Part shown: piece after piece, positions 1-64,000 of the stretch
Position numbering within the stretch: the first letter of the stretch is position 1
Layout of the letters: every line of letters begins with the position of its first letter
Source of the DNA: a virus
Reading direction: 5' to 3' (one strand)
Length of the DNA stretch: 64,000 bases
Virus genome (UHGV): UHGV-0200554
Position numbers and translations under genes: made by a program
The notes under the pieces: model-generated
What the model saw: only the letters and a program-made list of their open reading frames with translations
The model's database searches: none
Told to the model about the DNA's origin: nothing

Positions 1-362
1 TCAAAGTCAGCAGCAGCTGCCTCAACACACATATGATAGATCGCAATTTCAAGGTCGTCAAGCCCCAACATCAATTCGACCATCATATTTTCATCATCTG
101 TTGGGTGAGCCGGATCAGAGATCATATCCATTGGTACGATGACTTTCCAGTCTTCTTTAGTCCCCACAGGACCTTGAATTTTACGGCTAATCTCTATCAG
201 ATGCTTGGTGTAAAAGGCTTCGTACTGAACAATCTCGTAGTTATTACGGTAGTAAACGTAGTCGAGGTAAGTACCCAGCCGAAGCTGGCATACTTCAACC
301 CCAAACCACTCCTTCTTCCACTGTTTTTCGCCTGAAGATTGGCATTGGCGTTTAGTCAGCAT
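1..362 (-). CDS. hypothetical protein, partial (3' end beyond window start)
   Basis: Open minus-strand frame from ATG at 362 running off the window; RBS-like AGGAGA upstream; absent from ORF track because no stop in window. Confidence 0.35.
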   Translation of the reverse strand, partial: MLTKRQCQSSGEKQWKKEWFGVEVCQLRLGTYLDYVYYRNNYEIVQYEAFYTKHLIEISRKIQGPVGTKEDWKVIVPMDMISDPAHPTDDENMMVELMLGLDDLEIAIYHMCVEAAAADF

Positions 363-377
363 GGCTGGGTTCTCCTG

Positions 378-629
378 TTATTGACGAGCGTATCCGCAGA
401 GGACGATGGTTGCATTAATTTCTGTTGCAGATAAGTCCCCATCCATAATTTGTAAAGAGAAATCTTCCAGGTCTACAGTGTAGATGCCTCCGTCATAAGA
501 GTTATCCTCCATGATTAGCACGTTGCGTACTTCAGCAGCCACTATGATTTCTACAATCGTACCTGGTTTAAAATTTTTGAGAGGTTTGACTACAGGTTCA
601 AGCTCTCTTAAAGATACAGATGTTGCCAT
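378..629 (-). CDS. hypothetical protein
   Basis: ORF track 378..656; start trimmed to ATG at 629 preceded by AGGAGA RBS. Confidence 0.5.
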   Translation of the reverse strand: MATSVSLRELEPVVKPLKNFKPGTIVEIIVAAEVRNVLIMEDNSYDGGIYTVDLEDFSLQIMDGDLSATEINATIVLCGYARQ

Positions 630-639
630 AATGTGTCTC

Positions 640-2091
640 CTATTTAACGTTTTCAATCAAATCTATAGTTCTGCCAAAAGATGGCGTATAGTCTTTGTTA
701 CCACCTTCTGTCCTAATCCAGAGCGTATTATACTTATCCCAACCGTTGCTGTCAACCTCTTTTTCAAAACCTGATTCAAGAAACAGGTCAGTAAAGATAA
801 TAACATCCTGAACATCAGACAGATGTTTATCCAGATATTCAAACACACAACCTGCACGAGTACCGAACGTAGACTTGATCTGGTAGTCTGGCATCTGTGC
901 AATATTCTGGTGAGTGTATACCTGAACATCACCAACTTCTGTTGACCAACAGAACATCGTAACTTTAAACTCTTTATACAGGCTGCACAACCCGCTGATT
1001 TCTGAAGTGATACGTTTCAGAGTCCGTGGAGAGATAGAGCCTGATACGTCGAATGCCACCACTATATCAATCGTTTTCTCCTGGTTGCGACCTGGGAGAA
1101 TAACAGACTGGCGATTGTTGATAGCCCCTCTGCTACGCAATGTGTGAGTTAAAGCACCAGAGCGACGGGCCGGACGACGATAAGTCATATCAGCTTTCCG
1201 GTGTGACAACATACGTTGACGAATCACATCCAGATAGTTGATGATAGGCTTATTGCGATTCTTGATCCACTCACGCACCTGTGCCGGACCTTCACCACCT
1301 GCCGCTTTCATAGCAGCTTCCATCATGTCACCAGAGTCCTGCATTGCTGCATCTTTCTCTGCCTGAGTCATTGCTGGTTGGTTGCCTTTTTCGTAGCCCA
1401 TAGCTTCACTGAGGTTGTCAGACTGGCCTTGTCCGTCCCCCATGTGAGTATCTGTGGCTCGTAGACCACCGCCACTAGCTTTACCTGGTTGTTGCTGTTG
1501 CTGTTGTTGTCTTTCCAGGTCTGCATAAACTTTTTCAGTTATCCACCCGTGGTATTTCTTATCACAATAACAATATTCAAGAAATGCAAACGGCTGGCCT
1601 TTTTTCAGCTGTGTGCGAATCCCGTGTGGGAACATTGCACATGGCGGTTCGGCTAAATCTACCATCAGACCAGTATTAATAACGTGGTCAGCGGCCTGAT
1701 TAAACAGGTTGTGATCAGAGAAGGCTTTACCACGGCTGAGGTGATCAGCAATGATGTGACCTATCTCATGGCACAGGAGAAAAGCAACCTCTTTAAGCGT
1801 TTTAGGTGCATAGAAAGCGTCCAGCTGTTCTTTCATCTTATCATCGCACTTAGGCAGAATGATAGCACGGCGTTCCTGGCAAACACCTATGATGAACTCT
1901 GGATTGTAGTAAATCCGCTTATGGTCTGTGGCGATAGTGTCACACCATGTGTGGTTCTCAACAAATTGTAAGCCTGACAGGAGCACACCGTAGAAGCTCA
2001 ATCTTTCCATGAGCCACATGCGAGCACCCTGAAGCATACGTAGAGCTTCTGGTTTCTGTGCTAAAATCAGTTCTGAACTTCTTGCGTCCAC
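640..2091 (-). CDS. vWA-domain protein with HExxH zinc-metallopeptidase-like motif
   Basis: HEIGH motif in N-terminal half; MIDAS-like DVSGS motif (IVVAFDVSGSIS) in C-terminal half; GTG start with GGAGG RBS. Confidence 0.7.
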   Translation of the reverse strand: MDARSSELILAQKPEALRMLQGARMWLMERLSFYGVLLSGLQFVENHTWCDTIATDHKRIYYNPEFIIGVCQERRAIILPKCDDKMKEQLDAFYAPKTLKEVAFLLCHEIGHIIADHLSRGKAFSDHNLFNQAADHVINTGLMVDLAEPPCAMFPHGIRTQLKKGQPFAFLEYCYCDKKYHGWITEKVYADLERQQQQQQQPGKASGGGLRATDTHMGDGQGQSDNLSEAMGYEKGNQPAMTQAEKDAAMQDSGDMMEAAMKAAGGEGPAQVREWIKNRNKPIINYLDVIRQRMLSHRKADMTYRRPARRSGALTHTLRSRGAINNRQSVILPGRNQEKTIDIVVAFDVSGSISPRTLKRITSEISGLCSLYKEFKVTMFCWSTEVGDVQVYTHQNIAQMPDYQIKSTFGTRAGCVFEYLDKHLSDVQDVIIFTDLFLESGFEKEVDSNGWDKYNTLWIRTEGGNKDYTPSFGRTIDLIENVK

Positions 2092-2104
2092 TACGATCCT
2101 CCAA

Positions 2105-2122
2105 AGGGGGCAAAAGCCCCCT
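2105..2122 (-). terminator. GC hairpin (7-bp stem, AAAA loop) between tandem minus-strand genes
   Basis: AGGGGGC-AAAA-GCCCCCT perfect inverted repeat; weak U-tract, so terminator or processing site. Confidence 0.4.
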
Positions 2123-2142
2123 CGTTGTTATTTTCTGCTATC

Positions 2143-3177
2143 TTACACCTTTTTAAAGATGTTTGCAAGCTCTGCCATCGTCATGTTAGTCGTTTTCATG
2201 AGGTCAGTCATCGCCTTTTCCATCACAGGTGTAACTACCATGAAGTTGCCTTTGACAAAACCTTTATCGCGATCAGCCACCAGGATAGATTTAAGGCCGT
2301 CACCCAGACGTTCACCAGTCAGTGCACAACATTTTTTCTGGTACACTTGTTTGAACTGTCCGAATGTCAGATCTACTTTCATGCCTATATCATAGAAGAC
2401 CTGACAGTAGAAAGCGTAAGCCTGAGCAATAGCCACATCTGGTGGTAATGCCTGAGGTAGCGGTTTAGGCTCTTCAGGAGCGTCTGTACGGTCCTCAACA
2501 ACTTCGGCTTGTACTTCTTCAACTTCAGCCGTTTCTTCAACCACAGGCTCACTCATGATGTTCCTGACATGTTTTTCAGCACGTTTGTCCATGAACTCAC
2601 GTAATTCCTGTGCAGGTGTCATAGGTTCTTCCTCCTTAGCTTCAATTTGTTGCAAAAGTGCTTCACCACCCAACAGGCCAAGTTCAGCTTTGTCATCTTC
2701 AGAGCCATATTGGCGCATGAAGTTTTCGAAAGAGTATTCTTCTTTCAAGGCCTCCATACTTTCTTCTGACAGGTGTAGCATCATCTGCTGAACAATTTTA
2801 CGGTCAGTACGGTCTTTAATAAGGACCGCATTCTTCTTATCAACCAGCGAATCCTTGAGTTCATTACACCGTGTTCCGACCACACAGCAGTTATGCAGAG
2901 CATACGCCCCGTCATCGTCGATACGCTCTAACGATGGGTAGAACGGGTTGCCTAAACCGTTCTCGTCAGTGTGCATATCAAAAGGAAGAAGAGTGTAGTC
3001 ACATACACCGTCCCCAAGTAATTTCTTACCGAAGAACAGCCACTCTTCCCACGTCAACGTAAACATGATGCCCCTTTTCTTAGCATTACCTTGTTTACGT
3101 TTATACTTTTTATTCAGCTTCTCCAACTCCCACGGTTGATAGCAGCCCTCCAGATATTGAATGTGTGTCTTAGCCAT
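2143..3177 (-). CDS. hypothetical Cys-rich protein
   Basis: ORF track; 344 aa; Cys/His cluster (GDGVCDY...HNCCVVGTRCNE) suggests metal binding; no confident family. Confidence 0.55.
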   Translation of the reverse strand: MAKTHIQYLEGCYQPWELEKLNKKYKRKQGNAKKRGIMFTLTWEEWLFFGKKLLGDGVCDYTLLPFDMHTDENGLGNPFYPSLERIDDDGAYALHNCCVVGTRCNELKDSLVDKKNAVLIKDRTDRKIVQQMMLHLSEESMEALKEEYSFENFMRQYGSEDDKAELGLLGGEALLQQIEAKEEEPMTPAQELREFMDKRAEKHVRNIMSEPVVEETAEVEEVQAEVVEDRTDAPEEPKPLPQALPPDVAIAQAYAFYCQVFYDIGMKVDLTFGQFKQVYQKKCCALTGERLGDGLKSILVADRDKGFVKGNFMVVTPVMEKAMTDLMKTTNMTMAELANIFKKV

Positions 3178-3315
3178 AGCAAATGTCCTTGCTTGTGTTT
3201 ATGTAAGGCGAACATTAGCATGAAAATTAATTCTTGTCAACTGAAAAATGTTGTTGACTTTTGGTTCATCTTGATCTATTCTTCGCCAATAACAGAACGA
3301 GAGAGGAACCTTTCA

Positions 3316-4211
3316 TGTTTGAGCATCATATTACACCATTTGACCCTATGAGTCAAGCCCCAACAGATGTAGGAACAATACTTTCTTCTTTGTATGAGAG
3401 TATCCTGTACCGTCGCAGACTATTTACAGCTTGCCATCCATTCTACAACTTCATAGCAAACGCGATCAATACCACACTCAACAGTGCAGGCTTTGACGAT
3501 TTCCACTGGGTCTTCACTAAAGAAGACAAACCGGACAAGGTTTTTGTAGGCAGCTTCAGCATGGAGATCAATAAGGCTGTGTCATGGCAGCGTGCAGGTT
3601 GTGTCATGTTCCGTTTCCAACAAGGTTTTGCCTCTATAGCGGAGCATCCTTCTTTTATGAACGGCATTGAAGGTGGAGAGAAAGGTTTCTTCAAAATGCT
3701 TGCAAAAGTATTTGACATGCAGCCTTTTATGATATATGTTTATTATAGCCTGAATGGCAGGAGCGTATGCTACTCTTCAGATATCTCTATTGATCTGCTT
3801 GACTTGCCATACGTTTTCTGCTACGATGGAAAAATAACTAGCAGGATGACTGGTAATCAGAATGTAGCAGACTTCGCCCCGTTGCAGATTAAGTCACGGG
3901 AATACACAGCTTTGGGTGGAGAACCTGTTATGTTGATCAACAAGTATCACACAACAGGGGAATTTCTGATGTTCCAGTACCGGAAGCGGGATAGCCGGAT
4001 GGAGTATGCCCGTGTCAGCTCAGACACTCTGGAGTCATTTCAGGGTGAGGATGGTAGCTATACAGCTGAATCTCTTGAAGTTATGGAAGCGATGGGAATA
4101 AAAGATCAATTATGGGTTGACAACCTGTTGGGTAATGAGTTAGAATTACTACGTCCTATGTTGAAGTGGGACGAAGAAACTAAAGCTAAATACGAAGGAG
4201 ACTTCCAATGA
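3316..4211 (+). CDS. hypothetical protein
   Basis: ORF track 3261..4211; start moved to ATG at 3316 with GAGAGGAA RBS. Confidence 0.55.
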
Positions 4212-4486
4212 AAAAACACCAGATTTTTCACGTAGGTGAAGACGCACAGGCAGATGCTGTATGGTTCGCAATGCACCACACAACGGATGACGAACTGGCT
4301 ATGGGCCATGCATTCGTTAACCCTGGTGATAAACTGCCGTATCCTGGTGATTATGTTGTGGCAGCAATGGACGGTTACACTTTGTGTTTGCGGGTAACTA
4401 AAATCTTCCTGGATCCGCGCCACAATCATCGTCTGGTTCTGGCATTTGAAGAAGCTCCTGCATATGCTCTGGGGGATGGAGAATGA
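4208..4486 (+). CDS. hypothetical protein
   Basis: ORF track; ATGA stop-start overlap with neighbours (operon). Confidence 0.55.
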   Translation: MKKHQIFHVGEDAQADAVWFAMHHTTDDELAMGHAFVNPGDKLPYPGDYVVAAMDGYTLCLRVTKIFLDPRHNHRLVLAFEEAPAYALGDGE

Positions 4487-4761
4487 AAGTAGTTGTATTA
4501 CGCAATCTTGAACCTGTGATGCTGGATCAAATTACACTTCTGAATAAAGGTGAGTGTTTAGCTGTCTGTATCCCTGAACAAGACATAGCCTACCTGATGG
4601 GATGCTTACCGGAGAATGTGGATAAAAAAATAGCTCATTTAAAGGAAAAAGGTATAGAAGATTTATTGAAGCACGGGTATGGTGATTCTATCTTTGCAGC
4701 CGAAGAGTTCATCAATCCGTCTGAATGTGTAGCAGAATTTGAAGTGGAGATCGAAGAATGA
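4483..4761 (+). CDS. hypothetical protein
   Basis: ORF track; ATGA overlap coupling. Confidence 0.55.
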   Translation: MKVVVLRNLEPVMLDQITLLNKGECLAVCIPEQDIAYLMGCLPENVDKKIAHLKEKGIEDLLKHGYGDSIFAAEEFINPSECVAEFEVEIEE

Positions 4762-5024
4762 AAAAAGTTGTAAACGTTTATCTGAATGCAGAAGAAGTTA
4801 AAGTTGATGGTAGCCTTTTTGAAGTTGGCGATCTGATGATTATCCACTTCGTAAAAGAGGATAAAGGATACATCTCATTGAACCTGCTGGAGTATGTTCC
4901 TGAAGAGATGATGCCTACAGTGTGTCAGGCTTTGTATGCAGGTGGTGATTCTAAACCTCTGGCAGAGCTGAATATTGGCCCTAAAAATCTGGTCATCTCT
5001 ACAACAGTAGACGTGGGAGAATGA
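4758..5024 (+). CDS. hypothetical protein
   Basis: ORF track; ATGA overlap coupling. Confidence 0.55.
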   Translation: MKKVVNVYLNAEEVKVDGSLFEVGDLMIIHFVKEDKGYISLNLLEYVPEEMMPTVCQALYAGGDSKPLAELNIGPKNLVISTTVDVGE

Positions 5025-5395
5025 CTATGGCACAGTGGAACAAGACGCTGGATTTATCTGACTGGTGGGCAGGACTACCACTTGGGGATGGTACAATCCA
5101 GGTATGGACTGGCAATAATGTCCACAAGTTCGCCAAACGGATAGCCCGAAAAATAGCTGAACTCTACCCACGGCAATTAAACAAAGATTGCCCAGAGTAT
5201 GATTGGGTTCTTGATGATGTGGTTGATCACTTCCTGGCAATTCTCCCACCAGAGGAGTTCAACAAACAGGTTCACGCCTACATCAACGAAGAAACTGATT
5301 TTCTGGTCACACCTATAGAAGATTTCAATTATGCTATGTCTGAGCTTTACGACTGGGCAGACAGGCACAATCTATGGGTGAAAACAACTTTCTAA
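5021..5395 (+). CDS. hypothetical protein
   Basis: ORF track; overlap coupling with upstream gene. Confidence 0.55.
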   Translation: MTMAQWNKTLDLSDWWAGLPLGDGTIQVWTGNNVHKFAKRIARKIAELYPRQLNKDCPEYDWVLDDVVDHFLAILPPEEFNKQVHAYINEETDFLVTPIEDFNYAMSELYDWADRHNLWVKTTF

Positions 5396-5410
5396 CACGG
5401 AGGTTGATCT

Positions 5411-5662
5411 ATGTCAAACAAATACAGAGAATTAGACTTTGACAGGGACTACGAAAAGTATTATCATAGCGGCATGAGGGGTGGATCACGCAGGTGCACC
5501 CCTGCATACTTCTACGCTAATCGGGCAATTGACCCACAAGAAGTTGTAGCTTGCAGAATGGCTTATAATTTCGACATAGCGTATGGCATCCCTGTCTTCG
5601 ATGTAATGACAGAACTTGAAAACTTTGAACATACTTACGAAGTAAGAGAGGAGCTTTACTAA
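5411..5662 (+). CDS. hypothetical protein
   Basis: ORF track; GGAGG RBS upstream. Confidence 0.5.
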   Translation: MSNKYRELDFDRDYEKYYHSGMRGGSRRCTPAYFYANRAIDPQEVVACRMAYNFDIAYGIPVFDVMTELENFEHTYEVREELY

Positions 5663-6855
5663 TGTCAAGAAATATTTTCGAGAGTGGGCAGATTACGGTT
5701 CGTGAATTGCCCACTATGATCAAGTTTGCCAAGCGTCACGGCAAATCTTTATTTATACTGGGTTCTCCGGGCGTTGGTAAGAGCCAGGTCATCAAGCAAA
5801 CTGCCGATAAACTGTTTGGAGAACGGGAAGATAACCTGATTGATATCCGTCTGTCGGATAAAGACCCAACAGACCTGTCTGGCCTGCCTGTTCCGGTGAC
5901 AGAGGAAGATGGCACTACTCGCACTGTGTTTGCCACACCTAGCTTCTGGCCTACTGACCCAGACTGGGAAGGTATTATCCTGCTGGATGAAATGAACCAT
6001 GCAGATAATTTTCTCCAGAAAGTAGCCATGCAGATCATGTTGGACCACAAATGTGGTTGCTACAAATTCCCGAAAGGTGCGGTGTTTGTAGGTGCAGGTA
6101 ACCGTTCTGGTGATGGTGCAGTGCTGTCTGTGTTGGAAGCACCTCTGGCAAACCGTTTAACGATTGTAGAAGTTATCCCAGATGCCAACGTCTTCCTGGA
6201 AGACTATGCATTCTCACGAGGTGTACATTCTTCTGTGATCGGTTATCTGAAACGCCAGCCGTCATCGATTGAGAACTATGAAGCAATGGCAGACTGCAAC
6301 TGTCCTGCATTCGCCACACCTCGTTCATGGGTGACTGCTTCGGATATTATGTGGGACCTTGATCGCCATCTGGTTTCAGAAGCTGAAGCCCGTGTCTTGT
6401 TACAAGGGACGATTGGTCACACGATGATGTTGGAGATTATGACTTACCACATGAAGAAACGCAATCTGCCGGAGATTGGGGATATCTTTGCTGGGGCTGT
6501 CAAAGAGTTCAAAGGTCAGAAATCTCCAGACCTCATCTGGATTCTGGGTTCAGAAGGTTGTATTGGTTTACGCAACATGATGGCTAACATTGAAGTTGAT
6601 GATGACGAAGTGGTTAGCAGTGCTGCAAACTTCCTGGACTACTTATGGAGTAACTTCCAGAACGACAACAGAGACTTCGTATTCTCTGTGTTCAAAGCAA
6701 TGATTAGCCCGAATGCACTTGGCAATGCTATTCTGGTGAACAAAGAGCATGGTCGTGAGAAAATCATGGCTAAACTGATTAAAGCGTACCCTAACCTGAT
6801 GGCTATCGTCAAACAGTTTGGGGAAGAGTTCCGTGACTTGTTAGCTAAGGCTTAA
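5662..6855 (+). CDS. AAA+ ATPase, MoxR-like
   Basis: Walker A GSPGVGKSQ, Walker B ILLDEMNH; about 400 aa. Confidence 0.75.
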   Translation: MSRNIFESGQITVRELPTMIKFAKRHGKSLFILGSPGVGKSQVIKQTADKLFGEREDNLIDIRLSDKDPTDLSGLPVPVTEEDGTTRTVFATPSFWPTDPDWEGIILLDEMNHADNFLQKVAMQIMLDHKCGCYKFPKGAVFVGAGNRSGDGAVLSVLEAPLANRLTIVEVIPDANVFLEDYAFSRGVHSSVIGYLKRQPSSIENYEAMADCNCPAFATPRSWVTASDIMWDLDRHLVSEAEARVLLQGTIGHTMMLEIMTYHMKKRNLPEIGDIFAGAVKEFKGQKSPDLIWILGSEGCIGLRNMMANIEVDDDEVVSSAANFLDYLWSNFQNDNRDFVFSVFKAMISPNALGNAILVNKEHGREKIMAKLIKAYPNLMAIVKQFGEEFRDLLAKA

Positions 6856-6865
6856 GGAGTGCACA

Positions 6866-7234
6866 ATGGCTGCATTAGGTAAGAAACGCCGTGGTAATTT
6901 CCTGGTGGTCTTGACAGACCATCCAGAGGAAGAGTATCATTGCAGATCAACACGGGTTATCCCAGTCCAGGATCGTGAAGGTGATGAAATCTGGGATGAA
7001 TTAATGTTGACTTGTTCTGACAGTGAATATTTCTTCATCTACGTTAAAGACAAAGCAGGTTTCTTTGAAAATGATGATCTGCTGCGTTATGATATTGCAG
7101 ATATGGTAAGAGCTTGCCACAAAGACAGTGCTGAACTCTTCGGTCTGCAACTTAAGGATAAAACTTTCTTCTATCAGGACGAATGCGTGGAGATTTACAG
7201 GGAAGTGGAAGATGAATTACTCCACGATAACTGA
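6866..7234 (+). CDS. hypothetical protein
   Basis: ORF track; RBS AAGGAG upstream. Confidence 0.5.
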   Translation: MAALGKKRRGNFLVVLTDHPEEEYHCRSTRVIPVQDREGDEIWDELMLTCSDSEYFFIYVKDKAGFFENDDLLRYDIADMVRACHKDSAELFGLQLKDKTFFYQDECVEIYREVEDELLHDN

Positions 7235-7293
7235 TACTAATCCACAACACTTTGCCCCTCTTACTGAGGGGCTAACTGCTATGGAGCTGACCA

Positions 7294-9309
7294 ATGATTA
7301 TTAAAAGTGACCATAAAGAAGCAACCATTCTCGGTAAGAGTGAAGTTACCACAGGGACAATTGCGCTGAATGCTGAGACGTTTGGCCTGATTATCAAAGG
7401 TATTTACAAAGATCCTTTACTTGCTTCCTGCCGTGAGCCTATCTTTAATGCTGTGGATGCTCATGTTGAAGCGGGTCGTAAAGATGTGCCTATCAAGATC
7501 CATACACCAACCGACCTTGAGCCTTACTTCTCTGTACAGGACGAAGGCCTCGGCATGTCTGAAGAGACTGTACGCACAATCTTTATGACATTGGGCGACT
7601 CCACTAAGCGTCAGAGCAACGAATTGGTGGGTGCCAAAGGTATTGGTTCGAAAGCACCTCTGAGCAAGGTGGAAGCCTTTAACGTTATAAGCGTCTATAA
7701 CGGCACAAGAAGCGAATATCTTGTCTTTATGGACAAAGGTATACCGAAAGTCACTAAAACGCGTAGCGAGCCTTCTACGCAGCATAACGGCATCACAATC
7801 AGGTTCCCTGTGAACAAAAAAGATGTGTCTGCGTATCGCCATGCAATAGCTTCATGCCTGAACTATGCTAAGTTTCCGTTTGAGGTGTCGGATCCGATCA
7901 CCACACGGATGCTGGAGCAATTTAAAAGCAACATTGACTACACATACAAAAAAGATGGGTGGACTCTGTACATCTACCACGGCAATACTTGCTCTCTGGA
8001 AAGTCGTGTTGTGATGGGGCACCAGCCTTATCGTTCAGAGTATCTTGAATCTATGATAGATTATCCGCGTCTGGTGGTAGAGATTCCGATTGGTGATTGC
8101 GATATCAACCCTGGCCGTGAATGGACGATTGAAGGTGATGATGATGGTGGGTTCCTTGAACAACTGAAAGCCTTTGTGGACGAAGGTATCAGTAAACGTG
8201 GTGAAGAGATTGAAGTGCTGCTGAATAAAGCCACTTCTGCTATTGAAGCTCGCCGTATCATTAAAGAGTCTGGTGGCTTCTTCTCGCGTCTGGTAGGCTG
8301 GAAGTTTATGACTGCTAAATGGAAAGCCATAATGCAGGGGCATACTGTCCCAGTTATCAGTGAGTTGCCTGTGTTTGTAGGTGGTACTCGGATTGGCGCT
8401 AACTCTCTGAAACGAGATATGTACGGACCTTCTGAGTTTTCAGCAGGTCGTAAGCTGGTACTGAATGACGCAAATGGTAAATTCAACCGGATTAAATGTA
8501 ACTATCTGGCTAATGAGACTAGTCGCAACGTCTACTATGTAGAAGACCCATACCTGTCAGAAGAGTTGGCTAAGTATGTGGACGATCCATTCTACAGTGA
8601 CGTGCTGTTCCTGTTGTCTGAGCTGCCTAAGCCACCAAAAGACCAACGTCAGGCGAGCAGTACGTATCAGCCGGGTTATTTTGTCAAAAAGCTGGATGAA
8701 CACGGTTGGTTCTGCCGCGAACGCATAAGCAAGCAGGATTTTAAAGATATCAAGTATTGCATCCCGTATGATGGGGATATCCAAAGAGGCCGTAGTTGGT
8801 TGGGTGAGAACAATAACATCTACCAACAGGATCCGGTAGTCTTCCGTGAGGCCTTTGGTATCCCACAGGATGAAGATGTTTACATGGTTGCTGAAAGTCG
8901 CTTGACATGGGTGGCAGAAGATTGTAAGATTATCACAGAGGTTGATGCAAAACCTGTTCTGGAACAGGACGCCTGGAACTGGCTCTTGATGAGAGCTGCA
9001 AACACGACAGGTTACACAAAATACAAAATGCAACTGGGTAAACTGGGTGTGAAAATGTGCATTGACCCAGAAGTAAAAGAAAACGAGTATAAGGTTCGTA
9101 TGTGGATGGGATGCTACTCGTGGAAGTACAGAGATCTGGCTGACAGAGCAGATCATCTTGTGAACCTTCATGTGAAGTGTGCTCGCCGCTACATGGATGG
9201 TGTATACCAACGCTACCCGTTGCTGAAACGCATCCATGGGGATCACTGGGATAAACCGGAAGTTATTGAATATATTGAATTAATGAAAGCTAAGAAGGAG
9301 ACTGAATAA
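7294..9309 (+). CDS. GHKL (Bergerat-fold) ATPase domain protein
   Basis: N-box EPIFNAVDAH, G1 box DEGLGM, G2 box GAKGIGSKA near N-terminus; remainder unassigned. Confidence 0.6.
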   Translation: MIIKSDHKEATILGKSEVTTGTIALNAETFGLIIKGIYKDPLLASCREPIFNAVDAHVEAGRKDVPIKIHTPTDLEPYFSVQDEGLGMSEETVRTIFMTLGDSTKRQSNELVGAKGIGSKAPLSKVEAFNVISVYNGTRSEYLVFMDKGIPKVTKTRSEPSTQHNGITIRFPVNKKDVSAYRHAIASCLNYAKFPFEVSDPITTRMLEQFKSNIDYTYKKDGWTLYIYHGNTCSLESRVVMGHQPYRSEYLESMIDYPRLVVEIPIGDCDINPGREWTIEGDDDGGFLEQLKAFVDEGISKRGEEIEVLLNKATSAIEARRIIKESGGFFSRLVGWKFMTAKWKAIMQGHTVPVISELPVFVGGTRIGANSLKRDMYGPSEFSAGRKLVLNDANGKFNRIKCNYLANETSRNVYYVEDPYLSEELAKYVDDPFYSDVLFLLSELPKPPKDQRQASSTYQPGYFVKKLDEHGWFCRERISKQDFKDIKYCIPYDGDIQRGRSWLGENNNIYQQDPVVFREAFGIPQDEDVYMVAESRLTWVAEDCKIITEVDAKPVLEQDAWNWLLMRAANTTGYTKYKMQLGKLGVKMCIDPEVKENEYKVRMWMGCYSWKYRDLADRADHLVNLHVKCARRYMDGVYQRYPLLKRIHGDHWDKPEVIEYIELMKAKKETE

Positions 9310-10526
9310 TGTCAAACTGCTCAACCGTATCTGTATACGTGCGTACTTACAAAACTCGTAACGATGCTCGTGTAGCAAAAGCAAAATACGAAAGTCGCGG
9401 CTTTCCAGTAGGTAAACCATACCTTCTTGATGGTGAATGGTGGATAGACGTACATTCCCCAGTAAGTTGCGACATTGATAATGAATTTATGGAAGTGGAA
9501 TACCACTATGCAGAGTTCCCTTCTCGTGGGGAGGCTCGTAAGTTCAAAGAGAACTGCATGGAAGGTTCCACAATTATCGACCGTGGCCCTTATGCGACTG
9601 TACCGCGTTGGGTGGTCAAATACCCTGGCGATGTAGTAGGGGTATTACACTGGGAAAATGTAAGTCCTAAAACCCTTGTTTACACCCCAGCAGAAAACGC
9701 AGTGACTTACGATGTTGGCACTTTGGTGCCAAATAATGACCCTGTGGTGGTTATCTTCGGTAGCATGATCCAGATTATCACTCGTGAAGATACCTACACT
9801 GTAGAGTCTGAGGACAACGAAGCACTCTACAAAGAGGTATTTGCAAGAGTTAGTGCTAACGACTTCGATAGTGCTATTCAACTCATTAAGGACGCTGAAA
9901 AAGAGAGTAGTGAAGGTTATGAAGTGCTGGATGAAGAGAATCATCTTATAATGCTTGATGGTGAACTCTTCTACTACGGTGTACATCTGACTTCTACTAT
10001 CGCCAAACGTATTGAAAAGGATGCAGCAGAAGGTACTTTGGATGACCGCTATATTAAGTTCTTGGTCCGTCTGCTTCGTAACCCGTCTGCTAAGTCTGTA
10101 GAAATGCTCTACGACTTTATGCAGGCAAATGATATTGACATTCTACCAGATGGTCGTATAGAATGTTTCCGTGGTGTCACCCAGCTACCTGACGGAAGTT
10201 GCGTAGACTACCATTCTGGTAAAGTCCCACAATACGAAGGTTGCTTTATCTCAATGCCTCGTAACTTTGTAGAGGATAACCCAGAGGTGGCTTGCTCTCA
10301 CGGTCTGCACTGTGCAAGCGCTGAGTATGCCAAAGGTTATGGCGTGTTAACTAAAGTAGCTGTTGACCCAGCAGATGTGGTTAGCGTACCATATGACTAC
10401 GATTTTGCTAAATGCCGTTGCTGCCGATTCGAAATACTCACGGCCCCTGCTAAACGTACAGAGGGTATCCCAGATGAGTATGTAGTTGACCGAGATGGCA
10501 ACGTAATAGAAGAGATCTTCTTCTAA
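9309..10526 (+). CDS. hypothetical protein
   Basis: ORF track; 405 aa; start overlaps previous stop. Confidence 0.55.
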   Translation: MSNCSTVSVYVRTYKTRNDARVAKAKYESRGFPVGKPYLLDGEWWIDVHSPVSCDIDNEFMEVEYHYAEFPSRGEARKFKENCMEGSTIIDRGPYATVPRWVVKYPGDVVGVLHWENVSPKTLVYTPAENAVTYDVGTLVPNNDPVVVIFGSMIQIITREDTYTVESEDNEALYKEVFARVSANDFDSAIQLIKDAEKESSEGYEVLDEENHLIMLDGELFYYGVHLTSTIAKRIEKDAAEGTLDDRYIKFLVRLLRNPSAKSVEMLYDFMQANDIDILPDGRIECFRGVTQLPDGSCVDYHSGKVPQYEGCFISMPRNFVEDNPEVACSHGLHCASAEYAKGYGVLTKVAVDPADVVSVPYDYDFAKCRCCRFEILTAPAKRTEGIPDEYVVDRDGNVIEEIFF

Positions 10527-10535
10527 GGAGGAAGA

Positions 10536-11924
10536 GTGGGAGAACATACTTATGAGATTGGCACGGATGCCGCTCTCGCCGCTGTGTTATGTGGTGAAAA
10601 CGTCTATATCAGCGGACCTGGCGGGACCGGGAAGACTCATCTTTTACAAGATATACAGTCTTTACTTGGCGAATCCTGTATGGTTGTTGCCCCAACAGGG
10701 GTAGCCGCGCTTAACGCGGGAGGTGTTACCGCACACAGAGCTTTTGACCTGTCAGCAGGTGTGACTGTCCCAGAAGACTTCACAGAGATTCGTTCTAAAA
10801 CAGCAAAACCTCTCAAAAGTAAAGCGCTACGGACTTTAGTCATTGATGAAGTGTCTATGGTCCGTGCGGATAAGTTTGTGGAGATGGATAAGAAACTCCA
10901 GCACCTCCGTAAAACCAGTGAACCTTTCGGAGGTTTACAGGTGATCATGTTTGGGGATTTCTACCAGGCACAACCTGTTATCTCTACGCAAGAAAGGGAG
11001 GACTACTACAAATATTGGGATACTGACCTTTGTTTCTATACCCAATCGTGGAAAGATCTTAATCTGAAATGTGTTGCCCTTGTGGAGCAATTCAGGCAAG
11101 AGTCAATCCGGTTTGCCACAATGCTGAACTGCGTTCGTGAAGGTAGGAGAACAGGCGATGTGGTTAAAGAATTAAACTCTCGTTGTTACCACGGGGGGCA
11201 GGCCTCTGATGCTATCATCCTTTGCTCAACCAACAAAAGAGTGGAGGAGATAAACAGAGAGTTCTATGACCGTATTGATGGTGAGGAGAGGATGTATAAA
11301 GGGACGCTGAAAGGTAAATTCCCTCCCAATCAGCTACCTGTGGAAGATTTGATGTGCCTTAAAGTGGGAATGAAAGTCATGATTGTTGCCAACGACCTTA
11401 ATCCTAATCACAAAGTTCCTTGTTATGTTAACGGTTCTCGTGGCACAATATTAAAATTCTATGATGATAAGGTTGACATTGAACTAGATAATGGTACACT
11501 TGTGACTGTACCTAAAAAGCTATGGGAAAGCTACGAATACAAACCGTCCCTGAAAATGGATTGGAAGGCTCGTAAACAGAAAAGAGTGATTGAGAGAATA
11601 ACCACAGGGTCATTTGAACAGTTGCCTTTGAAGTCTGGATACGCGTACACAATTCACAAAAGCCAGGGTCTTACGTTAGATGCCTATAACTTGGATCTTG
11701 GTAAGAGAGGCGCATTCGCAGCGGGAATGACTTATGTTGCTCTTAGTCGTGCTAAGAAAATTCAGAGCATTACCCTCTTGCGTCCTGTCAGAGAAAGTGA
11801 TATTATTGTAGACCCAAGAGTGGTACAGTTTTACGCTGATACGTTCCCGGGGTTGGATGAAAAAGTAAGAAAAGATCTTGAAGTCAAAGTTAAAAAGGAG
11901 GCCGAGAATGAGTCTACTGGCTAA
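10536..11924 (+). CDS. SF1B DNA helicase (Dda/RecD/Pif1-like)
   Basis: Motif I GPGGTGKTH, motif Ia VVAPTGVAA, C-terminal YAYTIHKSQGLTLD. Confidence 0.8.
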   Translation: MGEHTYEIGTDAALAAVLCGENVYISGPGGTGKTHLLQDIQSLLGESCMVVAPTGVAALNAGGVTAHRAFDLSAGVTVPEDFTEIRSKTAKPLKSKALRTLVIDEVSMVRADKFVEMDKKLQHLRKTSEPFGGLQVIMFGDFYQAQPVISTQEREDYYKYWDTDLCFYTQSWKDLNLKCVALVEQFRQESIRFATMLNCVREGRRTGDVVKELNSRCYHGGQASDAIILCSTNKRVEEINREFYDRIDGEERMYKGTLKGKFPPNQLPVEDLMCLKVGMKVMIVANDLNPNHKVPCYVNGSRGTILKFYDDKVDIELDNGTLVTVPKKLWESYEYKPSLKMDWKARKQKRVIERITTGSFEQLPLKSGYAYTIHKSQGLTLDAYNLDLGKRGAFAAGMTYVALSRAKKIQSITLLRPVRESDIIVDPRVVQFYADTFPGLDEKVRKDLEVKVKKEAENESTG

Positions 11925-12231
11925 TGTGGTTAATTATGTCGCCGATATTGATACATCTGAACCACAAGATGTAACAGTGCACGACTTTACACAACGTCAT
12001 AAAAATCATGATCTTTTGTTGGTGGCAGACAGTGAGGATTATGATGTTTACCATGCTTTTGTGTTCTCTGATACTGTTTTTGAAGTAGGTCAATTCCTGA
12101 CTGTTAACTTCGGAGAAGATACAGGTGTGGAAGATATTGTAACTTTCATTATCGAAGGTCTGGATTGTGTTGACGAAGACGGTACTGCGTTTGAATTGAT
12201 TCTTCGTGTTGTAGAAGAGCTTGACATATAA
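11908..12231 (+). CDS. hypothetical acidic protein
   Basis: ORF track 11878..12231 trimmed to ATG at 11908 with AAGGAGG RBS. Confidence 0.45.
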   Translation: MSLLANVVNYVADIDTSEPQDVTVHDFTQRHKNHDLLLVADSEDYDVYHAFVFSDTVFEVGQFLTVNFGEDTGVEDIVTFIIEGLDCVDEDGTAFELILRVVEELDI

Positions 12232-12297
12232 TCCCAACTTTGGTAACATCAGAAGCATGAAGGGGAGTAGGTGCTCCCCACTACTAAGGAGACAGTC

Positions 12298-12588
12298 ATG
12301 GCTAACAAATTACACAGTTTCTATCTAGATTTCACACACGAAGAGTATGTATGTGAATGCCTATGCCGAGTCCAATTGCCAGATTACAATGAACGGGCAT
12401 CGGACATTGATTACTACGGCTTCCGCGAAATCGCAGAGATTGAAGTCTACAAAGATGGTAACAAATTACCGTTCTTACCTAAAGGTTTACGTAATAAAAT
12501 CAACTTTGCAGCACACAAAGCTCTGGAAGAACACTTGCACTCTGCTGATGTGCTCTCTTCGTTTGCTGAAGAAACAGGTGGCTTTTGA
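12298..12588 (+). CDS. hypothetical protein
   Basis: ORF track trimmed to ATG 12298 with AGGAGA RBS. Confidence 0.5.
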   Translation: MANKLHSFYLDFTHEEYVCECLCRVQLPDYNERASDIDYYGFREIAEIEVYKDGNKLPFLPKGLRNKINFAAHKALEEHLHSADVLSSFAEETGGF

Positions 12589-12782
12589 TGGATGTTAAAA
12601 TTCTGAGCTTCAACTTAAGTGTCAGTTATGAGTGTGCTGAACAACAGTTGGCTAGTTACCTAAGACTTGGCTACAAGATCAAAGGTCAATCTCATAACGA
12701 CAAATACCTTATTTATACTTTAGTTGAAGATTCTCCAACACTCGAAGATAAAGAACGAAAACAATGTATGGGAGGCTTCTGA
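12585..12782 (+). CDS. hypothetical protein
   Basis: ORF track; overlap coupling. Confidence 0.45.
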   Translation: MMDVKILSFNLSVSYECAEQQLASYLRLGYKIKGQSHNDKYLIYTLVEDSPTLEDKERKQCMGGF

Positions 12783-13063
12783 TGGCTGCTGATGTAAAAA
12801 TTATCGGGGTCCCGTGTATCGATAGTTGCCTTAATTCTCTGGAAGAGGATTTAAGCAAATATGTTGACGAAGGTTATGCTATCACAGGCCAATGCATAAC
12901 ACCTCAGGGCAATATCATCTATACACTGGTTAAAAACGTAGACGAAGCTAAGGTTGTTCCTACGCCAACACCAGTGCTTGAAGAGATCGATATTGATTTT
13001 GTTCTGGAAACACTGGAAGCAGACTGGATCAAAAACAAAAGTAGGAGGGTAGCTAAAAAATGA
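12782..13063 (+). CDS. hypothetical protein
   Basis: ORF track 12764..13063; probable start ATG 12782; sequence similar in pattern to previous ORF (possible paralog). Confidence 0.45.
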   Translation: MAADVKIIGVPCIDSCLNSLEEDLSKYVDEGYAITGQCITPQGNIIYTLVKNVDEAKVVPTPTPVLEEIDIDFVLETLEADWIKNKSRRVAKK

Positions 13064-13533
13064 TTTACGAAAGTGACTATATCTGGAAGATTGGCCCTGC
13101 TGCACAAGATCTGATTGAAGTGCCACGGGAAACGCTACAAAAAGCTGCTTTTAAGTTCCGTGATCTTGCAGTGATTGGTAACAGGATCCTGAAATATCTT
13201 AAAAACAAACGTTATGTTGAAGAGAAGTTCTTCGGATTGATCAAAAAAGAAACTACAGTATGGGAACACTACTTGAAAGAGTCTCAGAGCTTCTATGCTG
13301 GGCTGGGCGTAGCTCAGATGGTGATGCATGACGGTTACATCAACCCAACTGAAATGCGTTGCCTACGCTACGCTATAAGCGATTACCCTGGGTTCCTGAA
13401 GTATCATTTAACTGGCACAGCCTCTGAAAAGATTTATCTGACAGAGGAACATTTCGAACAACTGAATAAAATTTTAAACATAGACTTGACATTAGTCTCA
13501 ACAGAGTATACAATTGGGATTCGTGTCGAGTAA
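13060..13533 (+). CDS. hypothetical protein
   Basis: ORF track; followed by terminator. Confidence 0.55.
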   Translation: MIYESDYIWKIGPAAQDLIEVPRETLQKAAFKFRDLAVIGNRILKYLKNKRYVEEKFFGLIKKETTVWEHYLKESQSFYAGLGVAQMVMHDGYINPTEMRCLRYAISDYPGFLKYHLTGTASEKIYLTEEHFEQLNKILNIDLTLVSTEYTIGIRVE

Positions 13534-13538
13534 TAACA

Positions 13539-13565
13539 GCCCTGCCCGAAAGGGCGGGGTTTTTG
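13539..13565 (+). terminator. rho-independent terminator
   Basis: Hairpin CCTGCCCGAAAGGGCGGGG followed by TTTTT. Confidence 0.6.
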
Positions 13566-13585
13566 TGTTTGGAGGGCTAAATAGT

Positions 13586-14320
13586 ATGAAGCAAGGTGTA
13601 GTGTGGGCTTTATTCAATGGCTCCGATATTGCTGTCAAACCCTGGGCTGATGCAGGGTATTTGTGCTTCTGCTTCAATGCAGAAGGGGCAGATCACGGGA
13701 GCTATGCAGAGGTAGTAGAAGAACATCCCAACATTAAGTACATAGATTACTGGATTGACCCGTGGTTCCCACAAGAAACCTTGGGGATGTATCCTGCACC
13801 AGATTTCATCCTGTCGTTTCCACCATGTACCCACTTAGCGGTATCTGGAGCAGCACATTTCAAGAAAAAATTACAAAAAGATCCGTTGATTCAGGTCAAT
13901 GCTGTAAAAGATGCACGTATTGCAGAAACATTGGGTAACATGTATAATTGTCCGTGGCATGTGGAGAACCCTGTTGGGGTTATGTCTAATATGTGGCGTA
14001 AACCAGACTACAAGTTCCATCCGTCTGAGTATGGTGGCTATCTGCCGGAAGATGACCAGAACCCGTGGTTCCCTGACCTGATTAAGCCCAGAGATGCTTA
14101 TCCGAAGCTAACCTGTGGATGGTTTGGGAATGGTTTTGTTGTCCCTGAGAAACGACCTGTGCCGCAGATTTGTGATGTAAATGGGTATTCTTTCCAACAT
14201 ACCAAACTGGGAGGAAAATCTCCTCGTACCAAAATGATCAGAAGCCTGACACCTCGTGGTTGGGCATTAGCCGTGTTTGAAGCCAACGAACCCGTTGTAA
14301 GGAGCAAACTCAATGGTTGA
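13586..14320 (+). CDS. C5-cytosine methyltransferase-like protein (short, atypical)
   Basis: Motif I-like LFNGSD, motif IV-like SFPPCT (PC-T instead of PCQ), motif VI HVENPVG (ENV); start ATG 13586 with GGAGGG RBS. Confidence 0.45.
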   Translation: MKQGVVWALFNGSDIAVKPWADAGYLCFCFNAEGADHGSYAEVVEEHPNIKYIDYWIDPWFPQETLGMYPAPDFILSFPPCTHLAVSGAAHFKKKLQKDPLIQVNAVKDARIAETLGNMYNCPWHVENPVGVMSNMWRKPDYKFHPSEYGGYLPEDDQNPWFPDLIKPRDAYPKLTCGWFGNGFVVPEKRPVPQICDVNGYSFQHTKLGGKSPRTKMIRSLTPRGWALAVFEANEPVVRSKLNG

Positions 14321-14984
14321 CTGGAGCAAATATTTCACCTACAGTGACGGTAAACTGTTCTGGGCGTATACCGCAAAAGCCGGAAGAGGCAGGGTTATAC
14401 ATCACGCAGGCGAGGAGGCCACAGGTACAGACACAGATGGCTATAGGGTGATAAGTGTGTCAGGTGTTGGACGTGTTAGTAGGCATAGAATAATTTGGGA
14501 GATGCATTACGGGGAGATACCTGAAGGCCTTGTTGTGCGGCACAAGAACGACATAGCAGGCGATGATAGGATAGAGAACTTAGTCCTAGGAACACAGGGA
14601 GATAATGTACGAGACATGATCTACAGTGACAAATTGAACATTAACAATACCTCAGGGTGTCGAGGTGTATGCTACCATAGGGGTGTAAAAAGATGGATTG
14701 CATCTGCTGGAGACATATATTTAGGATGTTTTAAGACAAAAGAGGATGCAATTACATGCAGAAAGTTATGGGAGGAGGGAAAATTCGTCCCGCAAGAATT
14801 AGATGTTAGAAATACCAGCGGTGTAACAGGGGTGTTCTATGTGCCAAGCTCTGGAAGGTGGAGAGTTAGAGTACAAAGTGGCAAAAAGAGAAAGAGCTAT
14901 GGTAGTTACAACACTTTAGAAGAAGCAAGAGCTGTAAGGGACAGAGTGATGAAAGAGATTGAGGAGTCTAAAGATGGGGAATAA
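14313..14984 (+). CDS. HNH homing endonuclease with two AP2-type DNA-binding domains
   Basis: HNH_3-like N-terminus (GYRVISV...RHRIIWE...HKN...DNRIENL-like), two AP2-like repeats (GVCYHRGVKRWIA..., GVFYVPSSGRWRVRV...). Confidence 0.7.
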   Translation: MVDWSKYFTYSDGKLFWAYTAKAGRGRVIHHAGEEATGTDTDGYRVISVSGVGRVSRHRIIWEMHYGEIPEGLVVRHKNDIAGDDRIENLVLGTQGDNVRDMIYSDKLNINNTSGCRGVCYHRGVKRWIASAGDIYLGCFKTKEDAITCRKLWEEGKFVPQELDVRNTSGVTGVFYVPSSGRWRVRVQSGKKRKSYGSYNTLEEARAVRDRVMKEIEESKDGE

Positions 14985-17900
14985 GTTTATACCCTCTGCG
15001 TATAGTCGTTATGGGGAACCGAACCCAGTTGCAACAAGATACAAAAGCGGAGGCAGTATGGCACGAGACTATCGTGATGAAAAAGAGGTTGAAACTGTAG
15101 AGACTGTTTTAGAAAATACTAAAATTGTCCCTGTTCCACAACAAAATATCGGACTGACGGCTGCACAATATTTCGGTGTGCGATCAGCATTGTCCCAAGA
15201 AGATGGTGTGACAGTCGTTGCAACATATTTCCCATATTACAACCGCTACGGCAATCTATCTGGCTTTAAAAAGCGTGATTGGTCTAAGCCAAAAGAGCAG
15301 AAAGGGCACTGGTCTGTAGTAGGCATTGTTAAGGCCAACAGCCAGTTCTTCGGTCAGAAAATGGTTGGTGAAGGCTCAGACCATCGTAAAATCATTGTCT
15401 GCGAAGGTGAAGGCGATGTTATTGCTGCGTGGCAGACTGAATGGATGATGGTCAGGAAAATAGCTACAGACCCGTCATCAAATAAGAAAGCTAAAGCGTG
15501 GGCACAAAGCGTTCTTGACGGTATTAAAGCCGTGCAGGATGGTGGTTCTGCTAAAGGTTTTCCCACAATTAACGTGGTAGGGCTTAATTGTGGTTGTGCG
15601 AATGCCGTAGACGCTTTTGCCAACAACGAGAAGTTTATTCGTGGCTTTGATGAGATTGTCCTGGCCTTCGATAATGACGCTGCAAATGATGTTGAGAAGC
15701 TAAAACATGTCACCAAAGGTGTTGAAGCCACTCACAATGTTGCAGCTTTCCTGATGGCTGACAACGTTTTCCATGTGCAGTATCCGAGCGAGGTAAATGA
15801 TCCAGAGGGTTACAAAGATATCCGTGATTTGTTCCAGGCTAAAAAGTATGATCAAATTCACGATATGTTCAAAAACCCGATCAAATACGTGCCAGACGCT
15901 GTAGCAGGCCTGAATGATTTCTCAATTGAAGATTTACGTAAAAAATCCACCAATGGTGTTGACATTGGGGCAGAGTTCCCTAAACTCCAGAAAATGTTGA
16001 AAGGTTTGCATAAAGGCACACTGGTCATGTTGACTGGCCCTTCCGGCGGTGGTAAGACTACGGTAGCTAAGAAGATTGAGCACCAGATAGCTAAATACCT
16101 GATGGATCCTACGGTGGCTAAAGCTGATGACTACGACCCCGAAGACAGGTTGTGTATGATTCACCTGGAAGAGGACCCAGAAGAAGCCATCAACTCGCTG
16201 TATGCTAACCAGCTGGGGTATGATATCAAGAATTTCATGGAGGACCCAAGCAAGTATCTGACCGAGCAGGAACACTTTGAAATCCACAAAGCCTGGGTTG
16301 ATGCTGATAAAATCAGAGTATTCCGGCACTTCGGTTCAATACCTGTAAACGACCTGATCACCAAGCTGAAACAGATGGTGTGCTTGTATCATTGTCGTTA
16401 CATCGTACTGGATCATCTGTCAATGGTTATTTCTGGTTTGAATGTAAAAGATGAGCGTAAAGAGCTGGACCTTGCAATGACGCAGCTTGCAGCATTCTGT
16501 AAGCAATTCAATGTGTTCATTTTGGTGATTGCACACTTACGTCGTACAGAGATTATCCCACCGAAGGATAAAGAAGGTAGGGCTTTACCGTTCTGGTATC
16601 CTGTCCGTAAAGAAAACCTTCGTGGTTGTGTTTCTGCGGACACAGAGTTTTTAACCCCGCAGGGGTGGAAACGCATAGATAACTATGCAGAAGGGGATTT
16701 GGTTGCGCAGCACGATGAAAATGGCGTAATGACTTTCGTAACCCCGAAAGCCTACATCAATCTTCCTTGCGAAGAAATGTGGCATGTTTCCAACACTCAC
16801 GTTGTAGACATGTTGTTGAGCGATGAACATCGTGTTGTATATGTGAATGACAGAACGCCAGATGTTTTCCGTACGAAAACCATGTTGGAAGTTGTCTATG
16901 ACCACAACAACAAGCCTTCAGGTATGCGTGGGAAAATACCTGCTACGTTCCTCACAGGGTGCAATGGGACGCTGGGGTTGACTGATGACCAATTACGCCT
17001 ACAGGTTGCTGTAAATGCTGATGGGACAGTTCTTACTGAGTCAACAGGAAGAGTGGCTGTGAGAATCAAAAAAGATCGGAAAAAACAACGTCTCGAGATG
17101 CTGCTGGAGAAAACAAACACCACTTATAGGCGTCTTGATTTGCACGGGGTGCACGAAGGACGCACAGAGTACCAATTTAAAGCACCGTGTGGGTATAAAG
17201 GTGTGACTGGGGAATGGTTTAATCTCAAACAACACGAGTTGGAGATTATCTGTGATGAGGTTATGTATTGGGACGGAGATTCTGTGAACAAAAACAGGGT
17301 GTCCACCATTAACAAACTTGAAGCGGACTTCTTACAGTTTGCCTACAGCGCCTGTGGACATAGAACATCTTTATCCATGAAGGAGAACAACAGTGGCTTT
17401 GGCGGTAGTTACAACTGTAAACCTTTGTACGAGGTAAATGTTTGCAATACTAAGTACATGCATATACGCAAAGGTAGTAATAACAAACCCTCTATTGAAC
17501 GTGTACCTTCCCCAGATGGACGTAAGTATTGCTTTACGTTACCGTCGGGTATGTGGGTGGCGCGCCGCAATGGGCATATTTTTATCACAGGAAATTCGGG
17601 GAGTATGGAACAACTCAGTTGGGTTGTCATAGGGGTAGAAGCAGAAGAGATGCCTGACAGGTCCCGTGGGCGTGTCCGTTTAGTTAGCCTAAAAAACAGG
17701 CCAGCTAAAACCTTGGGTATCGCTGATGTGCTGATTATGAACCCTGAGACTGGTAAATTCTCCGATGCCAGTGACTGGGTGTGGGATAAAGAGACAGGTT
17801 TCTTCCTGAACAAAGATGGGGATATTGTCTGGAGGCCACAAGATATGTTCGACAATGAAGAACATGTTGTTGTGGAAACTCCTGAAGGTAAGGTTACCGC

Positions 17901-18015
17901 CGATGTGAAACCTCAACCAAAATCTGTTGACGCAGAAGGGGAAGAAGATGATGGAGTGGATGATCAGAGTGTAATCCAACAGGAGTTCCCTGAGGATGAA
18001 GATTGTCCGTTCTGA
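14974..18015 (+). CDS. bifunctional DNA primase-helicase (T7 gp4-like), intein-containing
   Basis: TOPRIM motifs (IIVCEGEGD, VLAFDNDAAND), Walker A GPSGGGKTT, helicase motif split by intein; acidic C-terminus ending DEDCPF; ATG 14974 with GAGGAG RBS. Confidence 0.8.
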   Translation: MGNKFIPSAYSRYGEPNPVATRYKSGGSMARDYRDEKEVETVETVLENTKIVPVPQQNIGLTAAQYFGVRSALSQEDGVTVVATYFPYYNRYGNLSGFKKRDWSKPKEQKGHWSVVGIVKANSQFFGQKMVGEGSDHRKIIVCEGEGDVIAAWQTEWMMVRKIATDPSSNKKAKAWAQSVLDGIKAVQDGGSAKGFPTINVVGLNCGCANAVDAFANNEKFIRGFDEIVLAFDNDAANDVEKLKHVTKGVEATHNVAAFLMADNVFHVQYPSEVNDPEGYKDIRDLFQAKKYDQIHDMFKNPIKYVPDAVAGLNDFSIEDLRKKSTNGVDIGAEFPKLQKMLKGLHKGTLVMLTGPSGGGKTTVAKKIEHQIAKYLMDPTVAKADDYDPEDRLCMIHLEEDPEEAINSLYANQLGYDIKNFMEDPSKYLTEQEHFEIHKAWVDADKIRVFRHFGSIPVNDLITKLKQMVCLYHCRYIVLDHLSMVISGLNVKDERKELDLAMTQLAAFCKQFNVFILVIAHLRRTEIIPPKDKEGRALPFWYPVRKENLRGCVSADTEFLTPQGWKRIDNYAEGDLVAQHDENGVMTFVTPKAYINLPCEEMWHVSNTHVVDMLLSDEHRVVYVNDRTPDVFRTKTMLEVVYDHNNKPSGMRGKIPATFLTGCNGTLGLTDDQLRLQVAVNADGTVLTESTGRVAVRIKKDRKKQRLEMLLEKTNTTYRRLDLHGVHEGRTEYQFKAPCGYKGVTGEWFNLKQHELEIICDEVMYWDGDSVNKNRVSTINKLEADFLQFAYSACGHRTSLSMKENNSGFGGSYNCKPLYEVNVCNTKYMHIRKGSNNKPSIERVPSPDGRKYCFTLPSGMWVARRNGHIFITGNSGSMEQLSWVVIGVEAEEMPDRSRGRVRLVSLKNRPAKTLGIADVLIMNPETGKFSDASDWVWDKETGFFLNKDGDIVWRPQDMFDNEEHVVVETPEGKVTADVKPQPKSVDAEGEEDDGVDDQSVIQQEFPEDEDCPF
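16627..17595 (+). other. intein (about 323 aa) inserted in helicase motif of primase-helicase
   Basis: Starts with Cys after ENLRG, ends ...ITGN followed by Ser; removal restores LRG-SGSMEQLS matching the T7 gp4 DLRGSGALRQLS motif; possible degenerate LAGLIDADG-like segments inside. Confidence 0.7.
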
Positions 18016-18079
18016 TGCTTAACTGAGAGTGGGGAGAGCAGTACAGCCAACTCCCCCTTACATGTAAGGTATTAATAAT

Positions 18080-20866
18080 ATGGCGCTTTTTTGTTATGAC
18101 TTTGAGGCCTCAGGCTTGCTCGATGAGCCTGAACTGTACTACCATTGTGGACTGTTTAAACAGCACCACAAAAACAATTTCATGCTATTCCTGCCGCTAA
18201 ACGACAGGACCCATTACACAGAGGAAGATGTAGAAACAGCAAAACAATTTGCTCTCAATAAGCAGACAATTTACAAAAACTGTCAGGTGCGGGTTGCCGA
18301 CTTCGGGTATCTGGAAGAGTGGTTGACAGGACATTCTGATTGGTCACCAACAGCTCTTGCCTGCCACAACTGCTTTGATTATGACCAGATTTTGATGGAA
18401 AAACTGTCAGGCATTCATTTCGACCTGTTCGAAGATAAAGATTGCATGGGAACCATCAACGGTCACAGGGTTAACCTGTTCGATACTCTGCCGATGAGTC
18501 GTATACTGTGGCCTGATCGCCCGTTACCGAAGGGTTGCCCAGAATCAGTATTCAACCCGGTAACGAAGAAAAGTCAAGCTGTAGGTCCACACGGGTTGAT
18601 GGCCTGGGGCTATGCACTTGGCAACCAGAAAGTTAAGATTGATGACTGGCGCAATCTTCCACTCTGGAAATACGTAGACCGTGTGTGGGAAGACGTTATC
18701 ATCCAGGAATTGCTCTGGGACGAACTGATCGCCGAGTCCAAAGGGACATTCTACGGTAAATCTGACATGCAAAACTTTATGTATGATCCAGACAAAGAGA
18801 AACCTGGTGGATTCAAACAGATCACTTGGAAGTATGCTCTGCGTCGTGGGATGCTTCAGCACTTCCTGATGGGCTTACAGGCAAGACAAGGTGTTTATTT
18901 TGATATTGATGGGGCGATAGCTTTACGTCAGAAGTGTGACGACATGATGAAAGAGATCGCTGATCGTGTGGAACCGCAGCTGCCACTGAAAGAAATTTCA
19001 GAGGCCCAGAAGCCTAAGTTCCCACAGAAACCGTTTAATACGGATGGTAGTATCTCTTCTCACGGCTACAGCTGGTTGAAGAACAAACTGGGGTATCCAG
19101 TTAATGAAGCAGCTTTCGACTTCAAACCTGCACCTAAACGGGCTTTCAACAAAGATGGTAGTGTTAGTGCCACAGGTGCTAAATGGTGTGTAGAAAGAGG
19201 TTGCACCGATCCTGAAAAACAGGCAGACTTCCTGAGGGCAGCACGGTCAGAGGAAGCACCTAAACCTCTGCCGGATGACCTGATGCAACAGGCAATTAAG
19301 GATTTGCAGGATAAGAAAATGCCTGATTGCATGGTGCCTATGAGAATGAATAACCAGATGGATATCAAGCGTTATCTAATCTCTGTAGGCTGGCAACCAA
19401 CAATGTGGAGAACGAAAGATTTAACCCGTGATTACCACAAAAAACAGTTGCCGGATGCTGAAGTTGATGCTAAAGTAAGGGAGTATATGGATGAACTGGA
19501 AACATCTGAGTATCGTGCCCTGATCATCCGTGAACTGAACAAGGATGCACGATTCAAAATTTCAGAAGCGAAGTTTCTGAGTCGTAAGAACTCCCCGAGG
19601 GTTGAGCAGGAGGTGTTCGCTAAGTTCCGGCGTAAAGCCAGAGGACTACCAACATCCCCGCAGCTGAAAGATAGCTTCGGGCATTTGTGTCCTAACCTGG
19701 CAAGACTGCAAGGAGAGATGGCAAAAGATATTGTGTTCTGGCTGTCATTGCGTAACCGTAGGTCAGTACTTGACCCAATCAAGGAAGATAAAGTTGATAC
19801 CGGATTGTTGAATCATCCGAGATTGCAGATCGATCACCGCTTACCCGCAGAAAGCTCTGGTTTGACTGCTACCGGACGACAGAAGCATAAAATATGTGCC
19901 AACCAGCCTAAACCTTCACCAAAAGTTGTATTGGGTAAGGAGATGCGTAGCCTCTGGAAACCTGCTCCTGGTAAGTATCAGTTGGGGGTGGATGGTTCCA
20001 ACCTTGAACAGCTGATAGGTGCATGGGGTGCTTACGATTTCGACAACGGGGCGTATTACAGGATTATAAGCGAAGGGGACGCACATGCTTTGAACGCCAA
20101 AGCCTACTCTAAAGTTGTGGGCAGGGAAGTTTCCCGTGGTGATGGTAAACCAATCACCTATGGTGTGATGTATGGCGCTCAAAAGGATAAAGTAGCGGAT
20201 ATGCTCGACGTTGTGCCGGAGGTTGGTCAGCAGGTAATTGATGCATTCTGGGATACCAACTTCGGCCTGAAAGGTCGTAAAGAGGCACTTGAGAAATTCT
20301 GGGAGGCAACAGGTAAGAAATTTATCTATGCTTTCGATGGTCATGCCATCTGGACACGCTCTAAACACTCCTTGCTGAATGCATATCAGCAGAATGGTGG
20401 CGCTTCATTGTGTGACTTGGTAGGCTTACTGGTTCATCGCAACCTAGTGACCTTGAAAATAGATAATAAAACTTGGTATGACCTAGGTGTCAGAAGAATA
20501 ATTTATTACCATGACGAATTTCAGTATGAAATTCCAGATAATGGCTTATTTAAAACAGTTTATGAGTTTGATACTCTGGAAGAACTGGAAAAATTCAAAG
20601 CAGAGGAGGAAGCAAAAGGTCGTATCTTTACTGGCAACAAATACAAAAAAGCCCGTAAAGATGAAAATGGTGAAGAAGTAGTTGACAGCAACGGTAAAAC
20701 CGTGTATGATCCAATCATAAACGAAAACGGCAAATGCCAGTTGATTCATTGCAAGGTTGGTGAAATGGTTGTTAAATGCTTCCACCAGGCATCTCGCATC
20801 ATGAAAGTACCTTTCCAGATCACAGGTGAAGGTCTTGTGGGATACTCGTGGGGCGAATGCCACTGA
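18080..20866 (+). CDS. DNA polymerase, family A, with 3'-5' exonuclease domain
   Basis: Exo I YDFEASG at N-terminus; motif B-like KPITYGVMYGAQ; motif C YHDEFQYE; 928 aa. Confidence 0.85.
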   Translation: MALFCYDFEASGLLDEPELYYHCGLFKQHHKNNFMLFLPLNDRTHYTEEDVETAKQFALNKQTIYKNCQVRVADFGYLEEWLTGHSDWSPTALACHNCFDYDQILMEKLSGIHFDLFEDKDCMGTINGHRVNLFDTLPMSRILWPDRPLPKGCPESVFNPVTKKSQAVGPHGLMAWGYALGNQKVKIDDWRNLPLWKYVDRVWEDVIIQELLWDELIAESKGTFYGKSDMQNFMYDPDKEKPGGFKQITWKYALRRGMLQHFLMGLQARQGVYFDIDGAIALRQKCDDMMKEIADRVEPQLPLKEISEAQKPKFPQKPFNTDGSISSHGYSWLKNKLGYPVNEAAFDFKPAPKRAFNKDGSVSATGAKWCVERGCTDPEKQADFLRAARSEEAPKPLPDDLMQQAIKDLQDKKMPDCMVPMRMNNQMDIKRYLISVGWQPTMWRTKDLTRDYHKKQLPDAEVDAKVREYMDELETSEYRALIIRELNKDARFKISEAKFLSRKNSPRVEQEVFAKFRRKARGLPTSPQLKDSFGHLCPNLARLQGEMAKDIVFWLSLRNRRSVLDPIKEDKVDTGLLNHPRLQIDHRLPAESSGLTATGRQKHKICANQPKPSPKVVLGKEMRSLWKPAPGKYQLGVDGSNLEQLIGAWGAYDFDNGAYYRIISEGDAHALNAKAYSKVVGREVSRGDGKPITYGVMYGAQKDKVADMLDVVPEVGQQVIDAFWDTNFGLKGRKEALEKFWEATGKKFIYAFDGHAIWTRSKHSLLNAYQQNGGASLCDLVGLLVHRNLVTLKIDNKTWYDLGVRRIIYYHDEFQYEIPDNGLFKTVYEFDTLEELEKFKAEEEAKGRIFTGNKYKKARKDENGEEVVDSNGKTVYDPIINENGKCQLIHCKVGEMVVKCFHQASRIMKVPFQITGEGLVGYSWGECH

Positions 20867-20932
20867 TAAATCAATAACTTACGTAACATACTGGAGGGGA
20901 ATACTTCCCCTCCCCAATCAGGAGAGTTAGCC

Positions 20933-21184
20933 ATGACAGAACGTGAAGTAATCCCAGTAGTATGTGTTTACGCAGCAGGTGAAGATGACGGTTATCCACA
21001 CCTGGAAGGTTTATTTGTTGAAGGCCATGAGTACGTACTCGTCCGGTCAGAGGAAGAAGACGAAGAAGGGATCTACCTGGTTAAAGACGAAAGAGTACCG
21101 TTTGAATGGTCAGCAATAGAACAGGAAGATGGTGTGTGGACTGTCGAAGGTCTGGAGCTGATTGCAGAATTCGAAGAACTTTAA
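20933..21184 (+). CDS. hypothetical acidic protein
   Basis: ORF track; RBS AGGAGAG. Confidence 0.5.
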   Translation: MTEREVIPVVCVYAAGEDDGYPHLEGLFVEGHEYVLVRSEEEDEEGIYLVKDERVPFEWSAIEQEDGVWTVEGLELIAEFEEL

Positions 21185-21195
21185 GGGGCACCACA

Positions 21196-21417
21196 ATGGA
21201 AGACTGTATCTTAGTAAAAGCTAAATTCGTCAATCCTAGAGCATTTTGGTTTACAGAAGGTGGTACTTACGTACTCCAGAAGTCTCCTCAAATAGCTGGC
21301 AATTTAATAGTCATTGACGACGATGGTGAATCATGGTTCACAACTCCACAGTTTGACGGTACGTGGGAAGTAGTGGGCACTTACACTCACGCTGTATTCG
21401 AGGAGATAGAGGAATGA
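21196..21417 (+). CDS. hypothetical protein
   Basis: ORF track 21106..21417 trimmed to ATG 21196 (RBS AAGGGG). Confidence 0.45.
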   Translation: MEDCILVKAKFVNPRAFWFTEGGTYVLQKSPQIAGNLIVIDDDGESWFTTPQFDGTWEVVGTYTHAVFEEIEE

Positions 21418-21791
21418 AAGTTAAAGGCACAGAACACATAGAACGCGCTGTGGAGGTTGAACTGGATGCCCGTGAAGTGGGCGAACTCATCGACAACACA
21501 GCAGAAGAAGTGCTCCTGCATTCGATTCAGTGCCGTGCAATGCAACGTTTCTATGAACGGGTTGCAGGTTTTGAAGGCTCTTTTTGTGTGCGGCAGCGGC
21601 AGGGAGATAATGGTATACTTGTGTACCAACTGTGGAAAATTGATGCTGACTGGGACTACCACAATGATGTTGGCATCGATGAAAAAATAAAAGACTTGAC
21701 AACAGAGGAGGTTGTGGAGTATATTTACCTCCGTGGTTGGGTAGAGAACGCAATATTCCAGTTAAGAATTCCAGTTGGAGAAGCCAAATGA
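21414..21791 (+). CDS. hypothetical protein
   Basis: ORF track trimmed to ATG 21414 (GAGGAATGA overlap). Confidence 0.5.
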   Translation: MKVKGTEHIERAVEVELDAREVGELIDNTAEEVLLHSIQCRAMQRFYERVAGFEGSFCVRQRQGDNGILVYQLWKIDADWDYHNDVGIDEKIKDLTTEEVVEYIYLRGWVENAIFQLRIPVGEAK

Positions 21792-22045
21792 AAATTATTA
21801 TCAAAGAAGACAAACTGATTTCTGATGAAACTTTCCGTGATTGCACTGCTGGTGCAGTCTATGAAGCGAAAATGTGTGAAAATCCGCTAATTGCACTCTG
21901 CGAACAACTCGGTATCCACCTTGACGAAGAAGATATTCGTTACGCCGAAGAAGGTCTGCAATGTCTCCTCTTCCACGACGATAAAGGAGAGGCTGTGTAT
22001 TGCACTTTCAAAGACGTGGTTATTGTAAAACCTGAACATTATTGA
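21788..22045 (+). CDS. hypothetical protein
   Basis: ORF track trimmed to ATG 21788. Confidence 0.45.
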   Translation: MKIIIKEDKLISDETFRDCTAGAVYEAKMCENPLIALCEQLGIHLDEEDIRYAEEGLQCLLFHDDKGEAVYCTFKDVVIVKPEHY

Positions 22046-22054
22046 TATTAACTA

Positions 22055-22083
22055 TTGACAAGCGTGGCGGGGTTATGTATAAT
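22055..22083 (+). promoter_or_regulatory. sigma70-like promoter, consensus TTGACA-17-TATAAT, -10 in hairpin loop
   Basis: TTGACA 22055-22060, TATAAT 22078-22083; CGGGG...CCCCG inverted repeat brackets the -10. Confidence 0.6.
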
Positions 22084-22111
22084 AGCCCCGTTAACAAAGA
22101 GGAGAGCCAGA

Positions 22112-22369
22112 ATGAAAGCACAACGTGTCAAAGCTAAAGTAAAACGTTTCTGCCTTGAAGAAGACTGCGCATTTTGTGATTGTGAACTAGGTGTCATCTA
22201 TGATGCTATCATCAATCTGGATGACGAAGATGATCCTCAACTGGGCAAAGAATGTGTCCTGATCGACGGGCATGGTGATGATGTTTACTGCACAACAGCA
22301 GAGCTGGAAATCGTAGAAGAAGGTGAAGTCTACGAAACTACTTACACAGAACTTTTCCGTAGCTTTTAA
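22112..22369 (+). CDS. hypothetical Cys-containing protein
   Basis: ATG 22112 with GAGGAGAG RBS; CxxC pairs (CLEEDCAFCDC). Confidence 0.5.
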   Translation: MKAQRVKAKVKRFCLEEDCAFCDCELGVIYDAIINLDDEDDPQLGKECVLIDGHGDDVYCTTAELEIVEEGEVYETTYTELFRSF

Positions 22370-22381
22370 AGGTGCCACAAG

Positions 22382-22780
22382 ATGAAAAAACTTTGGGATT
22401 TAGACCTCTTCGATCTTACTGGGTTTGACGATTCATTCGGTGTTATCACAGTCCGTGATGGTGTGGCTGTGCTTAACTTGAATGGTCAGCAATTCCTGCT
22501 TGAAGATATGGCTTTGGTACGTGCAGATGACAATCCAAAAGCTGATCTGTTTGACCGTTTACAGCCGTTCAATTTCCGTAAAGGTACAAAAGCAGACCTT
22601 GATTGTAAGGTCAACGTGATGGTCACACAACAAGGTCCGTACCTGGTAATCTGCGCAGTAAAGAAAATGTGCAGCCTGAATGATCACGACCCACGGGCTA
22701 AAAACGATGTTATCATCCTCAAAGTGGGTGATGCGATGGAAGATTTGATGAATGCAACTGGAGGTACTGGTGAGGACTGA
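22382..22780 (+). CDS. hypothetical protein
   Basis: ORF track. Confidence 0.5.
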   Translation: MKKLWDLDLFDLTGFDDSFGVITVRDGVAVLNLNGQQFLLEDMALVRADDNPKADLFDRLQPFNFRKGTKADLDCKVNVMVTQQGPYLVICAVKKMCSLNDHDPRAKNDVIILKVGDAMEDLMNATGGTGED

Positions 22781-23072
22781 TTACGAAAATATGGATCCTG
22801 AAGACTTCCTGAAGATCTTACGCCGCGTAATGAACTCACAAAACGAGATCACTTTGGAAGATGAGTTACTTGCCTCTTACCTCGAAGAGGCTGGCGATGA
22901 GCTTCCAATCTATGCGGGTCCGGGGGGCATGTATGCTTTGTGGCGCAAGATAGACATTCTTGAAACAGGGAAAGATATGATTATCTGGCACCTGATCAAC
23001 AATGTTGGGGTCCCTGCATTTGACAAAGCGGTTGCAGAATTTTATCAACTTGACGAAGGCTACCCAGTATGA
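22770..23072 (+). CDS. hypothetical protein
   Basis: ORF track 22752..23072; start uncertain (GTG 22770 after GGAGG). Confidence 0.4.
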   Translation: MRTDYENMDPEDFLKILRRVMNSQNEITLEDELLASYLEEAGDELPIYAGPGGMYALWRKIDILETGKDMIIWHLINNVGVPAFDKAVAEFYQLDEGYPV

Positions 23073-23329
23073 AACGCTTAACAGACCATGTATTCAAAGA
23101 AGGTGACAAAATCGTATTCGATGAGTTAGGTCCTGGCGCTGAAGCATGTGAAAACCTGACAGTAGGTAAAGAGTATGAAGTTGTAACTCCTACTTACAAA
23201 CACACACAGCTGTTCGGTATTGATGCTGAAATCTTACTACCAGGTATGTTTGAAATCCGTGATGATGCAGGTGATCTGATCGTAGGCGTACTTGGTGACG
23301 GCCTGTGGGGTGTTGCACGCCCAGTGTGA
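23069..23329 (+). CDS. hypothetical protein
   Basis: ORF track; ATGA overlap. Confidence 0.5.
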   Translation: MKRLTDHVFKEGDKIVFDELGPGAEACENLTVGKEYEVVTPTYKHTQLFGIDAEILLPGMFEIRDDAGDLIVGVLGDGLWGVARPV

Positions 23330-23349
23330 TACTGTATAAACAATCAGTA

Positions 23350-23379
23350 TTGTTATTCCTGTAGGGAAGTGCTATAATG
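23350..23379 (+). promoter_or_regulatory. sigma70-like promoter with -10 TATAAT inside GC-clamped hairpin
   Basis: TTGTTA-18-TATAAT (23374-23379); GGGAAGT...ACTTCCC inverted repeat (23364-23388). Confidence 0.5.
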
Positions 23380-23425
23380 GTACTTCCCTTTAATACGTTG
23401 TTCAACTAATCGGAGATTTCCTATA

Positions 23426-23821
23426 ATGGAACAAATGAACGATCAAGAAACGGTGGCAATGAACGTGCCAAACGAAGAACAACCTCAAGAAGCTGTATTC
23501 TTAGGGTTATCACGAGATCAGGTAGCTTTGCTGGCTGTTCTCTCTTCCTTCTTCTCCAACCTTACCGAAGTCATGAAGCAACAAGATGCTGATCGACTCT
23601 TCCAGGCACTGGTTGAAGAACCAAATTACAGACGCTTAGATTATGCTTTAGGTTGGGTAGCTCGCAACCGGGATGATATCCTTGCTTTGGTGGGAACCTG
23701 CAACTTTGCACTGGGCCTACTGGCTAAAGTACAGGATACCTTAATCAAAGTCGGCTTCCAGGCTGGTGATCAGCAACAAGAAGCAGAGCAACCACAACAA
23801 ACTGAAGGAGACAAACAATGA
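23426..23821 (+). CDS. hypothetical protein
   Basis: ORF track; Q-rich acidic C-terminus. Confidence 0.5.
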   Translation: MEQMNDQETVAMNVPNEEQPQEAVFLGLSRDQVALLAVLSSFFSNLTEVMKQQDADRLFQALVEEPNYRRLDYALGWVARNRDDILALVGTCNFALGLLAKVQDTLIKVGFQAGDQQQEAEQPQQTEGDKQ

Positions 23822-25071
23822 GTGTTGTACAAGAATTCAAAAACCCAATGAATCCCCGTGAAACTATTCTCATGGCTCACGGTATCATCAAACGGGTAAG
23901 TATTAAACCTATCAAAGGGGCTGATCCTGAAACAGGCATCAAAACTACTGTGTGGCAAGGTAAGAAAATAGAATCCTCACACACTATTGCTCTTCTAATC
24001 GCTGAAGTGGATGAGAACGACAAACTGCTCCAGGGCGGTGAAGAGATGTGGGTTAGCATGGGCGATAAACTCCTGAAACCTGGTCATCAGGATTCTGTTA
24101 GCGTTAAGATTAATGACAAATGGGAAACTGTAGTACCTGGCTGGATTGTTAACATCCCGCTTAAATCCAACGAGTACAACGGTAAAACCTATTACAAAGG
24201 ATCTCTGGCTAAAATTGTTGTGTTAGGGGCTGGTGAAGTACCTGCAAGTGCTCCTAAAGCGCAGCAGAAAGGCCAACAACAGCCTAAACATGGTCAGGGT
24301 AAGCAACCACAAGGCAACCAACAAAAACCTGCTCAGAAAGGGGCTAATGACGTTTTACGCATTTATGGTACTATCACCGCCATTGATGGTAAATCCGTAA
24401 CCGTTGATGATCAGAAGATTGGTGTTGGTGTGATGGTTGTCAACAACCCAAATCAGTTGAAAGAGCTGGTTGTAGGTGGTCGTGTTGCAGCTGTATGCGA
24501 TACAGCGGGTAATGTCCTGAGTGGTTTTAAAGCATATCCACCACTGGAAAACAAAACACCTCGTAAGTCAACCTACGACCCTATTGGTGTGAGCACTGGT
24601 CATGCTCTTAATGCAATGCAAATTCTTCTGGATCGTGGATTGAATCCGGGGAGTACGACAGATTTAGGTATCGCAATGCAACTCCACACCTTGACAATTG
24701 ACCTTAAAATGGAGTATGCTAAGGCAACAGGGAATGAAGAGGATGCTGTTGGGGCAACTGTAGGTAATGCTGTACTTAATGCATGTCGCCGTGTTAACAT
24801 CGACAACCTACAGAATCTTGATTGTCTGTTCAAAGATATCAAAGCTGAAGCCAATAACGTTCTGGTAAATCTGGCTGAACCTTTGTATCAGTGGATCAAA
24901 ACTGGCAGCACAACCGCTGTTTCTAAACAGGGAACCAAACAGGAACCTGTGCCGGAACAGAAGCCAGAACCGCAACCGGAGCCTCAGCAGAATACTGTAG
25001 ATGCTCCACCAGTAGAAGAGGAGGAACCTGATCCTACAGAGTGGGCCTTTGATGAAGACATACCCTTCTGA
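23818..25071 (+). CDS. SSB-like protein with acidic C-terminal tail (DEDIPF)
   Basis: C-terminus EEEEPDPTEWAFDEDIPF resembles the E. coli SSB tip DFDDDIPF and T7 gp2.5-type acidic tails; Gln/Gly-rich linker; N-terminal fold unverified. Confidence 0.5.
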   Translation: MSVVQEFKNPMNPRETILMAHGIIKRVSIKPIKGADPETGIKTTVWQGKKIESSHTIALLIAEVDENDKLLQGGEEMWVSMGDKLLKPGHQDSVSVKINDKWETVVPGWIVNIPLKSNEYNGKTYYKGSLAKIVVLGAGEVPASAPKAQQKGQQQPKHGQGKQPQGNQQKPAQKGANDVLRIYGTITAIDGKSVTVDDQKIGVGVMVVNNPNQLKELVVGGRVAAVCDTAGNVLSGFKAYPPLENKTPRKSTYDPIGVSTGHALNAMQILLDRGLNPGSTTDLGIAMQLHTLTIDLKMEYAKATGNEEDAVGATVGNAVLNACRRVNIDNLQNLDCLFKDIKAEANNVLVNLAEPLYQWIKTGSTTAVSKQGTKQEPVPEQKPEPQPEPQQNTVDAPPVEEEEPDPTEWAFDEDIPF

Positions 25072-25135
25072 TAAGTCATTGATTTATAGAGGATTTTAGC
25101 CATGTTCAACGAAGAAAACTGGGATGTGTAACGAT

Positions 25136-25162
25136 AAGGCCACCTTCGGGTGGCCTTTTTTA
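25136..25162 (+). terminator. rho-independent terminator
   Basis: AAGGCCACC-TTCG-GGTGGCCTT hairpin followed by TTTTTT. Confidence 0.75.
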
Positions 25163-25191
25163 TTGACAAGAGAAAAATTTTAGGCTATAAT
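25163..25191 (+). promoter_or_regulatory. sigma70-like promoter TTGACA-17-TATAAT
   Basis: TTGACA 25163-25168; TATAAT 25186-25191, directly abutting the terminator. Confidence 0.6.
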
Positions 25192-25493
25192 GCGACCACT
25201 AAGAGAAAGATAAGGACTACCACTAGGATTAAGCAAGACATTATCAAAGCACGCAAACAGTTGACAGCGGAAGAAGCTCTTGATCGGGGTTATCGTTTTG
25301 CACAGACTTATAAAGCTATTCGTGAAGCACTGACTGATATGGTCAATGGGCAGCGGGAAGTGATGAAAAACAATATCAGCATTAAAATTTCTGAGTACAC
25401 AATTTGCAGGTTAGAAAGTTTAGGCATCACTGTTCGTGATTTTGCTTTCAAAGTCTTGTTCCGTTTGGAACGTTTGTGAGAGGGAGGTATTCC

Positions 25494-26132
25494 ATGAAAA
25501 AGTTTATTGGCAAGGTAGTGGCTGTAGATGTGGACCTTACTTTTGTTGATTCTGGTCGTGCATGGTTAGACTGGTGTCAGAAAAGGACTGGTCTACCTAT
25601 TAACGTTTTTCTGCCGCCACAGAATCCACAGATGCGTTTCTATTATGACCTGACAAAATACTTCCCTGAATGCTACAAGAAAGATTTGAGGCTTTTCTGG
25701 AAGTTGGGTGGCATCTATGACAACCTTGAGCCGTTGCCTGGTGCTGTTGACACTATCAAGTGGTTGCATGATGAAGGAGCCATCATCTGGTTTTTAACTG
25801 GGTCTTTAAGCCACAAACAACATGTTAATAAATTCGATTTCATTAACAAGTGGTGTCCTTTCCTGGAGATAAAATGGGGAGGCCACGGAAACAGGAACGA
25901 AAACGAACTGATCCGTGTGAAAGATATGTACGAGAAGGTAAATTTCGAGTGGGACGTGCTCATAGATGATCGCATAGAGGCATTTCCTCCTCGGAAAGAT
26001 TCTCACGCCGGAAGCACGATTCTGATGGATACTCCTTACGATCAGAGTTGTACGGATTGGACACGTGTTGACGCTGTTGTTAACGGTTGGGGTGATAAAA
26101 TGAAAGAGCACCTTGAATGGGCTTTAGCTTGA
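25494..26132 (+). CDS. HAD-superfamily hydrolase, 5'(3')-deoxyribonucleotidase-like
   Basis: DxDxT motif (VAVDVDLTF) at N-terminus; ATG 25494 with GGAGGGAGG RBS. Confidence 0.6.
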   Translation: MKKFIGKVVAVDVDLTFVDSGRAWLDWCQKRTGLPINVFLPPQNPQMRFYYDLTKYFPECYKKDLRLFWKLGGIYDNLEPLPGAVDTIKWLHDEGAIIWFLTGSLSHKQHVNKFDFINKWCPFLEIKWGGHGNRNENELIRVKDMYEKVNFEWDVLIDDRIEAFPPRKDSHAGSTILMDTPYDQSCTDWTRVDAVVNGWGDKMKEHLEWALA

Positions 26133-26590
26133 TGCCTTCCCACAAAGCAGAGGTACACCACATGTGCAAATGTAAATCTTACAATAAGAAAGTGAAGGGC
26201 GCTAAACACCCAAATGTTATTCTGGAAGTTCCTAAACGTCTTCGTACAAAACGGTTAGATGGGACGGAACAACGCACTATTGCAGTTGATAAATGCATGG
26301 CTAAACGGCTGGTTAGTTTGTGGGCAGCAGGTTTGCAGACTATGAACTGTTGCTGTGGTCACAACAAGTTTATGCCTACAATAATCATTCCAGAAGATGC
26401 TTGTCTGGAAGATTATTTCAAGATTCTTGATCGCTATGAGCAAACTTGTGTTGCACAGTGGCGTAAGTTCAAAGGTGAGTTTAGTCTGTTCTACTACATT
26501 AAGGTGGGTTCAGCTATACTTTGTATCAGTGAGCCTCCAAAAGTTCATGGCCCAGATTTTTATATAGCCACCAAAGTGTTCAATCAATAA
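26132..26590 (+). CDS. hypothetical Cys-rich protein
   Basis: ORF track trimmed to ATG 26132 (TGATG overlap); several Cys/His (CKCKS, CCCGHNKF). Confidence 0.45.
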   Translation: MPSHKAEVHHMCKCKSYNKKVKGAKHPNVILEVPKRLRTKRLDGTEQRTIAVDKCMAKRLVSLWAAGLQTMNCCCGHNKFMPTIIIPEDACLEDYFKILDRYEQTCVAQWRKFKGEFSLFYYIKVGSAILCISEPPKVHGPDFYIATKVFNQ

Positions 26591-26607
26591 GTTAAGATAT
26601 TAAGTTC

Positions 26608-26865
26608 ATGAAAAGAAAACTAATTAAGCGCAATAAGGCATTTTTAAGTAAGTGTATTAAGGACGCTAAGGGCTGGCCTCTATACCTCTTCCTTTATGAC
26701 AGGTATTCTAAAATGTCGGTTATGGAAATGCGGTACTACAAGAAGCTCAGAAAGGAATCATATACGAAACAGGGCCGCATTAACGGACTTTACCTGATGT
26801 GGTACGGTAAAGAACCGTCCAGAATCTGTGTTGGGTTAAAGGGGCGTATACGGAACAAAAATTAA
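26608..26865 (+). CDS. hypothetical basic protein
   Basis: ORF track. Confidence 0.45.
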   Translation: MKRKLIKRNKAFLSKCIKDAKGWPLYLFLYDRYSKMSVMEMRYYKKLRKESYTKQGRINGLYLMWYGKEPSRICVGLKGRIRNKN

Positions 26866-26916
26866 TATTTTGCAACTTTACCTCTTGACAACACCAACAA
26901 AAAAGAGTACATTAAA

Positions 26917-26945
26917 GGCCAACAAAGATTGTTGGCCTTTTTATT
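26917..26945 (+). terminator. rho-independent terminator
   Basis: GGCCAACA-AAGAT-TGTTGGCC hairpin then TTTTT. Confidence 0.7.
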
Positions 26946-26961
26946 TTCGGAGAGACATATC

Positions 26962-27465
26962 ATGGCACTTAGTCTGAAACACGAATTTGGCGGTCTTGTT
27001 AACAGAGAACTTTTCGGTATTGACTGGTGTGTAGAGAAGTTTACTGGTTATCAAGACAAGGAAGAGGCTTACGTTACGCTGTCTGTACAAATTTACACTA
27101 CAAGAATCACTATCCACCAGGGTGATGGAAATGTAACTCTTGACGAAATGTATGCCAAATACGATCTTATCCGTGATATGATCGAGCGCTGGATGTTTGC
27201 TCTGGATAACAACATCAAATGTAGTGATCGTATCTGGTTAGACAACTCTCACGCCAAAGGGCACATGCACGGGAATTGCACTTTCGAGGTCTGTGTTGAC
27301 GGCGACAGTAGTGATGACACTTTCACTTTAGCTGATTGTCAAAAACGGCTGTATTTTTCTCCTTACCAAATAGACCAAGTAAAATTACTGCATAAAGAAC
27401 TTTGCAACCTTCTTAAAGCAATCAAGTATTGCAAAACTCATGACGTTTATGGGGGTGCATTATGA
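26962..27465 (+). CDS. hypothetical protein
   Basis: ORF track trimmed to ATG 26962 (GGAGAGA RBS). Confidence 0.5.
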   Translation: MALSLKHEFGGLVNRELFGIDWCVEKFTGYQDKEEAYVTLSVQIYTTRITIHQGDGNVTLDEMYAKYDLIRDMIERWMFALDNNIKCSDRIWLDNSHAKGHMHGNCTFEVCVDGDSSDDTFTLADCQKRLYFSPYQIDQVKLLHKELCNLLKAIKYCKTHDVYGGAL

Positions 27466-27917
27466 TTTTTGGTAGTGACGGTGGCAAATGGTACGGTGAT
27501 GACTACTACGGAATCAGCTACCACATAGAACTGAACAAAAAGCTGCCTTGTGTGTTTGAACTGTGCATTAAAAAGGCAGAACGTGTTGTTCGCCTGCACA
27601 ATGATCATTTTGCAGACTTCCTGATAAAAATCGAAAGACTGCAAGACTGTTTGTGTGATTTTTTACAAGCAGTAGATAACGGTGAGAAAAGTTACGGCAG
27701 GGTTGATCTCGACAGCAGTGATGAATTTTTCAAAATGCTGGCGCGTTGTTGCTGGCATGTCGGGATGGAAGGGGCTTGCTATCCAGAGTTTTGTATCTCT
27801 GATTGCTACCGCATCAATCATTTTACTTCTATCGAGTTTTTAAAAGACCTCGAAAACGAGTTAAAGGTTGTGTTAGACTACCTGCACAAACACGCAGCAG
27901 AGTACGGAGATCGTTAA
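27462..27917 (+). CDS. hypothetical protein
   Basis: ORF track; ATGA overlap. Confidence 0.5.
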   Translation: MIFGSDGGKWYGDDYYGISYHIELNKKLPCVFELCIKKAERVVRLHNDHFADFLIKIERLQDCLCDFLQAVDNGEKSYGRVDLDSSDEFFKMLARCCWHVGMEGACYPEFCISDCYRINHFTSIEFLKDLENELKVVLDYLHKHAAEYGDR

Positions 27918-27938
27918 GCTAAGTAGAAGAGGGGCACT

Positions 27939-28400
27939 ATGATTATCGGTACTGTAAATGGGGATTTAATCTCTATCTTTAAAAGCGGGGCTGGTCACCT
28001 GATCCACGGTTGCAACTGCTTCCACACAATGGGTGCAGGCATAGCAAGGCAGATTGCCAAAGAGTTTCCTCAAGCGTTGGAGACTGATAGGATGACTGCT
28101 TACGGTGATCCAGACAAGTTGGGCACGCTCTCTTGTTGGGAGCATTTTGCCAAGAACAGGATTGTATACGGGATTAACATGTATACTCAATTCCGACCAG
28201 GGCCTAATGCTGATTACTCTTCAATCATGAATGGTTTTGAGCAAGTCAATGAGGTATTCGAAGGTATGTCGTTACCGTTCTACATCCCTAAGATTGGGTG
28301 CGGTATAGGAGGTCTTATGTGGGAGCATGTAGAGAATATCATCAACCTCACGACTCCTGATATAAAAGTGATCGTAGTGGAATACTGCAAAAAAGGTTGA
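27939..28400 (+). CDS. macro-domain (ADP-ribose binding/processing) protein
   Basis: GDLISIF...AGHLIHGCNCFHTMGAGIARQI pattern typical of macro domains; C-terminal IGCGIGG. Confidence 0.55.
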   Translation: MIIGTVNGDLISIFKSGAGHLIHGCNCFHTMGAGIARQIAKEFPQALETDRMTAYGDPDKLGTLSCWEHFAKNRIVYGINMYTQFRPGPNADYSSIMNGFEQVNEVFEGMSLPFYIPKIGCGIGGLMWEHVENIINLTTPDIKVIVVEYCKKG

Positions 28401-28424
28401 CACCGGAAAATTATGGTGTATAAT
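28397..28424 (+). promoter_or_regulatory. sigma70-like promoter with extended -10 (TGTATAAT)
   Basis: TTGACA 28397-28402, 16-bp spacer, TATAAT 28419-28424. Confidence 0.6.
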
Positions 28425-28457
28425 GCAAACACATAAACCAACAGAGAGCGACATGTT

Positions 28458-28649
28458 ATGGTAATTTTTAATCGAGATGGTATTATTGTCCAACAGCACC
28501 CGTTCCTCGAATACTATCAGGTTGAGCAATGGAGCTACGGTGATTGCAGCCACACTTACGGTCAAGGCTGGGGGTATCATGTAGTTTTTGAATCAACTGA
28601 CCTTAATGAAGTAAAACAGAAAGTTTTAGAACTCCTTAACAGCAAGTAA
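28458..28649 (+). CDS. hypothetical protein
   Basis: ORF track. Confidence 0.45.
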   Translation: MVIFNRDGIIVQQHPFLEYYQVEQWSYGDCSHTYGQGWGYHVVFESTDLNEVKQKVLELLNSK

Positions 28650-28675
28650 GTATTACCGCACCAGTTAAAAATTGG

Positions 28676-28704
28676 TTGACAACAGGTGTGGAATCTGGTA
28701 CAGT
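28676..28704 (+). promoter_or_regulatory. sigma70-like promoter
   Basis: TTGACA 28676-28681, 17-bp spacer, TACAGT -10. Confidence 0.45.
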
Positions 28705-28736
28705 ACATCCTATACAAAAGAGAAGGAGCACACACT

Positions 28737-28964
28737 ATGTTGTATCGAGTTAAAGTTGCAGCGGATGTTCAGGGTCCGTGGGCTGAGTGGGCAGGCTGGT
28801 ATTTACTTGCTCCAATGGAGGGTTGTACTGATATTAAGTACAATGCTTGCCTCTACAACGAAGAGGAACTTGAAGAGGAACTCTTCATTGCAGATGGTAT
28901 AGAGCACGGCCTGTTTGAAGTAGAGCCAGCTTTCGACTCTATACCGGGTTATTATTCTTATTGA
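28737..28964 (+). CDS. hypothetical protein
   Basis: ORF track trimmed to ATG 28737 (AGAAGGAG RBS). Confidence 0.5.
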   Translation: MLYRVKVAADVQGPWAEWAGWYLLAPMEGCTDIKYNACLYNEEELEEELFIADGIEHGLFEVEPAFDSIPGYYSY

Positions 28965-28975
28965 GGGGACGAAAA

Positions 28976-29194
28976 ATGAGCATTCAAGAACATGCAGCAC
29001 ATATGTGCCATATGATCACAACTCAGTACCCTCAGCAAATGGCATCAGACTTACGTCTGATCGAGATCCATAGCCGCTTTGCCAATATTGTAGAGGATCC
29101 TGTTTATTACTCTGGTGTACACGGTGAACGTGCATTTGATGCCGCTTGCAACGATTTTGTAGACTGGGAAGATGCACTTTGCTACCAGAGTTAA
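28976..29194 (+). CDS. hypothetical protein
   Basis: ORF track trimmed to ATG 28976. Confidence 0.45.
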   Translation: MSIQEHAAHMCHMITTQYPQQMASDLRLIEIHSRFANIVEDPVYYSGVHGERAFDAACNDFVDWEDALCYQS

Positions 29195-29215
29195 GATGGT
29201 TGAGGAGGTTCTCCG

Positions 29216-29374
29216 ATGGAAGTTTTAGGTTTATCAGTAATGCTCTGTGTTTTTGTGGTATTTTGTATTAGCTTTATGCCACTATCAACAGCTAACAAGG
29301 CGTTCTTCATCACGCTGATTCTGCTATTTATTATCGGCGGCACTATGTATGAAGCTGGAATTATCTTTCACTAG
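29216..29374 (+). CDS. small hydrophobic (membrane) protein, 52 aa
   Basis: Not in ORF track (under 60 aa); GAGGAGG RBS; translation hand-checked in frame to TAG 29372-29374. Confidence 0.45.
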   Translation: MEVLGLSVMLCVFVVFCISFMPLSTANKAFFITLILLFIIGGTMYEAGIIFH

Positions 29375-29385
29375 GAGGACGTACA

Positions 29386-29580
29386 ATGGGTGATTTACAG
29401 AAAATCTTATTTACTGTCCTGCTCCTTGTCGGTATGTTTGCGGCAGTAGGCTTTGTGGCTATTAGTGCTGCACACTACGCAGACTTTCCTGCATGGGTAC
29501 GTGCTTCGTATTCAGCTATTATGTTGGGGGGTTTGTGCGGTTTCTTAAAATATATAGGACGTGAGGTGCCTGAAAAATGA
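29386..29580 (+). CDS. small membrane protein
   Basis: ORF track; hydrophobic segments; AGGAGG RBS. Confidence 0.5.
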   Translation: MGDLQKILFTVLLLVGMFAAVGFVAISAAHYADFPAWVRASYSAIMLGGLCGFLKYIGREVPEK

Positions 29581-30005
29581 TCTACCCTGTACCTAAACTA
29601 ATTCCGGTATATGACAACGATTCTCGCTTTCAGGTAATGATTGCAGGTATCCTTGTCACTGGTAAAATCGATAGCTATGTGTTCAATGGTGAACGTTTTA
29701 AAGAATACTCTATTGAATGGGATGGCTATGACTATAACGTCTACTTCGATGAAAACGGGGAGATGTACTTCGAAGAAGTAGAAATGTTGTTAGGTGTTGC
29801 AGGTATCATCAAACCTAAGGATGTAGAATTTGCTGAAGGGGAATGCGATGACTGCGGTGACTATTGCGTCTGCGATATCCACTTACCTTCAGGGGAAACT
29901 ATCTATTTTGAAACGCATTTCGGTGAAACGAACTTCCCTAATGATTGGGAAGAGTTTTTCGAGATTGTGGAAAAAGAAAGGGAAGTGTTAAGAAGCCGTC
30001 GATAA
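29577..30005 (+). CDS. hypothetical protein
   Basis: ORF track; ATGA overlap; Cys cluster CDDCGDYCVCD. Confidence 0.5.
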   Translation: MIYPVPKLIPVYDNDSRFQVMIAGILVTGKIDSYVFNGERFKEYSIEWDGYDYNVYFDENGEMYFEEVEMLLGVAGIIKPKDVEFAEGECDDCGDYCVCDIHLPSGETIYFETHFGETNFPNDWEEFFEIVEKEREVLRSRR

Positions 30006-30036
30006 ACCCAGTGTAATAATTTTCACTTATTTGCTA

Positions 30037-30065
30037 TTGACAACTGTGTGGGAGAGTGTTATACT
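30037..30065 (+). promoter_or_regulatory. sigma70-like promoter with -10 inside GC-clamped hairpin
   Basis: TTGACA 30037-30042, 17-bp spacer, TATACT; GGGAGAG...CTCTCCC inverted repeat (30050-30070). Confidence 0.55.
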
Positions 30066-30094
30066 CTCCCCATCTTAAAAAGAAGGAGAGAGTT

Positions 30095-30289
30095 ATGGCA
30101 ACAGTACATCTTATGGCTATCAAACGTCACAATACTTTGTATGGCCCGATTTATGAAACTGTTCTCGGCAATCTGTATATCATCAATGGGACTAGCTTCA
30201 GCAAAATTGACATTCACCACATCGAAGCGTTTCGTGTAGCAGAGCCAGAGTTAGGTTGCTGGTTCCTTCCTGTAGAATGCAATTTATGA
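30095..30289 (+). CDS. hypothetical protein
   Basis: ORF track trimmed to ATG 30095 (AAGGAGAG RBS). Confidence 0.45.
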   Translation: MATVHLMAIKRHNTLYGPIYETVLGNLYIINGTSFSKIDIHHIEAFRVAEPELGCWFLPVECNL

Positions 30290-30297
30290 GGTGCAGC

Positions 30298-30510
30298 ATG
30301 GCTACTGCAACATGTGTATCTACGCAGCATGACAAATGGGAACTCTTCGAAGAGTATGAGGTCATCGGTGAGCCAAATGAATTTACTATACTGGTAAAAG
30401 CCTGTGATGGTGAAACATGGTGGTTCCATAAGAGCTGTGATTACCCTGGTTACCATTTTGCACGTACTTCAACTGGCAAATACATTTACTTACTGGTGAA
30501 CGAGGACTGA
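30298..30510 (+). CDS. hypothetical protein
   Basis: ORF track trimmed to ATG 30298. Confidence 0.45.
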   Translation: MATATCVSTQHDKWELFEEYEVIGEPNEFTILVKACDGETWWFHKSCDYPGYHFARTSTGKYIYLLVNED

Positions 30511-30511
30511 T

Positions 30512-30856
30512 ATGAAAAACCGTACACATCCGCTCTATCTTCGAGAACGTAATAGTATTGCTATGGTACTGTGCGATATCTTCAATGTTTCAGATCCGTA
30601 CGATACTCACAATATGTGGGAGACAGCACGCATCCTGTTCCCAACACCAGTGATTGTAGCCATCTCAAAGAATGGCTTGGTGAAAAGAGCATGGGATAAG
30701 TTTGGGCAGTCTTACGTCTGGGCTGATCAACTGGGGTGCTGGTTTGAAGAAAGAAACCCTGTTAGCCTGAACAATGAACGTATGCGGGGAATTGATATCA
30801 TCACGGGCAAAAACATTCGCCTGAAAGGCGAGATTGTTTTCTGGCTTCCACAATAA
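30512..30856 (+). CDS. hypothetical protein
   Basis: ORF track. Confidence 0.5.
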   Translation: MKNRTHPLYLRERNSIAMVLCDIFNVSDPYDTHNMWETARILFPTPVIVAISKNGLVKRAWDKFGQSYVWADQLGCWFEERNPVSLNNERMRGIDIITGKNIRLKGEIVFWLPQ

Positions 30857-30868
30857 CAGGAGAGATCA

Positions 30869-31210
30869 ATGAAGAATCAAACAGTAACAATGCAATGGGT
30901 AGATGTTGATGGCGTGGAGAACATGCCAATCGGTGTATATTTCGTATGTATGCGGGACTGTAATGGTCTGCAACAATATGGTGTATGCGAAGTTGTTATG
31001 GCTGGGCAGGGCAAATATGCACATAAAGTTGGCGTGATCAGTGGTCAATTTTATTTTGAATTCCCACCAATCGTAGCATACATGGTTATCCCAGACTATG
31101 TGCCGATTCAGGACGGAAAACGCCGTTGCCCACACTGTGGTAGCACTGATATCGGTATGGCGCGGGACGATTTATTCTGCTTCTGCTGCCGCCGTTTCCT
31201 GGTGGAATAA
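30869..31210 (+). CDS. hypothetical protein with C-terminal zinc-ribbon-like motif
   Basis: CPHCGS...CFCC near C-terminus; AGGAGAG RBS. Confidence 0.5.
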   Translation: MKNQTVTMQWVDVDGVENMPIGVYFVCMRDCNGLQQYGVCEVVMAGQGKYAHKVGVISGQFYFEFPPIVAYMVIPDYVPIQDGKRRCPHCGSTDIGMARDDLFCFCCRRFLVE

Positions 31211-31220
31211 GGAGTGTACT

Positions 31221-31415
31221 ATGTTCGAGCTTAAATCTTGCACAATCGTAGCACCAGGGGATCGTATCCGTATCCCAGGCCGTCACGAAATCCTACAGGT
31301 TAAAAGCATCGAGTCTGTAGGTAACCGTGTTCTCCTGTTCAAATTTGAAAATGGACACCAGGTGTACATGAGAATGAGAAGCAAAGTGTACATTGACAGG
31401 GGTGCTAAAGAATGA
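31221..31415 (+). CDS. hypothetical protein
   Basis: ORF track trimmed to ATG 31221 (AAGGAG RBS). Confidence 0.45.
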   Translation: MFELKSCTIVAPGDRIRIPGRHEILQVKSIESVGNRVLLFKFENGHQVYMRMRSKVYIDRGAKE

Positions 31416-31738
31416 ATGAAGTATGGGAAATCTGTGTAGACGTAGCAGGAATCACGCTTATAGGTGCTCTGGTTATTGCTCTGGCGCTGGTAGGATACAA
31501 GATGGCACTTCTGCCTTTCCTGGAAGCATTCAGCCTGTGTCATTGCTGGCGTAGAGCATATGGACCACAACCTGTAAAAGACTGGTTCACTTTGTACCGT
31601 ATTGCACTATCTTACACGTTTGATCATTCACGCTTAAACTGCATTGAAAGCTATCATGCTGATGGTTGGTGGTGGGTAGGATTATTCAGATGGGAGGTGA
31701 CAGAGGTAACTCCGAAACGAATGCTTAAGAAAAATTGA
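31412..31738 (+). CDS. hypothetical membrane protein
   Basis: ORF track; N-terminal hydrophobic helix; last gene of plus-strand module. Confidence 0.5.
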   Translation: MNEVWEICVDVAGITLIGALVIALALVGYKMALLPFLEAFSLCHCWRRAYGPQPVKDWFTLYRIALSYTFDHSRLNCIESYHADGWWWVGLFRWEVTEVTPKRMLKKN

Positions 31739-32059
31739 TTTTAGAATTATAAAAGTTTTAGATGACAAGGGGAAATCTGTAATAGATTTTCCCTTATTTA
31801 TCAGATATTTGCAGATATTTGAAAATCATTAGAAACTTAGGTAATTAGGAGCGTACGAAAATGGATTTTTTAAAAGCATAAGCAATCATTTAGCAAATTA
31901 GCCAAATAGATTTTAGCCTATTGCTATTGTGTATGCATGTATTTGCATATGCCTTGCACATATCCCCACACACCTCTTCCCACATTCCCACACAGTTCTC
32001 GGTTGACCCGCCAATCTCCCCTCCACAACTCTCCCAGTAATTTCCTTAAGTACTCGATC

Positions 32060-32160
32060 TGTTTTTCAAAATCGAAATCGGATTCTGAAAATCTCGACAG
32101 CTTTTCTCCTCGGTTCTCGATAGGTTTTTTATTTTCGATTTTGGATTCTGGATCTCGGTC
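32060..32160. repeat. inverted repeats (AAAATCGAAAT / ATTTCGATTTT) in non-coding leader
   Basis: AAAATCGAAATCGGATTCTG and TTTTCGATTTTGGATTCTGG copies about 60 bp apart. Confidence 0.45.
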
Positions 32161-32316
32161 TGGTTCTGGCTAGGCCTGCGCCTGAGGAACGAAAGCACTT
32201 TTTTATTTTTGAAAGTGGATTTTGAATTTCTATATAGAAAAAATTTACCCCCTACCATTTTTGGTAGATAGTCACGGTACGTAATTAGCCTGCTAACTAA
32301 ATTTTAGATAGTTTCA

Positions 32317-32500
32317 TGAGTGATTATCACCGTTACTATAAATTGCCGTAACTATAAATCACCGTGCGTTACTATTTTAATTTCACCATGCAACTATAAA
32401 TCACGGGCCGTTATTATTTATATAGAAAACTATTACTAACCGTGCGTTATTACCTCAATTTGCTTAGGTTACTATTAATCACCGTAAGTAACTATTTTTT
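32317..32500. repeat. iteron-like array (CACCGT...ACTAT(A/T)AAT units, about 8 copies)
   Basis: Repeated ATCACCGT and (T/A)ACTATAAAT-like units at irregular spacing; non-coding. Confidence 0.5.
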
Positions 32501-32859
32501 AAATGATAATCATTCTCAAAATATATTGCGTGCATCCCCGGTGATTGTCTCCCGGCCCCTGGTGCCCCGGCTTGATTATATAATAACAGATCCGGCCCCC
32601 ATGTCAACAGCTTTTTTAGAAAAATATTAGTTACAACATCCTGGCGCCACCTGGCAGGGCCATCATGACCATGATCCGGTCCGGCGCTTGCGCCCTGGTC
32701 CATCCTCCGCACATTAGTTACAGCATTCCAACGACCGATCCCCGATAGTCTGCAACCTGGCGGGGCCGCCTGGTCCACTGGACCGCCTCCCCTGGTCCGG
32801 TGGGGAGTCCGGCTTGCAATTCAAAATGTGATCTGTGTCAACCTTTCACCATGTAGCTA

Positions 32860-32888
32860 TTGATCAGGTTACGGCCTAGTGTATTCTA
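32860..32888 (+). promoter_or_regulatory. promoter-like element (TTGATC-17-ATTCTA) with conserved GTATTCTATAG(G/C)TGAA start region
   Basis: Paralogous to element at 38496; followed by purine-rich leader. Confidence 0.4.
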
Positions 32889-32955
32889 TAGGTGAAGGGA
32901 AACAAAGGGGAAACGGAAAGCAAAACACCAGGCCGCAAGGCAGGAGGAAAATAAA

Positions 32956-33132
32956 ATGAAAGGCATGGTTAACAACAACAACGTAAAAGAGAGGGAAATT
33001 ATTGTTAATGGTCGTGAGATTGACAATAAACGCCGGAAAGCTATGCGTGATGCCCTGGTCAACTGGTTGGATTATGAAAAAATGATGGTAATGGCAGCGG
33101 GTGCCGCAGCTGGTGAATTTAACCACAGATAA
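32956..33132 (+). CDS. small hypothetical protein (58 aa)
   Basis: Not in ORF track; GGAGGAAAATAAAATG initiation module; hand translated. Confidence 0.45.
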   Translation: MKGMVNNNNVKEREIIVNGREIDNKRRKAMRDALVNWLDYEKMMVMAAGAAAGEFNHR

Positions 33133-33148
33133 CCACAGGGGGGCAAAG

Positions 33149-33343
33149 GTGTTAGCTTATAATCTTCCAGGCCGTCGCCGTACGGTTGCCGACCAGGTAA
33201 CGGCAAAGGCAGACGTAACAATCAACAACGGGCAGGGCCTTTACAAGTTTAAACGGGGGAACAGCTATACGATCCAGTTTCTTAACCGTTGTGCTTTAAC
33301 ACCTGGTCAGATCAACCATTGGTTTAAAGCTAAAAAATTTTAA
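33149..33343 (+). CDS. hypothetical basic protein
   Basis: ORF track 33101..33343; possible GTG start 33149 after AGGGGGG; start uncertain. Confidence 0.35.
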   Translation: MLAYNLPGRRRTVADQVTAKADVTINNGQGLYKFKRGNSYTIQFLNRCALTPGQINHWFKAKKF

Positions 33344-33351
33344 AAAATTAG

Positions 33352-33380
33352 TTGACACCAGAAAGAAATAAAGTATTATA
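33352..33380 (+). promoter_or_regulatory. sigma70-like promoter with A-tract UP element
   Basis: AAAAAATTAGTTGACA, 17-bp spacer, ATTATA; conserved GAAAGCAGTA downstream. Confidence 0.55.
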
Positions 33381-33428
33381 GATAGTGAAAGCAGTACACA
33401 AGGTTAACAAAATATAAGGAGTAACATC

Positions 33429-33830
33429 ATGAGCGCTTTTAACACTGATTTCGATTTCTCTGGTCTGGAAGAAGTTCGCGATCTTCGTAACTGCCGCCGC
33501 GAAAACGGTTTTTATAAATCTCTGGACCTGGTGGCACTGGACCACAAAATGGACCTGGAAGAAGTAGCAACGATTCGTTTCTACCAGTCACCGCGCGGTA
33601 ACACTGTTTACTGTGTAGTATGGGTACATGAAGCAGGGCACGAATTTTATGCCACTGCTGGCGGGAAAGCTGGTGGCTATGGTTACGATAAAGAGGAGGC
33701 CGCATTACGGGAAGCTATCGAGGCGATGGGTGTAAAAGCTGGCGATTATGCTCACCCTGAAAAATTTTTAATCCAGCTTGCTCGCTACTTCGGATATGAA
33801 AAAGCTAAAGTGATTGAAGCACACGCATAA
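33429..33830 (+). CDS. hypothetical protein
   Basis: ORF track; AAGGAG RBS; CGY-biased Arg codons. Confidence 0.55.
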   Translation: MSAFNTDFDFSGLEEVRDLRNCRRENGFYKSLDLVALDHKMDLEEVATIRFYQSPRGNTVYCVVWVHEAGHEFYATAGGKAGGYGYDKEEAALREAIEAMGVKAGDYAHPEKFLIQLARYFGYEKAKVIEAHA

Positions 33831-33842
33831 GCTGCCTTTTAG

Positions 33843-33863
33843 ATGGCCCCCTGGTGGGGCCAT
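33843..33863 (+). repeat. intergenic palindromic element (TTTTAGATGGCC...GGCCAT family)
   Basis: ATGGCCCC-CTGGT-GGGGCCAT hairpin preceded by GCCTTTTAG and followed by TGATAAAG. Confidence 0.5.
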
Positions 33864-33907
33864 TGATAAAGGTAACTTGGGGCAACAATAACCGAGAGAA
33901 AGAAAAT

Positions 33908-34342
33908 ATGAAACGTTTACCACGCTGGATCCGCTTTATTAATAAACTTGCCGCAGATGAAAAAATCCAGGCTATGCATAAAGATAACCGCGAACGCCGT
34001 GCTGCCTTACGAGATTATCGCCGCATGTTGGCAAAGTTAGCCAATAAAAATGGCGTTCTTAAACCGTTCCGCAAAGTGATCCACCTGGTCGCTATGGGAG
34101 CGCCTAAGGTGGCAAACGTTCCAAACGTCCATAAGATTGATGACCGCGACGTTGTAAGAGATATTGATAAAGATTTTTCTCCGAAGGCCATCAATCAGCG
34201 GATCAACAGCTGCAAAAATAAGAAAGATCTTGATAATTTGTTAGATAGCCTCGACGCTTTAGGGTGTGATTATGATTTCTTAGATGACAAGATTAATAAA
34301 AAATACCGCGAATTGGCTGGTTATCGCGTCAACCGGATTTAA
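33908..34342 (+). CDS. hypothetical basic protein
   Basis: ORF track trimmed to ATG 33908. Confidence 0.5.
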   Translation: MKRLPRWIRFINKLAADEKIQAMHKDNRERRAALRDYRRMLAKLANKNGVLKPFRKVIHLVAMGAPKVANVPNVHKIDDRDVVRDIDKDFSPKAINQRINSCKNKKDLDNLLDSLDALGCDYDFLDDKINKKYRELAGYRVNRI

Positions 34343-34629
34343 CATATCAGAATAGTTGGCCCTGGTGGATCCGATCCGTGCACGGTCCAGGGTATGCCCG
34401 AAAACCTCCCCCATTACGCCGCTACGCCTGTTTTGAAGGTGTGGCGGTGTAGTTGCACCTCTTTGCAAAACACCTCGCCATAATACTTATTTGATGCCTT
34501 ATTTTCGATACGCTCAAATAATGACCAATCAATCGCCCCCACCATGATTTTTTTCTTGCAATCCCCCAATGTATGAATACAATAACAATTGAAGGCAGTA
34601 TTAACAAAAACACAAGAAGGGGAAACAAA

Positions 34630-34800
34630 ATGGATAAAATCTATTACGTTGTTTATCGCGGCCTTAATGTTGCCTGGTACGACAATTTGGCTGAGGCAAT
34701 GGAAGAGGCGCACGACCGTTACGACCTGGGGCGTAACCGCCTTGAAGTGGTGGATAGCGACGGCGTGATCTATTGGTGTAGTGAGGATCTGGAATACTGA
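34630..34800 (+). CDS. small hypothetical protein (56 aa)
   Basis: ORF track 34573..34800 trimmed to ATG 34630 (AAGGGGAAAC RBS). Confidence 0.45.
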   Translation: MDKIYYVVYRGLNVAWYDNLAEAMEEAHDRYDLGRNRLEVVDSDGVIYWCSEDLEY

Positions 34801-34811
34801 AAAAAAAATAG

Positions 34812-34840
34812 TTGACACGACCGTTTGAAAGTGTAGTATA
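34812..34840 (+). promoter_or_regulatory. sigma70-like promoter with A-tract UP element
   Basis: AAAAAAAATAGTTGACA, 17-bp spacer, AGTATA. Confidence 0.5.
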
Positions 34841-34895
34841 TAAACCGAAGGGGAAAGAAATTTCCCAGAGGTAAAAAACAAAGAGGATAAAAATC

Positions 34896-35171
34896 ATGGC
34901 TATCATCGAAAAAGTAAACGTTCCAGCCACTTATAATAAAGGTTATAACGGTTGGAAAAATTACAATCAGTGGAACGTTGCACTGTGGATCAATAACGAC
35001 GAAAGTTTATACTTCTTTGCCCTGGGCTTGATTAATGAGTGTGGCAATAAAGACGCGGCAGCTGATTTGATGGTTTACCGCTTGAAAGAAGAGGGGATCA
35101 CTCATACGCCTGATGGGGTGCCTTACAATAAAACTAACATCCGCGCCGCTATGGTCGGAATGCCGCACTGA
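34896..35171 (+). CDS. hypothetical protein
   Basis: ORF track; RBS GAGGAT. Confidence 0.5.
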   Translation: MAIIEKVNVPATYNKGYNGWKNYNQWNVALWINNDESLYFFALGLINECGNKDAAADLMVYRLKEEGITHTPDGVPYNKTNIRAAMVGMPH

Positions 35172-35247
35172 TAGCCGCCTTACCCTGGGGCCGTGGCAGC
35201 GCCCCATGAATAAGGTTACTACCCCCACAATAACAGGAGGTAACATT

Positions 35248-35358
35248 ATGAACATTATCGCGGCAATCATTGTAGGCTATGCCCTCTTTTTGCTGGGCTT
35301 GCACCTGGCGGCAGTTATCAAAGGCCTGATCGATTTCTTTAAAAAAGATGAAAAATAG
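35248..35358 (+). CDS. small membrane peptide (36 aa)
   Basis: ORF track 35113..35358 trimmed to ATG 35248 with AGGAGG RBS; hydrophobic. Confidence 0.4.
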   Translation: MNIIAAIIVGYALFLLGLHLAAVIKGLIDFFKKDEK

Positions 35359-35360
35359 TG

Positions 35361-35389
35361 TTGACAGGTGAGAGAAAATAAATATACTT
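35361..35389 (+). promoter_or_regulatory. sigma70-like promoter
   Basis: TTGACA 35361-35366, 17-bp spacer, ATACTT; GAAAGCAGTA downstream. Confidence 0.5.
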
Positions 35390-35438
35390 AACCATGAAAG
35401 CAGTAAACGAGATTAATAAAACACAGGAGAAAAAGATC

Positions 35439-35849
35439 ATGAAAACTACTTTCCGTAATGCAAATGGTTTAACTGCATTCGCTTTAGCTTGTGGATATGT
35501 TCAAATGGTAGAGGGGCGGGATCGTGAAATGGTGGATCTGTTTAAAGCCCACGGTTGCTACCATGTTCGCGCTTTTAATGCTGATGGCGAGCGGCAAGCA
35601 TGGTTTAGTGTGCCATCTTTAACTGATGCCCGTCGCCATTGGAAAGAACTGGTAAAACTGATTTTCGGTGCACGCATTGCACAAGTGAAACGCTGCAAAC
35701 GTTACGAAGTGCGCCACGTCCTGGACCTGAGAGGGGAGGCAGTTTACCAGGTTATCTATCGCTACGATGGGGAGTCTCGCCACGTCGGCTACTGTGAAAA
35801 CGTGGACGCGGCATGGATGATTGCACACCGCGACTATGTAAGCCTATAG
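35439..35849 (+). CDS. hypothetical protein
   Basis: ORF track trimmed to ATG 35439 (CAGGAGAAAAAG RBS). Confidence 0.5.
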   Translation: MKTTFRNANGLTAFALACGYVQMVEGRDREMVDLFKAHGCYHVRAFNADGERQAWFSVPSLTDARRHWKELVKLIFGARIAQVKRCKRYEVRHVLDLRGEAVYQVIYRYDGESRHVGYCENVDAAWMIAHRDYVSL

Positions 35850-35872
35850 GTTATTTTTCGGTGGCCTGGGTA

Positions 35873-35901
35873 TTGACACCGGGCCATCTATAAAGTAACC
35901 T
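35873..35901 (+). promoter_or_regulatory. promoter-like element with -35 inside palindromic loop
   Basis: GGTGGCC-TGGGTATTGACACC-GGGCCATC; TTGACA 35873-35878. Confidence 0.35.
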
Positions 35902-35933
35902 AAAGATCCACACAACGAAGGGGGGGAACAATC

Positions 35934-36026
35934 ATGAAAAACTATTCTCACTATTTGATCCGTCGTGATGTTATGATTATGGCCCTGGGCTACCTGGTTA
36001 TGTTTGCTTTTCGTGTAATGCTGTAA
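35934..36026 (+). CDS. small hydrophobic peptide (30 aa)
   Basis: Not in ORF track; RBS GAAGGGGGGGAA; hand translated. Confidence 0.35.
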   Translation: MKNYSHYLIRRDVMIMALGYLVMFAFRVML

Positions 36027-36044
36027 AATAAATTAAAAAATTAG

Positions 36045-36073
36045 TTGACACAGTAGCAAAAATAAGTAAACTT
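36045..36073 (+). promoter_or_regulatory. sigma70-like promoter with A-tract UP element
   Basis: AAAAAATTAGTTGACA; weak -10; GAAAGAAGTAATTAG downstream. Confidence 0.45.
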
Positions 36074-36117
36074 AAAACTGAAAGAAGTAATTAGTAAACC
36101 ACAAAGAGGAAAACATC

Positions 36118-36477
36118 ATGAAACGCATCAATAAGGCTATGGCTAACGCAATCCGTGCTTATGTAGTTGACAGCTTAAACTTTGACGACATGGAACACGA
36201 CAACGACGTTGAGGAACTGAAAGCACGCTTTGAAGCTGAGCATTTTGACGGCTATTATATCCGTCGCTTTAACGGCAACCGTGTAAAAGCAATGGCCGAC
36301 TGGTTAGCAGGACTGCCGAGCGGTGTAGACATTGACTTCTGTAATGATGACATTTTAAACCGCTTGCGTGAGTTCGGAATCATTGACGAAAAAACTAAAG
36401 AAGACACTAAAGATCGCTACATTGACGAATGGTTTGAACTGATGGCGCGGTTTTATGTGGAACTAGCATACAAATAA
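36118..36477 (+). CDS. hypothetical protein
   Basis: ORF track; AGAGGAAAACATCATG module. Confidence 0.55.
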   Translation: MKRINKAMANAIRAYVVDSLNFDDMEHDNDVEELKARFEAEHFDGYYIRRFNGNRVKAMADWLAGLPSGVDIDFCNDDILNRLREFGIIDEKTKEDTKDRYIDEWFELMARFYVELAYK

Positions 36478-36516
36478 AATAGCTTGCTTTTAGATGGCCT
36501 CGAAAAAAAAAAATAG

Positions 36517-36545
36517 TTGACACGGGGCCATCGATAAAGTAAACT
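36517..36545 (+). promoter_or_regulatory. promoter-like element with -35 inside TTTTAGATGGCC...GGCCATC palindrome
   Basis: GATGGCC-TCGAAAAAAAAAAATAGTTGACACG-GGGCCATC; TTGACA 36517-36522. Confidence 0.4.
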
Positions 36546-36583
36546 AACACACAGTAAGAAGTAACAACAAAGGAGAAAACATT

Positions 36584-36922
36584 ATGAACGCTAACATTGA
36601 ACTGATTGCACGTCGTGCCGCCCTGGTTGCAGCTATCGAACAATTGAACAATAAAATTGAAAACTTTGAAATTGATCCAGATGACTACGAAAACGACTAC
36701 GATGATTTACTAGACGAAGGCGGTGCGGTAGTGGTAGGCGGTTGCGAATTTCTCCCGTCTAGAATCCTCCGCGAACTGGATCCGATTGCTTATCGTTGCG
36801 GCCTGAATGATTATATAGACAACATTGATGTAAGCGATGACGCAAACTATTGTGATTTGTGTGACGATCTGGCTGACCTTGAGGCAGAACTAGGGGAAGT
36901 CGAGGAAGCGCTACGTAACTAA
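36584..36922 (+). CDS. highly acidic small protein (DNA-mimic candidate)
   Basis: ORF track; 112 aa very rich in Asp/Glu (DPDDYENDYDDLLDE..., DVSDDANYCDLCDDLADLEAELGEVEE). Confidence 0.55.
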   Translation: MNANIELIARRAALVAAIEQLNNKIENFEIDPDDYENDYDDLLDEGGAVVVGGCEFLPSRILRELDPIAYRCGLNDYIDNIDVSDDANYCDLCDDLADLEAELGEVEEALRN

Positions 36923-36933
36923 GTTGCCTTTTA

Positions 36934-36957
36934 GATGGCCTCCCTGGCGGGGCCATC
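36934..36957 (+). repeat. intergenic palindromic element (TTTTAGATGGCC...GGCCATC family)
   Basis: GATGGCC-TCCCTGGCGG-GGCCATC preceded by GCCTTTTA, followed by CATAAAG. Confidence 0.5.
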
Positions 36958-37001
36958 CATAAAGATAATTTAGTGTAACCACAATAAAAAGGAGTTACGC
37001 A

Positions 37002-37250
37002 ATGGCAAAATTAATTAACTTTGCAGCGGTGGACCTGGTAAAAGCTGATTGGTATTATAGCAATGGTCGCGCCGTTTGGTGGCGTGAAGGGGGTGCCGAG
37101 GGCAAAGTAAAAGCGCGTATGATTAAAGGTTACCATTTAGATCGCCCTGTAATTCGTATCAATGGGAAGCTGGTCGCTTTCATGCATATCAAAGCGGTTG
37201 ACGATATTGAAAAAATTTTGAACGTCAACTATTTTAAAATGTTAGGGTGA
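37002..37250 (+). CDS. hypothetical protein
   Basis: ORF track; AAGGAG RBS. Confidence 0.5.
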   Translation: MAKLINFAAVDLVKADWYYSNGRAVWWREGGAEGKVKARMIKGYHLDRPVIRINGKLVAFMHIKAVDDIEKILNVNYFKMLG

Positions 37251-37339
37251 CATGCCAGGCGGGGGCCGTTAGTCCGGCCCCCTCTATCCAACCAGGAGGA
37301 GGTGACACTATGCCCAGTTAACAACAGAGAGGAAAATAT

Positions 37340-37678
37340 ATGGACCTCATGACGTGCATACTCGCATTTATTGCAATAGGTGTAGTCTGGAACAAAGTAA
37401 AAAACCAGAGTTATTACGCCAGATGCCAGGCTTTTCGGGTGAATCCGTGGGATATTGATCCGGGTGCTGATTATGTTATCAAGTACCAGGACCGACACGG
37501 CAAACAATATGTAACGCCGTCGCCGATACCGGCCTATTGCTTGCTGGAATACACAGACAAGATAAAACAGGCAGGTTTTTTAATTGTTGACCTGTGGGGC
37601 CGCCACGGTGACGCGAAAAAATTTATTAAAGCAGTGGCTGCAAATATTGCAGCACAAGAAAACGACGATGAAGAGTAA
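37340..37678 (+). CDS. hypothetical protein with N-terminal hydrophobic segment
   Basis: ORF track; GAGAGGAAAATATATG. Confidence 0.5.
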   Translation: MDLMTCILAFIAIGVVWNKVKNQSYYARCQAFRVNPWDIDPGADYVIKYQDRHGKQYVTPSPIPAYCLLEYTDKIKQAGFLIVDLWGRHGDAKKFIKAVAANIAAQENDDEE

Positions 37679-37692
37679 CAGGAGCGCCGATT

Positions 37693-37914
37693 ATGAACAT
37701 GGTAAACTTTGAAAAAATTACTAAGCGCAATCATTTATCTGACGAACTACCGGAACGCCGCCAGCGTAACAACAAGCTGAATAAACCGCGTCGATTTGGT
37801 AAACTGTGGCGCAACTATTACGACCGTAATTTACGCCGCCTGTTACTTGAACGTGAACGCCAACAAATGAGATACGCAGCACGGCGGGAACGGATGAAAG
37901 CAGACGAAATTTAA
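37693..37914 (+). CDS. Arg-rich basic small protein
   Basis: ORF track; RRQRNNKLNKPRR...RRERMK. Confidence 0.5.
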   Translation: MNMVNFEKITKRNHLSDELPERRQRNNKLNKPRRFGKLWRNYYDRNLRRLLLERERQQMRYAARRERMKADEI

Positions 37915-37930
37915 CCGATAGGCCCCCAGG

Positions 37931-37954
37931 TGGGGGCCTTTCTTCATTTGTAAC
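37931..37954 (+). terminator. rho-independent terminator
   Basis: GGCCCCCA-GG-TGGGGGCC hairpin then TTTCTT. Confidence 0.6.
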
Positions 37955-38154
37955 ATAGCGCAATCAATTTTAAGGCCCTTAAAACGCCCTACAACGCAAA
38001 GAAGCCTAAAGGTGAACAATTGCATTACCCGCCCCCAATTAGTAATTTGTGATCAAGATCTCACAAAAATTAATAGGTAAAAACCTTATTTACTTCTTAT
38101 AGGATCTGCATACCATTTTAATTGAAAGAAGAAACACAGCAGGAGGAAAATAAA

Positions 38155-38364
38155 ATGGTCTACTGTGATTATGCCAATGATGCACTGGGCCGCTATGAGA
38201 AAGGCCGTTATTATGACCTGAGCGAAATAATTGATAACGAGGATTATTACATCGATAAGAATGATGATCATCTAGTCGTTATCCATCGCGTAGTCGATCC
38301 GATGTGCTTCGTGGACGTTAGCCCGATTGTGGCACGCTTTGAAATTATGGTATTGGAGGCTTGA
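38155..38364 (+). CDS. hypothetical acidic protein
   Basis: ORF track trimmed to ATG 38155 (CAGGAGGAAAATAAAATG). Confidence 0.5.
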   Translation: MVYCDYANDALGRYEKGRYYDLSEIIDNEDYYIDKNDDHLVVIHRVVDPMCFVDVSPIVARFEIMVLEA

Positions 38365-38366
38365 TT

Positions 38367-38468
38367 ATGTTACTTGAAATGCTGATGAATCCGATTATTT
38401 CTATGGGCCTGATCTTTGTAGTTGTCTGCCTGGTTGTTGGTTTTATCTTGAGCAATATGCGGAAGTAA
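38367..38468 (+). CDS. small membrane peptide (33 aa)
   Basis: Not in ORF track; hydrophobic; TGATTATG coupling; hand translated. Confidence 0.35.
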   Translation: MLLEMLMNPIISMGLIFVVVCLVVGFILSNMRK

Positions 38469-38495
38469 AAATTTTTAAAAAGCTATGAAAAAGTG

Positions 38496-38526
38496 TTGAC
38501 ACGGCCCCCCGGTTTGGTATTCTATA
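38496..38526 (+). promoter_or_regulatory. sigma70-like promoter with conserved GTATTCTATAGCTGAA start region
   Basis: TTGACA 38496-38501, 17-bp spacer, ATTCTA; paralogous to 32860 element; followed by about 250-nt purine-rich leader. Confidence 0.5.
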
Positions 38527-38777
38527 GCTGAAAGGAAAAGAAAGGGAACAAGAAGGAAAGTTCCGGGAGCGGGAAAAGAAGGGTAAGGGAAAAGCCTTGA
38601 AGCATAGCTAACCGAAGGACCGAGGGAGCCGGGAGCGGCCCTAAAAGATACTCAAAGAAGTAAAAAGAAGTTGACAAGGTAACACAAAGCAGTAAAATAA
38701 AGTTGAAAGGGAAGGATGCAGGGAGCAACAAGGACCGGATAAACCGGGGGGAGCTGAAAGAAAACGAGGAAAATAAA

Positions 38778-38864
38778 ATGAAAGACTACTACAAAGCAAA
38801 CGAATATGAAAGGGTAGCAGATTTCATTAAAGAAATGTTAAAAGGTCTGAATAATAAAAAATGA
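38778..38864 (+). CDS. tiny ORF (28 aa)
   Basis: GAGGAAAATAAAATG module; hand translated; coding status uncertain. Confidence 0.3.
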   Translation: MKDYYKANEYERVADFIKEMLKGLNNKK

Positions 38865-38872
38865 GGTGGGGT

Positions 38873-38986
38873 ATGAAAAACAAGCAAGAAAGGCCCGAAG
38901 ATGACAAATTTACATGGCGTGAGCTTTTAAACATCTGGTACATCATTTACGGGCAACATTATAAACACAGAGGAGGGAGGTTATAA
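38873..38986 (+). CDS. tiny ORF (37 aa)
   Basis: RBS GAGGTGGGG; followed by GGAGGGAGG-TTATAAA-CCTCCCACC hairpin; coding status uncertain. Confidence 0.3.
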   Translation: MKNKQERPEDDKFTWRELLNIWYIIYGQHYKHRGGRL

Positions 38987-39033
38987 ACCTCCCACCACAA
39001 AGAAAGAAACAACAACCAAGCGAGGAAAATAAA

Positions 39034-39261
39034 ATGAGCAACGTTATCAAGTTCCCCATGAATCGTGTAAAACCATCTAAAGGTGTGGTTAATTTCGATA
39101 ATAAGGTTTACCGCATGGCCTGGATCGTTAGAAACAGCGACAATAAGGGCGATATCTGGGTAGAGGCATTCAGGCGGGAGGTTGATGCTATTTTTTCAAG
39201 AAGTGTAAGGGGAGGCCGGATCATTAGAGGATTTTTCAAAGCGGCACCGGAAGAGGTTTAA
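39034..39261 (+). CDS. hypothetical protein
   Basis: ORF track; GCGAGGAAAATAAAATG module. Confidence 0.5.
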   Translation: MSNVIKFPMNRVKPSKGVVNFDNKVYRMAWIVRNSDNKGDIWVEAFRREVDAIFSRSVRGGRIIRGFFKAAPEEV

Positions 39262-39266
39262 AAAGG

Positions 39267-39300
39267 TTGACAAATCATAAAAAACAAGTAGACTGATAAT
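39267..39300 (+). promoter_or_regulatory. sigma70-like promoter (spacer ambiguous)
   Basis: AAAAAGGTTGACA; GATAAT -10 candidate; CGAAAGCAGTA downstream. Confidence 0.4.
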
Positions 39301-39336
39301 CGAAAGCAGTAAACAATTTAAAAGGAGAACATAATC

Positions 39337-39531
39337 ATGAAACACATCAACATCGTAAACCTGAAAAAAGTTTGCAAAATTGCAATTTTTGTGGAAGGTG
39401 TCGAGGCTTATCGTTGCGACTACGAAGATTATAAAGATGCGTTAGCTTTCCTCCTGGACGTGGCACACCACAACAATCTAGACTATGAAGCCATCGAGGC
39501 AGCCGAAAAAGTTATGGCAATTGCCGCATGA
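39337..39531 (+). CDS. hypothetical protein
   Basis: ORF track; AAGGAGAACATAATCATG. Confidence 0.5.
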   Translation: MKHINIVNLKKVCKIAIFVEGVEAYRCDYEDYKDALAFLLDVAHHNNLDYEAIEAAEKVMAIAA

Positions 39532-39542
39532 GTTAGCTTTTA

Positions 39543-39569
39543 GATGGTCCACGATGCGAAAGTGGATCA
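39543..39569 (+). repeat. intergenic palindromic element (TTTTAGATGG...CATCAATAAAG family)
   Basis: ATGGTCCAC-GATGCGAAA-GTGGATCAT preceded by GCTTTTAG. Confidence 0.45.
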
Positions 39570-39612
39570 TCAATAAAGAAAACTCAACCACGAAGCAAGA
39601 AGGAGAAACATC

Positions 39613-39843
39613 ATGGACCTTATGACAGCTGTTGCAACATACGACTATAAAAACTTTTTTGATGTAGTCATGATTAAAAAACCAGCTAACGCCCGGATGC
39701 CTGCAAATGGTTACGGTAAAAAATTACCGACTAACTGGATGATCAATTTCGAGGGCCGTATGCGCCGCGTCTATGTTGATATCTGTGGCAATTCTGGACA
39801 CAGGTACATCATGGTTAAAGGCCGTAAATTTACTATCATGTAA
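39613..39843 (+). CDS. hypothetical protein
   Basis: ORF track; AGGAGAAACATCATG. Confidence 0.5.
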   Translation: MDLMTAVATYDYKNFFDVVMIKKPANARMPANGYGKKLPTNWMINFEGRMRRVYVDICGNSGHRYIMVKGRKFTIM

Positions 39844-39904
39844 CACGATTTCAACCAGGGCCGGAAGTCCGGCCCTATCATCAACCAACAAAGGGGATCA
39901 AAAA

Positions 39905-40024
39905 ATGAAAGACAAGCCTCGACCTTGCAGCGATACAATTTACCATCTGATAGCATGGTGTGAGATCCTGGCAATTGAAGCCCTTATGGGTGTTGGCATT
40001 TACTTTATAGCGATCTATAATTAA
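39905..40024 (+). CDS. small membrane peptide (39 aa)
   Basis: ORF track 39773..40024 trimmed to ATG 39905 (AAAGGGGA RBS). Confidence 0.35.
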   Translation: MKDKPRPCSDTIYHLIAWCEILAIEALMGVGIYFIAIYN

Positions 40025-40057
40025 CGCGAAAGGAAATAGCCATGAGGAATAAAAGCA

Positions 40058-40414
40058 ATGAGAATCATCGACCTGTTAAACCGTATGCCGGACGTCAACG
40101 AGATGGCCCCCGATATGAACGAAATTGATCGAGAAGCTGCCGAAAAAGCGGCCCGTAAAATTAAATGCCGTGGGGCCGCTATCGGTGCGGTGCTTTTTGG
40201 CCTTGCTTATGCTCATATTGATTTGGTCCATAACATTTTCCACAATGCACCGATCAAAATCGTGTTAGCCTGGATTGTCTGCTACGTGTGCGGTGAGTAC
40301 ATTTACCCGGTTGCCAAAAAATTGGCCCCGTGGGCCGTCCTGGGTGCGGTGATCTATTATGTTGCGCCTGTGATTATTGCAATCGTAAAACATTACACAG
40401 CGCAACAAATGTAA
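40058..40414 (+). CDS. membrane protein
   Basis: ORF track; multiple hydrophobic helices. Confidence 0.5.
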   Translation: MRIIDLLNRMPDVNEMAPDMNEIDREAAEKAARKIKCRGAAIGAVLFGLAYAHIDLVHNIFHNAPIKIVLAWIVCYVCGEYIYPVAKKLAPWAVLGAVIYYVAPVIIAIVKHYTAQQM

Positions 40415-40425
40415 GAGATTCTAAG

Positions 40426-40449
40426 GGCCGCAAATAAGCGGCCTTTTTT
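40426..40449 (+). terminator. rho-independent terminator (GGCCGCAAATAAGCGGCC + T6)
   Basis: Perfect 6-bp stem, AAATAA loop, TTTTTT; identical hairpin recurs at 43944. Confidence 0.75.
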
Positions 40450-40753
40450 ATGGCCCCGCCTCCTGTGTTTAAAATCCTTCCTGTAAGCCCCGCCATTGAG
40501 ATTTACCCGCAAGATAAGCAAGTGTAAAGCCCCACCATTCCAGGCCGTTGCAGGCCCTGCCAGGTGCCTAAAAATCGATTTATACGCTTCCACTATTGCC
40601 AACCTTCAAAGCGATCCAGACTTAAAAGTGTTGCCCCTGCAAAATGAGAATAGTTATCATCTTATAAATTTTTCTTGCAATGTGGTCTGTTGTGTGTATA
40701 CTTATTCTTGAAAGGGGAATACCTCCCCCACCAACAACAAAGGAGTTAAAATT

Positions 40754-41035
40754 ATGTTCCCTAACCTATTCCCTGGTGCGGTTATCAATTTTGAAGCCCG
40801 TTATTTGCAAGCTGGTATGATTATCATTCGAAATGATCGCCCATTGAAATTAACTAGGGTAGAATACAATGAAGGCCAGGCCCCTGGCGAGGAAACTGTA
40901 GACTACTTCTTCATGTATGCAGATGAGGATCCAAATGATAACACTGGCGAATGGTTTAACTTCTTCCTGCCGGACGAAATGATTAAAGTGCTTTATTATC
41001 CTGGTAACCGTTATCCGCTTCATGCGCTTTTCTAA
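40754..41035 (+). CDS. hypothetical protein
   Basis: ORF track; AAGGAG RBS. Confidence 0.5.
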   Translation: MFPNLFPGAVINFEARYLQAGMIIIRNDRPLKLTRVEYNEGQAPGEETVDYFFMYADEDPNDNTGEWFNFFLPDEMIKVLYYPGNRYPLHALF

Positions 41036-41130
41036 AAAAAATCTTCATAAAGGCTTGCAATGTGCAGGCCTTTTTCCTACTATAAAGGTGAAGAAAGAAG
41101 TAAGGCCAACAGTTAGAGGAGTAACAAATT

Positions 41131-41340
41131 ATGGGCATGGGAAGAGATAAACGTAAAGCGGCGAAAGCAAGAAAAGCGGCAGCAAAGGCCGCACCTGTTA
41201 AAGCTGTACCGTACCACGTCAATATAAACAACCTGGAAGTAATGAACAATCCGGCCCCTATGGAAGAATTTAACGATGCGGATTGGAGGGCGGTAGCAAG
41301 AATGGTTATCCGGCTTGAACGCCTTGCCAGGGAAGAGTAA
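41131..41340 (+). CDS. Lys/Ala-rich basic small protein
   Basis: ORF track; AGAGGAG RBS. Confidence 0.5.
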   Translation: MGMGRDKRKAAKARKAAAKAAPVKAVPYHVNINNLEVMNNPAPMEEFNDADWRAVARMVIRLERLAREE

Positions 41341-41361
41341 AAAAGTTAGAAAAAAAAACGG

Positions 41362-41389
41362 TTGACACAGAATAGAGAAGGCCTATAAT
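41362..41389 (+). promoter_or_regulatory. sigma70-like promoter TTGACA-16-TATAAT with A-tract UP element
   Basis: AAAAAAAAACGGTTGACA; TATAAT 41384-41389; GAAAGAAGTAATTAG downstream. Confidence 0.6.
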
Positions 41390-41439
41390 TAAAGTGAAAG
41401 AAGTAATTAGAAACAACAAAATAAGAAGAGGTAAGTATC

Positions 41440-41706
41440 ATGAAAATGGTAGACGTTAAAGGCATCAAGAACGTTAAAATGCAAAAAAATACTCCCGCAA
41501 ACGTTCTTAAAAAAGCCCTGAGCATCCTAGAAGCACACAACGCAAAAACGGTGCATCCTGTTAAATTAAATTGCGGTTATGGCTATAAATACAATATTAA
41601 TAAAGACTGGAGGCTGTTAAACCGTGATGGCGAATTTAAAGATTGGTTAATTGTTGAGCACTTGGAGTATAATCGTCTGGTTGGCGTAAAAGGCGCTCAT
41701 AAATAA
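41440..41706 (+). CDS. hypothetical basic protein
   Basis: ORF track. Confidence 0.5.
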   Translation: MKMVDVKGIKNVKMQKNTPANVLKKALSILEAHNAKTVHPVKLNCGYGYKYNINKDWRLLNRDGEFKDWLIVEHLEYNRLVGVKGAHK

Positions 41707-41751
41707 CGCCAGAACATGAAAACACAGCATAAAACACTAAGAGGGAACGCC

Positions 41752-41931
41752 ATGATTAGAGAATCCCAAATACTTTACGAAAATGGCAACTACTGGATCC
41801 TTGAGGCTAAACCGGGGGTTTACCAGGTGATGGTAAAAGGTTTAACGCATTCGACTTGCGATAGCGCCTACGCAGATTTTGATCTAGCATTGGCCCGGTG
41901 TGAGTACCTGGCACGAAGAGAAAACGCATAA
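41752..41931 (+). CDS. hypothetical protein
   Basis: ORF track 41716..41931 trimmed to ATG 41752 (AGAGGGAA RBS). Confidence 0.45.
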   Translation: MIRESQILYENGNYWILEAKPGVYQVMVKGLTHSTCDSAYADFDLALARCEYLARRENA

Positions 41932-41937
41932 AAGAAA

Positions 41938-41960
41938 GGCCCCACCCAGGGGCCTTAACT
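41938..41960 (+). terminator. terminator-like hairpin
   Basis: GGCCCC-ACCCA-GGGGCC then TTAACTTT. Confidence 0.45.
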
Positions 41961-41986
41961 TTATGAAAAAAAATCTGAAAAAATAG

Positions 41987-42015
41987 TTGACACCTTGCTG
42001 GGATAGTATATTATT
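41987..42015 (+). promoter_or_regulatory. sigma70-like promoter with A-tract UP element
   Basis: GAAAAAATAGTTGACA; TATATTATT -10 region; GAAAGCAGTA downstream. Confidence 0.5.
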
Positions 42016-42057
42016 AAATTGAAAGCAGTACTAAACCACTTGAAAGAGGAAAAGATC

Positions 42058-42540
42058 ATGAAAGCGTTCAAATATGTTTTAGCGGCCCTGGCGATGGTTA
42101 TCGGTGTAAATGTGAATGCTGGCGGTTTTAGAGTCGAGGCCCCCGAGCATATCAATCCGGTTTATGTGAAAGAAATTTTAATGAATTGCGCCGGGGAAAT
42201 GGTTGCACCTGATGCGGTGTTTAATCCTGATGCACCGATCAACGTTAAAAAAGGTTGGCTGGCTAAAGCTGACAAAGAATGTAAAACATTGGTAAATAAT
42301 GTTATCGTTCACGCCCTGATTGTTGACCTGATTATCAAGAAAGGCCCTGAAAATATGAAGGGCATGGACGAAGAGGAGTTTAAAGAGTATTTCTATAACG
42401 AAGAAATGAAAGTGGAGAATTACCATTTTGATGAAAACGGTTATGAAGATGTTAAAGCTAACTTGAAAGATGTTTACAATCTTGCGCTTGAAAATCCTAA
42501 AGCCGCCCATGCTATCAAGGTGCGAATGATGGGAAAATAA
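42058..42540 (+). CDS. secreted/periplasmic protein (signal peptide)
   Basis: ATG 42058 with AGAGGAAAAG RBS; N-terminus MKAFKYVLAALAMVIGVNVNA-GG resembles a Sec signal peptide with AXA-like site. Confidence 0.55.
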   Translation: MKAFKYVLAALAMVIGVNVNAGGFRVEAPEHINPVYVKEILMNCAGEMVAPDAVFNPDAPINVKKGWLAKADKECKTLVNNVIVHALIVDLIIKKGPENMKGMDEEEFKEYFYNEEMKVENYHFDENGYEDVKANLKDVYNLALENPKAAHAIKVRMMGK

Positions 42541-42544
42541 AAGT

Positions 42545-42573
42545 ATTGACAAGCTGCCAGGTTGTTGTAAGAT
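42545..42573 (+). promoter_or_regulatory. sigma70-like promoter
   Basis: TTGACA 42545-42550; weak -10 TAAGAT. Confidence 0.4.
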
Positions 42574-42617
42574 GTAAATAAAAGAAGTACCACACCAAAT
42601 AAGAGGAGTACCAAATC

Positions 42618-42797
42618 ATGAAACGGAATATTAAAAAGGTCAACAACCTGGTAAATGTTGCAATGCGTGAACGTGAAAATGCTCTAGACCTTCTCCCCGA
42701 TGACGATATCGATGAGGAGGTGGCAGAAAAAGCCGTCTACCTGGCTAAAAACCTTGAGAATTTCGACATGCACGAACTGTTAAAAATGGCCCTGTAA
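42618..42797 (+). CDS. small acidic protein (59 aa)
   Basis: Not in ORF track; AAGAGGAG RBS; hand translated to TAA 42795-42797. Confidence 0.45.
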   Translation: MKRNIKKVNNLVNVAMRERENALDLLPDDDIDEEVAEKAVYLAKNLENFDMHELLKMAL

Positions 42798-42849
42798 GGC
42801 GGGGCCGATACCCCGCCAGCTATCCACCAAATCGAAAGGAGTGATTATT

Positions 42850-43146
42850 ATGTTTATCCCTGCAAACGGTTTATTCTTCTTTGACGGTATGATCGACAAT
42901 GCCGCCGTAATGGTCGAGATTGCCAACAAAAACGGCGGCCAGGTGATGGCATTCCGTGATGACCATGACCATGATCGATGGTTAGAGGTCGAGATCCAAA
43001 AAGTGGACGAAAAAAGCTATCTAGTGATCTACCGCCTCTTTGAAGACGGTCGCCAGGAGGCAGGGGATCAGGCCATCTTCCCGCGCTACATGGTCCAGGG
43101 TGCGATCATCGCTTTCGTGAACGATGTTTTCCCTGTTGAAGAATAA
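42850..43146 (+). CDS. hypothetical protein
   Basis: ORF track; ATG 42850 with AAAGGAG RBS. Confidence 0.5.
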   Translation: MFIPANGLFFFDGMIDNAAVMVEIANKNGGQVMAFRDDHDHDRWLEVEIQKVDEKSYLVIYRLFEDGRQEAGDQAIFPRYMVQGAIIAFVNDVFPVEE

Positions 43147-43353
43147 CCGACTATACTCGAAAGCTGAAAATCAAAAAATAGCCCATCTAATCGCCACACA
43201 GGCGGGATAAACCTGGGGAGGCCTTGCAAGTGCATAGCCTCCTTTTTCATGCCCTTAAAACGCTTCCTGTTGCGTTTCCTGCGATACGGTCCAGGCCGTG
43301 ACGGCGGTCCGGTCCGGTGTAGGGTGTTCAAATGTTGTAACTAAAAATAATCC

Positions 43354-43381
43354 TTGCACCGATTCACAAATAGGCTATAAT
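43354..43381 (+). promoter_or_regulatory. sigma70-like promoter TTGCAC-16-TATAAT
   Basis: TATAAT 43376-43381; GAAAGAGGTAATTAC downstream. Confidence 0.5.
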
Positions 43382-43425
43382 AAAAATGAAAGAGGTAATT
43401 ACCTCACATAATAAGGGGCAAAATC

Positions 43426-43683
43426 ATGAAAGGCTGGATTAAAAAGGTGACCGAAAAACGTTTTAACGCCATTTGGGATCTTATTGAAAAGGAAGAAGGT
43501 GCCTCAAGCCGCTACCTCAATAATCTTGAATTTCATTACGTGGAAGCGATGAATGCAGAACATGACCACAAAGGCGGCGCGGATGATTTTGCAAAAAGGT
43601 ACGGTTTTAATAATGCCAACGAGATGATCGAGGCGGTTGTACTCCAGGCAGAAGAAGACTACGCAGAAAGGGCGCTTGGTTAA
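43426..43683 (+). CDS. hypothetical protein
   Basis: ORF track. Confidence 0.5.
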   Translation: MKGWIKKVTEKRFNAIWDLIEKEEGASSRYLNNLEFHYVEAMNAEHDHKGGADDFAKRYGFNNANEMIEAVVLQAEEDYAERALG

Positions 43684-43726
43684 TACACGGGCCGAAAGGC
43701 CCACCACACAAAGAGGAGTAAAAATT

Positions 43727-43921
43727 ATGGCACTTAAAAAATTAACTGAAAAAACTCGTTGGGATATGATCGACGGGGAAGTCTATATTTTCGCCCGTAA
43801 ACCTGGCGATCAAAAATGGGTAAAAGCGTTCACTTGTCACCCTGCTGTTATTGACCTCATTAAAAGTAAAGGCCTACGTGAAGCAGTGGCACGTAGTCTA
43901 TTAATCCCTTGCAAAGAATAA
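43727..43921 (+). CDS. hypothetical protein
   Basis: ORF track 43637..43921 trimmed to ATG 43727 (AAGAGGAG RBS). Confidence 0.5.
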   Translation: MALKKLTEKTRWDMIDGEVYIFARKPGDQKWVKAFTCHPAVIDLIKSKGLREAVARSLLIPCKE

Positions 43922-43943
43922 TATAACTGACGAAATAATAAGA

Positions 43944-43966
43944 GGCCGCAAATAAGCGGCCTTTTT
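43944..43966 (+). terminator. rho-independent terminator (GGCCGCAAATAAGCGGCC + T5), duplicate of 40426
   Basis: Identical 18-nt hairpin followed by TTTTT; last element of the small-gene array. Confidence 0.75.
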
Positions 43967-44630
43967 GTTGTCTGTAGTATAGTGAATCCGGTATTCAAAA
44001 CAGCGGATCATTCCGCGAACGCTATGCGTGATGTGTGCATAAAATAAAATGCCTATAAATTAACCACACCACAAAAAAGCTGTATGTGCATACATAGTTT
44101 TTAAGTTTTTTCAGTTTTCAGCTGTCAAATGTGGGGCATTTTGTGAAGTATCTCACACTTTTCGGCTGATGCACATTTTATATAGCTATGTCAACAACTA
44201 TAAATCTTTATAAAACAGTAAGTTACAAAGTCCATTTTTTGAAAAATCGGGTATAACTATAGGCGCGAAATTCTATTTTTCACGTAGCGTCACGATAAGA
44301 TGTATCTGATAGGTATGTTTTAATTATGCAATATTAATGCATAACCAACATGTGATAAATATTCTCAACAACCCGGCAGATGTATTAAATATGGTGACTA
44401 TTCCACCCCACATTATTTCAGACGGCAACTATTCCGATGTGTGATTAATATACTTTCAGGCGGTGATTATTCTGTATCTCAATAATCTATATAATATAAT
44501 ATTAGTAATATAATTAGATTATGAGATACAAGAAAACATCTAAAATAGTAAAATTACAATTAATGAAAATATATAAATTGCATAAAATAAAATAAGACAA
44601 ATAACAATTTGCGAATGCAATGATCACAAT

Positions 44631-45051
44631 ATGCAACGATAACATGGCGCGACCGGAGGGAGCGACATAATAACGCTGAGTGACAATAACACCCCCGTGT
44701 TATTATCCAGCATTATTATCTCGCTAATTTATGATTATCTCATAAATTAACATGTAATAATCCTCAGCGTTATTATGTCCTCCAATAACAATAAAAATTG
44801 TTATGGTAACGCTGAGTTATTACTATGTTAATAAAAGGGCATAAAGCCCGGTACTATGTACCATTAAATAATCTAAAACGATTACGTTTTCTCAGCGTTA
44901 TTGTGTCAAATGTTATGATAACAGTATATAATTATCTTGCTAACTTTCAGTATACATATTCCGCGTAGCGTCATGTGGAGCGTGTAGTAAACCTGTAGCA
45001 AGATAAGAATAACGCTGAGGTATTGTACCGTATGCAACGATAACATGGCGC
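44631..45051. repeat. 20-bp direct repeat ATGCAACGATAACATGGCGC (2 copies: 44631-44650, 45032-45051)
   Basis: Exact copies about 400 bp apart in AT-rich non-coding DNA. Confidence 0.7.
44669..45019. repeat. 12-bp motif AATAACGCTGAG, 5 copies in both orientations
   Basis: Copies at 44669, 44763 (inverted), 44807, 44891 (inverted), 45008. Confidence 0.7.
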
Positions 45052-45572
45052 AACTATAACAGGCCTAAAGAGTAAGATAAACAATAGTTTATGTGTATAA
45101 TCGGCGGGGCCTCCTGGCTGCGCTGTGTGAAACTATCATGTATGGAAACAGTCCAGGATGTTATGATTTCAGCATGGGATTGTGTGTTTTTGAATTGTGT
45201 ACGGGTAAACTGTGTGGGGTAAGTATAGGGGAAGTATAGGGGAAGTATAGGGGAAGTATAGGGGAAGTATGCCTAACAAATTTCGTTCTTTTTGTCAACA
45301 ATTTTTCTATGAAAGTGGTCCGACCAGTTATAAGATGCATCTACGGAGCATGTTATGTAGCTGGTATGGTAGTGTGCCAGTGCAATATGATGCCCGGTCA
45401 TAGCTTGTGTGGTGTACCTGTTACACCAGTAAATAGAATTAATAGCAGGCTAACTACTACAATGATTAATCTTTTAGTGCTGTAATAAACCGCAATTATT
45501 CTCCTTTCGATTGTTTTCGTTTCCTTTCGTTTCTTATCGTTTGAGCTGTGTTTTATTCCGCGTAGCGTCATG
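44959..45572. repeat. 17-bp direct repeat TTCCGCGTAGCGTCATG (2 copies: 44959-44975, 45556-45572)
   Basis: Exact copies; degenerate relatives near 44003 and 44281. Confidence 0.65.
45216..45270. repeat. tandem repeat, 11-bp unit GGGGAAGTATA, about 5 copies
   Basis: GGGGTAAGTATAGGGGAAGTATAGGGGAAGTATAGGGGAAGTATAGGGGAAGTAT. Confidence 0.85.
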
Positions 45573-45578
45573 CTGAGC

Positions 45579-45618
45579 TGTGGATAAGTCTGTGGATAAC
45601 CCTGCCTCCTGTGGATAA
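45579..45618. promoter_or_regulatory. cluster of three DnaA boxes (TGTGGATAA = complement of TTATCCACA)
   Basis: Perfect 9-mers at 45579-45587, 45591-45599, 45610-45618, same orientation. Confidence 0.65.
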
Positions 45619-46481
45619 CTGGCCTGCTATGCCTGCTGTGTGGTACTATTGAACTACTGTACAAATGATCATAAGTGCGTATAATCGGTGTTACGTATGA
45701 TGAACAATACGAAGTAATAATTATTCCCACATGAGAAGGCTTATCATTTACTTAAATGTTGCTGTGGAAAACTGTAACGCATGTTATTATTCAACCCCAC
45801 ACAATGAGGGCGTGAACAGTCCCCCCCTATAATCACTGTGTGCAACTATTAATCACTGTGAGTAACTACCATGCAATAACTAGGCCAATGGTCGCAAGGC
45901 CCCGGCTATCAATTGCGTAAACAGCCTCGATATTTGAGAATCATTCGCATTATGAGAAGGAGTCGCGTTTCGCCTGCCTAATACCTCAGATGTGAGTCTG
46001 GGTGTATCGGCCCCGCACTACCCCTGCTTCAGGACAGGACCTGCGGTCCGGTGACAACAACTTGTTGTGCACCATTGAGGATATTTGCCCCGGTTTGTAT
46101 GAATACCTCTTCAGGCTGTGTACCTCCCCGTAGGGGGGGTATGGTGAGAGGTAGTACGAATAAAAAAAAAATGAAGCCCTCTTCAGGCCTGTGATATTTG
46201 TGTGGCTGATATTTGTGGGGAATCCAGTATTTACGGGACTCCTGGACAGGGCGGGGAGGTATACACAAAGGAGGTATTATGTTAAAGATATGTTAAAATA
46301 TGTGGTGCTCTTTAGGCATTATTCTTCAATGAAATCAAGTGCTTAGGCTATGTGTGGGTATTTTCTGTGAATAATTGGCATGTTAATCGGATCAAAGAGG
46401 ATTAAAGAAGGGAAATGATTTGACTCTTCATGCCACTTGTGGTATATTTTCGATACTGGTAAAGGGGGTTCGGAGGTCAGG

Positions 46482-46856
46482 ATGTTTGAGTTCAAAGCTG
46501 ATGCTCAGGAGTTCTACAACAAAGTTGCTAAGCCTGTTGTGGAGTCTGTTCAGGAACACCCTGCAAGCAGACCTACTTCTGTGGGGATAAAAGGTGTTAG
46601 CAAGTACTACAGAGGTAAACATGTGTATTACAGGGCTTACATCTGGGTAACACGCCACACTGTGAACAAGCAGTTGATCAAAACGTTTAAAACTCTGGAA
46701 GAAGCTGTAGCTCAAAGGCAGGAATGGGAACAGGTGAAGGATATTTTGGACGGGAAAGTAGCGATGGTATTACCTTTTGAATGGGATATGGTGTATGCTT
46801 CTAAATACTGGGAAGTTTATCATGGAATGGCTCAGGAGCAGGATGAAGATTATTAA
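46482..46856 (+). CDS. AP2-domain DNA-binding protein (standalone)
   Basis: ORF track 46437..46856 trimmed to ATG 46482; GVSKYYRGKHVYYRAYIWV...TLEEAVAQRQEW resembles the AP2 repeats of the HNH-AP2 endonuclease at 14313. Confidence 0.45.
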   Translation: MFEFKADAQEFYNKVAKPVVESVQEHPASRPTSVGIKGVSKYYRGKHVYYRAYIWVTRHTVNKQLIKTFKTLEEAVAQRQEWEQVKDILDGKVAMVLPFEWDMVYASKYWEVYHGMAQEQDEDY

Positions 46857-47371
46857 TGGACCGTGAAGGTCCGGCATGTAATGCCAGTTTATGGAATGTA
46901 ATTTGTAGGCATGGAAGCTATTATTTTGCTTAGCTCTGTAATGATTAGCAGGCTGTGTGCTACAACCTTGTTGTACCTGAATCCTTAGGTTTCTAATGAT
47001 TAGTTTGCTAAGTATTTATATGTGCCTAACCCCCTACCCCCGGTTCTAGTCTCCCCAACAACGCTGGTACTTAAACTCTACCGTTATTGTGCCTTACTGC
47101 CCATATTACATCGCAGTTGGCTGGTCACTATAACCGCTCCCGCTCTCCAACCTCGACAAGCTCGTGCGATACTCCATTCATTCGGATGTTCACGCTGTTC
47201 ACTCAGTCGATATTCCCCTATCTCCTTCAATCCGAAGAGAGAGAAACCCAGAATCGTATTCTGGAAAAGAGAGAGAAGATCTAAATTATAGCAGGAGATG
47301 AGAGGAATTGCAATATGGAGGATACCTACCAGAATTGGTAGGCATATGTGGACAGCACTTATTGACAAAAA

Positions 47372-47599
47372 CTACTCCGTATCGATATCTACCTCTGTGC
47401 CTTCCTCAGGTACAGATAACATAGCCATCTGTAGAGCTTCCTCCCAGTTAGTGCGCTCAGCCTGAGCCACCAACTCATCCGGGTCTTTACCCAATGCTTC
47501 AGCTAACCGAGATACATAGAGTACACCAGGGAGAAGTTCAGGATCAAATTCAAGATAGAGAATCCCATCCCCATCTTCTGTGAAAAGCTCAAGTCGCAT
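47372..47599 (-). CDS. small acidic protein
   Basis: ORF track; first gene of minus-strand array. Confidence 0.5.
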   Translation of the reverse strand: MRLELFTEDGDGILYLEFDPELLPGVLYVSRLAEALGKDPDELVAQAERTNWEEALQMAMLSVPEEGTEVDIDTE

Positions 47600-47854
47600 A
47601 CTGGCTCCTTATGTTGACTTCATACAGGTTGTACGATGCCTAAAGAGTGAAATTACTTTGTCTCTTCAGGCAACAGAGCTTGCGATTGTTGTGGATGTGT
47701 GGGCAGAGAAGCTACATAGTAGTGAATAGCTCCACGACATACTACAACAGTATGCATATCATTGTGACCGCTCCAGCTACACACAATATAGCACTTATGA
47801 TTGCTAATGAGAACAGGCAGTAGCTGATAGCTGTGTCTGTAATATCACTTACCC

Positions 47855-48070
47855 TCATACGCTTCTCCTTGTTGCTCTTGCTACTTCAAAATAGTCTACA
47901 TATCTTGATTCTTGCAGGATACGATAGCCTTCCCTATCTGCGTCTTCGATTGTGTGGAAGCGATCTCCAAGCTCCATACGCTCACCAGATTGTAAAACAA
48001 TTATCAGCTTGTACATAGACCCTCCTTCATAATGCAAACTGATAATAGCACAGACAGGAGAAGGAGTCAA
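47855..48070 (-). CDS. hypothetical protein
   Basis: ORF track. Confidence 0.45.
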   Translation of the reverse strand: MTPSPVCAIISLHYEGGSMYKLIIVLQSGERMELGDRFHTIEDADREGYRILQESRYVDYFEVARATRRSV

Positions 48071-48312
48071 GCATAAACCGTGAAGAAAATAGATTATTTT
48101 CTGAGCAGTGAAGGTAAGGCTGGAAAAATTTTGGACAGCTCGCCGCTGGCGAGGAAATGTACAGACCCCCCCTAAAACGTAATAAGAGGGCCTGTAATGG
48201 GTTTTTAGGTTAGGGTAGGGTGTTTGCTCAAGTTCTTGCGAAAAATGCGTCAGAATTGCATCTAGGCCCCTTAAATTTGAAATCTGAGGTCTGTTTTTAG
48301 TCTTAGGGTCCT

Positions 48313-48528
48313 CTAAAAGTCCTCCCTTTCACGAAGTATTTTAGTGAACCCTTCAAGCCAGGTAGTGTCTGTGATCATATCAAGATCCTGTGCAAGTGCA
48401 CGTCTGACGTTCCTTTTATGCACCGCAGTTAGTGTTACCCAAAAGTCCAGAGGCATGTTGGCTAGACAAGAATTGTCGAAAGGGTAATTATGCACCTTAC
48501 CTTCAGAGCAGAGCACACTGAAATCCAT
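48313..48528 (-). CDS. hypothetical protein
   Basis: ORF track. Confidence 0.45.
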   Translation of the reverse strand: MDFSVLCSEGKVHNYPFDNSCLANMPLDFWVTLTAVHKRNVRRALAQDLDMITDTTWLEGFTKILREREDF

Positions 48529-48544
48529 TTGGCATCACCTCCGA

Positions 48545-48835
48545 TCACTTATGATCAGCGTCGTAGTCTTTCCAGGGGAGAAATTCGCAATCAAGGCCGG
48601 GGGCAACAACCTCACCAGTAGTAAGACCTTGCAGGAAGATAGTCTGCCCAGTTTCTGTAACGATGCATTCAAAATTCCTCTGATGGGCATAAAGCACCGT
48701 ATAGATCTCGCCGAGGTACAACCCTTTGATACCGCCTGTTTTTACGCACATGACGCTCATAAGAGGGTATAAACCTTCTTCACAAGTTAGTTTGCTCAGT
48801 TCTCTCATAGTGTATCTCATTGTGTCCTCCATCAT
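48545..48835 (-). CDS. hypothetical protein
   Basis: ORF track. Confidence 0.5.
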   Translation of the reverse strand: MMEDTMRYTMRELSKLTCEEGLYPLMSVMCVKTGGIKGLYLGEIYTVLYAHQRNFECIVTETGQTIFLQGLTTGEVVAPGLDCEFLPWKDYDADHK

Positions 48836-49140
48836 CCAAAAATTGTTTCGAGATAGGCAGCTCTGCGGTTTTTCGTGAAATCCTGCAAATCATTGAGATC
48901 GGCATCAGTCCTGGTACACAAAGACTCCCTGCATGTGTTCAGCCAATGCAGATCTATCATAACCTGACAGAAGTCCCTGGGTAGCATATTATCCATAACA
49001 TCCTTCTTGTCAAGGTTTGGGAAGATTTCATCGATAGTGCTATCATCGGGACTAATGATACTGAATGTTCTGTCAATACCTGTGCAGACAGCTACAAGTG
49101 TAGGGCTGTCACCAGGCAACAATTCGTGATCACGAGACAT
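48832..49140 (-). CDS. hypothetical protein
   Basis: ORF track; overlap coupling. Confidence 0.5.
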   Translation of the reverse strand: MSRDHELLPGDSPTLVAVCTGIDRTFSIISPDDSTIDEIFPNLDKKDVMDNMLPRDFCQVMIDLHWLNTCRESLCTRTDADLNDLQDFTKNRRAAYLETIFG

Positions 49141-49184
49141 GTAAACCTCAGATAAAGAAAAAGGGAGCCAAAGCTCCCTTCAGA

Positions 49185-49490
49185 TTATTCTGCTGAACGC
49201 TTGAAGAGGATATCAGTCTCTTCCATTGCGTCAACTTCGGCTTCCAGTTTCGCGCGACGTTTCTCTGATTCATATCTCTTATCGAATTCAGTAGCCACCA
49301 GTGACTTCAGGAATTTAGGAGAAATCAAGTGATCTTCTTTTTCCACCTTGATAATATCCTTCATTGCTTCCTTCATGTCTTTAATTTTCAACTGGAGATC
49401 AACCAGTTCTTCAACTGTTTTACGCAGACGTTCGCGTTCTGCTGGGTCAGCCGGAAGAGAAGTAAACAGTTCAACTTTAGTACGTGCCAT
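49185..49490 (-). CDS. hypothetical coiled-coil-like protein
   Basis: ORF track; charged heptad-like sequence. Confidence 0.5.
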   Translation of the reverse strand: MARTKVELFTSLPADPAERERLRKTVEELVDLQLKIKDMKEAMKDIIKVEKEDHLISPKFLKSLVATEFDKRYESEKRRAKLEAEVDAMEETDILFKRSAE

Positions 49491-49508
49491 CTTTAGAGGT
49501 CCCCTTTC

Positions 49509-49721
49509 TTAATCTAAAATGTCTACAATTTTGAAGTACTCTGGGCATTCGATTACATTCAGGCAGATGTAACGGCTATCACCATCGTCATCAATCGTAT
49601 AGAAAGCTAACTCACCGTCAACAGCTGGATGGTGGACGACGTAACCATCGTAGATTCCACCTTTAGTGAACCCCCAGTAATCACCGAGGCATTTCACTGC
49701 AAAGCAATCACCGTTTGTCAT
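49509..49721 (-). CDS. hypothetical protein
   Basis: ORF track. Confidence 0.45.
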   Translation of the reverse strand: MTNGDCFAVKCLGDYWGFTKGGIYDGYVVHHPAVDGELAFYTIDDDGDSRYICLNVIECPEYFKIVDILD

Positions 49722-49867
49722 TTCTTCAACTCCTCACGAATCCGGTCACAAACCACTTTCAGCAGATACGACACCCCAGCAAGTATCCCGCCAAGTACAA
49801 GGGATACACCGAAGATCATCAATAGGACATAGATATCTACCATGGAAACGTCCACAAGCCACCCCCC

Positions 49868-50125
49868 CTATCGAATACCTTTCAGGATATCTTCAAGTTT
49901 ATAGCCTTCGTCAATTGCATGGATAACTTCATCAGCTGTGTAGTAGTATTCTTTACACAAGCGGCAGGCTACAAACAGTTCACCACGAAGTTCCAGACGG
50001 CTGATATCAAACTCACTGAAACCCTGTTTACGAAGTTCTATCTTACACCATTCTACGGCAACCTTGCAAACAATAAACAGGATTAAGATTGCCAGAAGAA
50101 TGGCGGTCAAAGTACTGACTACCAC
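49868..50125 (-). CDS. membrane protein
   Basis: ORF track; N-terminal hydrophobic helix. Confidence 0.5.
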   Translation of the reverse strand: MVVSTLTAILLAILILFIVCKVAVEWCKIELRKQGFSEFDISRLELRGELFVACRLCKEYYYTADEVIHAIDEGYKLEDILKGIR

Positions 50126-50214
50126 AGAGTCCCCTTAGATTAGAATGATAAGTGCGATGACTGCTGCCGCTGTAATAGTTATTGTTCCTAAAAACAACTT
50201 CAGCATTTCTTTGT

Positions 50215-50523
50215 TCATGATATAATCTCCAAAATTTCATAACGGTTAGGTTTGAATATGAAGGCTTCTTCTTTTTGGTATTTGCTTTTTATCTTCTTGC
50301 CCCCTTTTTCTTTACGGCAGAAATAACAAATGATAACGTTATCTCTTACCATGTGGAACAGGATATCTTCTTCTGTCAACCCACAGGTAGAAAGGTCCTC
50401 GTAGGAGAGTGCTTTAGCTACAGATTCTTTGGTTGGGGTTTCACCAACAACTTCGTCACCTTCGTGAACCCCGTACTCTGCCAAAGCATCTCCCACACCA
50501 ATCAATCTAACTTTAACCAGCAT
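50215..50523 (-). CDS. hypothetical protein
   Basis: ORF track. Confidence 0.5.
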   Translation of the reverse strand: MLVKVRLIGVGDALAEYGVHEGDEVVGETPTKESVAKALSYEDLSTCGLTEEDILFHMVRDNVIICYFCRKEKGGKKIKSKYQKEEAFIFKPNRYEILEIIS

Positions 50524-50537
50524 GGGAGAGTCTCCTG

Positions 50538-50810
50538 CTATTCAACGATTTCGTAGCAATCACTGCAAACAATCATCGGGTCTGCTTCGAAGCCAGGGAT
50601 ATTTTCAAGAACGACCGCTTGGTTAAGAGTCAGCATAACCAGGAGAATACCAACATCTTCTTCTGCAACACCTAAGCTAAGCAGTTCTTCTTTATTCGGG
50701 TAGTGTGCATCAAGCACAGCACCTTCTTTGATCATACCAGACGCTTCAACCATTCCTTTCATGTCACTAGGCATCATGCAGTCTTCAACTTTAGTCAGGC
50801 GAATTTTCAT
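50538..50810 (-). CDS. small acidic protein, paralog family member
   Basis: MKIRL... start and ...YEIVE end shared with 51279..51551 and 50810..51103. Confidence 0.55.
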   Translation of the reverse strand: MKIRLTKVEDCMMPSDMKGMVEASGMIKEGAVLDAHYPNKEELLSLGVAEEDVGILLVMLTLNQAVVLENIPGFEADPMIVCSDCYEIVE

Positions 50811-51103
50811 TATTCGTCCTCCTCTTCTTCAACAACATCCCAGAAATCACCAGGGATAGCCAGACCTTTATCTTCATCACCGTTTGGGAAAATGAAAACA
50901 ACCCCTTCGAGGATCATCATCAGAGTGACCTGCTGTAATGCATCTTCACCAGGATCAGGATCTCCGTGAGAAGTGATCTCTTTCAACACATCTGCCGGAC
51001 TTGGGACAAATGCATCATGAATTTCACCATCTTTGATACCGAAGATTTTTGCTGTTTCTTCGTCTACACCTTTAAGCACTACTTTAAAATCTGGTTGACG
51101 CAT
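50810..51103 (-). CDS. small acidic protein, paralog family member
   Basis: Similar length and pattern; ends DVVEEEEDE. Confidence 0.5.
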   Translation of the reverse strand: MRQPDFKVVLKGVDEETAKIFGIKDGEIHDAFVPSPADVLKEITSHGDPDPGEDALQQVTLMMILEGVVFIFPNGDEDKGLAIPGDFWDVVEEEEDE

Positions 51104-51278
51104 TGTGAGTACCTTTTGTAAAAGGGCACATCCGCTGTGCCGATGAGTTAGGGAGGTAACTGCAAGTTTATCAGAGAAACTCTTTCAAAACTTTAGCTTG
51201 GGTGATCATAAAGACACCGTAAGCAAGAACTACAGGTGCTGTTACGACAGTTAAGAGATAAGCTACTGCCAACATGCT

Positions 51279-51551
51279 TTACTCCTCAACTACCTCGTAG
51301 TTTTCAGGTAAAACAATCAGGTTTTCACCACTACCCGGGGCATCAAAAGTAGCCATACCTTCCGGCAGGTGCAGTTCAACCAAAGTGAGCAGAGCTTCAC
51401 GTTCAGCTTCGCCCATACCTTCGAAAGTTTCGTCACCTAGGGCATCGCGAGCTACATCTTCCGGTGTAGGAATTTTAGCTTCTACGATCATACCTTCAGT
51501 CAGGCCGTGGATTGGATCAGCGATTTCAGTGTTCAGTAATTTAATTTTCAT
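51279..51551 (-). CDS. small acidic protein, paralog family member
   Basis: MKIKL... start and ...NYEVVEE end. Confidence 0.55.
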   Translation of the reverse strand: MKIKLLNTEIADPIHGLTEGMIVEAKIPTPEDVARDALGDETFEGMGEAEREALLTLVELHLPEGMATFDAPGSGENLIVLPENYEVVEE

Positions 51552-51917
51552 TAGAAGGTCCTCTTTTTGGGTAGAATTAATAGCCGTAGCCTAAGAAGTT
51601 AACAACAGCTATCAGGAAAATCATAACTAACAGACAAGCTATCTCTAAACGCATTACATGTTCTCTTTAGTTGGTAGTTATTTCTCTTGTTTGTAGTGTT
51701 CACGGAGGAGCTGGATTACAAAGTCCAGCCCTCCGATGATACCACAGACAAGGAAAGTATAGATGAGAAACATTAAAATCATGTCGTACATACTACACCA
51801 CCTTGCTGCTAGTGTCAAGTGCTTATTTGGAAAATAGGTGAATTATTTTTTACCTTTCCCGCCTTTGCCTTTGCCACCTTTTTTGCCACATGCCATACAC
51901 AATCTCCAGTTAGTTAA

Positions 51918-52238
51918 TTAAAAGTGGCCTTGCGCTAGTTTAATGAGCGCATCTGCCATTTGACGAACCGCTTTGGCGTGTTCCAAAGGCGAAAGTCCGT
52001 CTTCAGGATCGAAGCGTAATGCTTCCATTACTGCTTTCAGTTCACCATCTTCCGCATGGATTTCACCACGTACCGGAAGTGCCCCAGGACACGATTGGTC
52101 CATACTTTCTTCAACGTAATCAACACCAGCGATAAGACCAAATGCACCGTTGTTGTCGATAACAAGTTCTTGTTTCATCTTGGCACCCTCTTTGTTTCGA
52201 TGTGTGGTAACTATAACAGATTCAAATCGTGTTGTCAA
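51918..52238 (-). CDS. hypothetical protein
   Basis: ORF track; start may be the internal MKQEL. Confidence 0.45.
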   Translation of the reverse strand: MTTRFESVIVTTHRNKEGAKMKQELVIDNNGAFGLIAGVDYVEESMDQSCPGALPVRGEIHAEDGELKAVMEALRFDPEDGLSPLEHAKAVRQMADALIKLAQGHF

Positions 52239-52643
52239 CTACTTTTTAATCTCAATTTTGCCGTATGGAGGCATATCATCAAGATTACTGTTTTTAAGCA
52301 TTGTAGCACAATTTTTATCTGGTGTCCACTGTTTTTTATCATTGTCCCAATAATAAGGAGATCTGCTATCAGGATGTTTAATTATAAACACTTCAGGTGC
52401 TGTTGTCAAGTCAATTTTTTCAAAATCTACGTGGACTTTACCATTAAACCCGCCACGTTGATATCCACGGTCGAAATTTGATCTTGCAAATAAATATCCG
52501 GCTAACCAGCCAGCAGAGACACCATCCCCCGCGATGGCGTAGCCAATTACACGTTTTCTCTTCTGGTGGTCATCCTCAACATCCCAGGCATCTTCCACCA
52601 GAGTAGTTATTTTATACAGATTCACCTCTGTGGGCCTCCTCAT
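52239..52643 (-). CDS. hypothetical protein
   Basis: ORF track. Confidence 0.5.
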   Translation of the reverse strand: MRRPTEVNLYKITTLVEDAWDVEDDHQKRKRVIGYAIAGDGVSAGWLAGYLFARSNFDRGYQRGGFNGKVHVDFEKIDLTTAPEVFIIKHPDSRSPYYWDNDKKQWTPDKNCATMLKNSNLDDMPPYGKIEIKK

Positions 52644-52974
52644 AGTTCAGAATCATGGCATCTACAAACAACATCCGCATAACGTTGAGGTGTTTGTTCT
52701 TGCGGCTATAATACACGTATGCATCCCCGTTGTCAAACGGAAACTGTGTGTCACCATAAACTTTTTCCAGAGCATTTTCCAGCTCTTCCTGGAGCTGATA
52801 GTACGTCCCTGTATCAAGACCTTGATAAGAGGCATACTCAGCCAGGTTCCCACATAAACCGCGATGATCCTGGAACACAGGATCAGTGTCTTTAGCACCT
52901 CCCCATGCCCAGCTCCTGTACTCCATGTAAAACTGGTACATGAAGTCAGAAGGAATTACTGTCTCAATAACCAT
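52612..52974 (-). CDS. hypothetical protein
   Basis: ORF track. Confidence 0.5.
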   Translation of the reverse strand: MVIETVIPSDFMYQFYMEYRSWAWGGAKDTDPVFQDHRGLCGNLAEYASYQGLDTGTYYQLQEELENALEKVYGDTQFPFDNGDAYVYYSRKNKHLNVMRMLFVDAMILNYEEAHRGESV

Positions 52975-52983
52975 AACCCACCT

Positions 52984-53283
52984 CTACTCATCTACATATA
53001 TGAGCAGGATACGAGTATCCGGCACCCCAGTTACTTCCCAGTAGCCACCACCTGGATAAACTTTACCAAGCAGTACGCCGATATGGCGACGGATTTTCTC
53101 AACCATCTCTTCCATACGTTGTGCATCTTTGCGTCGGAACATGCGGAATGTGCCGTTTGACAAACGGTATTGGTATTCCATCATCTTATCGACTAATTCA
53201 GCTACACGGTTTACTACCGGATCGTCATCGAGGCCATCAAGTAAACGAACATGACGCATAACTCTCTCCTTACCAGCCTTCAT
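52984..53283 (-). CDS. hypothetical protein
   Basis: ORF track. Confidence 0.5.
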   Translation of the reverse strand: MKAGKERVMRHVRLLDGLDDDPVVNRVAELVDKMMEYQYRLSNGTFRMFRRKDAQRMEEMVEKIRRHIGVLLGKVYPGGGYWEVTGVPDTRILLIYVDE

Positions 53284-53331
53284 AGCGGATAATTGGTTGT
53301 GGGGGTTCAGGTGGACGTGGTTTATCGTCCT

Positions 53332-53595
53332 TTACAGCTTTTTTGGCGGTGCTGCCTTAGGCATATGAGCTTTAGTATGGATCTGGTCAGCAGTGTAATA
53401 CTGTGCACCCTGCTCTGTTAAAGCTCGGTCTTTCACATAGCAATCAGCAGCCCAAACGGCCTGTTCTTCACTATGCCATTTACGCTGACCATTTAGCCAA
53501 ATATCATGCCACATTGGGATAAAGCCAAGGTGAACTTTCTTCACCTGTGCCCTCCACCATACACCATCAAAGAAGATTTTAAATTCCACTTCCAT
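53332..53595 (-). CDS. hypothetical protein
   Basis: ORF track. Confidence 0.5.
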   Translation of the reverse strand: MEVEFKIFFDGVWWRAQVKKVHLGFIPMWHDIWLNGQRKWHSEEQAVWAADCYVKDRALTEQGAQYYTADQIHTKAHMPKAAPPKKL

Positions 53596-53867
53596 CAGTC
53601 ATCCTCCACCAGCTGTGCACCTGCCGGATAAATACCTGTTTCAACCCAAAGCTCACACTGAGCGTACCCTGGGATACGAGACAGCGAGCAAGGTTTAGAT
53701 GTAGTGTAGAAACGGCGTTCACCGTAACCGTTCTCCTGGAGGATCCAGAAACCTACGTCACCATCTCCAGGTATTTTCATGCCGTTCTCATCGAGCCACT
53801 CTATACTCCAGCGGCGATAAGCTACTGTGTGGAATTTACGTTTCTGCCACCAGTTAAAGAGCCACAT
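53595..53867 (-). CDS. hypothetical protein
   Basis: ORF track. Confidence 0.5.
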   Translation of the reverse strand: MWLFNWWQKRKFHTVAYRRWSIEWLDENGMKIPGDGDVGFWILQENGYGERRFYTTSKPCSLSRIPGYAQCELWVETGIYPAGAQLVEDD

Positions 53868-54048
53868 CTGTAACCTCCTCCAGCTTCACATAACGCCACG
53901 TACGGCTGTAGAGGGCACCAGCGTCATCAAGAGTATCACGGATGTACTCAGGAGTCGTGCCTTCTTTAAAAACGAGAACCCTGACCAGATGCCAGTCTTC
54001 GTCAATAGACATACGACCAGATATGATGAAAGTTGTTTCTGTAGGCAT
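53854..54048 (-). CDS. hypothetical protein
   Basis: ORF track. Confidence 0.45.
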   Translation of the reverse strand: MPTETTFIISGRMSIDEDWHLVRVLVFKEGTTPEYIRDTLDDAGALYSRTWRYVKLEEVTDVAL

Positions 54049-54245
54049 CAGAAGATCTCCTCTTCAAAAATACCTCTCTCAATAGCTTTTATCATAAGCT
54101 CTTTAGTGAAAGCAGAACCTTTCCCCTTACTTATATTTTCAGACCTACACACCATTACAATGTTTGGAGTGTCTGAGTGCACGATGTAATACAAACCATT
54201 CTGTTTGTTGAAGTAATAAGTGTCGTATTTAAATTTGTTAGCCAT
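54048..54245 (-). CDS. hypothetical protein
   Basis: ORF track. Confidence 0.45.
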   Translation of the reverse strand: MANKFKYDTYYFNKQNGLYYIVHSDTPNIVMVCRSENISKGKGSAFTKELMIKAIERGIFEEEIF

Positions 54246-54553
54246 TAGCGTCTACCTCTACCTTTTCTTTTTACTGCTTTCTTAGGTTTCTCAGCTTCAT
54301 CGTCTGCATTAAACATCTGCATGAGATGTGCCTGAGAATTCTTACCAAGGCCGGGTTTCTTCAAAGGATTATCATGTTCTTCAATGTCAATCTCTACTGA
54401 CTCAACCTCTCCGACCTTGTATGGCAATTCTAACAGAAGTTTACCATCCTTGTCAAATGTTTTTATAATAATTGTTTTCCCTTTTTCTTCTACCTCATAA
54501 CGGACACCCGCCGTATAGAAAAGTGTACCGTCATTATGATGGATCCACAGCAT
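54245..54553 (-). CDS. hypothetical protein
   Basis: ORF track; basic C-terminus. Confidence 0.5.
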   Translation of the reverse strand: MLWIHHNDGTLFYTAGVRYEVEEKGKTIIIKTFDKDGKLLLELPYKVGEVESVEIDIEEHDNPLKKPGLGKNSQAHLMQMFNADDEAEKPKKAVKRKGRGRR

Positions 54554-54737
54554 CGCCTTCCTCCTTCAACATCTGGTGGTAGATATCCATAATGGCATCG
54601 TATGCAACATCAAAACCTTGCTGACGCAGCATATCTTCCAGAGGAGACTCCATTGTTGGGTTGTAGTGACGAGCTACGATATCCCGATCCAGTTCGTCAA
54701 AAATGCGTTGGAATACCTCAAATTGCTCTTTTGTCAT
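54534..54737 (-). CDS. hypothetical protein
   Basis: ORF track. Confidence 0.45.
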   Translation of the reverse strand: MTKEQFEVFQRIFDELDRDIVARHYNPTMESPLEDMLRQQGFDVAYDAIMDIYHQMLKEEGDAVDPS

Positions 54738-55123
54738 ATACGAACCCCATCTGCTGGCCCAGAGTATCGCTCAGGTTCCGTTACCGGATCACTGGCTGCT
54801 GGAGCTTCCATTCGCATCTGAGCCTGATCTCCATCCATATAAAGCCAGAACTCTATCTCTTCACCAGAAGAAAGGATAGCATAACCGTGGAAGAAATCTT
54901 TGTTCTTAGTCAACTTTTCGTCAATTGTTGCTTCGACACAAACTTCTTCATAGCCACTTTTTTGTAGCGTGTACGTTGCAACCTGGCAAGCATAAGCCTC
55001 TTGATCTCTGTAATCTTCACCCAGTGAATGAATGATGAAACCCAAGCCTAATCCGCAAAACAGGATAATGCCTAAAGCAAGCATACACTTGGCGAAAGCA
55101 ACACTGAACAGAAAATTTTTCAT
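54734..55123 (-). CDS. membrane-anchored or secreted protein
   Basis: ORF track; N-terminal hydrophobic signal-like segment. Confidence 0.5.
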   Translation of the reverse strand: MKNFLFSVAFAKCMLALGIILFCGLGLGFIIHSLGEDYRDQEAYACQVATYTLQKSGYEEVCVEATIDEKLTKNKDFFHGYAILSSGEEIEFWLYMDGDQAQMRMEAPAASDPVTEPERYSGPADGVRI

Positions 55124-55253
55124 ACAATGAACCTCATAGCTTCAACAAACAGAAGACCTAATGCTGCACCGAACGCAAACCAGCACACCCCATCAATTAA
55201 CTCCTTAATGAACTTTTTCATGTTGCCCTCTCTTACACATCCTTGTGTAACAT

Positions 55254-55709
55254 TTATTCAAAAAGTAGCTCTACGTGGTGTAAAATAAGCATTAATTGCA
55301 TTAACACAATGACAAGAACTACCCAGTTGGCTTTATTATTAACAATTTTACGAATCTTTTCAGAACGTGATTCAGGTAGAGATCTCAGGATACGCTCTAC
55401 TGAACGATTCATATCACGGATAGCCATTTTAAAACTGTCCGATCCTTCATCTTGCTCCGTAACCACGTCGAAAGCACAGTCTTTAGCGTTACCTCCAGAA
55501 CCACGAGTCACAATGAGTCGATACATTGACACAGAATAATGTGTATTCGACTCAGCGTCATAGATGCTGAGAACTTCTTTGGTATGGTCAATTGCTGATG
55601 AAAGTTTAATCGCACCAGCTGTCGTCTCAATTTTACCAGCCTCAAGGAGCATTAACCAATGCTTTTTATCCAGATTCTCAAGACTAGATCTGACGTACTT
55701 CACAAACAT
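55254..55709 (-). CDS. hypothetical protein
   Basis: ORF track. Confidence 0.5.
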   Translation of the reverse strand: MFVKYVRSSLENLDKKHWLMLLEAGKIETTAGAIKLSSAIDHTKEVLSIYDAESNTHYSVSMYRLIVTRGSGGNAKDCAFDVVTEQDEGSDSFKMAIRDMNRSVERILRSLPESRSEKIRKIVNNKANWVVLVIVLMQLMLILHHVELLFE

Positions 55710-55922
55710 TTAATCCTCCTTGCCGAAAGTTAAAAAGAAGTTAAAATCATCAATCCAGTCCCAATTAGAGCGGATCATAGGCCACGATTTATCACCATGC
55801 TCAACATTGTGGGCGCGATAGTCCATCTCCCACACATCAATTAGCTGGTGCATATACTCTTTAGCCTGCTCAAGAGACATGTTGTCAGGATCAATTTTTG
55901 TAATGTCAATCATCTTCATCAT
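55710..55922 (-). CDS. hypothetical protein
   Basis: ORF track. Confidence 0.45.
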   Translation of the reverse strand: MMKMIDITKIDPDNMSLEQAKEYMHQLIDVWEMDYRAHNVEHGDKSWPMIRSNWDWIDDFNFFLTFGKED

Positions 55923-56153
55923 CCTCTTTTAGTTTGTGATAAAGGATAATTGCACCCGCTAAGATAACAAAAAACAGGCACACCCCAGTCAACATCTCAA
56001 CCAACATTGCTTGGCCCATGATCAACCTCTTCAATTAGCTCAACAACTTCATGTAGCAAGTTTTGCAACAAAATTTGATCAGCCAATGTTTTAGCATTGT
56101 TTCTGTGGTCTTTTATGATGTGGAGCACTTGCCACAACAATTGGGCATGAATA

Positions 56154-56372
56154 TCATCTTCCATCACCACCTCCTCTCAGCTTACGCATATTCTTAACCC
56201 AATCGATTACACCGATCAGCAAGCCCAGGAACAGGAAAGGCCACAATCCTGCCAACCCAAGGATATTATGAACATCATCACCATCAATCCGACGTTTAGT
56301 CTTCATACACAGGATTGCCAGAACAATCATCAACAATCCTGCTACACCGAAATATAGTTCAACAATGCCCAT
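56154..56372 (-). CDS. small membrane protein
   Basis: ORF track; two hydrophobic helices. Confidence 0.5.
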   Translation of the reverse strand: MGIVELYFGVAGLLMIVLAILCMKTKRRIDGDDVHNILGLAGLWPFLFLGLLIGVIDWVKNMRKLRGGGDGR

Positions 56373-56383
56373 TGTGTCAACTC

Positions 56384-56899
56384 CTATTTAAATTCTGCCA
56401 TACTGCGGATCATCCGATCACGAGCTTTTCTGTGATGAGTACGCATACATTCTTCAAACACTCCAGAGATAAATCTTGAAATGTAATCTCTTTCAGCTTT
56501 AGTTAGGAGTTCTTCCTCTTCTATTTCGACAGTTTTGTAAGCATATAGACCACATTCGTTGTAGCCTTCATAATAATTCACAGCAATTTTAACAGGAAGA
56601 TCATGACCTTCAAGGGTGAACGGTGTTAACCGACGCTCTGGGTGGCCTGTTTCCTCACCTTCAACAAAATAAAGCGTATTATCATCGAACGCTTTGTCCA
56701 TGCAAGCCACAAAAGCAGCTACTGCCTCAGAAACACCAGCGATAAAGTAAGCATATTTAGCTTTAGCCATCATGATTTGATGACGTTTTACATCTGCTTC
56801 AGTGTGCTTTCCTGAAGCATAGTAATAATATGTGTGGATCTTATCCGGCGATACGTAAAAGTCTTCCCAAGTGTACAGTAGCTTGCTCATAGTGGTCAC
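56384..56899 (-). CDS. hypothetical protein
   Basis: ORF track. Confidence 0.5.
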   Translation of the reverse strand: MTTMSKLLYTWEDFYVSPDKIHTYYYYASGKHTEADVKRHQIMMAKAKYAYFIAGVSEAVAAFVACMDKAFDDNTLYFVEGEETGHPERRLTPFTLEGHDLPVKIAVNYYEGYNECGLYAYKTVEIEEEELLTKAERDYISRFISGVFEECMRTHHRKARDRMIRSMAEFK

Positions 56900-57129
56900 T
56901 CCTCAACTATTTCGAACCCTAAACCGCCATGCTCTGGGAGCGGCAGAAGGGACATGTAGTAGGTATATCCGGGGGATATTCTTCCCTCTTTTGCACCTGC
57001 CTCTAATAAATCAACACCACGAATTATAACAATTGTCGGATCGGTTGTCAAGCGTTTACAGGGAACAATTTTGCCAACACAATCACAGAGGGATGGGTAA
57101 CCGTGGTCGGTAAGGAATTTGACTTTCAT
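56896..57129 (-). CDS. small protein, possible distant member of acidic paralog family
   Basis: Starts MKVKF and ends FEIVEE like 50538/51279 products. Confidence 0.45.
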   Translation of the reverse strand: MKVKFLTDHGYPSLCDCVGKIVPCKRLTTDPTIVIIRGVDLLEAGAKEGRISPGYTYYMSLLPLPEHGGLGFEIVEE

Positions 57130-57170
57130 TTAAACCTCCTGAAAGGCCATCCCTGGCAGGCTAAAGAAAC

Positions 57171-57581
57171 TTACTGAACTGTTTTTGGAGCTACCATTGA
57201 CAATTCTTCAATAGCGAAGAGTTCGTTACCCACAATGATATCTTCTTTTTCGCAGTTTTCAGGGTCTTCCGCGTAAATCAGAGCTACTTCATCAAATTTA
57301 CAACCGATGCGATTGCCCTTATTGTCTTCCATCTGCATACGAGGATGTTCAGTCATGCAGATGTATCCGTCTGTACCGACAGTACCTTCCATAGGTTCCT
57401 GACCTGCTACTAGGATCAGGATTGTTGCACCTTTAGGTACAAAACCCATCACCTGAACAGTGTCACCAACAATACTTTCACCGAAATGAGTTTTCTCAAA
57501 CATTGTGTCTTTCACCACTGTGGCGAATTCACCGTTCACTTCTTTCTTGCCGCTCTCACCTGTTACGATTTCGATTTTCAT
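57171..57581 (-). CDS. hypothetical protein
   Basis: ORF track; starts MKIEIV. Confidence 0.5.
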   Translation of the reverse strand: MKIEIVTGESGKKEVNGEFATVVKDTMFEKTHFGESIVGDTVQVMGFVPKGATILILVAGQEPMEGTVGTDGYICMTEHPRMQMEDNKGNRIGCKFDEVALIYAEDPENCEKEDIIVGNELFAIEELSMVAPKTVQ

Positions 57582-57593
57582 CGTGGACTCCTG

Positions 57594-57854
57594 TTATTTC
57601 CAAGTGTTCATGTATTTTATTAAATCTAACATATCCCTGCCATGATCCAGATCATAAATTTCATCAGCCGGAATCATGCCAGTCAGTCTTTTGAAGTGCT
57701 CATCCTTACGCAGCATCTCACGGCACCACCAACCGCTACCTTCAGGTTTTTCACCTTGTGTGATGAATAGCTCTGTATAGTGTTTGTTTTTGCGGAACCA
57801 GATGTTGAATTTAACGTAAGCCATAAGCACCTCCGATGTTTTGAATAGTAACAC
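57594..57854 (-). CDS. hypothetical protein
   Basis: ORF track. Confidence 0.45.
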   Translation of the reverse strand: MLLFKTSEVLMAYVKFNIWFRKNKHYTELFITQGEKPEGSGWWCREMLRKDEHFKRLTGMIPADEIYDLDHGRDMLDLIKYMNTWK

Positions 57855-57861
57855 ACATCTA

Positions 57862-58158
57862 TTACCATGTCAACATCAAAAACACAAATACAGCATCTTT
57901 TTCTGGATTCATCCCGATCACATCCACAGATATACCACCAGATCTTAGGTCAGCTATCATGTGAGGAATGTAATCTGACAGATGCTCAGGTATTTTCAGC
58001 GTGAATGAGCAGCCAAAGAAGCCTGCAACTGCCTTTTCTTTGGCTGTAGCCACAACTGCATCATAAAGCTCGTTCATCTCTTTAGGAAGCGTTACAGGAG
58101 CTTTCATGGCCAGGTTGTGTAGCGTATCTCTTGCGTTCATTATTCTGGTCCTATCCAC
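57862..58158 (-). CDS. hypothetical protein
   Basis: ORF track. Confidence 0.45.
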   Translation of the reverse strand: MDRTRIMNARDTLHNLAMKAPVTLPKEMNELYDAVVATAKEKAVAGFFGCSFTLKIPEHLSDYIPHMIADLRSGGISVDVIGMNPEKDAVFVFLMLTW

Positions 58159-58658
58159 ATGAATGGTGGAAGTTTCAGCAGGTCCTGTTTATCCCACACA
58201 AAGAAGGCATACGCCTGACCATCAGTTCTGCCGTTCTCCTGGAAGGATGGACGCTTGGCAATGGTGATTATCGTTGTGGGTTGGTGGGTTTGCCACCACT
58301 CATAACGTGTCTTTGACTCAAGAAAATTCAGACGAAGTAGCATGATCACCACATCAGCATCACTCAGACCTTTCTCAATAAACTCTTGAGCTTTAGAGAA
58401 GGGCGGGTTGGTCACAATGCAGTTAACATGTGGGTAATCTGTTTTCAGATAGTCCACACCTTCCTGAATTTCACCCCAGGCTGAACCTAACGGCATATTG
58501 CTGTAGAACGGCCCTGTTGCACTGTTTCTGCACGGCTCCATGAACGTGAAGTGGTCAGGGAAGTCAATCAGTTCGAATAGTGCATCCGCTAAATATTGTG
58601 GGGTGACATATTCATCATAGGGTTTACGTTCACTATCTGGCTTGCGAGCACAGGTCAT
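58140..58658 (-). CDS. small DNA N6-adenine methyltransferase-like protein (phage Dam-like)
   Basis: Catalytic motif IVTNPPF (N/D-PP-F/Y) and FTP-like N-terminal motif; 172 aa. Confidence 0.55.
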   Translation of the reverse strand: MTCARKPDSERKPYDEYVTPQYLADALFELIDFPDHFTFMEPCRNSATGPFYSNMPLGSAWGEIQEGVDYLKTDYPHVNCIVTNPPFSKAQEFIEKGLSDADVVIMLLRLNFLESKTRYEWWQTHQPTTIITIAKRPSFQENGRTDGQAYAFFVWDKQDLLKLPPFMWIGPE

Positions 58659-58712
58659 AAATAAATCTCCAGATCAAAAAAGCCCTCCGAAGAGGGCTTA
58701 GCGTTATGTTAA

Positions 58713-59768
58713 TCAGCCCAGCAATTTATCATGAAGATCTTTGCCAGCTTTGATGATTTTTTTAACCAGACGACCACGGTTGTTGTCTTTAACTTCAATT
58801 TCTTCACCAGTTAAAGCACCGTGTAACTGAACCAGAATCTCACGGAGTTCTGCAACAGTGAAGTCTTTCAGCTCTTCTTCACTTAACGTTGCAACGTTCA
58901 GTTTAAAGTTACGACCATCGTCCATCAGCAGATTCAGATAAACATCTTTCGGTTTATCTTCTTCCTTGTCTTTAGCTTTCGCTTCATGGATAGCTTTTAC
59001 CAGTTCTTCCATAGAATTGCATTGACGAACTTCCGGTAAACCTTCTTCACCTAACAAGCCACGGTCTTTGTTGAAAGGCAGAGCCTGCTGACCAGCCTGA
59101 ATACGTGCAATATTCTCTTCGTCAAGGATGATTGCACCAGTGCGTTCAGCCATGTCTTCTTCGTTCAACCAGACCTGACCACCACCTTTAATTTTCGCAA
59201 TCTCTTCTTCAGTCAGAACACCAGTGTACATTTTATCAATCAAGCGATCAAAATGACGTTTGAAGAAAGTTACCTGATCGTGCATGTTAGCACCGTCACC
59301 ATAAGTCCCGCCCTGGTAGTTATGGAACATGAATTCACAGTTCGGAGACAAAGTACGTTCTTTTGCACCTAACCACAGAATAGTACCAGCAGAGCAGACC
59401 ATACCTTCAGCGTGAGTAACTACATGGCCCTGAGATTCACGCATTGCTTGGAGATAAGCCATAGCAATGTTAACGCAACCCCCTGGGCTATTGATGATAA
59501 TTCTAATAGAATCATCAGGTTGCAGCATACGAATCAGTTGTAAACGAGATAGATGGTCCTGAAGGTCTTCTAAGTCATCAATATAGATGACATGATCCAT
59601 AACCGGAGCAGGATAGCTGTATGTTTCCATGATGCCACCAGGCATACCGAACATTTTGTTCTGCATCGGTTCTACTGCTTTCTCGTTGCGTTCAGGCTGA
59701 CGACGATTGTTATAAAATTTGTTCATGATAGCGATCCTTATGTGAGGGTAGACTTGTTGTAGCGTCAC
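58713..59768 (-). CDS. ClpP-family serine protease-like protein with C-terminal extension
   Basis: IINSPGGCVN...MVCSAGT...FMFHNYQGGTYG pattern matches the ClpP fold; extra charged C-terminal region. Confidence 0.6.
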   Translation of the reverse strand: MTLQQVYPHIRIAIMNKFYNNRRQPERNEKAVEPMQNKMFGMPGGIMETYSYPAPVMDHVIYIDDLEDLQDHLSRLQLIRMLQPDDSIRIIINSPGGCVNIAMAYLQAMRESQGHVVTHAEGMVCSAGTILWLGAKERTLSPNCEFMFHNYQGGTYGDGANMHDQVTFFKRHFDRLIDKMYTGVLTEEEIAKIKGGGQVWLNEEDMAERTGAIILDEENIARIQAGQQALPFNKDRGLLGEEGLPEVRQCNSMEELVKAIHEAKAKDKEEDKPKDVYLNLLMDDGRNFKLNVATLSEEELKDFTVAELREILVQLHGALTGEEIEVKDNNRGRLVKKIIKAGKDLHDKLLG

Positions 59769-59780
59769 TGCATCACCACC

Positions 59781-60098
59781 TTATCTTGCTACAACGTATT
59801 TGTAAGTGTTGTCGTTCTCTGGAATTCCTGCAATGTCAACAATGTACCAGATTACACCGTCTATGTCAACCTTTTCTCCAACAAATTTTACTTCACTTGT
59901 GAAATACTCCATAGACTCTGTGAACATCTTGTAAGACGAATTTGTCAAGATTGCCACACTTTCTACAGAACCGTCAGGATTCTTAATCCATGCATTACGT
60001 GTTCCCTTATTGGCTACGATATAACCTTCACCTTTAGGGACAAGGCAATACACTTTGTTTAGTCTTTCTTGCAATGATAGGAATCTCTTTTCTGCCAT
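59781..60098 (-). CDS. hypothetical protein
   Basis: ORF track. Confidence 0.5.
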   Translation of the reverse strand: MAEKRFLSLQERLNKVYCLVPKGEGYIVANKGTRNAWIKNPDGSVESVAILTNSSYKMFTESMEYFTSEVKFVGEKVDIDGVIWYIVDIAGIPENDNTYKYVVAR

Positions 60099-60192
60099 AC
60101 TTCGTTCTCCTCTTTATGGGACTAACTATAACAGAAACGATGAGGGTTGTCAACAGTTTTCTTTCAATAAATTTTAAAATACTACCCACAAA

Positions 60193-60208
60193 GGGGGCCG
60201 AAGCCCCC
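60193..60208 (-). terminator. GC hairpin GGGGGC-CGAA-GCCCCC between tandem minus-strand genes
   Basis: Perfect inverted repeat; same architecture as hairpin at 2105. Confidence 0.4.
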
Positions 60209-60221
60209 GTGTTGTGAGTGA

Positions 60222-61010
60222 TTATTCAGATACCGGAGTCCAGATTTTATTTTTACGGTCTTCAATAAGGTTAAGAGCAATCTGGCGACCAATACCAGAA
60301 CGGACTACATCATCTGGACTATCGAAGTCTACCATACCAACTTCTTCGTCCGGGTGACGAGTGAAGAAGTCAGTAACCCATGCAAGGCCAGAACGACCTG
60401 CAATATCGCGTTGCGAGTTATCACCCATGATTACCAGCGTTGCCTGGTCTGAAACACGAGTGATGATCGACAACATTTCTTCCGGTGAAGTTTGCTGTGC
60501 TTCGTCAATCAGTACAAAGCAGCGTTCGTCGAAAGAACGACCACGAATTGATTCAACTTCGCAAATCTCAATGCGGCTGTTCTGACCATCACCAAGCATA
60601 GCTGCAAATGCACCACCACCAACCTGACGGCGAATAGTGTCCATCATGCTACGCAAATAAGGCCAAAGTTTCTGCATCGCATTACCAGGTTTAAACCCTG
60701 AAGTTTTACCAGTCTGAACATATGGACGTGCAACAATGATTTTATCAATCTCATTTTTGCGTAACTGTTGACCAGCAAAAGCTGAAGCCATGAACGTTTT
60801 ACCGCTACCGAACACACCGTTTACGATAACAATCTTCTTAGTTTGTAAGAAGTGCAGATATAACCCTTGTTTTTTGTTGAGAGGACGGATAGCAGGAGCA
60901 TTATACTCACGTTCTTCAGCAAATTTTTCCGCTGCGTGTCTCATACGCTCGTTTTTACGAGCTTCTTTAGCATCTTCACGCATACGACGAGTTTCGCGAC
61001 TTCTACCCAT
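60222..61010 (-). CDS. phoH: PhoH-like ATPase
   Basis: Walker A GVFGSGKTF and overall PhoH-like pattern; 262 aa. Confidence 0.7.
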   Translation of the reverse strand: MGRSRETRRMREDAKEARKNERMRHAAEKFAEEREYNAPAIRPLNKKQGLYLHFLQTKKIVIVNGVFGSGKTFMASAFAGQQLRKNEIDKIIVARPYVQTGKTSGFKPGNAMQKLWPYLRSMMDTIRRQVGGGAFAAMLGDGQNSRIEICEVESIRGRSFDERCFVLIDEAQQTSPEEMLSIITRVSDQATLVIMGDNSQRDIAGRSGLAWVTDFFTRHPDEEVGMVDFDSPDDVVRSGIGRQIALNLIEDRKNKIWTPVSE

Positions 61011-61104
61011 TTTGGGACTCCTTAGTTGAGGATAATTGGGGAATATTGTTTCAGACCGCTACACTTCAGCACCGCACGGCCTAATCAACGGCTGTTTTCT
61101 TGAA

Positions 61105-61464
61105 TCATCCCAGGAGTTCAGTTAAAGATTGATCAAGTCCGGCTGCTACGCCTTGTACACGAATGTTGAGTTTCTCTGTGTGGATCAGTTCCTCCAGCTC
61201 TTTCACGGAGAACTCTTTCGCCATTGCATCCACCATAATCTCCCGCACTTTGGCCTGAGTTTTAGCTAACAATGCTTTTTCAAGTTGTTTAGCTTTTGCT
61301 TCCAGGTCTTTCATTAGGCGAGGATCGGTAGATTTCTGTAGTAACAGGCGAATACCTTCCAATTCAAATTGAATACTTTCAGCATGGCCTGCCATCATAC
61401 GTGGAAATACTAAATCCACAAATTCTTGAGCCAAAGCTCTGCGTTTGTCTACATTAATCGGCAT
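61105..61464 (-). CDS. hypothetical protein
   Basis: ORF track. Confidence 0.5.
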   Translation of the reverse strand: MPINVDKRRALAQEFVDLVFPRMMAGHAESIQFELEGIRLLLQKSTDPRLMKDLEAKAKQLEKALLAKTQAKVREIMVDAMAKEFSVKELEELIHTEKLNIRVQGVAAGLDQSLTELLG

Positions 61465-61684
61465 TATTCTTCTTCCTCTTCTTTTGCTTTACGTTTTGCC
61501 CTTTCCATTTCTTCATGTTTACGCCGACGTTTAAGCTCCAGTGCCATTTCTTTCTTCAGAGCTTTTTTCAGCATTTTCTTAGCCATCTCAAGGCCCCTCC
61601 TCTGTTTTGTTGAGCTAAGTATAACAAAGTTTACTGAGCTTTGTCAACCAATCTTTTAAGTATCATGTATTGTTTGCTTGCTTT

Positions 61685-62170
61685 TCAATCAACCTTGTGC
61701 CAGATACCATCTTTCTTAACATAAAAGCACTGATTATCAGAGCCACGGAAAGGTTTCTTTGTTGGCAGGTCTTTCTCATATCTGCCATCGATAAGCATGT
61801 CAGCAAGGCATTCTACCTGGGCACGTACCCAAATCGGTAGTTCTTCCAATACGTAGCCAGTATACACTAAAATGGTCTTCTTGTCACCAAATTTTTTGCG
61901 GATTTCTCGCATTACTGAAAGAATGCCTTCCACGTTATAAGGTGCAAGAGGTTCACCACCGAGGAAACTGATTCCGTCGATGTAGTTATTATCCAGATCT
62001 TGAAGTATTTTGTCAAGATGTTTTTCTGAAAATGGTGTACCTTTATCTGGGTCGAAATAGGAAGCGTTAAAACACCCCTTGCAGTGATGTATGCAACCAG
62101 ACACCCACACAGCAACCCTGATACCTGGCCCCTCTGTATAAGAGGCCGAATCATAACCAACTATGTTCAT
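61685..62170 (-). CDS. nrdG: anaerobic ribonucleotide reductase activating protein (radical SAM)
   Basis: GPGIRVAVWVSGCIHHCKGCFN cysteine motif; start trimmed to ATG 62170 with GGAGGGAGG RBS. Confidence 0.75.
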   Translation of the reverse strand: MNIVGYDSASYTEGPGIRVAVWVSGCIHHCKGCFNASYFDPDKGTPFSEKHLDKILQDLDNNYIDGISFLGGEPLAPYNVEGILSVMREIRKKFGDKKTILVYTGYVLEELPIWVRAQVECLADMLIDGRYEKDLPTKKPFRGSDNQCFYVKKDGIWHKVD

Positions 62171-62228
62171 CTTCCTCCCTCCAAAAAGATGCACATCCTT
62201 GTGCATCATTAGTAAATTACTCATCATC

Positions 62229-64000
62229 TCACAACATGCAGTGATCACCGCCTACATGTTTAACCCTCTCTATAACTTCCTGCTGTTTACCAACGTTGAA
62301 CGGACGAGCGTTTGGTGCACTCAAGTAACCAGATACACGCCGGATTACAGAGAGTGTTGCAGGATCATGGTTACCACATTCTGGGCATTCGAAACCTTTT
62401 GCTGTTGCCTTAGCTTCGCCTTTAAAGCCACATTTCATACAAAAATCAACAGGTTGGTTTACCCCGTAGTACATAATATGCTTGTAACCAAAATCAATAA
62501 GGGCTTCTAAAGCACCGAGGTTATTTCTCAGGTTTGGTGTCTCAATGTAACCAATGTTACCTCCGTTGGAGATCGTGGCAAAACCTTCCTCGTATAACCA
62601 TTTGTCAAAAGGTGTTGTATATAACCACACAGGTTGGTGGAAGCTGTTAGTCAGGTATTCACGTTCATGTTCCAGCACCCCAGGATACGCTCTGTCTAAG
62701 CAAGTAGCTGATTTATAGCATAAACTTTCGCTCGGCGTGCCGTACAAGCTAAAACCTAATCTGCTGCGTTCTTTGAACTCAACGCATTTATCCTTCATGT
62801 GCTGGAGGATACCCAGAGCAAGGTTTTTGTCGCCTTCCCTACCGAGGATTTGGCATGTTTCATAAACACCAATGTAGCCGATACTAATCGAAGCATAGCC
62901 ATCAAAAAACAAACTGTCTATGGTTTCTTCGGGGTCAAGACGGGCAAGAACACCCTCACACCACATGATCGGGTTCTGCCCCGCTTTTGTCCCTTTCAGG
63001 CGGTTGACACGAACCATGTGGGCATCGTATGCCAGTTCAAGATATTCATCAAGAACAGCGTAGAAGTCCGTACCCTCTGTCTTAGCTTTCGCTGCAATCA
63101 TAGGCAGGTTAAGGCTAACAACACCTAGATTGAAGCGCCCCAGATATTTCTCTTCACCTGTTTGTTGGTCGATATATTTAGAGAGGTAGCTTCTACATCC
63201 CATGCTTGTAACATCACCAGCAGTAGAACCTGTAACTTTTCTGTTCAAAGGCACAGAAACAAAGTCTGGGTAAATTCGTTCTGCTGAGCATTCCAAAGCC
63301 AGGCGTTTCAGGTCATAATTTGGGTCACCTGGGTTAAGGTTCACACCTTCTTCAAGGAAGAACAAAACTTTAGGGAATACCGGGGTTATATGATCCTCCC
63401 CAATACCACCTTTGTGAACCATAAGATAGTTTTTAGTAATCATCCTCCCAAATTTAGAAGTATCTAGACCTAAACTGATAGTCAAAAACGGAGTTTGGCC
63501 GTTGGTGCTGGTTAATGTGTTGATTTGATAGAGAAAACATTGCATACTATCGTACACATCTTTCTCTGTCATTTCATCGGCGACGCTTTCCGGCAAACCG
63601 TGTTTTTTACAGAAAGATAAGTTTTTATTATGTGTTTTTTCTACATAAGGTACAAGATAGCGGTCTATGTGGCTGTACGTCTGCCCACCATATTGCCCAC
63701 CAGAAACAGCAGCTGAAATTTGTGAAAGAACTGTTGCAGCTACATTAATAGAATTGGGTGTTCCTATAGTTGCGTTACCTATTGTAAATCCATGCTCCAG
63801 CATGTCTGGGTAATTTACAAGACAACAGTTTGTTAATGAACTGATAATATAGTCAAGATCGTGCACATGTATAAAACCATCGGTATGTGCCTTCGAAATA
63901 TGTTCCGGTAGGATCTGTGTCACAGCTAAGTGCTTGCTTAGAATCCCAGCCAGTAAATCACGATGAGTGTGCACATGCTTGGTGGGTTTGTTAGCATTCT
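62229..64000 (-). CDS. nrdD: anaerobic ribonucleoside-triphosphate reductase, 5' end beyond window
   Basis: C-terminal CPECGNHD zinc site and glycyl-radical motif RRVSGYL; frame stays open upstream of track start to window edge. Confidence 0.8.
   Translation of the reverse strand, partial: NANKPTKHVHTHRDLLAGILSKHLAVTQILPEHISKAHTDGFIHVHDLDYIISSLTNCCLVNYPDMLEHGFTIGNATIGTPNSINVAATVLSQISAAVSGGQYGGQTYSHIDRYLVPYVEKTHNKNLSFCKKHGLPESVADEMTEKDVYDSMQCFLYQINTLTSTNGQTPFLTISLGLDTSKFGRMITKNYLMVHKGGIGEDHITPVFPKVLFFLEEGVNLNPGDPNYDLKRLALECSAERIYPDFVSVPLNRKVTGSTAGDVTSMGCRSYLSKYIDQQTGEEKYLGRFNLGVVSLNLPMIAAKAKTEGTDFYAVLDEYLELAYDAHMVRVNRLKGTKAGQNPIMWCEGVLARLDPEETIDSLFFDGYASISIGYIGVYETCQILGREGDKNLALGILQHMKDKCVEFKERSRLGFSLYGTPSESLCYKSATCLDRAYPGVLEHEREYLTNSFHQPVWLYTTPFDKWLYEEGFATISNGGNIGYIETPNLRNNLGALEALIDFGYKHIMYYGVNQPVDFCMKCGFKGEAKATAKGFECPECGNHDPATLSVIRRVSGYLSAPNARPFNVGKQQEVIERVKHVGGDHCML

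Follow-up and report, generated by a model that had tools for sequence, protein, structure and literature searches.

A conserved purine-rich 5' leader of a putative mobile expression cassette shared by virulent and temperate coliphages

What is the function of some 250 nucleotides of strongly purine-biased DNA between a promoter and a small gene? The question is raised by positions 38527–38777 of the virus genome UHGV-0200554, of which a stretch of 64,000 nucleotides (the window) was analysed; features lie on the + strand unless stated otherwise. An earlier note on this DNA described the region as overwhelmingly A/G, with no ORF beyond a few codons, called for its base composition to be quantified, and proposed a non-coding RNA, a translational enhancer or a protein-binding RNA. 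Counting bears out the bias. The region contains 112 A, 82 G, 34 C and 23 T, which is 77.3% purine compared with 51.9% for the whole window. Over all 250-nt windows the purine fraction has a mean of 0.519 (s.d. 0.057) and reaches its maximum of 0.776 in the one starting at 38529 (z ~4.5). The region is thus the purine maximum of the 64 kb, and everywhere else the fraction stays at or below 0.70. Other early genes here likewise have short leaders with 67–77% purine, but these measure only 23–50 nt and contain ~20% G. What is unusual in the 38.5-kb leader is its length and its G content of 33–37%.

The absence of coding capacity is likewise confirmed. The sole + strand ORF of at least 20 codons is a TTG extension (from 38703) of the real ATG gene at 38778. 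Coding on either strand is ruled out by 1–2-nt indels in close relatives, which disrupt this extension as well as both pyrimidine-rich minus-strand ORFs. Small uORFs, namely an ATG at 38716 and the AUG-containing stretches of temperate forms, are not conserved.

Transcription of the region is predicted to begin at two sites. Promoter P1 (38496–38523, TTGACA-16-TATTCT) matches the consensus at 10 of 12 positions with a TG upstream, is preceded by an A/T-rich UP-like tract (38470–38495) and is nearly invariant among the relatives. From its predicted start at ~38530 the long purine-rich 5' leader extends to 38777 (248 nt, 78% purine, 33% G, 13% C, 16 GGA). An internal promoter, P2 (38671–38698, TTGACA-16-TAAAAT, 11/12 match, predicted start ~38705), is invariant in 5 relatives and sits in a 56-nt segment that is missing from one related locus, L041, and from the temperate phages. 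Both are, by prediction, strong and near-consensus sigma-70 promoters. Because P2 lies inside the P1 leader, nested leaders of ~248 and ~73 nt are predicted, both running into a 28-codon ORF. Of the single leader of ~250 nt that had been proposed, the long P1 form therefore stands, while P2 adds the shorter one. The earlier note had overlooked P2, the membership of the small conserved ORF in a mobile cassette, and the existence of temperate-phage homologues. Promoters for a T7-like single-subunit RNA polymerase, an idea that comes from the sequence CTATAG followed by purines, were rejected, as the sites are good sigma-70 promoters and no RNA polymerase is among the products of the large ORFs, which are a primase-helicase and a family A DNA polymerase.

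A paralogous promoter and leader are found at 32861–32955 (TTGATC-16-TATTCT), leading into a 58-codon ORF (32956–33132). The shorter purine-rich leader previously reported behind this promoter, placed at 32860, is indeed present. It measures 63 nt (32893–32955), is 81% purine and contains 5 GGA and a hairpin, GCC-GCAA-GGC. The two loci have in common a 19-nt -10/start-site motif (GTATTCTATAGCTGAAAGG, 38517–38535 and 32881–32899), which as GTATTCTATAGSTGAARGG occurs only at 38517 and 32881 in the 64 kb, with 0.06 matches expected by chance. A search with nhmmer gave no homology between the 32.9-kb leader and the core of the 38.5-kb leader; what the two share is limited to their composition and the promoter/start motif.

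At its 3' end the long leader contains a Shine–Dalgarno (SD) sequence, GAGGA (38766–38770, with a GGA inside), which is followed by the ATG at 38778 (38766–38780 in all); further copies of this SD block are at 32940, 38139 and 39018. The conserved 28-codon ORF that starts here (MKDYYKANEYERVADFIKEMLKGLNNKK, 38778–38864) has counterparts in mEp021-group phages with 64–68% identical peptides, and synonymous changes are present between them. The next small ORF (38873–38986, 37 aa, phrog_16356) starts with an ATG 8 nt past the stop of the preceding 28-codon ORF. The 28-aa peptide itself matched neither a Pfam nor a PHROG family, and its neighbours gave no Pfam family and no PHROG of known function. 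The stop-to-start gap is 8–13 nt in 21 of 31 loci and 67–68 nt in one temperate subgroup. In the relatives the small ORF precedes at least four unrelated gene families, usually with a gap of 12–13 nt. In L041 the 28-codon ORF is missing, the leader stands ahead of a different ORF of 60 aa, and the SD is GAGGU, an exception to the GGA-bearing SD. Comparison of the loci shows, at the level of sequence, that the stretch is non-coding and forms the 5' leader of an expression cassette, small and mobile by horizontal transfer, with the predicted layout of promoter, purine-rich leader, 28-codon ORF and a gene 8–13 nt past the stop of that ORF.

Homologues of the leader are found in six rV5-like contigs and in temperate coliphages and prophages of the mEp021 group, which are not related to the rV5-like phages; they stand ahead of unrelated genes, and the leader continues into a gene in all of these relatives. 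With its own promoter and in the opposite orientation, the module separates the tape-measure from the tail-assembly genes in the mEp021-group phages, and its cargo varies (a lipoprotein, secreted proteins or a membrane peptide). Most temperate relatives carry a short form of 76 nt. The upstream module, which holds four hairpins and a single-stranded core in the order Hb-Ha-H0-core-H1, is an optional unit of 110–140 nt that all rV5-like forms carry, as do a minority of the temperate ones (3 of 29 IMG/VR loci, UMNK88 and the metagenome locus L050); its core is conserved across clades. Outside these two phage groups, scans of genome contigs, a scan with the H2 hairpin pattern and half of the metagenome matches gave chance matches only. 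The element is not mentioned in the mEp021-group genome paper (PMC11893012). No Rfam family was matched by the whole window at the gathering score or by three sub-ranges at E up to 10; the only near match, which is non-significant, is the dnaX frameshift site over UGCAGGGAGCAAC. A tRNA and tmRNA search found nothing. By these comparisons the leader is a conserved RNA whose family is absent from Rfam.

The purine bias is kept as the sequence drifts. Long forms are 75.7–77.3% purine and short forms 79–83%, in nearly every locus tested the purine content peaks in the leader, and 27 of the 48 variable columns hold purine-to-purine changes. Outside the core the leader has diverged by 4–10%, in comparison with 19–20% at third codon positions, and since this is 2–5 times less it is not neutral. 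The same figures argue against a neutral low-complexity tract, which, along with a role at the DNA level as an R-loop primer transcript for a replication origin, we consider hardly credible. Purine-rich RNA on a pyrimidine-rich template favours stable RNA–DNA hybrids, and just such an arrangement would arise here downstream of a strong promoter. However, the cumulative GC skew rises smoothly through 38.5 kb, with no inflection there, and turns only near 47 kb, and iteron-like repeats, suited to an origin, are found at 32.1–32.5 kb instead; an origin at this site was rejected on these two grounds. In addition, the same element is an add-on cassette between tail genes in temperate phages, and its compensatory changes and G-U pairs are specific to RNA.

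The conserved elements of the leader are five short hairpins and a core. Hairpin Hb (38545–38564) pairs GGAAC with GUUCC around the loop AAGAAGGAAA and is 100% paired among the relatives, with a G-C pair replaced by A-U in L009 and L053. Hairpin Ha (38580–38599) has an AAGGU-type 5' arm, an (R)ACUU 3' arm and a GGA-containing loop, and is 96–97% paired; it shows one-sided changes only, and its register in the window is slightly shifted (38584–88 with 38595–99). Hairpin H0 (38601–38609, AGC-AUA-GCU) consists of a 3-bp stem and a variable 3-nt loop, with a switch between A-U and G-C in both phage clades. It is followed by the conserved single-stranded core AACCGAAGGACCGA (38610–38623), the GGA of which is invariant in 10 of 10 long forms. 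Hairpin H1 (38624–38642, GGG-A-GCCG [GGAG] CGGC-CCU) contains a bulged A and a GGAG loop. Compensatory changes occur at 3–4 of its pairs, its outer G-U pair is invariant, and its loop is CGAAAA, lacking GGA, in L041 and the temperate phages. Finally, hairpin H2 (38735–38747, CCGG-AUAAA-CCGG) keeps its stem in every member, and its loop varies (AUUAA, AUGAA, GUUAA, ACAAA and AUGUC among the relatives). Across the 10 long forms 19 pairs are 97.8% paired and 5 of them show compensatory change, a result reached by none of 500 shuffles. In the 6 rV5-like forms 24 pairs in 5 helices are 98.6% paired, compared with 21–56% in slid controls. All five hairpins are, by this covariation analysis, predicted structures kept by compensatory changes. 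Because some pairs are G-U in every sequence, which fits the + strand only, the + strand RNA is the conserved entity. The purine-rich untranslated leader behind a conserved promoter was correctly recognized, and selection acts on its RNA.

The fold as a whole is different in character. Its stability does not exceed that of dinucleotide shuffles (z -0.4 and -0.8), so that the leader is not a compact structured RNA and the support extends to the local hairpins alone. The predicted minimum free energy is -0.10 to -0.17 kcal/mol per nt, and the predicted mean unpaired probability is 0.66–0.72, compared with 0.44 for CsrB. Antiterminator RNA of the boxB/nut-like or put-like type was set aside: the stems are too short, boxA is absent and the element is also found in a virulent phage.

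The first suggestion, a discrete non-coding RNA, finds no support, because no terminator-like site was found between 38530 and the ORF and the leader is continuous with the gene in every relative. In a variant of this suggestion the P1-proximal 140 nt would be processed into a stable 5'-UTR-derived sRNA that acts by base pairing or through another protein (Hfq, on A-R-N repeats). The upstream module is an optional 110–140-nt unit with a core conserved across clades, P2 directly follows it, and an (ARN)5 run in the leader falls in the top 5% of windows, all of which would suit an sRNA. Against this, the region has neither a terminator nor an obvious processing site, shuffled sequences fold just as stably (z -0.8), a 3' end of the Hfq type is missing, and an RNA made only of purines would pair only with pyrimidine-rich targets, none of which was identified. 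We regard such an sRNA as very unlikely.

The remaining suggestions, a translational enhancer and a protein-binding RNA, are two live options between which the sequence does not decide. The second can be made specific by a GGA density equal to that of CsrB, a GGA in the SD and local CsrB-like units, which together point to CsrA as a candidate partner. The leader has 16 GGA in 256 nt (6.2 per 100 nt), compared with 22 in 369 nt (6.0) for E. coli CsrB; the density is 5.8–6.4 per 100 nt in long forms and 8–10 in short forms. Thirteen of the 16 are predicted to be accessible. Some lie in the loops of Hb, Ha and H1 and in the GC-AGGGA-GC unit of the window clade, and most lie in single-stranded linkers. 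With the SD GGA and 15 further GGA upstream, the leader has the arrangement of the pgaA/glgC type, in which at least two sites are present and one is in the SD. The motif A.GGA occurs 10 times, with 5.3 expected. Composition alone, however, gives ~12 of the 16 GGA (z only 1.2–1.9). Nor are GGA positions specifically conserved: within the clade 31% are kept, compared with 32% for other purine trinucleotides, and across clades 19% compared with 9% (p = 0.2), which does not indicate purifying selection specific to GGA. L026 has no GGA in H2.

Similarity to CsrB itself is local. An unbiased CsrB scan of the window (3196 windows on both strands, mean score 16.5, s.d. 2.5) gave the 38.5-kb and 32.9-kb leaders as the top two, with scores of 33 and 32, which at most 1 in 3000 dinucleotide shuffles reach; control E. 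coli queries have top scores of 30–32 elsewhere in the window, only slightly lower. The best match (to CsrB nt 283–305) is a CsrB-like unit, AAGGAUG-CAGGGAGCAACAA (38712–38731), which forms the mini-hairpin GC-AGGGA-GC, and the second-best (to CsrB 256–277) falls in the 32.9-kb leader. With CsrC as the query the leader is not ranked first in the window, and the temperate leaders have no significant likeness to CsrB apart from composition. The 13-mer common to the leader and CsrB also occurs in the dnaX frameshift site. The Csr/Rsm models of Rfam (RF00018 and relatives) give no match even at E up to 10, which leaves local similarity over ~20 nt. The window encodes no homologue of CsrA or Hfq. 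Literature searches for CsrA-engaging phage leaders or sponges, and for purine-rich leaders in phages, turned up nothing relevant.

These likenesses raise the idea of a role in trans, in which abundant early transcripts with 8–16 exposed GGA would soak up CsrA as a phage-made CsrB mimic, so reprogramming host Csr metabolism or relieving CsrA repression of phage mRNAs, the SDs of which contain GGA; the ORF would then be secondary. The GGA density at or above that of CsrB, the strong consensus-like promoters, and the pairing of two leaders behind paralogous promoters with ~20-nt near-identity to adjacent parts of CsrB (256–277 and 283–305) are consistent with such a role, and the 5' UTR of the Salmonella fim mRNA is reportedly a CsrA sponge. 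However, a terminator of its own, an Rfam Csr/Rsm match and GGA-specific conservation are all missing, the CsrB scores are only slightly above the control maxima, and the temperate versions are short, stand behind a single prophage promoter and resemble CsrB in composition only. Glycolysis falls when CsrA is sequestered, and a lytic phage would not obviously benefit from that. A mimic of this kind seems improbable to us. A more elaborate version, in which the leaders are phage-borne CsrB mimics built into mRNAs and mobile between virulent rV5-like and temperate mEp021-group phages, is also unlikely. As infection begins, or in the lysogen, they would capture CsrA, gate their own cassette while rewiring host Csr metabolism, and the two copies would have descended from, or converged on, adjacent host CsrB units.

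The enhancer option can be stated without CsrA. The leader would be a ribosome landing pad and insulator, a long and nearly structure-free standby site, rich in SD-like sequences, that raises the local 30S concentration and frees cargo expression from sequence context. The small ORF would be a natural bicistronic coupler, the C-poor RNA would be shielded from Rho, and the hairpins would be spacers or nuclease barriers. In E. coli, translation is raised and insulated by bicistronic designs and by standby sites of single-stranded RNA; the leader of rpsA has no canonical SD and uses hairpin loops that carry GGA. In keeping with this reading, purine content stays constant despite sequence drift, predicted structure is low, with a single-stranded tract predicted upstream of the SD as expected of a standby leader, and SD-like 4-mers reach the window maximum (25 per 250 nt; mean 8.3, s.d. 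4.1). C minus G is -0.16 per 80 nt, in the 5th percentile of the window. The short leaders of the other early genes share the purine bias, the stop-to-start distance is mostly constant at 12–13 nt in front of variable cargo, and the leader is reused before a different ORF in L041. A passive spacer, however, requires neither hairpins with compensatory changes nor a core of invariant sequence. The 76-nt form suffices in most temperate relatives, and the upstream 175 nt are bypassed by P2. There is no enrichment of AGGAG and GGAGG, the strong SD cores, which are absent from the leader; its SD-like 5-mers are all AAGGA or TAAGG. With 10% U and 32–37% G the leader does not have the composition of an A/U-rich S1-binding enhancer, and its G content of 33–37% is far above that of the ordinary leaders of the phage and is not required by an A-rich enhancer. 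We hold a CsrA-independent landing pad, which comes close behind the reading placed first below, to be possible and yet doubtful.

Comparison with known enhancers divides along the same lines. The T7 gene 10 leader, A/U-rich S1 enhancers, the rpsA leader and synthetic BCD cassettes similarly place an unstructured tract upstream of a strong SD, and bicistronic couplers similarly have a short leading ORF whose stop lies 8–13 nt before the next start, with unrelated genes downstream. In contrast to enhancer and standby leaders, the element is G/A-rich and not A/U-rich (U only 10%), extends over 250 nt and has conserved hairpins and an invariant core; and, unlike in BCD-type couplers, the leading ORF is itself conserved as a peptide.

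The reading we tentatively place first, with confidence well short of even, is that of a portable cis-acting leader for translation control that is read by CsrA. Its two parts are graded separately: the leader probably sets the translation level of small add-on gene cassettes, and it possibly does so through the host regulator CsrA. Under this mechanism the leader would serve in cis as a translation-control platform, its composition of 77% purine and 13% C keeping the ribosome-binding region unpaired whatever gene comes next. With little C-rich RNA for the loading of Rho, a long untranslated RNA would be tolerable. Exposed GGA in hairpin loops, in linkers and in the SD would be docking sites for host CsrA, the dimers of which could bridge an upstream site and the SD, and translation of the small ORF and of the coupled downstream gene would thereby be tied to the state of the host Csr system. 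P1 transcripts carry ~8 more sites than those from P2, and we propose that the two mRNAs differ in CsrA sensitivity. Some titration of CsrA in trans may follow as a by-product, since the RNA is expected in quantity from strong early promoters. The involvement of CsrA leaves unexplained the conserved stems with variable loops (H0 and H2) and the invariant core AACCGAAGGAMCGA, and the reason for a virulent phage to place an early gene under CsrA repression is not obvious.

The closest parallels to a CsrA-read leader are host mRNAs. The pgaA leader of E. coli, of ~234 nt, has six CsrA sites, and glgC and cstA are also repressed by CsrA. As in these leaders, a long 5' UTR contains several GGA, some in small hairpin loops and one in the SD, at a spacing compatible with bridging by a dimer. 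It differs from them in having no sequence homology, in being far more purine-rich with more sites per length, in that CsrA is a candidate binder, and in being phage-borne, portable between virulent and temperate phages and equipped with a nested internal promoter. With CsrB/CsrC and the Salmonella fim 5' UTR it shares ~6 GGA per 100 nt and GC-AGGRA-GC mini-hairpin units, and with CsrB the ~20-nt stretches nearly identical to nt 256–277 and 283–305. Unlike CsrB/CsrC, it is not an independent, terminated sRNA, matches no Rfam model and runs into coding genes; compared with CsrB it is also richer in purine (77% vs 64%) and less structured (unpaired probability 0.66 vs 0.44). In its genomic setting the cassette resembles prophage 'morons', as in the mEp021-group phages it has its own promoter, variable cargo and a slot among the tail genes. 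It departs from them in that the conserved, exchangeable part is the 5' head of the cassette (leader and small ORF), and in that the same head also serves an early gene of a virulent 140-kb phage.

Should a CsrA-read translation-control leader prove right, the element would represent a new family of cis-regulatory RNAs, exchanged between coliphages of virulent and temperate lifestyle as the 'head' of small gene cassettes. It would amount to a ready-made expression leader of natural origin, behind which unrelated genes can be plugged in. The way in which phages shield add-on genes from Rho and from the influence of sequence context would be illustrated and, with CsrA as the reader, so would the way in which such genes are connected to a global host regulator. 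Such a leader could serve as a part in synthetic biology. The element is short and well delimited and comes in natural long, short and promoter-split variants, so that the hypotheses are directly testable by gel shifts and reporter fusions.

A minor likeness concerns H2, the loop and 3' arm of which (GGAUAAACCG) resemble the type I-E CRISPR repeat of E. coli at its 3' end. As the H2 loop varies among the relatives, this likeness is taken as coincidence.

The + strand leader at 38530-38777 is a real and non-trivial feature. The base counts over 38527-38777 are A112, G82, C34 and T23, which corresponds to 77.3% purine compared with 51.9% for the entire window. A 250-nt scan of the window gives a mean purine fraction of 0.519 (s.d. 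0.057) with a sole maximum of 0.776 starting at 38529, and values above 0.70 occur nowhere except the leader region. These figures quantify the stretch dominated by A and G that the earlier note described after the promoter at 38496. Its further claim, that no ORF of more than a few codons precedes the next small gene, also stands. The sole + strand ORF of at least 20 codons touching the region is the real gene extended 5′ to a TTG start; the gene itself begins at ATG 38778, preceded by GAGGAAAAUAAAAUG, and has a product of 28 residues. Pyrimidine-rich ORFs of 69 and 52 codons cross the leader on the minus strand; these were rejected as genes, being mechanical artefacts of composition. Indels of 1 and 2 nt in close relatives interrupt both of them and the TTG extension. 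The other early leaders of this phage are 67-77% purine too, yet they are 23-50 nt long with ~20% G. It is the length and the G content (33-37%) of this leader that are exceptional.

The promoter P1 (38496-38523, + strand) consists of TTGACA, a 16-nt spacer and TATTCT, with a TG upstream. Within the window GTATTCTATAGSTGAARGG matches at 38517 and 32881 only, where 0.06 matches are expected by chance. Downstream of 32881 lies a leader of 63 nt and 81% purine, the shorter leader that had been noticed after the paralogous promoter. A second, near-consensus promoter, P2 (38671-38698, + strand, TTGACA-16-TAAAAT), is found inside the leader, so that nested leaders of ~248 nt (from P1) and ~73 nt (from P2) are predicted. 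The initial picture of one leader after a conserved promoter is thus retained for the promoter and the leader and replaced by a nested arrangement. The nesting is read from promoter consensus and conservation only, and the transcription starts are putative. The 56-nt segment bearing P2 is extra in the window clade and is invariant in 5 relatives, while its flanks are ~10% different. The surrounding 33-45 kb forms a series of tiny genes, each preceded by an A-tract, a TTGACAC promoter and a TGAAAG start region. These early promoters (33331-33396, 35340-35405, 36024-36089 and others) have in common an A-tract UP-like element, TTGACAC and a TGAAAG(C/A)AGTA start region, and are a phage-specific promoter family. 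Directly 5′ of the paralogous promoter at 32861, the region 32600-32860 is unlike its surroundings, being GC-rich (55%) with repeated CCTGG/CCTGGTCC motifs.

The window contains genes for rIIA, rIIB, a primase-helicase, a family A DNA polymerase, NrdD and HNH endonucleases, and its polymerase shares 74% identity with the polymerases of rV5-like (Vequintavirinae) coliphages. At the DNA level 30-46 kb matches isolated phages in short patches only. One of these very few matches, 31735-31875, is 83-84% identical to several rV5-like phages at sites that carry no annotation there, and may be a conserved non-coding element. Exact-pattern and peptide-guided scans for relatives located this leader in six large contigs (uncultured, 130-141 kb), namely L001/L010/L052, L003/L009, L048, L053, L041 and the window itself, and, unexpectedly, in temperate coliphages of the mEp021 group and their E. 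coli prophages. This group comprises the ‘mEpimmI’ phages, which are reported to be Nus-dependent and non-lambdoid (PMC11893012). Matches of the temperate type come from 6 INPHARED phage records, 6 of 5426 complete E. coli genomes and 29 IMG/VR loci. The temperate module is positioned between the tape-measure gene and the DUF6246/tail-tube gene, in reverse orientation to both. Its promoter is followed by a purine-rich leader and then by an ORF of 27-29 codons that carries no annotation (e.g. MKNYYRPNEHEHYADFIEEMLKALKNKK) and whose peptide is 64-68% identical to that of the window, with many synonymous differences. The ORF (MKN(V)NYRPNEHERYADFIEEMLKALKNK...) is present in MH706966.1 (37486-37569) and in E. 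coli prophages L005-L008; it is unannotated in mEp021 and in RefSeq E. coli genomes, and is shorter than usual gene callers accept. In all mEp021-group loci (~1445-1500 in L004, which is mEp021, MH706966) a perfect, operator-like 13-nt inverted repeat, TTTATACAAAATG, ~20 nt, CATTTTGTATAAA, brackets the cassette promoter.

Across the loci, the genes found next after the small ORF represent four or more unrelated families: a membrane peptide of 35 aa, secreted proteins of 116-165 aa, a TagO-like lipoprotein of 219 aa and a 36-37 aa protein of rV5-like phages. The distance from the small-ORF stop to the next gene start is fixed at 8-13 nt in most loci. The L041 contig (136 kb, with the same early-promoter type) carries a long leader ahead of a different, 60-codon ORF and lacks the 28-codon ORF, so the leader is a portable unit rather than an appendage of one gene.

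Temperate leaders come in two sizes, a short form of ~76 nt and a long one of ~173 nt, the latter (in L012, L018, L024/UMNK88 and L050) aligning with the window P1 leader. Purine content is 75.7-77.3% in all ten distinct long forms and 79-83% in short forms. With the exception of L040, where it lies on the other strand, the purine maximum of all tested loci falls in the leader, and 27 of the 48 variable columns in the rV5-like clade are purine-to-purine changes. Comparison of the window with L009 or L010 gives a divergence of 19-20% at third codon positions, 11% in other intergenic DNA, 4-10% in the 5′ part of the leader, 15-17% in the core (much of it compensatory), 3-5% in P2 and 8% in the 3′ part.

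Although the whole-RNA fold is no better than that of shuffles (z -0.4 and -0.8), five short + strand hairpins are conserved: Hb (38545-49/38560-64), Ha (~38580-99), H0 (38601-09), H1 (38624-42, with a GGAG loop) and H2 (38735-47, CCGG-AUAAA-CCGG). Across ten long forms their 19 pairs are 97.8% paired, 5 with compensatory changes, a level matched by 0 of 500 shuffles and compared with 25-58% in slid controls. Six rV5-like forms give 24 pairs, 98.6% paired and 5 compensatory. H0 has changed between A-U and G-C separately in the two clades, and one H1 position is seen as C-G, G-C, G-U and U-G. Several pairs are G-U in all sequences and on the opposite strand would read as A-C mismatches, so the conserved entity is the + strand RNA; a DNA-level or neutral explanation is scarcely credible. 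The core AACCGAAGGAMCGA, situated between H0 and H1, is near-invariant in both phage groups and single-copy in the window; the 32.9-kb leader has no homology to it. The comparisons show a non-coding leader, conserved at the RNA level and constrained in composition.

No Rfam family matches the leader and literature searches found no published description of it. The closest systems are CsrA-repressed leaders (pgaA, glgC), the CsrB/CsrC and mRNA-leader sponges, standby/enhancer leaders with bicistronic couplers, and prophage add-on gene cassettes. Judged from sequence, the leader can be classed as a new RNA family within a known general kind, being a predicted cis-regulatory 5′ leader. The facts that need explanation are its fixed extreme purine content over a long untranslated RNA, low C (13%), largely unpaired state (mean predicted unpaired probability 0.66-0.72), small conserved hairpins, GGA/AGG density and reuse in front of unrelated genes. 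On established principles, a purine-only leader is unable to sequester a ribosome-binding site, whichever gene lies downstream, and G-rich, C-poor RNA is a poor Rho loading site. C minus G of the leader is -0.16 per 80 nt (5th percentile). Together these two properties would explain why the leader is portable and why 250 untranslated nt are tolerated. We infer Rho resistance, translational coupling, and CsrA or ribosome binding.

The tentatively preferred reading is a portable leader that controls translation in cis and is read by CsrA. Long forms carry 5.8-6.4 GGA per 100 nt and short forms 8-10 (6.0 measured for E. coli CsrB). Of the 16 GGA, 13 are predicted to be accessible and one is in the SD (GAGGA, 38766-70); the Hb, Ha and H1 loops contain GGA, and A.GGA has a count of 10 where 5.3 are expected. 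The leader lacks both strong SD cores, AGGAG and GGAGG, and its SD-like 5-mers are all AAGGA or TAAGG. GGRAGC is strongly over-represented (5 observed, 0.5 expected) and in two places forms mini-hairpins, CCG-GGAG-CGG or GC-AGGGA-GC. An unbiased local-alignment scan with CsrB (3196 overlapping 120-nt windows, both strands) places leader 38712-31 first (CsrB 283-305, score 33) and 32930-50 of the 32.9-kb leader second (CsrB 256-277, score 32), the two CsrB segments being adjacent. The background mean is 16.5 (s.d. 2.5), the next-best score is 28, and at most 1 in 3000 dinucleotide shuffles reach 33/32.

The CsrA reading is nevertheless held loosely, since composition alone gives ~12 of the 16 GGA (z 1.2-1.9), GGA positions are conserved no more than other purine trinucleotides, individual sites are absent in some members, control E. 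coli queries score up to 30-32 at other places in the window, and the 13-mer UGCAGGGAGCAAC (38717-38729) is common to CsrB nt 290-303 and the SD-like stimulator of the dnaX -1 frameshift site. The dnaX frameshift model (Rfam RF00382) gives no significant match to the leader (E = 1.4). With CsrC as query the leader does not rank first, and the CsrB likeness of temperate leaders does not go beyond composition. Next, and a little less probable, is a CsrA-independent standby and insulator leader. Landing-pad and CsrA readings alike leave the free-loop stems (H0, H2) and the invariant core unaccounted for. A trans-acting CsrA sponge as the main role is improbable. Two defining features of the CsrB family, an own terminator and a covariance-model match, are missing. 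The leader has the sequence-level features of CsrA-regulated leaders. A processed sRNA is more doubtful again. Were the CsrA-mimic reading true, the interest of the leader would be considerably greater.

Other elements of the region were observed. A hairpin, GGGAGG-UUAUAAA-CCUCCC (38975-38993), spans the stop codon of a 37-codon ORF; it is kept in the relatives L001 and L003 and has no U tract after it. The 24-nt conserved motif TAAGYTGCCTTTTAGATGGCCCCC occurs five times between small early genes (33828, 36479, 36920, 39529 and 40435), often overlapping GGCCCC hairpins, and may be a terminator, processing site or protein-binding site. Iteron-like direct repeats lie at 32062-32230 and 32348-32498, with a further copy at 45842-45872. 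The 31-nt repeat GTAACTATAAATCACCGTGCGTTACTATTTT has four copies spaced 36-42 nt and a fifth 13 kb off, with three 32-nt T-rich repeats directly upstream; this array could be an origin or operator array. GC and purine skew track the direction of transcription, turning only near 47 kb. Finally, an 11-nt tandem repeat, GTATAGGGGAA, is present in about five copies at 45212-45270, near the lowest-GC 200 nt of the window (44437, 21% GC).

Follow-up and report, generated by a model that had tools for sequence, protein, structure and literature searches.

The rV5-like phages, a widely used group of E. coli phages, are relatives of the virus studied here, and the genome paper of rV5 labels the zone of its map that corresponds to the one discussed below simply as 'non-coding' (PMC3606486). 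Several lines of evidence place the genome ends of these relatives. The exact 459-bp terminal repeats of Gotham and EdH4 map to positions 4809-5267 of the nomo locus (L002), the Gotham record has 459-bp repeats annotated at both ends, and many Vequintavirus records start or stop at two fixed points that are 459 bp apart. For the Klebsiella phage KPP-1 (Mydovirus), a direct terminal repeat (DTR) of 514 bp was established by coverage and PhageTerm (PMC9862379), and it is located at the matching place in the gene-free zone of that phage. Terminal repeats of other relatives measure 342 bp (BME3) and 328 bp (Schickermooser); the BME3 record was unusable for boundary mapping because the segment is present three times and contains Ns. 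Short DTRs of the T7 type, duplicated at packaging, are a general mechanism (PMC5923468, PMC4925675). Counting against a short DTR in this group, one Vequintavirus has been called headful-packaged from PhageTerm (PMC13211470). A different kind of terminal repeat is found in T5, where the neighbourhood of the injection-stop signal has DnaA boxes grouped in twos with a 3-bp gap (10.1101/866236). The sequence-only reading that preceded this analysis had described T5-type injection-stop regions as carrying repeats and DnaA boxes, and that statement is correct according to the same source.

The window analysed here (the whole stretch of 64,000 nucleotides of the viral genome UHGV-0200554) is from an uncultivated relative of the rV5-like phages (Vequintavirinae). 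It contains an AT-rich, repeat-dense and gene-free region with DnaA boxes, an observation that is confirmed as real and lies well above chance. We consider it reasonably probable, at roughly 0.6, that an rV5-like phage with a linear, T7-type-packaged genome has its terminal (concatemer-junction) zone here, together with a lineage-specific DnaA-binding module.

A gene-free zone between convergent gene clusters

ORF inspection revealed no credible gene over 43922-46481 (2560 bp), in line with the earlier claim of about 2.4 kb without a convincing ORF. The last gene on the + strand stops at 43921 and the next gene begins at 46482. A terminator scan located a bidirectional hairpin terminator at 43940-43965, kept in the relative L006, which closes the + strand gene cluster and forms the left edge of the zone. 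The longest ORFs inside (110, 79 and 59 aa) are broken by indels in relatives, and none of the ORFs in the zone matches a PHROG family. The zone sits between two convergent gene clusters, as it does in nomo, magaca, Murica and KPP-1, and it matches the gene-free zones of Vequintavirus, KPP-1 and BME3 in position and architecture. These relatives were reached only by distant blastn, as megablast of the region against phages gave no matches. An Rfam scan of 43000-48000 returned chance-level matches only, and the window contains no tRNAs.

The AT-richness described from the sequence is borne out by a GC content of 0.32 over 44001-45000, compared with about 0.43 for the window. The AT-richest tract of the region spans 44440-44620, with GC as low as 0.15 at 44500-44599. 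A conserved block on the + strand (44166-44300), 75% identical to Vequintavirus and 99% to L006, contains the element ATGTCAACAACTATAAATCTTTATAAA, which is promoter-like and may act as such.

Predicted direct terminal repeat and genome ends

A collapsed terminal-repeat junction and a packaging site had been among the initial suggestions for this region, and comparison with relatives supports both, as the boundary contexts of those relatives map to ~45275 and 45978. By homology to the DTRs of the relatives, a DTR of ~704 bp is predicted at 45275-45978, present as a single copy in the collapsed assembly, with physical genome ends that would fall between 45274 and 45275 and between 45978 and 45979.

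The right boundary of this putative repeat, at 45978, is well supported. Both blastn and MAFFT alignments stop at 45978/45979 of the window, which equals nomo 5267/5268. A GATATTTG (GATATTT) box on the + strand (45929-45936) lies exactly 50 nt inside the predicted boundary, and this GATATTT-to-boundary distance is equal in the window, nomo/Gotham and KPP-1, the ends of the relatives having been determined independently. The left boundary, probably at ~45275, is moderately supported. The contexts of nomo and KPP-1 each align best to 45255-45313 and both point to the junction 45274/45275, an alignment that is weak in that shuffled sequences scored as well in 70/300 cases for the nomo context and 5/300 for that of KPP-1; MAFFT preferred a site at ~45449. 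A TTGTCAA box on the + strand (45292-45298), invariant in 9 clade members, lies 18 nt inside this boundary, and the corresponding distance is 18-19 nt in the window, nomo/Gotham and KPP-1. Sequence conservation within the clade also begins at the predicted left boundary. In addition, both predicted boundaries lie in the 7-mer TGCCTAA (chance probability 0.0016); in L105 and L106 one of the two copies has 1-2 changed nucleotides. Inspection by eye revealed no cut-site 7-mer common to the two boundaries of either Vequintavirus or KPP-1; the feature is seen in the window clade only.

Within the predicted DTR, a tandem pair of 20-bp iterons, TAATCACTGTGnGnAACTAn, occupies 45830-45868 on the + strand, and nomo has its own tandem iteron pair at the matching DTR position. 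Elsewhere in the window this motif occurs only in an internal array, at 32358 and 32478.

Counting against the predicted ends, the contigs of related assemblies stop at scattered points over 44509-46133 and mark no single terminus. The start of contig L005 (window-equivalent 44509) was rejected as a terminus since its sequence is not repeated at the other contig end, and the end of L004 since it falls in a repeated mini-element; both are read as assembly breaks, as are the contig ends at 44616, 45110, 45266 and 46133 in this repeat-rich zone.

Repeats and a three-way inverted repeat left of the predicted DTR

A module at 44630-45054 is bounded by direct repeats of TATGCAACGATAACATGGCGC at 44630 and 45031, the two exact 20-mers initially reported, and holds five alternately oriented arms of the AATAACGCTGAG type. 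Direct repeats flanking inverted repeats are a layout common to the window, nomo, L006 and KPP-1. The arms had been described as five copies of one repeat in both orientations. Four are exact copies of AATAACGCTGAG (44669 and 45008 on the + strand, 44763 and 44891 on the - strand; 0.21 expected with one mismatch allowed), but the fifth, GGTAACGCTGAG at 44805, has two mismatches. The two exact 17-mers were also recovered and form a perfect inverted pair (44664-44680 and 44763-44779). A 19-mer, TATTCCGCGTAGCGTCATG, is present twice, at 44957 and 45554.

The core of the module is a three-way inverted-repeat element (44655-44790) with a 17-bp perfect outer stem around two hairpins, one of them with a CCCC loop. 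Its fold as single-stranded DNA reaches -32.2 kcal/mol (z = -9.9). The same architecture is built from other stem sequences in L006 (z = -8.3), nomo (z = -7.8) and KPP-1 (z = -6.4); the three-way fold is preserved across four lineages although the stem sequences change.

Immediately left of the DTR, iteron-like repeats TGTGTGAAACTATC and ATGTATGGAAACAGTCC are found on the + strand (45124-45154). They number 2 in the window, 3 in L004 and ~6 in nomo, at an equal position. Adjoining the predicted left DTR boundary, the 11-bp tandem repeat that had been noticed at the outset is an array of GGGGAAGTATA x4.9 on the + strand (45217-45270), where relatives have AGTATGCCT(AA) units instead.

Conserved DnaA boxes inside the predicted repeat

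Three perfect DnaA boxes within 40 bp had been reported, and all three are present as consensus TGTGGATAA (TTATCCACA on the - strand) at 45579-45587, 45591-45599 and 45610-45618, on the - strand and separated by 3 and 10 bp, the shorter gap being the one seen between paired boxes in the T5 terminal repeat. The TGTGGATAAC form, that of R1 and R4 at oriC, is present in two of them. A similar density of such 9-mers elsewhere by chance would have spoken against their significance; the 64-kb window contains 5 copies in total, compared with 0.82 expected, and 0/100 shuffles reach 5. Among the 10 clade members, boxes 2 and 3 are invariant (10/10), and 8 members have a perfect box 1. Varying columns among the clade members amount to 2/27 in the boxes as opposed to 10/13 in the spacers (p = 1.8e-5), a protein-footprint-like pattern which shows that the boxes are under purifying selection as boxes.

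The boxes are confined to the clade of the window and are absent in Vequintavirus, KPP-1 and BME3 despite an equivalent zone. With either of the plausible left boundaries they would fall within the DTR. Their distance from the predicted ends would be ~300-360 bp, and both genome ends would have them. They are not within inverted-repeat arms. The array of box-3-box-10-box was also found in many unrelated viral and metagenomic contigs. In two large unrelated viral contigs it is ~200-250 nt from the end, but that end is unrepeated in the contig, and the generalisation that DnaA arrays sit in terminal repeats is unsupported.

Weighing an origin of replication

It is rather unlikely that the region is, or also contains, the origin of the phage, although the origin and terminal-repeat readings are compatible and not mutually exclusive. 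In one variant DnaA on the boxes would open the adjacent T-/AT-rich DNA; in the other a phage initiator would bind the iterons by the AT-rich tract and the hairpin element, and the primase-helicase would then be loaded. The low odds given here apply to the two variants jointly. A DnaA-box cluster of the oriC type (three perfect boxes in 40 bp, in one orientation) is indeed present, with a T-rich strand to its left, and at oriC the unwinding element has a like polarity relative to box R1. The boxes nevertheless have no conserved AT-rich unwinding element as an immediate neighbour: the T-rich flank is only ~64% A+T and is swapped for unrelated sequence in L006 and L106, and the 15% GC tract, which would otherwise favour an origin, is ~1 kb away from the boxes. 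The absence of the boxes from Vequintavirus, KPP-1 and BME3, which retain the zone, also argues against an origin here, as does the fact that the phage encodes a gp4-like primase-helicase and a Dda-like helicase.

The iteron-like repeats and strongly folding inverted repeats would suit an initiator-dependent origin, and the iteron pair of the DTR and the internal array are one family. Yet the fuller array, at 32332-32498 and by the replication genes, is the better origin candidate. GC skew gave a divided answer to a check proposed with the sequence-only reading. The cumulative skew does peak close to the region, at ~47000, which favours an origin, but this maximum coincides exactly with the switch of coding strand. 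The authors of the rV5 genome likewise tied the skew maximum of their phage to a change of coding strand (PMC3606486).

Promoters and the right flank

A sigma-70 promoter-like site, TGTACA-16-TATAAT (45658-45685, + strand, 10/12 in the promoter scan), is situated 40 bp downstream of box 3, and the stretch from the boxes to the -35 element is conserved. DnaA could activate or repress a promoter here whose transcripts would cross the repeat boundary and run through the conserved block into the 124-aa gene on its right, but we regard this as highly improbable. The -10 hexamer drifts in relatives (TAAAAT, TATAAC, TTTAAT), with none left in L108, whereas the boxes remain perfect; the region has no excess of promoter-like sites over shuffles (13 compared with 11.1 +/- 3.7); and the 124-aa gene has a strong conserved promoter of its own. 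Two candidate extended -10 promoters, TGTGTATAAT and TGCGTATAAT, were discarded for mismatches to TGnTATAAT.

Right of the DTR, a conserved non-coding block on the + strand (46079-46481) would lie just inside the predicted left genome end. It contains three further copies of GATATTTG (46080, 46193 and 46208), two of CTCTTCAGG and two of TATGTTAAA, and these motifs also occur in Vequintavirus. Identity to L006 and L010 is 83-94% over 46100-46499, compared with 53-73% for the adjacent gene. A structured RNA in this block (46160-46330) was considered and found unsupported (-7.3 kcal/mol, 2 covarying pairs); a separate candidate structured RNA lies outside the region, at 46990-47285.

The only gene in the zone (46482-46856, + strand) encodes a clade-specific protein of 124 aa, and the promoter scan predicts TTGACT-17-TATATT at 46420-46448 (+ strand) as its promoter. 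The protein has no sequence match in Pfam, PHROG or PDB and no homologue in the Vequintavirus, KPP-1 or BME3 loci. Its AlphaFold model (pLDDT 44) is too low in confidence for a fold search, and its predicted beta-beta-beta-alpha order only hints at a possible DNA-binding domain.

Proposed organization of the genome ends

The arrangement we favour is a terminal zone which the metagenome assembly would have collapsed into one internal copy. Judging from the homologous ends of the relatives, terminase would cut at both boundaries of a DTR of ~0.7 kb (~45275-45978), at fixed distances from TTGTCAA (18 nt) and GATATTTG (50 nt), and the DTR would be duplicated at packaging, leaving each virion DNA with a copy at both ends. 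If the analogy with T7 holds, the AT-rich tract, the three-way inverted repeat, the iterons and the 11-bp array would lie just inside the right genome end, and the GATATTTG, CTCTTCAGG and TATGTTAAA boxes right of the DTR just inside the left one. Both sets of elements could then serve as cis-acting signals for recognition and processing of the junction. Inside this predicted DTR the clade of the window has gained three high-affinity DnaA boxes. Our preferred guess is that, shortly after entry, DnaA of the host would be loaded at each genome end, ~300-360 bp from it, where it would organise or anchor the end or else promote opening of the neighbouring T-rich DNA for phage replication.

A terminal-repeat region is an ordinary kind of feature, and the DnaA module is a modest lineage-specific addition to it. 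On this interpretation the 'non-coding' box of rV5-like genomes would be explained as a terminal-repeat zone, and the predicted cut sites, each at a constant distance from a conserved box, could help to set genome starts in this E. coli phage group and its uncultivated relatives. The role of DnaA on incoming or replicating phage DNA has been a question in T5 since the 1980s, and as sister lineages of the window clade share the same architecture without the boxes, it becomes testable by comparison.

Comparison with known systems

In Vequintavirus (rV5, Gotham, EdH4, nomo) the zone likewise lies between two convergent gene clusters and its elements follow the same order as in the window: promoter-like block, AT-rich tract, inverted repeat flanked by direct repeats, iterons, DTR and GATATTTG/CTCTTCAGG boxes. 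The Vequintavirus DTR, like the predicted one of the window, has an internal tandem iteron pair, and patches of the two zones are 75% identical. They differ in the length of the repeat (459 bp in Vequintavirus, exact in Gotham and EdH4, as opposed to ~704 bp with predicted ends in the window), in the lineage-specific sequences of repeats and iterons, and in the three DnaA boxes and additional 124-aa gene of the window clade. KPP-1 also has its DTR in a gene-free zone, with TTGTCAA 18 nt inside one boundary and GATATTT 50 nt inside the other, and a long perfect inverted repeat beside the DTR. Unlike the window, it has AATGAT(A/T)ATCATT palindromes instead of DnaA boxes, and its sequence similarity to the window is confined to the boundary contexts.

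The concatemer junction of T7 resembles the window in its short gene-free DTR, the adjoining arrays of short repeats, a palindrome just inside the right end and a promoter upstream of the right-end repeat. A hairpin intermediate in the processing of T7 concatemers was reportedly described by Chung et al. in 1990, and by analogy the three-way element of the window may play a T7-like role. T7 is, however, an unrelated podovirus with its own RNA polymerase, without DnaA boxes and without sequence similarity to the window phage. Bacterial DnaA-box clusters (oriC R boxes and datA-type titration sites) share with the window perfect TTATCCACA 9-mers, close spacing and a single orientation, but the boxes of the window are in the genome of a virulent phage with its own replisome genes and, unlike those of oriC, adjoin no conserved unwinding element.

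The injection-stop region of T5 is similar in having consensus boxes in a terminal repeat, a same-orientation pair 3 bp apart (boxes 1 and 2 of the window) and surroundings that are dense in repeats and palindromes. Membrane-associated DnaA might, following the T5 model, bind the entering terminal repeat of the window phage and pause or anchor entry, or protect the end until early functions are made. Box sequences under selection, their placement near both predicted ends and the spacing shared with T5-like phages would fit such a role. We nevertheless consider it very unlikely. The model is itself a proposal in a preprint (Davison, bioRxiv 10.1101/866236), distant blastn uncovered no homology to T5 (it gave only Vequintavirus-type records), and sister lineages do without the boxes. 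The 7-8 boxes of T5 are part of large inverted repeats (IRC/IRD), and the terminal repeat around them, ~10 kb long, includes pre-early genes, whereas the window has three boxes outside inverted repeats in a predicted gene-free repeat of ~0.7 kb. Two-step DNA transfer is not known from rV5-like phages.

Leaving entry control aside, the preferred terminal-zone reading would add an independent second case to that of T5, with strictly conserved DnaA boxes in a predicted terminal repeat. A tentative and rather doubtful extension is that unrelated virulent phages, namely T5-like siphoviruses and the rV5-like myovirus clade of the window, have converged on such box clusters in terminal repeats as a device and would use host DnaA at their genome ends for anchoring or protection, entry control or the start of replication. 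The scattered occurrence of the box-3-box-10-box array in many uncultivated viral contigs hints that this device, shared between T5 and the window clade, could be widespread.

Gene-free zone and its counterparts in rV5-like phages

Of the readings first offered for the gene-free zone of the window (43922-46481), namely a replication origin, an injection-pause or packaging site, or a collapsed terminal-repeat junction, the third, together with a packaging site, is best supported through homology to relatives with mapped genome ends. We give it a probability of about 0.6; this kind of feature is itself already known. A zone of 1.8-3 kb without genes occupies the same place in nomo (Vequintavirus), Murica, magaca, the Klebsiella phage KPP-1 (Mydovirus) and BME3, where + strand and - strand clusters converge, and it was drawn as an unexplained 'non-coding' box in the rV5 genome paper (PMC3606486). 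When the nomo zone was compared with all phage records by megablast, many independent Vequintavirus records were found to begin or end at two fixed points 459 bp apart. The Gotham record is annotated with a 459-bp repeat at both ends, and exact terminal repeats of this length were verified for Gotham as well as EdH4; in each case the repeat corresponds to 4809-5267 of the nomo region (L002). In KPP-1, a direct terminal repeat (DTR) of 514 bp (116316-116829) was determined from coverage and PhageTerm (PMC9862379), and its position falls within the homologous gene-free zone. Reported DTR lengths in related phages are 342 bp for BME3 and 328 bp for Schickermooser. Against a contrary headful call for one Vequintavirus (PMC13211470), the exact repeats of curated records were taken as the stronger evidence.

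Close to the ends of the BME3 record (PP239276), a ~0.8-kb segment is present in three copies, one of which contains Ns, and the deposited ends look mis-assembled. About 19 'Campylobacter phage' records (e.g. MG065644, MG065690) share 92-94% identity with Vequintavirus phages of E. coli across the zone, and their host labels look doubtful.

The window codes for rIIA/rIIB, a Dda-like helicase, a gp4-like primase-helicase, NrdD and a prohead-protease-like protein, and its DNA similarity to known phages is distant only. Against more than 100 Vequintavirus (rV5-like) records, the zone shows 2-4 short patches of ~75% identity with conserved spacing. The window's clade is marked by a 124-aa protein (46482-46856, + strand) that is represented by no fewer than 33 protein clusters, whose contigs measure 110-140 kb; the comparison set consisted of the homologous region in the window and nine other members (L004-L006, L070, L099, L105-L108). 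This protein matched no known family, and no counterpart of it turned up at the loci inspected in Vequintavirus, KPP-1 and BME3. It has a conserved core with a predicted beta-beta-beta-alpha order and an insertion of IKGVS/RGVS-like repeats of variable length, so that homologues (P0001-P0033) span 119-168 aa, except for one 84-aa fragment. Elsewhere in the window, two HNH-endonuclease genes lie side by side (640-3177, - strand), and residues 554-881 of the 1018-aa primase-helicase ORF (14959-18015, + strand) also match a PhoH-like ATPase family, which may reflect a fusion or an inserted element.

Composition and repeats of the zone

The sequence-only reading had described an AT-rich, repeat-dense region with no convincing ORF, and this was confirmed. 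Between the last gene of the + strand cluster, which ends at 43921 and is followed by a hairpin terminator (43940-43965), and the next gene start at 46482 lie 2560 bp without a credible gene. ORFs in this interval reach at most 110 aa and are broken by indels in relatives, and a PHROG search with them matched no family. GC content is 0.32 across 44001-45000 and 0.15 at 44500-44599. The three TGTGGATAA boxes are present (45579, 45591, 45610), as are a long exact direct-repeat pair (a 21-mer at 44630/45031), a 17-bp pair that forms a perfect inverted repeat (44664/44763) and an 11-bp tandem array (45217-45270). Four of the five described AATAACGCTGAG copies are exact, but the fifth is degenerate.

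A 19-mer pair also occurs in the zone (44957/45554). Each of the two copies of TATTCCGCGTAGCGTCATG sits within a ~32-nt insertion absent from relatives (44951-44984, 45541-45572). Around the second insertion, a 9-bp direct repeat, TGAGCTGTG, resembles a target-site duplication, and a third, degenerate copy is found at 44276-44300; perhaps this is a tiny mobile or copied element. Hairpin-forming insertions of ~45-55 nt, such as GGGGTGGAC..GTCCACCTGGCGTAGCCAGCGAAA and GGGCATAAAGCCC..., likewise look like miniature mobile elements. Their sites differ between clade members (L004 1-75 and ~975-1030; L005 ~250-300; L006 ~5230-5280; window 44834-44870), and one of them accounts for an assembly break in L004.

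Placement of the predicted terminal repeat

On the right, alignments with nomo (blastn, MAFFT) stop at 45978|45979 (...GTTTCGCCTGCC|TAATACC). In nomo and KPP-1, whose ends were determined independently, the distance from the start of a GATATTT box to the right boundary is exactly 50 nt, and the window copy lies at 45929. On the left, the nomo and reverse-complemented KPP-1 contexts align best to 45255-45313, giving 45274|45275 (...AAGTATGCCT|AACAAATTTCG...), but these short alignments are weak when taken alone, with shuffles scoring as well in 70/300 cases for nomo and 5/300 for KPP-1; MAFFT favoured an alternative at ~45449. At 45274|45275, right after the hypervariable array of 11-bp units, conservation within the clade sets in abruptly, the window, nomo and KPP-1 all have a TTGTCAA box at 18-19 nt from the left boundary on its inner side, and one 133.5-kb contig stops 9 nt from the predicted position. 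Both boundaries fall within the same 7-mer, TGCCTAA, as would 0.16% of random position pairs; in L105 and L106 it is off by 1-2 nt on one side. Taken together, this evidence leads to a predicted repeat at ~45275-45978 (704 bp), the left end of which is uncertain, possibly by ~170 bp.

DnaA boxes within the predicted repeat

With either left boundary, the three DnaA boxes (- strand consensus) lie inside the predicted repeat. They are real and selected: the window holds 5 DnaA-box 9-mers vs 0.82 expected by chance, and in the clade the second and third boxes are invariant in 10/10 members while the first is perfect in eight, reads TGTGTATAA in L105, still within consensus, and is degenerate in L107. 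Variation affects 2/27 box columns vs 10/13 spacer columns (Fisher p = 1.8e-5), a pattern expected of a protein footprint. Control of a downstream promoter is an unlikely cause of this conservation, as a promoter-like site 40 bp downstream of the boxes has lost its -10 element in several members. In L006 and L106 the T-rich flank left of the boxes has given way to unrelated sequence, which speaks against a conserved unwinding element.

No DnaA boxes were found in the corresponding zones of nomo, Murica, magaca, KPP-1 or BME3; among the sequences compared, this zone carries them in the window's clade alone. The exact array TGTGGATAA-N3-TGTGGATAA-N10-TGTGGATAA recurs in 19 IMG/VR viral and 67 metagenome contigs, mostly unrelated to the window and often within longer arrays of 31-bp period; as a DnaA-binding module it is generic. 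In two large contigs the array lies at 200-250 nt from one end, and that end is not repeated in either contig. In the terminal zones of KPP-1 (L007 4700-5470) and BME3, several AATGAT(A/T)ATCATT palindromes match the core of the Fur-box consensus. They stand where the window's clade has DnaA boxes, so the host factor with sites near the genome ends may differ from lineage to lineage.

Possible replication origin

DnaA boxes, an AT-rich tract, iterons and hairpins are also what an origin of replication would display, and such a role would be compatible with a terminal repeat. We nevertheless regard it as improbable, since the boxes are lineage-specific and the phage has its own replisome genes. 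A GC-skew maximum does lie nearby, but it coincides with the switch in coding strand. Moreover, a fuller, internal iteron array (32332-32498, with half-units beside four 31-nt units) is an equally good or better candidate for the origin. It belongs to a second gene-free, repeat-dense stretch (31740-32950) with three 38-nt repeats (32050-32224), a tandem CAGATATTTG x2 (31802) and a Fur-box-like palindrome, AATGATAATCATT (~32499). The motif of the array, ATCACYGTRNGTAACTAT, recurs at just one other place in the window, the tandem iteron pair of the predicted DTR (45832, 45852), and nomo has an equivalent internal gap of ~1 kb whose motifs are related to the iterons in its own DTR. One phage protein probably binds both sites in the window, and 31740-32950 may serve as a replication origin or as a control locus. 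CCCACAC repeats also occur in this stretch.

Flanking elements and comparison with known systems

Left of the predicted repeat, just inside the predicted right genome end, follow a conserved promoter-like block (99% identical to L006, 75% to Vequintavirus), the AT-rich tract, a direct-repeat module, iteron-like TGTGGAAACAG-type repeats and the 11-bp array. The module consists of a 21-24-bp direct-repeat pair enclosing alternately oriented arms. Folded as single-stranded DNA, its core (44655-44790) forms a long stem around two hairpins (-32.2 kcal/mol, z = -9.9). The architecture recurs in L006, nomo and KPP-1, with perfect 17-21-bp outer arms of differing sequence; it is the shape that is kept across lineages, not the sequence. 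Inside the predicted repeat lies a tandem 20-bp iteron pair (45830-45868); at the corresponding point of its DTR, nomo carries a tandem pair that differs from it. To the right, boxes GATATTTG x3, CTCTTCAGG x2 and TATGTTAAA x2 lie within a block whose identity over 46100-46499 is 83-94% among the clade members compared vs 53-73% for the adjoining gene.

Further right, a perfect sigma-70 candidate promoter (47313->47285, - strand; TTGCAA-17-TATAAT) is aimed into an ORF-free block (47000-47299) that is 93-99% identical to L006 and L010 and ~75% to Vequintavirus. A consensus fold of 46990-47285 has 58 pairs, 16 of which the two lineages compared preserve although both bases have changed; this thin covariation makes 46990-47313 (- strand) a candidate ~290-nt non-coding RNA.

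The arrangement in and around the predicted repeat resembles the T7 concatemer junction, in which a short repeat has to be duplicated during packaging, with a hairpin as intermediate and with arrays of short repeats alongside. By analogy with the T7-type mechanism (PMC5923468, PMC4925675), the flanking elements would serve recognition and processing of the junction. The remark in the sequence-only reading that T5-type injection-stop regions carry DnaA boxes agrees with the literature: T5-like phages carry them in pairs 3 bp apart in the terminal repeat, near the injection-stop signal (10.1101/866236). Although no homology of the zone to T5 was found, the window shares the 3-bp-spaced pair and its location in a (predicted) terminal repeat, while it differs in repeat size and in that its boxes are not embedded in inverted repeats. 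A DnaA module in an rV5-like terminal repeat would be a new variant and a useful comparison with T5.

Follow-up and report, generated by a model that had tools for sequence, protein, structure and literature searches.

The window analysed here, the whole 64,000-nucleotide stretch of UHGV virus genome UHGV-0200554, carries on its minus strand (50215-51551) four tandem genes, here called A to D, which by sequence comparison belong to one paralogous family. D (51279-51551, minus strand) encodes 90 aa with pI 4.12 and net charge −16, and matches the phrog_11868 HMM end to end (5e-24, residues 1-90 over 1-89 of 89). C (50810-51103, minus strand; 97 aa, pI 4.05) ends in an acidic EEEEDE tail and is assigned to phrog_12359 (8.7e-8), B (50538-50810, minus strand; 90 aa, pI 4.23) to phrog_12155 (9.1e-14) and A (50215-50523, minus strand; 102 aa, pI 5.42) to phrog_12794 (2e-10). 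The stop of C overlaps the start of B as TAATG, and an AGGAG Shine-Dalgarno sequence lies upstream of A. Junctions among the Vequintavirus genes nom_139/140/141/142 abut or overlap.

An initial annotation had described three adjacent minus-strand genes for acidic proteins of about 90 aa, and the pI values of B, C and D (4.23, 4.05 and 4.12) bear out the acidity. Net charge lies between −11 and −18 for these three and is −3 for A; the median net charge is −15 for D, −16 for C and −14 for B (about 90 aa) and −7 for A. Around residues 70-86, A has an 11-aa Lys-rich insertion, KEKGGKKIKSKYQKEE, where close relatives have a short DGAPE-type loop, and this insertion raises its pI to 5.4. Acidity is frequent in the surrounding block of small genes (pI <4.5 in 8 of 33), within which C ranks first, D second and B fourth.

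The coordinates given for the three genes were correct, but they are not strictly adjacent, since a micro-ORF (51171-51275, minus strand) separates D from C. It encodes 34 aa with a single transmembrane segment, is not a member of the family, and has GAGGAG 7 nt upstream of its ATG. The same ORF is also called as a gene in relatives and is part of the conserved cassette, with a dN/dS of 0.048 at a dS of 0.92 (11 genomes). We therefore rejected the view of the 175-bp gap between C and D as non-coding. Two other minus-strand micro-ORFs lie at 51577-51654 (25 aa) and 51678-51791 (37 aa); like the 34-aa one, each encodes a single hydrophobic helix, and the three are interleaved with the family. 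The C-terminus of the 25-aa product, ...NFLGYGY, resembles the ...NVLGYGY of Vequintavirus nom_134/bas54_0154, so small membrane peptides appear to accompany D in both lineages.

A consensus scan returned 48 sigma-70-like sites against 21.1 ± 4.9 expected, with the minus strand predominating. One promoter candidate, TTGACA-17-TAGTAT (51790-51818, minus strand), is upstream of the micro-ORFs and D, and a stronger candidate is found farther upstream (52238-52210, minus strand). An intrinsic-terminator-like hairpin (49160-49181, minus strand; 9-bp stem, 5 GC pairs, T run) comes just after the gene at 49185-49490 and would close the putative transcription unit. The rV5 record has sigma-70 promoters P144 and P150 annotated at equivalent positions and, after ORF158, a rho-independent terminator that matches the hairpin (49181-49160) in position. 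Early, host-polymerase-driven expression of the cassette is what we would infer from sequence signals of this kind.

Genomic setting

On sequence criteria the window represents an uncultured sister lineage of Vequintavirus, the rV5-like myoviruses. No DNA-level match to the region turned up when 50,697 phage records were searched by megablast, and the DNA polymerase is ~74% identical to that of the E. coli Vequintavirus phages (rV5-like) and at most 56% identical to those of other Vequintavirinae genera. The plus-strand half of the window encodes rIIA/rIIB, a Dda-like helicase, a primase-helicase and the family A DNA polymerase, and its minus-strand end encodes NrdD, PhoH and a ClpP-like protease. 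GC content is ~43-44%, and no tRNAs were found in the window. Around the family, ~33 small minus-strand genes make up a 10-kb block (48.3-58.7 kb). A 139,569-bp contig labelled 'MAG TPA Caudoviricetes sp.' encodes exact copies (100% identity) of two window proteins, one of them B (copy P0023).

The most conserved protein of the block is the 101-aa product of 49185-49490 (minus strand), which shares 76% identity with its Vequintavirus counterpart and 43-55% with those of other Vequintavirinae-like genera; it is named in some records as 'transcriptional regulator', and its Pfam match is not significant. Next to it the window has 18 bp (49490-49509) where five relatives (L006, L009-L012; ~7270-7610) hold a gene for a 111-aa TM2-domain/zinc-ribbon protein, placed between a 70-aa gene and the conserved 101-aa gene. 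The window lineage also has no ribosome hibernation factor gene, which Vequintavirus carries upstream of its D orthologue. Over 48313-56372 (minus strand), synonymous divergence ranges from 0.08 to 1.4 between neighbouring genes, measured in the same 10-11 genomes as the dN/dS values below; such unevenness suggests mosaic recombination inside this part of the block.

Family membership

Pairwise identity among the paralogs is just 25-32%, and pairwise blastp is weak yet non-random (C-D 2.5e-5, B-D 0.003, A-D 0.76). Profiles built from the orthologue groups align over their full length in hhalign, with probabilities of 97.6% for C-B (3e-12), 93.4% for D-C (2.6e-7), 92% for D-A (6.7e-7) and 86% for B-A, with unrelated small-protein groups, the negative controls, scoring at most 1.3%. 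Of the window's 897 stop-to-stop ORFs, the group HMMs cross-detected A, B, C and D only, with cross-hits down to 2.4e-7 and the A-group HMM finding D at 5.5e-7. B, C and D all touch phrog_12359. The earlier claim of a tandem paralogous family of small acidic proteins thus holds by hhalign and HMM cross-detection once its membership is corrected, and the similarity, full-length at 86-97.6%, reaches well past the terminal residues on which that claim had been based.

The correction concerns the fourth gene. The ORF at 56896-57129 had been offered as a possible fourth member; its hhalign probability is at most 1.3%, all family HMMs miss it, and it matches phrog_5009 only. What it has in common with A to D is confined to the terminal strands of a similar predicted fold. 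We dropped it, and the true fourth member is A (50215-50523), next to B. The terminal motifs that had been quoted, MKI(K/R)L and (Y/F)E(I/V)VE(E), are present in B and D and not in C, which starts MRQPDFKVVLKG and ends FWDVVEEEEDE; in the looser form MK(I/V)(K/R)L and (Y/F)E(I/V)(V/L)E they correspond to the outer strands, first and last, of the predicted barrel. Such a terminal signature can recur without detectable homology, which explains the grouping of 56896-57129 with the family. The family alignment has a single fully conserved Gly and a single Tyr that is almost so, and no catalytic motif is conserved. Sequence profile searches of Pfam, NCBIfam, PADLOC and the PDB gave no match above threshold for the family.

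Orthologues and distribution

All four genes are present in the window and in 10 of 10 close relatives (L002-L006, L008-L012). Vequintavirus has five members, nom_135/139/140/141/142, which are bas54_0153/0149/0148/0147/0146 in phage Bas54. The orthologues of D are nom_135, bas54_0153 (54% identity) and rV5 ORF146; those of C are nom_139, bas54_0149 (34%) and rV5 ORF150; those of B are nom_140, bas54_0148 (37%) and rV5 ORF151; and those of A are nom_142 and bas54_0146 (31%), the A orthologue being truncated in the rV5 reference record. The fifth Vequintavirus paralog (phrog_12457) is without counterpart in the window. The best window matches of the Bas54 genes fit one-to-one orthology; the genes keep their order, and the members are retained together in both lineages. 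Since one-to-one orthologues occur in both, the duplications are older than the split between the window lineage and Vequintavirus. At 31-54% identity against ~74% for the DNA polymerase, the family diverges faster than the polymerase.

Searching 1.84 billion cluster representatives exhaustively with a HMMER profile gave 14 at E ≤1e-3, all of 76-137 aa and all from phage contigs of this group, with no bacterial or other-phage relatives among them. Word-indexed searches gave 87 proteins, and most of those on large contigs were on contigs of ~120-145 kb. B is represented by 43 clusters at 90% identity. In isolates, tblastn with D and with a divergent member (P0093) hit Vequintavirus-group records only, ~119 of them, mostly Escherichia phages; tblastn of C against phages hit nothing, and its orthologues were reached through profiles only. 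In Seunavirus, Certrevirus and a Klebsiella relative, no family member was found in the 6 kb on either side of the conserved 101-aa gene.

Selection

We computed gene-wide dN/dS by the Nei-Gojobori method over 10-11 closely related genomes. The values are 0.063 for A, 0.177 for B, 0.180 for C and 0.143 for D, all inside the range of the neighbouring genes (0.05-0.35). The paralogs had been called diversifying. With gene-wide dN/dS of 0.063-0.180 lying within the neighbours' range, and with one-to-one orthologues in Vequintavirus, that description is not supported, and gene-wide selection on A to D, as estimated from these alignments, is purifying. Copy number is also constant, at four in 10/10 relatives and five in Vequintavirus, with no lineage-specific expansion. 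Sites of D that vary among close relatives are concentrated in the helical insert described below; the barrel strands are almost invariant.

Predicted fold

An AlphaFold2 model of D, built on a 22-sequence family alignment, has a pLDDT of 84.9. It predicts an SH3-like five-stranded barrel with a three-helix insert of ~35 residues at the n-Src loop position: strands run over residues 2-5, 22-26, 67-70, 77-80 and 85-89, and the three helices fall within 30-61. The modelled barrel has the SH3 strand order and superposes on known SH3-like domains. In this model 'MKIKL' makes up the first strand of the barrel and 'YEIVE' the last. Foldseek against BFVD found one further family member (phage ECP32, 2.1e-3); the remaining small-protein matches were insignificant.

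Compared with SH3, KOW, PsaE/NdhS and the retroviral integrase C-terminal domain, the family differs in that the helical insert replaces the n-Src loop. It also differs in being free-standing, acidic and phage-encoded, and it has no canonical SH3 or KOW sequence motif. The SH3 motifs ALYDY, WW and PxNY are absent from the family alignment, and no Pfam family, KOW (PF00467) included, is matched at E ≤1. Because those three motifs are not visible, the binding mode of SH3 domains is not transferable to the family.

The phrog_5009 protein at 56896-57129 (bas54_0158/0159) appears to be a second small-barrel family in the block, also predicted SH3-like. Many of the SH3 structures matched by D are also matched by its model (pLDDT 94.8), though with lower Z scores (maximum 4.1), and the model has two short helices in place of a long helical insert. 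It is less acidic than A to D and has no sequence homology to them detectable by hhalign or HMMs.

Transposon data and neighbouring genes

Essentiality in Bas54 (Escherichia phage MaxBurger, MZ501093) has been mapped by transposon sequencing in a preprint (10.1101/2025.11.20.689424). On K-12, bas54_0146-0149 are 'Non-essential' and bas54_0153 is 'Intermediate' (10.1101/2025.11.20.689424). In the clinical strain CFE311, none of the five family orthologues shows a significant fitness change, the log2FC values being 0.32, −0.04, 0.06 and 0.40 for bas54_0146-0149 and −2.78 (p 0.30) for bas54_0153 (10.1101/2025.11.20.689424). The clinical data cover one host, CFE311: a console line in the sheet titled CFE303 refers to the CFE311 data file, and the rows compared (e.g. 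bas54_0060-0079, 0146-0153) are the same in this sheet and the second table.

Nearby genes outside the family, bas54_0140, 0150, 0151 and 0152, are strongly depleted in the same CFE311 screen, and bas54_0140 is reported to be necessary for withstanding DS-28, a defence system of E. coli CFE311 (10.1101/2025.11.20.689424). The window gene at 48832-49140 (minus strand) is weakly similar to bas54_0140 (31% over 39 aa, 1.4e-5) and matches phrog_12072 at E 0.003; on this similarity its product is a possible anti-defence homologue. bas54_0150-0152 (CFE311 log2FC −6.2 to −7.2) are located between the D and C orthologues of the Bas54 record (L013, 11299-12294); the corresponding window interval, 51103-51279, holds no equivalent of them. 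Of the three, bas54_0152 shows a weak relationship to phrog_5009, and bas54_0150 resembles window gene 52239-52643.

Function

We give about an even chance to the reading that A to D are a conserved cassette of old paralogs encoding non-enzymatic SH3-like binding modules, dispensable accessory factors made early. Each gene encodes a small (90-102 aa) soluble protein, three of the four strongly acidic, and these would be produced early in infection and bind without catalysing. Each paralog may keep a partner of its own, a host or a phage protein, held via the RT loop or the helical insert. The proteins would then be conditionally useful accessory factors of the host-takeover type, neither core replication nor virion components. 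Accessory status is drawn from the non-essential and 'Intermediate' calls on K-12 together with the truncated A orthologue of rV5; we count against it that the orthologues have no significant fitness effect in CFE311, the sole clinical host covered. A role as virion component was considered and set aside; the 'gp133' virion protein of the rV5 paper corresponds to the homologue of window gene 55254-55709, outside the family.

The host-interaction or anti-defence role that the initial annotation had raised is plausible for the family, and the Bas54 transposon screen is the one experiment that bears on it. We consider it unlikely that the paralogs are inhibitors devoted to anti-defence, possibly as DNA mimics, with each acidic protein blocking a different host immune system, e.g. 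restriction or another DNA-binding defence protein. T7 Ocr, ArdA and T4 Arn are small, strongly acidic, early DNA-mimic anti-restriction proteins that are dispensable in permissive hosts. The strong negative charge of D, C and B (medians −15, −16 and −14 over about 90 aa) and the dispensability of the orthologues on K-12 favour such a role, but A is far less acidic (median −7), acidity is common in the block (8/33 genes with pI <4.5), and no sequence or fold similarity of the family to those three proteins was found. The Bas54 block does also hold genes with experimental support as anti-defence or conditionally essential (bas54_0140, 0150-0152); however, the CFE311 screen, which detected other anti-defence genes, shows no significant depletion of the family orthologues, dN/dS of 0.06-0.18 carries no gene-wide arms-race signal, and no similarity to known anti-defence families was found in Pfam, NCBIfam, PADLOC or the PDB. 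A precedent is Nip of Bacillus phage Phi3T, which has predicted SH3-like domains, binds a host defence protein and counters SpbK (PMC11984713). It is a precedent for function only: at 279 aa, Nip combines an HU-like dimerisation domain with two SH3-like ones (PMC11984713). It comes from an unrelated phage and has no sequence relationship to the family.

Conserved gene order, joint retention in both lineages and the tight or overlapping junctions (TAATG between C and B; nom_139/140/141/142), typical of stoichiometrically co-produced subunits, would also fit subunits of one hetero-oligomeric complex, a machine or scaffold in which the barrels pair edge-to-edge as in Sm/Hfq-type assemblies. The small-barrel fold often oligomerises, which counts for this; we still judge it distinctly improbable. 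A broader proposal, which we hold to be rather improbable, takes one of two forms: a multi-target host-manipulation module in which each paralog, through its variable helical insert or RT loop, neutralises a different host factor or defence protein, or a hetero-oligomeric small-barrel scaffold made from translationally coupled paralogs. If either were true, it would define a new phage effector class limited to rV5-like phages and masked in single-gene knockouts. Alternatively, A to D could be KOW-like regulators that tune host or phage gene expression by binding to the ribosome, to RNA polymerase or to RNA. We find this very improbable, as there is no Pfam KOW match at E ≤1, a net charge of −11 to −18 speaks against direct nucleic-acid binding, the window lineage keeps the family yet has no hibernation-factor gene, and the 'sigma 54 modulation factor' label that GenBank gives D orthologues is without Pfam support. 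Were the resemblance due to chance or composition, and the ORFs no real gene family, identities of just 25-32% and poor blastp E-values such as the A-D value of 0.76 would be unsurprising, but this is contradicted by the profile comparisons and HMM cross-detection, by the cross-hits between PHROGs, by the conserved synteny and by the purifying selection, and its probability is negligible.

The binding-module cassette that we favour reveals no new mechanism, and its value is modest unless a partner or a phenotype emerges. Old, conserved and individually dispensable genes of this kind allow tidier annotation and give a defined target for array deletion and interaction screens. rV5-like (Vequintavirinae) phages have a broad host range and are candidates for therapy and biocontrol, and their early genes are mostly unannotated.

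Annotation of related records

As new members, A to D extend Vequintavirus families that were already catalogued but uncharacterised. PHROGs 11868/12359/12155/12794 (with 12457 for the fifth paralog) contain their direct orthologues, alike in length, gene order and sequence family, and rV5 ORF146/150/151/152/153 correspond to bas54_0153/0149/0148/0147/0146. In PHROGs these are separate families of unknown function; here the five are merged into one paralogous family defined by a common predicted fold. The window lineage differs from Vequintavirus in having four members against five and in lacking the three unrelated genes that Vequintavirus has between D and C.

Two inherited labels were rejected. 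In GenBank the family genes are labelled hypothetical or, for D orthologues in several records, 'sigma 54 modulation factor', although neither nom_135 nor D of the window has a Pfam match; the corresponding family, PF02482 (ribosome hibernation factor), is matched instead by nom_133 (1.3e-12), two genes upstream of nom_135, and the propagated mis-annotation can be corrected accordingly. An nr protein identical to A (P0068) is labelled Obg C-terminal (DUF1967/TIGR03595). In Pfam, A reaches 13.7 bits where the cut-off is 27, and in NCBIfam 15.1 where it is 37.65, with just ~20 residues matched.

About 18 'Campylobacter phage' records of the MG0656xx series (C2, C5, C7, C9, A112b and others) carry family orthologues. 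Their identity is the same as in E. coli Vequintavirus and their genome sizes are similar, and the Campylobacter host label of these records looks doubtful.
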